A DNA stretch of 10,288 nt from assembly GCA_016930515.1 (NCBI GenBank), contig JAFGGO010000004.1:1-10288 (forward strand), given 5' to 3'. The stretch comes from Promethearchaeota archaeon. GTDB lineage: Archaea; Asgardarchaeota; Lokiarchaeia; Sigyniarchaeales; SOKP01. The position numbers and the translations under genes were made by a program. Below are positions 1 to 10,288 of the stretch, one piece after another. The number at the start of each line of letters is the position of its first letter. Position 1 is the first letter of the stretch. The notes below the pieces were generated by a model. The model was given only the letters and a program-made list of their open reading frames with translations, ran no database searches and was not told the DNA's origin.

Positions 1-63
1 GAGCGTTAAATTCTTGGTTGTCCGTGATGGCGTCGTGGTCGATGCTCGCTGTTGTAACACCAC
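1..63 (-). CDS. 5' end of an unannotated gene running off the left edge (M(V)LQQRASTTTPSRTTKNLTL...); repeat-unit copy A, function unknown
   Basis: Minus strand reads GGTGGAG GTG GTG TTA CAA CAG..., an SD-like motif followed by GTG (start at 63 or 60). Bases 1-57 are identical to 1083-1139, which lie in the ATG-started ORF 984-1145 in the same frame. Confidence 0.6.
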   Translation of the reverse strand, partial: MVLQQRASTTTPSRTTKNLTL

Positions 64-81
64 CTCCACCAATAGAATGTT

Positions 82-111
82 TTGCCTTGTAGTACATTCC
101 TATCAAGGCAA
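82..111. repeat. Bulged palindrome TTGCCTTG-TAG-TACATTC-CTA-T-CAAGGCAA upstream of repeat-unit copy A
   Basis: 8-bp inverted repeat plus an inner TAG/CTA pair with one unpaired T. Homologous palindromes occur at 1166-1191 and 9089-9114. Confidence 0.8.
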
Positions 112-228
112 TTTAAAAAGAAGATCGGGTAATCGTATATATGTGATTGCATTTCGATAAGAATAATCGAGGAGTTTTTATACGCTGGAGCAAATTTATT
201 TATACATTTTTCTATTATATAATTAGAA

Positions 229-507
229 ATGACACAAAAAATTAACATAAAATTGCCTCACGATCTTCTCGAACTTACTGGTCTTACTTCTAAACGCTTG
301 GAAGAAAAGAGCCTTCTAATTTGGATTTTAGAACTCTATTCGGAAGGAAAAATTACCCTTTCAAAAGCAGCTAACTTGGTTAATATGAAAGTAGATGATT
401 TTTTATTGGAATTTCGGAAAAGACATCTCAAGCACATGGGAGGTCCAGAAACTGTCGAGGAACTTAAAGACGACTTTAATACCATTCAAGAATTAACCGA
501 AGACTAA
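229..507 (+). CDS. UPF0175 family HTH antitoxin
   Basis: 92 aa with the LELYSEGKITLSKAANLVNM motif typical of UPF0175. Directly upstream of a DUF3368-like PIN gene. TATA-like TTTATTTATA at 195-204. Confidence 0.85.
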   Translation: MTQKINIKLPHDLLELTGLTSKRLEEKSLLIWILELYSEGKITLSKAANLVNMKVDDFLLEFRKRHLKHMGGPETVEELKDDFNTIQELTED

Positions 508-515
508 GCAAGCCA

Positions 516-968
516 ATGATAATTCTCGATAATAGCGTTCTGAGCGCTTTTACTCGTCTTGGACTTCTCGATTCTTTAAAACATCTATTTTCTACCGCCA
601 TTATTTCACGAGATATCCTGAGCGAATATTCGCAGAAATGGAGGGACGCTATTCCCGAATGGATTCAAGTCGTGCAATCTGACCGTAAAATTTTCTTATC
701 CAATGTTCCCTCCTCAATGAGCTTAGCGGATGCTAGCGTGGTAAAATTAGCATTAAGATTACAAAAACCCATTGCTTCGGACGATAGACCTTTAAGAAAT
801 TACGCAAAAATGCTTGGAATCTCGGTTACTGGCTCTTTAGGGCTTTTAAACCTGTTATTTAAGAAAAAAATAATCCCAACCAGAGAAAAATATCTTTATT
901 ATTTGAATTTACTTCAAGAAGACGTATATATATCAGAAGAACACTTGAGATGGGCATTGGAAGAATAA
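516..968 (+). CDS. DUF3368-type PIN-domain (VapC-like) toxin
   Basis: N-terminal IILDNSVL, central SDDRPLRNYAKMLGISVTGSLGLL. This is the usual partner of UPF0175. Confidence 0.85.
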   Translation: MIILDNSVLSAFTRLGLLDSLKHLFSTAIISRDILSEYSQKWRDAIPEWIQVVQSDRKIFLSNVPSSMSLADASVVKLALRLQKPIASDDRPLRNYAKMLGISVTGSLGLLNLLFKKKIIPTREKYLYYLNLLQEDVYISEEHLRWALEE

Positions 969-983
969 AATAATACTATTAGA

Positions 984-1145
984 TTAAAATTCCTGCGTTT
1001 TCTGGCGCACGATCTTTCGCCGCTCGACGATCCCTACCTTGTTTTTCCGCAGCAGGTCCTCGAACTTTTCGGTAAACTCCTCGAGCGTTAAATTCTTGGT
1101 TGTCCGTGATGGCGTCGTGGTCGATGCTCGCTGTTGTAATATCAT
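984..1145 (-). CDS. 53-aa ORF MILQQRASTTTPSRTTKNLTLEEFTEKFEDLLRKNKVGIVERRKIVRQKTQEF (repeat-unit copy B); small protein or truncated 5' gene fragment
   Basis: Manual translation: ATG at 1145-1143, TAA at 986-984. Homologous to 1-63, 2181-2285 and 7081-7156, with mostly synonymous differences in this frame. Confidence 0.65.
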   Translation of the reverse strand: MILQQRASTTTPSRTTKNLTLEEFTEKFEDLLRKNKVGIVERRKIVRQKTQEF

Positions 1146-1165
1146 CTGAACCATTGTGTAGTAAG

Positions 1166-1191
1166 ACCTTGTAGTAGCGTTTTATCAAGGC
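1166..1191. repeat. Palindrome copy (A)CCTTG-TAGTAGCGTTTTAT-CAAGG(C) upstream of copy B
   Basis: Same arms as 84-109 and the same 36-nt distance from the conserved GATGCTC motif. Confidence 0.75.
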
Positions 1192-1302
1192 CAATTACAA
1201 TTGCCATTTAGAATAAATCCTCTGGAAAACTATATTTACATGCAGCACTTAACCAACAACATCAAATTCAATGATTTTAAAGAGCAATCTTTATTTCATG
1301 AA

Positions 1303-1791
1303 TTAATCTAGATGTTGCTGTTTCAAGAATGATTTAACTTCTTGTCTAAAATTCGATTGATTTGGATTTAAAACAGGAATGGACTCAAATTTTTCAAAAT
1401 CTTTATCAAAAGTGATAAAAACAGACGCTTTACTTTGGATTGCCGTTATTACATGTATGGCGTCTGCAGCATAGAGGTTGCGTTCAAAAATAATTGGACG
1501 AGCAGCCACGATGAAAGCCATTTTTACAGGAACCAAGATTATTTGTTTTTTTTGAGAATATTCCCCTATCTCGCTTAAAAATAAATTCAATGCAATTTGT
1601 GCATCTTTTTCTTCGATTCTATCGAGATTTACTTGTTTTTTAAATGCGCGAAACATCTCCACTATTGTCCACTCCGAAGTTAATCCTTGAAATTCTGATG
1701 ACAATTGATTAAGAATCCAATCCGCTTCAATTCTGTCTTCAATGGGGCAATACGCGTTATAAAATACATTTGTATCTAGATACATCACCAT
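1303..1791 (-). CDS. vapC: PIN-domain VapC-family toxin
   Basis: YLDTNVF, TSEWTIVEM, LYAADAIHVITA and FITFDKDF carry the conserved acidic PIN residues. Overlaps the upstream RHH gene by 1 nt (TAATG). Confidence 0.9.
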   Translation of the reverse strand: MVMYLDTNVFYNAYCPIEDRIEADWILNQLSSEFQGLTSEWTIVEMFRAFKKQVNLDRIEEKDAQIALNLFLSEIGEYSQKKQIILVPVKMAFIVAARPIIFERNLYAADAIHVITAIQSKASVFITFDKDFEKFESIPVLNPNQSNFRQEVKSFLKQQHLD

Positions 1792-2027
1792 TATTCTTCC
1801 TCGCGTACTGATCTTATCGCCTCAACACCACTTTGGAGGGGCTTTTTTTGTCTTTTTTCAAGAAAATCCCATAATTGTTCTCTTGATAGAATCCCAAGTT
1901 GTTCCCTAACATAGGAAAAAATACCGCCTCTCACAGCTTCGCTTCTGTTTTTGATAACTCCACTTTTTACAAGCTGATCTAACCATTCAACCAGTTCTTC
2001 GTCTAAGGAAATTGAAATTGTTGTCAT
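1791..2027 (-). CDS. Ribbon-helix-helix (CopG/NikR-like) antitoxin
   Basis: MTTISISLDEELVEWLDQLVKSGVIKNRSEAVR is a typical RHH pattern, and the gene is coupled to a PIN gene. Confidence 0.88.
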   Translation of the reverse strand: MTTISISLDEELVEWLDQLVKSGVIKNRSEAVRGGIFSYVREQLGILSREQLWDFLEKRQKKPLQSGVEAIRSVREEE

Positions 2028-2031
2028 ATAA

Positions 2032-2063
2032 GTAATTAATAGATAATTACAATTATATATTTT
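2032..2063 (-). promoter_or_regulatory. Putative autoregulatory operator (GTAATTA-N5-TAATTAC, 2032-2050) and TATA box of the RHH/PIN operon
   Basis: Perfect 7-bp inverted repeat between an AATATATAAT TATA-like element (about 2052-2061, minus strand) and the ATG at 2027. RHH antitoxins commonly autoregulate at such sites. Confidence 0.55.
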
Positions 2064-2180
2064 GTGATAGAAAATAAATGTTATCGTAATGACAATATTA
2101 TTTTAGAAATGAATGTCAAAAGCATCTATTTATCATTGTGATTTTAAATTAGTGATATCTGCAATCAATATTGATAAATA

Positions 2181-2285
2181 TTATAATTTTTTTCTCATGA
2201 TATTTACCCGCTCGACGATCCCTACCCTGTTCTTGCGGAGTAAATCCTCTAATTTTTCGATTAACTCTTTTAGATACTTGACCAT
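2181..2285 (-). repeat. Repeat-unit copy C (3' part only); reads MVKYLKELIEKLEDLLRKNRVGIVERVNIMRKKL, 34 aa
   Basis: CGCTCGACGATCCCTACC is identical to 1021-region sequence. About 48/59 nt match copy B by manual alignment. Begins 8 nt after the RelE/ParE terminal stop. Confidence 0.8.
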
Positions 2286-2293
2286 GTAAAAAT

Positions 2294-2569
2294 CTATAAT
2301 TTAACGATCCTACTTACATGAAAAACAATTAAGATCTCGATAAAATCTTTTTCAATCTCATACACAATTCTGTAATCCTTTTAAAAGAATTCTCTAAGTT
2401 TCTCTTCTTTTTTATCTGAAAACTTCCATCCCATGTATGGAAAGTCTTTAAGTTGCTCTATTTTTTTAAATATTTTTTTAACAAAACTCCTTGCTCTCTG
2501 GGGAGAATCTGTTGAAATATAGGAAGAAATGTTTTCAAGATCTTCCAAGGTTCTGGCTGAAAATCTCAC
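2294..2569 (-). pseudogene. RelE/ParE-family toxin with a premature TAA
   Basis: ORF ...QLKDFPYMG...LREFF stops at TAA 2381-2383, but the same frame continues KDYRIVYEIEKDFIEILIVFHVSRIVKL to TAG at 2294-2296, supplying the YRIVY...IxxxFH RelE/ParE C-terminus. Confidence 0.85.
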
Positions 2570-2751
2570 TTCAACCTTTTTTTCTTTCGATCCTTGGCAG
2601 TTTCAAGAGAAAAATGTTGTCCTTCTTTAATTTGTTGTCGTGCCCTTTCGATTTTATCGTTTATATATAACTTATAGGCAATTTCTTCTATGCATAAATC
2701 TTCTGGTAATTCCCGAATAAAATAAATGGCGGTTTCTTTAGTTGAAGGCAT
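2566..2751 (-). CDS. Small putative antitoxin of the RelE/ParE module
   Basis: 61 aa (IRELPEDLCIEEIAYKLYINDKIERARQQIKEG) resembling short antitoxins found upstream of parE/relE genes. Overlaps the toxin start by 4 nt. Confidence 0.75.
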   Translation of the reverse strand: MPSTKETAIYFIRELPEDLCIEEIAYKLYINDKIERARQQIKEGQHFSLETAKDRKKKRLK

Positions 2752-2945
2752 GTGATTTAAAAGGAACTTTAATAATTAAAATTTTAATCATCTCAAGCAA
2801 AATCAGAAATTTACCTATAAAAACAACGATGTTAACAATTTTTCTTTTTGTAATAAGTATACTTGAAGGATGGCGTTATTAACTCTCAGAATTAAGGATT
2901 TTTTAGATTAAATATATTATTAATAAATGAAAAGAATTTTATTTT

Positions 2946-4466
2946 TTGATTGCATATGTTATTACGAACTTACTATTTCAATTTTTAAAGATTCGAGCGC
3001 GAACGCAGTTGCAAGGAAAAATAAAGAAGGACTCTAGCATTTTAATCGTTGGAATAGGCGCGTCGGCAGGTGGTTTAGAATCATTTAAAAAGTTCTTTTC
3101 TAATGTACCCGTTGATAGTGGGATGGCTTTTGTATTGGTACCTCACTTGGATCCCACTCGAGAAAGCATTTTGACAGACTTGATAATGGAATATACCTCA
3201 ATGAACGCGTTTCAGGCAGTTGATGATATGAAAATCGAACCAAATACGATTTACATCATACCTCCTAATGCAAATATGACTCTTGCTAACGGTCGCCTTA
3301 AGCTTTCTCCTCCTACAGCGCCTCGGGGTTTAAGAACGCCTATAGATCACTTTTTCAGGTCCCTTGCGAAAGAACAAGGCGATCTATCGATTTGCGTTCT
3401 ATTTTCAGGCACGGGAACGGACGGTACTCTTGGAATACGGGAGATAAACGGCGTTGGAGGGATGGTAATTGTTCAAGATCCCAGCTCTGCAGAATACGAT
3501 GGCATGCTTAAGAGCGCCATACAAAACGCCTTGGTTGATTATGTGGTGCCACCAAGCGAAATGGCCGAAAAACTTGTTAGTTACGTTCAAAAAAGGCAAA
3601 ATGTGAAAAAAAAGGAATACAAAATAGACACGCCAAGCGTTATGAATTCTATAAAGGATTTATTAGATCTATTAAGAGACCAGACGGGACACGATTTCAC
3701 ATCGTACAAGGAAAATACCCTGCTCAGGCGGATGGAAAGAAGGCTAACCATAAACCAGTTGCATGCCTTTCCCGATTATATTGAACTCGTTAAAAAAAAC
3801 AAAAAAGAGTTAGACATTCTTTTCAAGGAACTTTTAATTGGCGTGACGAATTTCTTTCGAGATAGAGAAGCATTTGACCTCTTGGAAGAAAAAGTCTTGC
3901 CAACGCTTTTTAAGGGCGATTTAGCGAATAAACCATTGAGAATATGGGTTCCAGGCTGTTCAACCGGTGAAGAAGCCTATTCAATTGCCATTTTAGTTCA
4001 CGAGTTTTTAGAGAAAAGCGGAAAAAAAAAAAAAATTCAGATATTCGCATCCGATATCGACGAAACATCAATGGAAAGGGCTCGCACGGGAGTCTATCCT
4101 GACAATATTGCTGCCGATGTTCCAAGCCTCCTCCTCAAGAAATATTTCAAAGCGGAAGGTAATTACTATAAAATCAAGAAAAATATTCGAGAGTGCATCA
4201 TATTTGCGGTTCACGATGTTTTAAGCGACCCTCCTTTTTCAAAAATGGACTTGATCAGTTGCAGGAACCTCCTAATATATTTGAAACCGGCGATTCAAAA
4301 CGACTTGATGGTGTTGTTTCACTACGCCTTGAATCCAAAAGGGTACATGCTACTTGGCAATTCAGAAACGATAACTGGCAGTTCTAATTTGTTTTTATGC
4401 ATTAACCCAAAATGGAAGTTGTTTCAGCGAAACGACGCGACGCCCGCGATATTGAACATCTCGTGA
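2946..4466 (+). CDS. cheBR: CheB methylesterase-CheR methyltransferase fusion (N-terminal part of a CheB-CheR-PAS-kinase gene); true start may be TTG at 3009
   Basis: CheB motifs GASAGG, PHL and SGTGTDG. CheR motifs IGVTNFFRD, WVPGCSTGEEAYS, ASDID, DLISCRNLLIY and LLGNSE. Confidence 0.92.
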   Translation: MIAYVITNLLFQFLKIRARTQLQGKIKKDSSILIVGIGASAGGLESFKKFFSNVPVDSGMAFVLVPHLDPTRESILTDLIMEYTSMNAFQAVDDMKIEPNTIYIIPPNANMTLANGRLKLSPPTAPRGLRTPIDHFFRSLAKEQGDLSICVLFSGTGTDGTLGIREINGVGGMVIVQDPSSAEYDGMLKSAIQNALVDYVVPPSEMAEKLVSYVQKRQNVKKKEYKIDTPSVMNSIKDLLDLLRDQTGHDFTSYKENTLLRRMERRLTINQLHAFPDYIELVKKNKKELDILFKELLIGVTNFFRDREAFDLLEEKVLPTLFKGDLANKPLRIWVPGCSTGEEAYSIAILVHEFLEKSGKKKKIQIFASDIDETSMERARTGVYPDNIAADVPSLLLKKYFKAEGNYYKIKKNIRECIIFAVHDVLSDPPFSKMDLISCRNLLIYLKPAIQNDLMVLFHYALNPKGYMLLGNSETITGSSNLFLCINPKWKLFQRNDATPAILNIS

Positions 4467-4478
4467 CCCTTTCCTCCT

Positions 4479-6656
4479 TTGAAGAATAATGGATATAAAG
4501 GGCAAATAATAAATGCTCCTGCGAAAATCAAGACCACTAACATTCGCGGTATGATGGAAAAGATTTTACTTGACAATTACTCTCCTCCCTCGGTCGTCGT
4601 AGATAATACGGGGACGATTCATTACATTCACGGTAAAGTAGGCGAATTTCTGGACTTTCCCGAAGGGGAAGCAAAAATGAACATTCACGCAATGGTAAAA
4701 AAAGGATTGAAATTGAAAGTATCTGCGGCAATTCGGGAAGTAATTAAAGGAAACACGAAAATACACTACGAAAACTTGCCCCTGAGTTTAAATGGTAAGA
4801 ACAAGATGCACTTCAATTTATCGTGCATACCCGTAGGAGAACCCCAATCCATGAGTGGATTAATCATCGTTTCTTTTGAAAAAGTAATCGCTGAGGAGAA
4901 AAAGGCAAAAGCGATTGAATTGAAAAATGATTCCAACAAAAGCAATAATATTAAACTAATAGAATTGGAAGAAGAGCTTCATTCGACGAGACTACACCTT
5001 CAAACAACCATCGAAGAGTTGGAGGTCACAAACGAAGAATTGCAAAGCACGAATGAAGAATTACAATCGTCAAACGAGGAGTTGCAAAGCACCAACGAGG
5101 AGCTCCAAACTTCTAAAGAAGAACTTCAATCCGTTAACGAAGAATTAACCACCGTGAATAACGAATTAGAGTCCAAGATTACCGAGTTGCGAAAAGTTAA
5201 CGACGATATGAATAACTTGATGGTAAGCTCCAAAACAGCCACGTTATTCCTGGATAACGACTTACTCATTAAAAGGTTCACTCCCGCTTGCAAAACGATG
5301 CTAAATCTAATCGATAAGGATGTTGGACGCTCGATCAAGCACATCTCAACCAACTTGCTCTACGATAATATGATCACCGACGCTGAGGAGGTTCTTAAAA
5401 CGCTCGTACCGAAGGATGTTGACGTTCAGATACAAAATAGCGGTTGGTTTAACATGAGGATTGTTCCCTACAGAACGATTAATAACGAGATAAAAGGAGC
5501 GGTTATCACCTTTTTTAACATTACCGAGAGGTATATAGCAGAAAGAGAAAAGGTAAAATCCCTATTATTTTTAGACAGCATGGTGGAAACCACGAGAACC
5601 CCGCTCGTTGTTCTCGATAATAATCTTAAAATCGTCCGGACAAATAAGGCATTTCTTAGCATGTTTAATACAACAAGCGAAAAAACAACCGGTAAGTATT
5701 TTCAAGACCTCGGAAATCGGCAATGGAACATTCCTCAACTCAACGATTTGTTAGAAAAAGTCGCTTCTAGGCATTCATCTTTCTTCGATTACCAGGTTGA
5801 GCACGCTTTCGAAAAGCTGGGAACAAGAATTATGATATTAAACGCGTCTGAATTAAAGATAGACGAAGAAAACGCGATGATCCTCTTGAGTATTGAAGAC
5901 ATCACATTTCAAAAGAATTATGAGAGAGACTTAATTGAATCCAAGACTAAAACTGAAGATGCCCTCAATAGAGCCACGTTTTTTAAGGATTTGCTCACTC
6001 ACGATGTGAACAACATCCTTCAAGTGCTGCTAGCAAGCAGCGAAATGATTTCAAAATTTTACGATGTATCAAATGGCCTGGAAAAAATAAAGGAACTCAA
6101 CTCCATCAACCTAGAACAACTCATAAAGGCAAAAATTTTAGTACACAACATTCAGGTAATTTCCAAGCTTGACGAGGAGAAGAAAAACATCCATCCTCTT
6201 GAAATCGTGGGAATCGTAAAGAACGCAATTATTGACCTCAAAAACGCTTATAAGGAGAAAAACATCGTCACGAACATCCAAAGCGTTAATGAAAAGGAAT
6301 CCGTTATGGCAGACGAATTAATCAAGGACGCTATCGAGAATGTCCTCTTGAACGCCGTCAAGCACAACGACAAGGAGAACATCGCTATTACCGTTCAAAT
6401 CTCAAGAGAGAAGGCAGATTCTGCGAGCTATGTCAAGCTAGAATTCATCGATAACGGACCTGGAATAGATGATGATAAAAAAACCGATATTTTCGAAAAA
6501 AAAACCCGGGAGTCATTAAAAGGATTAGGAATTGGATTATCCATTGTTAAAAATATTATTGAGCGATACGACGGAAAAATTTTCGTTAAAAATCGCGAAA
6601 AAAACAACCATAAAAAAGGATGTAATTTCGTCATGTTAATACCTCAGGTGATATAA
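4479..6656 (+). CDS. PAS / coiled-coil / PAS-PAS sensor histidine kinase; same-frame continuation of cheBR
   Basis: NEELQST heptad coiled coil typical of CheBR fusions, PAS segments, H box THDVNN, N box ENVLLNAVKH, G1 DNGPGI and G2 GLGIGL. Same frame as 2946-4466, separated only by TGA at 4464-4466. Confidence 0.9.
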   Translation: MKNNGYKGQIINAPAKIKTTNIRGMMEKILLDNYSPPSVVVDNTGTIHYIHGKVGEFLDFPEGEAKMNIHAMVKKGLKLKVSAAIREVIKGNTKIHYENLPLSLNGKNKMHFNLSCIPVGEPQSMSGLIIVSFEKVIAEEKKAKAIELKNDSNKSNNIKLIELEEELHSTRLHLQTTIEELEVTNEELQSTNEELQSSNEELQSTNEELQTSKEELQSVNEELTTVNNELESKITELRKVNDDMNNLMVSSKTATLFLDNDLLIKRFTPACKTMLNLIDKDVGRSIKHISTNLLYDNMITDAEEVLKTLVPKDVDVQIQNSGWFNMRIVPYRTINNEIKGAVITFFNITERYIAEREKVKSLLFLDSMVETTRTPLVVLDNNLKIVRTNKAFLSMFNTTSEKTTGKYFQDLGNRQWNIPQLNDLLEKVASRHSSFFDYQVEHAFEKLGTRIMILNASELKIDEENAMILLSIEDITFQKNYERDLIESKTKTEDALNRATFFKDLLTHDVNNILQVLLASSEMISKFYDVSNGLEKIKELNSINLEQLIKAKILVHNIQVISKLDEEKKNIHPLEIVGIVKNAIIDLKNAYKEKNIVTNIQSVNEKESVMADELIKDAIENVLLNAVKHNDKENIAITVQISREKADSASYVKLEFIDNGPGIDDDKKTDIFEKKTRESLKGLGIGLSIVKNIIERYDGKIFVKNREKNNHKKGCNFVMLIPQVI
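5020..5170 (+). repeat. Degenerate 21-nt tandem repeats encoding (N/K)EELQ(S/T)x heptads
   Basis: Protein segment TNEELQSTNEELQSSNEELQSTNEELQTSKEELQSVNEELTTVNNEL. Confidence 0.85.
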
Positions 6657-6657
6657 A

Positions 6658-7023
6658 ATTCCAAGCGTTTTTTTAGTAGAAGATAACAAGGACCTCTTGT
6701 TTACATTCGAACTCACGCTTCAATTCCACCATTTTCAGATCTTAGGAAAGGCGGTAGACGGAGAGGAGGCGATTCAAAAATTTGCTAGTTTTTCCGAAAA
6801 ACCAGATGTAATTGTAATAGATCATCGTGTACCAAAAAAAAATGGCATCGAAATCATGAACGAAATATTAAAAATAGACAATTTCGCAAAAATTATATTC
6901 GTTAGCGCTGATTTTAGCGTAAAGGAAGAAGCCTTGCTCAAGGGAGCGTTTAGCTTTTTAATTAAACCAATTACTCAAGAAGAATTATTATTTGAAATCA
7001 ATAACGCATTAGAAAATGCTTAA
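6658..7023 (+). CDS. Single-domain (CheY-like) response regulator; the apparent start codon is ATT
   Basis: The frame extends upstream of the called TTG (6697) as IPSVFLVEDNKDL, supplying the acidic pocket. Phospho-acceptor in VIVIDHR, plus FVSAD and FLIKP. SD-like AGGTGAT at 6646-6652. Confidence 0.85.
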   Translation: MPSVFLVEDNKDLLFTFELTLQFHHFQILGKAVDGEEAIQKFASFSEKPDVIVIDHRVPKKNGIEIMNEILKIDNFAKIIFVSADFSVKEEALLKGAFSFLIKPITQEELLFEINNALENA

Positions 7024-7080
7024 GGTTACATCTAAAATCGAAGTTTCGTTATTTTTAACATCGAAAAATGAATGATTTAA

Positions 7081-7156
7081 ACGATAATCGCCACTTTTTC
7101 GCAATATATCCCCGAGCTTTTCGGTAAATTCTTCGAGCATCAGGTTCTTGATATAT
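7081..7156 (-). repeat. Repeat-unit copy D (3' part, decayed): ...IKNLMLEEFTEKLGDILRK...
   Basis: 32/40 nt match copy B (1061-1100 vs 7113-7152) by manual alignment. Starts immediately after the DUF5615 stop codon. Confidence 0.75.
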
Positions 7157-7158
7157 TT

Positions 7159-7509
7159 TTATCTAATTCGAATGTTGTTTTCTGAAATAATGATTAGTTT
7201 ATTTCGATATTTATCTTGCTTTAAATCTATTTTGTTGAGCGCATTTTCTAAAAGCGTATTTGTTGCCTTTGGATGAGGCGATAGGACTTGAAGCACGATG
7301 ATCAATGGTGGCGTTCACTGAAAAAAGCGATAAAGCACGCCAAATCCTCTGTCGTGAGTCAAGATAGGCAACTTTTTTAAGACAGCGTACTCGAAAATTC
7401 TCGTCTTCAATTCCTGCCTGTAAAACATCTTCGATTTTAACAACTTTAAATCCCACTTTAATCAAACACGAAATTGTTGATTTAGACATTCGTCAACAAT
7501 TATTTCCAT
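7159..7509 (-). pseudogene. DUF5615 / VapC45-like PIN toxin pseudogene
   Basis: Reconstructed as MEIIVDEC/KSTISCLIKVGFKV...AGIEDE/IFEYAVLKKLPILTHDRGFG...FFQ*TPPLIIVLQV...LIIISENNIRIR. It has two frameshifts (about 7485 and 7399) and an in-frame TGA, and lies downstream of DUF433, its usual partner. Confidence 0.8.
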
Positions 7510-7552
7510 CGACATCCCATTAAATGATTCGTTAAGTGTTAATTATTTCTTC

Positions 7553-7688
7553 TTAGGGATGATCCATGATATAGGCGGAATAGTCTAAAACCGGCCCTTA
7601 TATCTTCGTCCGTAATTCGTGGATATTCCTGAGTGATTTCTTGAAAAGAAGCACCATCTCTTAACATCGTTAAAATTATGGATAACGC
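7553..7688 (-). pseudogene. C-terminal half of a DUF433 antitoxin
   Basis: ALSIILTMLRDGASFQEITQEYPRITDEDIRA/VLDYSAYIMDHP, with a frameshift near 7591. Matches the DUF433 pattern G.S..EI...YP.LT.EDI.A.L.Y. Confidence 0.85.
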
Positions 7689-7702
7689 ATATGCATATTA
7701 TG

Positions 7703-7763
7703 AAATGAGACAATATTAGACATTTTTCTCATTTTAGTGTCCCGATGGTTGCGTCCTCGGGGA
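7703..7763 (-). other. Two hairpins at the 3' end of the TnpB-like element (candidate right end / omega-RNA scaffold)
   Basis: AAATGAGA (7703-7710) / TCTCATTT (7727-7734) and TCCCGA (7740-7745) / TCGGGGA (7757-7763), directly after the reconstructed stop codon. Confidence 0.5.
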
Positions 7764-8847
7764 TTAACTGGCAGAAGATGTACTGCCAGGTGATTGATCA
7801 ATCTGATATTTCTTGATGAGCCTGAGTGCTCGATCCTCTATATTGTCCCCCGAATTCTCATGAGTGTTTATCGTGGTCTTGCGCGTCTGGCAAGTGCCCA
7901 CGTCGCCCATTCCTATCGATGATTCCGCCACATCCATGATGATACCTGCTGGTGCCCTCTTTTCTCACGAGCACGAGCTTGATGTTTTTCTGAAGCGTGA
8001 GGTTCACCACTAAGAGCTCTTGAGCGATCAGGTCAAGGCTATCGGGCATTGAGCTGATGGAACGCGCCAGGGCGCCTCGCTTGTCCTTCGTATCCTTAAT
8101 GAGGTCCGCTTCAAGTGCCACGTGGTTCACGTTCCATTCGAGCACTTTCTTTCCAAGTTGAATCCGTGCCCTCCTCAGCACATCAGTTCTCAAGCGGGAA
8201 CGGCGCAGGTGAGCTAATTGAAGCTCCTTATTGAGCTTGAGCGCCTTTTTCAAATCATGGCACGTGTCGCTCCTTGCTTGAAGGTAGGAGATCGCGAGTT
8301 CTAGGATGTTCCATTTATTTAATAAATACTTGAGAGCGCTGTCCATTTCCAAGTCTCGCGAGCCTGTTAGCTCGTGCTCGCTCAATCTATTAACGTCAAT
8401 TCCAAGAGCGGAAACGTGGGTTGCTGAGATTTTAGAATTGATGGGCGTAACTCCGTTCAAGTGATTGGCAGTGATGAACAACTCTTCGGGACCAGAAAGA
8501 ACCAGGTCCACTTTAATGGTCTTGCCCGGTCCACTTGGCATGTTGAACCTAAAGAGCCGGAGTCGCACGCCTTTTTCAAGTGCTCTCAGCACCTTTTTTG
8601 GCGCATATCAGCAAGTTTTCGCTTTCTTGAGAGAACCATCAAGGGAAGCTTTAGGATCTTCAAACCACAGGCATCCGTCTTCCAACAGGAGTTCTTTCAT
8701 CTTGCCTGCATTTCCCGGACGATAGATGTCAAACTCTTGTCCCATGACAAGGTCAATCGGGAGTGGCTGGAGCTGCGTGCGGTCGTGGAAGGGTTTTTTC
8801 AACGTGGTGTCGGGCGTGAACATGCGGATACACCTTTCTATTGCGTG
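7764..8847 (-). pseudogene. tnpB: TnpB/Cas12f-like RuvC nuclease, disrupted (in-frame TGA at 8608-8610, +1 frameshift at about 7906) and probably 5'-truncated
   Basis: RuvC-I ALGIDVN, RuvC-II VALEADL and LVRKEGTSRYHHGCGG. After the frameshift it reads DVGTCQTRKTTINTHENSGDNI (second Zn knuckle and RuvC-III position) to TAA at 7764-7766. ORFs 8608-8934 and 7858-8592 share one frame (KTC*YAPKKVLRA). Confidence 0.75.
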
Positions 8848-8934
8848 TATCCGAGTTCCTTTAATAATTGGTTTACCCGATAAAATCTTGGGATCGACTG
8901 TAATGCGATCGTTAAAAACCTTCATTTTCTTCAA
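8848..8934 (-). pseudogene. N-terminal 29 codons of the DUF433 antitoxin
   Basis: RITVDPKILSGKPIIKGTRI is the DUF433 signature. It is fused in frame to the inserted TnpB-like sequence. Confidence 0.9.
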
Positions 8935-9029
8935 TAATCAGTACTTAATAGCGTCCGACAAAAATAAATAGCTCATTTCTCGTCTCGTTTACTAAAATAT
9001 TAAAGGAAAAGGAAGATAGTATCATATAT

Positions 9030-9114
9030 GTCACGGAATCGTGATCGATGCTCAACTCTCATTATCAGCTCAACCTATTTGTTCTTACGCCTTGAAGTAC
9101 CCTCCTATCAAGGC
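9030..9114 (-). repeat. Repeat-unit copy E (5' part: palindrome GCCTTGA...TCAAGGC at 9089-9114, leader and first codons, decayed)
   Basis: 9030-9053 matches copy A 24-47 at 19/24 nt. The palindrome lies 35 nt from GATGCTC, versus 36 nt in copies A and B. Confidence 0.75.
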
Positions 9115-9208
9115 TTTTAAAATAAATTATCGAGCTAGACTACCCATTATTTTTTTGTATTTATTTGTATTTATTTCCATGAAAACATTTCTTGTGAATA
9201 TTTATTAT

Positions 9209-10288
9209 TCAAGTAAAATCGTTTTGACAAGACTTGCATTTTTCTCCTTGCTCGCGTAATCTATTCACGCAATCCTTGCAATAAAAAGCTTGACAATGAG
9301 GACAAATATATACATTTTGTCCCTCGACAGGCCCTTCATGTACTATGCACAAAAAGACTTGTTTTTCAATGTCTAGTTCAGATTCCGTTTGTGCTAATTC
9401 TTCGGCCTCCAAATTCTTATCCACGATCTTCGGTATTAATCCATCGTTAGCAATTTGAGAATAATGATCGACTTTAAGAGCAAAATCCGATTTTGCGTTT
9501 AATAATTCTGTTTTTTTAGCTAGTTTTCCCCCTGCCAATGGAATGTCCCCAATGCTGATTTGGGTGGCTTTTTTTTTCCTTCTAATTACGATCCCCCCTA
9601 AAGTCACGATACCAACAACGAGGAATGCTCCAAATATGAGTTCTGCTGGAAAAGATGGAGCGTCCGTGAGCGTGTTGACGAGCACATACATTGTTACCGT
9701 CGCACGATCGCCATTTGCGTCAGTTATCGTTAGATTCACCGTGTAAGTTCCAGGTAATCCATATACATGAGCTGGATCCTGCTCGGTGGAGTTTGATCCA
9801 TCTCCAAAATCCCAATAAAACATGAGAGGTGCATTCCCTCCACTACCCGTAAATAAGAATTGAACGGGGCGCCCCTCAATGAAATAAGTCCCATCAATGC
9901 TGAAATTCGCGATGGGCACGAGGTCTTCCAGGACAATAATATATTCTATTTTTATCCCAATATCTCCAATCAAATCGATCACGGTTAGATTTACGGTATA
10001 AATGCCGTTTGTAACATATTGATGTATTGGCTCCTCTTTGGAAGAACTTGTACCATCTCCAAAATCCCAGTAGAATGTGAGTGGGGCGTTCCCACCACTA
10101 CCGTTATAGGTGAATCTTATCGATTGTCCTTCTATTATTGTTGACTGATTTACGAGGAACTTTACCTTGGGTTGGGTATCCGCGTAAACGGTAATATAAT
10201 TTGTTTTTATTTCGACATCATCATCACCATTCGCATCCAAAACGGTTAGATTTACCGTGTAAACGCCAGGTGAGGCGTACGCATGCAC
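9209..10288 (-). CDS. C-terminal part of a PKD-repeat surface protein with a single TM helix and a C-terminal RING-like Zn-binding domain (5' end outside the window)
   Basis: Repeated FYWDFGDG...HxY...GxYTVNLTV with a 255-nt period (9798-9814 vs 10053-10069). Hydrophobic LIFGAFLVVGIVTLGGIVI is followed by RRKKK. C-terminal pattern CxxH-x11-CxxC-x4-CxxC-x10-CxxC. Confidence 0.88.
   Translation of the reverse strand: MHAYASPGVYTVNLTVLDANGDDDVEIKTNYITVYADTQPKVKFLVNQSTIIEGQSIRFTYNGSGGNAPLTFYWDFGDGTSSSKEEPIHQYVTNGIYTVNLTVIDLIGDIGIKIEYIIVLEDLVPIANFSIDGTYFIEGRPVQFLFTGSGGNAPLMFYWDFGDGSNSTEQDPAHVYGLPGTYTVNLTITDANGDRATVTMYVLVNTLTDAPSFPAELIFGAFLVVGIVTLGGIVIRRKKKATQISIGDIPLAGGKLAKKTELLNAKSDFALKVDHYSQIANDGLIPKIVDKNLEAEELAQTESELDIEKQVFLCIVHEGPVEGQNVYICPHCQAFYCKDCVNRLREQGEKCKSCQNDFT

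Follow-up and report, generated by a model that had tools for sequence, protein, structure and literature searches.

The window (the whole stretch of DNA analysed, 10,288 nt) is one end of a locus of about 42 kb in a Loki-type Asgard archaeon, in which toxin-antitoxin (TA) and surface-protein genes stand in a row. It lies on contig C37, and its first base abuts contig C66 of the same genome (G000); the end of C66 and the start of C37 fall within the same repeated unit, with one base missing at the join. The assembly of this genome is 94% complete and, like that of the related species G003 (see below), fragmented. A BLAST search of the whole genome with window positions 975 to 1215 as the query recovered 21 copies of the unit (ca. 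270 nt each), 21/21 on the same strand, spaced 0.7 to 4.9 kb apart with one to three genes per interval. They are confined to C37:1-9114 and C66:10310-33582, the genome being otherwise devoid of them, so that the genome-wide scatter considered as an alternative in the initial annotation gives way to a single TA-rich locus. The five homologous, minus-strand segments which that annotation had described in the window are real and belong to this larger array. Within the window, the query matched positions 1-118 (E 7e-25), 2196-2267 (E 7e-11), and 7095-7150 (E 7e-5), and more weakly 9039-9114 (E 0.2 genome-wide, 0.002 within the locus). This weak fifth copy, U01, carries the exact palindrome GCCTTG-N14-CAAGGC, which was found at only four places in the 4-Mb genome, each within a unit, while the reversed control pattern has no occurrence.

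The features of the window are listed in Table 1, and Pfam searches bore out the cargo calls made earlier: UPF0175 with a weak DUF3368/PIN match, RHH/PIN, antitoxin/ParE-RelE, CheB-CheR/PAS kinase/receiver, and DUF433 with a decayed DUF5615. Several units and genes are damaged or patched. U04 has a 4-nt insertion, and an upstream ATG (1154) rescues a frame of 56 aa (984-1154), which stops at the boundary of the unit, while U03 has its own ATG 9 nt past the ParE stop and encodes a 34-aa ORF. In the ParE/RelE toxin gene, an in-frame TAA (2381-2383) takes the place of a His codon of the paralogs, and an ORF at U02 (7009-7140) diverges after 15 residues. The DUF433 gene is split by a GC-rich insertion of 1,159 bp (7688-8846), in which a 244-aa ORF gave no Pfam match. 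U01 retains the CTCGAT motif, the TATA-like box, the palindrome (9089-9114), and the first ~10 codons (SIDHDS), and then ends. Decay is strongest at the far end, as seen in U01 and U02, in the interrupted DUF433 gene, in the frameshifts of DUF5615, and in the nonsense codon of ParE; over the array as a whole, age follows a weak gradient. The window spans that end of a single chromosomal cassette array which lies outermost and looks oldest, and the PKD-domain protein at its edge is either the flank of the array or its outermost cargo.

Table 1. Units, cargo genes, and flanking gene in the window
Feature	Position	Strand	Remarks
U05, 5' two-thirds of unit	1-178	-	4-nt-insertion (frameshift) subtype
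U05 SD-like GGAGGTGGTG	about 58-70	-	
U05 palindrome	84-109	-	
U05 TATA-like box	112-119	-	
U05 upstream motif AAATGCAATCACAT	141-154	-	
UPF0175 antitoxin-like gene, cargo	229-507	+	passes Pfam cut-off
DUF3368/PIN-like gene, cargo	516-968	+	weak Pfam match
U04, palindrome (1166-1191) to 3' boundary	984-1194	-	without TATA box and upstream motif
PIN toxin, cargo	1303-1791	-	Pfam PIN
Ribbon-helix-helix antitoxin, cargo	1791-2027	-	Pfam RHH
U03, 3' part alone (unit positions about 176-258)	2181-2285	-	
ParE/RelE toxin, cargo	2297-2569	-	Pfam
Antitoxin, cargo	2566-2751	-	Pfam
CheB-CheR fusion, cargo	2946-4466	+	Pfam
PAS histidine kinase, cargo; coiled coil of 21-nt tandem repeats	4479-6656	+	Pfam
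Receiver domain, cargo	6697-7023	+	Pfam
U02, short 3'-part remnant (unit positions about 159-191)	7095-7150	-	
DUF5615/PIN-like toxin pseudogene	7159-7489	-	at least 2 frameshifts relative to intact paralog C66:16824-17186
DUF433 antitoxin gene, split	8847-8934 + 7539-7687	-	
U01, outermost, most decayed unit	about 9030-9140	-	
PKD-domain membrane protein, Cys-rich C-terminal tail	9209-10288	-	runs off contig

In the unit, a TATA-like box and a palindrome are followed by an SD-like motif and the first 47 codons of a gene of 59 to 63 aa; the conserved blocks of the unit are an upstream motif, TTTTTAAA, the palindrome, GAGGTGGTG, and the GTG start. The natural RELxR-type tail is kept only by U21 (C66:10258-10449), the last and innermost copy, which is the whole gene. 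Its ORF is found as a single copy, among housekeeping neighbors, in three species of the same genus and in other genera. The unit is not the end of a mobile element, as had been proposed, but the 5' portion of a host gene that is conserved and single-copy in related Lokiarchaeia. The gene that runs out of the window at base 1 had been taken for a possible recombinase, transposase, or TnpB-like gene; since each unit comprises codons 1-47 and the tail is present on C66:10258-10449 only, it is another unit, U05, whose coding part resumes on C66:33582-33484.

Homology stops at unit position 269/270 in most copies, and the 3' boundaries are clustered within 12 nt, with at least three different ones (269/270, 273, and about 280). 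The breakpoints of partial units cluster at unit positions 159-206, and the segments that most copies retain overlap one another at about positions 197-206. The frame is intact from the GTG start in at least seven units, several truncated units have acquired their own ATG, and six have a 4-nt frameshift with the downstream codons nonetheless retained. Conservation by codon position is 0.88/0.95/0.76, indicating constraint at the protein level. The form of the unit follows the orientation of the cargo: the unit that comes after opposite-strand cargo is full (11/11 cases), and the one after same-strand cargo is 5' truncated (8/9). Same-strand TA operons are located downstream of the promoter-like region of full units.

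Over the whole array the cargo is mostly TA pairs plus six surface-protein genes, and at least seven unrelated types, in both orientations, are placed exactly between units. Adjacent small antitoxin and toxin genes match type II families above the Pfam cut-offs (ParE_toxin, PIN, RHH_1, MazE_antitoxin, DUF433, DUF5615, and UPF0175), with TumE slightly under the cut-off, and these families recur within the array. The surface proteins are paralogs (32 to 47% aa identity), each gene with a unit beside it, and in two cases (U07/g46 and U20/g15) unit homology continues into the gene. The DUF433/DUF5615 pair is bounded by overlapping unit parts (20-206 and 160-270), and the ParE cassettes have a full unit before them and a unit part (172-269 or 196-257) at their end.

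One related species, G003, also has an array, with cassettes in common but in a different order, so that the identical cargo order expected of a neutral region in the initial annotation was not seen. The UPF0175/DUF3368, PIN, and DUF433/DUF5615 cassettes are shared and their neighbors differ. The units that flank shared cassettes, and the breakpoints, correspond in the two species; the G003 orthologs of the UPF0175 and DUF3368 genes have 93% and 72% aa identity. The units are mosaic, the nearest relative varying by unit segment, and in each species they have been homogenized. Over codons 1-18, a near-identical island of 56 nt, six G000 units are 91 to 98% identical to each other and 79 to 88% identical to G003 units, and synonymous variants are fixed per species. 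In codons 19-47, differences between units are almost all synonymous and near saturation (76% identity between U21 and U08), with the protein kept. The GC3 of the units is 0.70-0.85, compared to 0.11-0.23 in the single-copy orthologs and 0.36 ± 0.08 genome-wide (genome GC of 35%), as would be expected from GC-biased gene conversion. The comparative basis is thin because arrays occur in two species only. A smaller array on contig C149 of the host has an unrelated repeat, made of the upstream region and first 11 to 19 codons of a fadH-like gene, with a TumE-like TA pair between copies that is homologous to a pair in the C66/C37 array; array formation thus does not appear to be tied to a single repeat sequence.

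Like an integron, the locus is a co-oriented array of short cassettes separated by a repeat, but a dedicated recombinase was not found in it. A Pfam scan of the ORFs of C66 and C37 detected no recombinase domains, and no IntI-type tyrosine recombinase or site-specific integrase of the CIME/IME type was found in or beside the array; the sole PF00589 match in the 94% complete assembly, a single Xer-like gene, is on contig C90. Integron attC sites are imperfect palindromes of 55 to 140 nt with a single-stranded fold; the palindromic structure of the unit is only local (6 to 8 bp), the 282-nt unit folds no better than shuffled sequences (z +1.30 and +0.92 on the two strands), and an Rfam search returned zero matches. 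Families of homing nucleases were likewise not found in neighbors and cargo with Pfam, PHROGs, and NCBIfam, and several ORFs there have no family assignment. The neighboring gene C66:9005-10216 is HUH-like, with HFH (193-195), Y232, and Y251 invariant in seven homologs and Cys clusters also carried by the family. Its model (pLDDT 75) had no significant Foldseek match, and its best VIA-align matches, reaching only Z 4-5.6 and mixed with generic RRM folds, were SIRV1 ORF119 and nuclease domains of CRESS/RepB. Among 41 genomes searched, the family is present in G000 (three copies) and G003 only. Elsewhere, its members belong to a mobile-element module that includes an FtsK/HerA-like ATPase but not the small gene, and the unit palindrome was not found near other copies or relatives.

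The reading that we prefer, with a probability of about 0.5, is that recombination within units has built up the array and rearranged it, probably through the general homologous-recombination machinery of the cell rather than a dedicated integrase, with TA modules stabilizing the result. A block with one unit would loop out as a circle, or would come from a relative by uptake, and enter another unit or the intact gene via a single crossover (Campbell-type insertion), duplicating the unit or merely the part of it borne by the circle. Unequal crossover would duplicate and delete blocks, and gene conversion would maintain similarity among units. The full units may provide promoters for the same-strand TA operons downstream, and TA modules may accumulate because their loss is penalized. 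The overlapping unit parts around DUF433/DUF5615 and the unit parts ending the ParE cassettes look like signatures of Campbell-type insertion, and overall the patterns appear to favor ordinary homologous recombination at least as much as a site-specific system. However, the first entry of unrelated cargo between units is beyond homologous recombination alone, the clustered 3' boundaries and breakpoints could reflect a site-specific cut rather than random crossover, and the 56-nt island could be a selected protein-binding or recombination site rather than a conversion tract.

These last features would suit a true integron analog, in which a dedicated recombinase acting in trans (the Rep-like HUH family, the single Xer-type tyrosine recombinase, or an unrecognized enzyme) inserts and excises cassettes, with or without promoter, at a core site in the unit. 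The co-oriented, TA-rich arrangement recalls chromosomal integrons, known also from archaea (PMC9668308), the retained unit parts intersect in a narrow segment, the near-identical and species-distinct island resembles a site co-evolving with its enzyme, and the HUH-like family combines invariant residues, and best fold matches to Rep nuclease domains at Z 4-5.6, with its restriction to the two array-bearing species among the 41 genomes. That co-occurrence in two sister species, however, is not independent evidence, the unit is not rich in hairpins and has boundaries at more than a single position, and both the setting of the HUH-like genes elsewhere, away from unit palindrome and small gene, and the unrelated repeat on C149 argue against such a system, which we find doubtful. 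Alternatively, the surface-protein paralogs with their adjoining units, the unit homology running into two of them, and the recurring TA families could result from passive tandem duplication by unequal or illegitimate recombination, from the interior of the small gene to its upstream DNA, with divergence and TA modules landing later in the spacers. Cassettes would then not be mobile as units, and units would remain similar because the truncated proteins or promoters are useful, in line with the codon-position conservation, the intact GTG frames, and the newly acquired ATGs. Such a passive origin is unlikely, as unrelated cargo in both orientations sits exactly between units, the 3' boundaries differ, single TA pairs are flanked by overlapping unit parts, block order is unlike between the two species, and six frameshifted units keep their downstream codons.

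It is far less probable that a selfish element with a DNA endonuclease cut the small gene and that repair brought in the element with a cut-resistant, recoded 5' end, pushing the old end upstream, so that repeated invasions stacked old ends as in the yeast WHO elements at FBA1. Former gene ends do adjoin one intact gene, codons 19-47 are nearly saturated with synonymous changes, and decay is greatest at the far end; but neither the cassettes nor the neighbors of the intact gene yielded a gene of a known homing-nuclease family, surface-protein genes make up the innermost blocks, codons 1-18 have been homogenized instead of recoded, and the age gradient is weak.

If integrase-free arrays can form on ordinary gene ends, Asgard archaea would have a simple and so far overlooked way to gather TA modules, surface proteins, signaling genes, and other accessory genes and to trade them with one another, and a whole class of arrays would escape integron-finding tools. 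The signature of the units, homogenization within a genome and GC3 of 0.7-0.85 at 35% GC, would offer a clean natural test of archaeal GC-biased gene conversion and could be used to find further arrays of this type. More tentatively, Loki-type archaea might possess a general gene capture in which a host-gene end, such as the promoter-bearing 5' end, is both attachment site and expression platform for an unrecognized enzyme, e.g., the HUH-like protein. Though improbable, such a system would match integrons in function while being made of entirely different parts.

Several known systems share parts of this anatomy. The pdif (Xer-dependent) modules of Acinetobacter plasmids and the tmRNA-gene islands of Dehalococcoides are recombinase-less, repeat-bounded, often TA-bearing modules thought to move via a host enzyme, and their sites are short (about 20 to 28 bp) and bind the recombinase, whereas the repeat here is a promoter and coding segment of 250 to 270 nt in which no short core was identified. 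The WHO homing elements that occupy FBA1 in the yeasts Torulaspora and Lachancea reportedly encode an endonuclease and replace the 3' end of the gene. By replacing the end of a conserved gene again and again, they leave a row of old ends with passenger genes beside the intact gene, as in the array, where, however, the end concerned is 5' and no gene for an endonuclease came to light. Where integrative elements accrete in tandem at a target gene, together with decayed remnants of such elements (CIMEs), as in the ICESt1-related islands of Streptococcus (PMC5704250), direct repeats that copy the target-gene end likewise separate accessory blocks, most of them without recombination genes of their own, and the intact gene stands at one end. 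The array differs in that no block or neighbor has an integrase, the blocks are of one or two genes rather than islands, and the repeat is long, comprising the 5' end together with its promoter over as much as 270 nt, and is present in 21 copies, probably homogenized by gene conversion. Chromosomal integrons have been reported in Archaea and are enriched in Asgard genomes (PMC9668308); they share with the array the small co-oriented cassettes, many of them TA modules in either orientation, and the promoter logic for same-strand cassettes. The earlier proposal of a non-integron cassette array delimited by a gene 5' end and its upstream palindrome is nevertheless supported, as the locus is without IntI and attI, and each delimiter is protein-coding host-gene sequence instead of a folded attC, with a promoter-like region on every full copy.

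The five window segments proposed to be copies of one repeat are real, mutually homologous, and all on the minus strand. When window positions 975-1215 were searched against the whole Lokiarchaeia assembly (G000; 190 contigs, 4.0 Mb), matches were confined to the window's own contig (C37) and to C66:10310-33582, and a whole-genome search gave 21 copies of the repeat (hereafter units), on a single strand throughout. The end of C66 and the start of C37 both fall within one unit, with 1 base missing at the junction, and both contigs therefore make up one locus of ~43.9 kb. The weakest window copy (9039-9114) retains the exact palindrome GCCTTG-N14-CAAGGC, which occurs four times in the genome, every time in a unit, while the reversed control gave 0. 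The array of cassettes is thus real and of unusual size, and what delimits its blocks is a host gene's 5' end with promoter. The literature searched yielded no published account of arrays of this kind.

The alignment of all copies gave a unit length of 250 to 270 nt. At the 3' boundary, most copies lose homology at unit position 269/270, two at 273, and two at ~280, past which the reading frame continues for 0 to 35 unrelated codons; the 5' boundary lies at position 1, at 13 to 20, or further in. Given the column conservation by codon position (0.88/0.95/0.76), the unit evolved as a protein-coding gene. Six units, including both large window copies, carry a frame-shifting 4-nt insertion, and the one at window 984-1154 regains its frame through an upstream ATG.

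Features of the units, their cargo, the second array, and the block beside the intact small gene
Feature	Location	Strand	Context
Conserved motif TCGAAATGCAATCACAT	in unit	minus	alignment of all copies
CTCGAT	in unit, after TCGAAATGCAATCACAT	minus	alignment of all copies
TATA-like box TTTTTAAA	in unit	minus	alignment of all copies
Palindrome CCTTGTA...TACAAGG, 6-8 bp	at expected archaeal transcript start	minus	alignment of all copies
SD-like GAGGTGGTG	in unit, after palindrome	minus	alignment of all copies
GTG start and 47 codons, VSIDYDSVTDKNLTLEEFTEKLEDLLRKNRIGIVERRKIIRQKQQEF	end of unit	minus	alignment of all copies
ParE/RelE pairs	between units		cargo
PIN toxins with RHH or MazE/AbrB-type antitoxins	between units		cargo
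DUF433/DUF5615 pairs	between units		cargo
UPF0175/DUF3368 pair	between units		cargo
TumE-like pair	between units		cargo
Six paralogous membrane-anchored repeat proteins, 544-679 aa, 32-47% aa identity	between units		cargo
CheBR-kinase-receiver operon	between units		cargo
C149 repeat copies	C149:1385-1510, 2375-2521		toxin-antitoxin modules between
Rep-like HUH candidate (g10)	C66:9005-10216		in 2739-10216 block
Membrane-anchored FtsK/HerA/CedD-like ATPase	C66:5162-6898		in 2739-10216 block
Weak CBASS-cyclase-like gene	C66:7141-8052		in 2739-10216 block
ORFans	C66		in 2739-10216 block

The unit ORF is a member of a family of 59- to 63-aa proteins that is highly conserved and occurs in Promethearchaeota/Lokiarchaeia MAGs. 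Three congeneric species, as well as other genera, have a single copy of the gene, and its neighborhood there is of housekeeping type: to one side lie genes for a HEAT-repeat protein and a GHMP kinase and an OMP-decarboxylase-like gene, to the other a sugar-phosphate isomerase-like gene and a small GTPase. In its complete form, the protein has a basic C-terminal tail (RELTRKRDVRDR-like), found in the array only in the innermost copy, C66:10258-10449. The gene leaving the window at base 1, which the initial annotation suspected of being a recombinase, is therefore another truncated unit copy and not a recombinase. The small protein shares homology with the last ~55 residues of proteins of ~430 aa such as that encoded at C47:17755-19047 (L180:5756-7048), which has orthologues of 426 to 438 aa in several related genomes; neither the small protein nor this relative matched anything in Pfam, NCBIfam, PHROGs, or ESM Atlas. 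That the array occupies the ancestral position of the small gene was rejected, since in G000 the ancestral neighbors sit on C152 and C175 without it; hence, either the locus was rearranged or intervening contigs are unplaced. In another Loki genus (L046/L047 versus L045), the intergenic space directly upstream of the single-copy small gene varies too, without duplication of that gene, and two small genes on the opposite strand (147 and 118 aa), present in some contigs, are missing from another.

Pfam agreed with the cargo initially assigned to the window. The orientation rule is strong: after opposite-strand cargo comes a full unit with promoter in 11/11 cases, and after same-strand cargo a 5'-truncated unit in 8/9, these cases being less than independent because cassettes have been duplicated. 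Truncated units often start within 10 to 40 nt of the stop codon of the toxin gene, and sometimes have a new ATG. Some toxin-antitoxin pairs are nested in a unit, with overlapping unit parts on either side (on C66, unit positions 20-206, then DUF433/DUF5615, then 160-270), and the same breakpoints around nested pairs recur in G003, the second array-bearing species. The most decayed part of the array is the window end, where a 1159-bp insertion interrupts DUF433, at least two frameshifts disrupt DUF5615, an in-frame stop breaks ParE, and the outermost unit, U01, and U02 are reduced to remnants. The insertion (window 7688-8846) has ~50% GC, compared to 35% for the genome, and is probably a mobile element of an unrecognized kind, because C158:6335-6587 is a ~250-bp deletion derivative of both its ends. 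Its 244-aa ORF (7858-8592) had no Pfam match, and the suggestion that it is TnpB-like was dropped on that account.

Elsewhere in the window, seven tandem 21-nt repeats in a PAS histidine kinase gene (5010-5173) encode a heptad (NEELQS-type) coiled-coil stretch. A receiver-domain ORF (6697-7023) has a TTG start, and its match to the Pfam profile begins only at position 18; it may be N-terminally truncated or mis-started.

Among 40 related genomes, an array appeared in one other species only, G003 (MAG DZ2M.159), with at least 8 units across three short contigs; in a sister assembly, a 242-kb chromosomal contig has units at its end. Scanning the contigs of additional genomes gave no array-bearing species beyond those already seen, and a metagenome scan with the 14-mer AAATGCAATCACAT returned chance single matches only, with the unit in 0 of 119 loci. 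The UPF0175/DUF3368, PIN, and DUF433/DUF5615 cassettes are common to both species, flanking units included, at 76 to 79% nucleotide identity. Their neighboring blocks are different in each species and the G000 copies are confined to one locus, so that we found neither the genome-wide scatter nor the identical cargo order that the initial annotation had held against a cassette array.

The pattern of sequence variation indicates that units recombine with each other. Nearest relatives differ between segments of one unit, codons 1 to 18 are 91 to 98% identical among six G000 units and only 79 to 88% versus G003 units, and synonymous variants are fixed in all unit copies of each species, including those flanking the common cassettes. 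The GC3 of units is 0.70 to 0.85 in G000 and 0.62 to 0.72 in G003, compared to 0.11 to 0.23 in single-copy orthologues of the small gene, 0.36 ± 0.08 in long ORFs genome-wide, and 0.24 to 0.49 in cargo. The simplest cause of the high unit values would be frequent GC-biased gene conversion, the alternative being a nucleotide-level function.

A second, smaller array with the same logic lies at C149:1000-4200 of G000. What is repeated there is the front of a fadH-like gene (native start 4103), made up of its upstream region and first 11 to 19 codons, with variable end points, and one of the modules, a TumE-like pair, shows 60% and 53% identity to that of the large array. Because the 5' end of another gene is repeated here, array formation is not tied to one sequence. 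This array was detected solely via toxin-antitoxin homology; per-contig self-comparison of the genome, at the thresholds used, returned CRISPR arrays only (C95 and C89, CRISPR-type, with a period of ~67 to 75 nt).

Adjoining the intact small gene, in convergent orientation, is the gene for g10, a 403-aa member of a small Loki-specific family in which an HFH motif is invariant and three Cys clusters are present. Its single-sequence AlphaFold model was unusable (pLDDT 31); a model from seven sequences (pLDDT 75) had as best structural matches Rep-type HUH nuclease domains (SIRV1 ORF119, CRESS-virus Reps, and RepB) with Z of only 4 to 5.6, mixed with generic RRM folds, and neither the PDB sequence search nor Foldseek gave anything significant. 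G000 has three members of this family and G003 a fragment, with none found in 39 other relatives; elsewhere, the family belongs to a mobile-element module that includes an FtsK/HerA-like ATPase and lacks the small gene. Only its adjacency and co-occurrence make g10 a candidate enzyme for the array; a link between palindrome and HUH gene was discarded, as the palindrome was not found near other copies or relatives of this gene. The mobile-element-like block beside the intact small gene (C66, locus L022, 2739-10216) has a GC3 of 0.41 to 0.61, and related modules occur on C5, on C101, and in GCA_048941805.

We consider most likely, with a probability of about 0.5, that the array is driven by recombination inside units through the general homologous-recombination machinery. 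Blocks would enter (Campbell-type) and loop out by such recombination, with unequal crossover and gene conversion among units, and toxin-antitoxin modules would resist the loss of blocks. Passive duplication, with blocks that are not mobile, seems unlikely to us. Homing-type 5'-end replacement was also considered, and appears highly improbable.

A dedicated site-specific system, for which g10 would be the candidate enzyme, is likewise doubtful. Against its integron-type form, units fold no better than shuffled sequence and show no attC-like fold, Rfam gave no match across the 44-kb locus, and the locus contains no recombinase domain, the one tyrosine recombinase of the G000 assembly being on another contig. 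The original proposal of a non-integron cassette array delimited by a gene 5' end is borne out, full units holding the promoter region and 47 codons.
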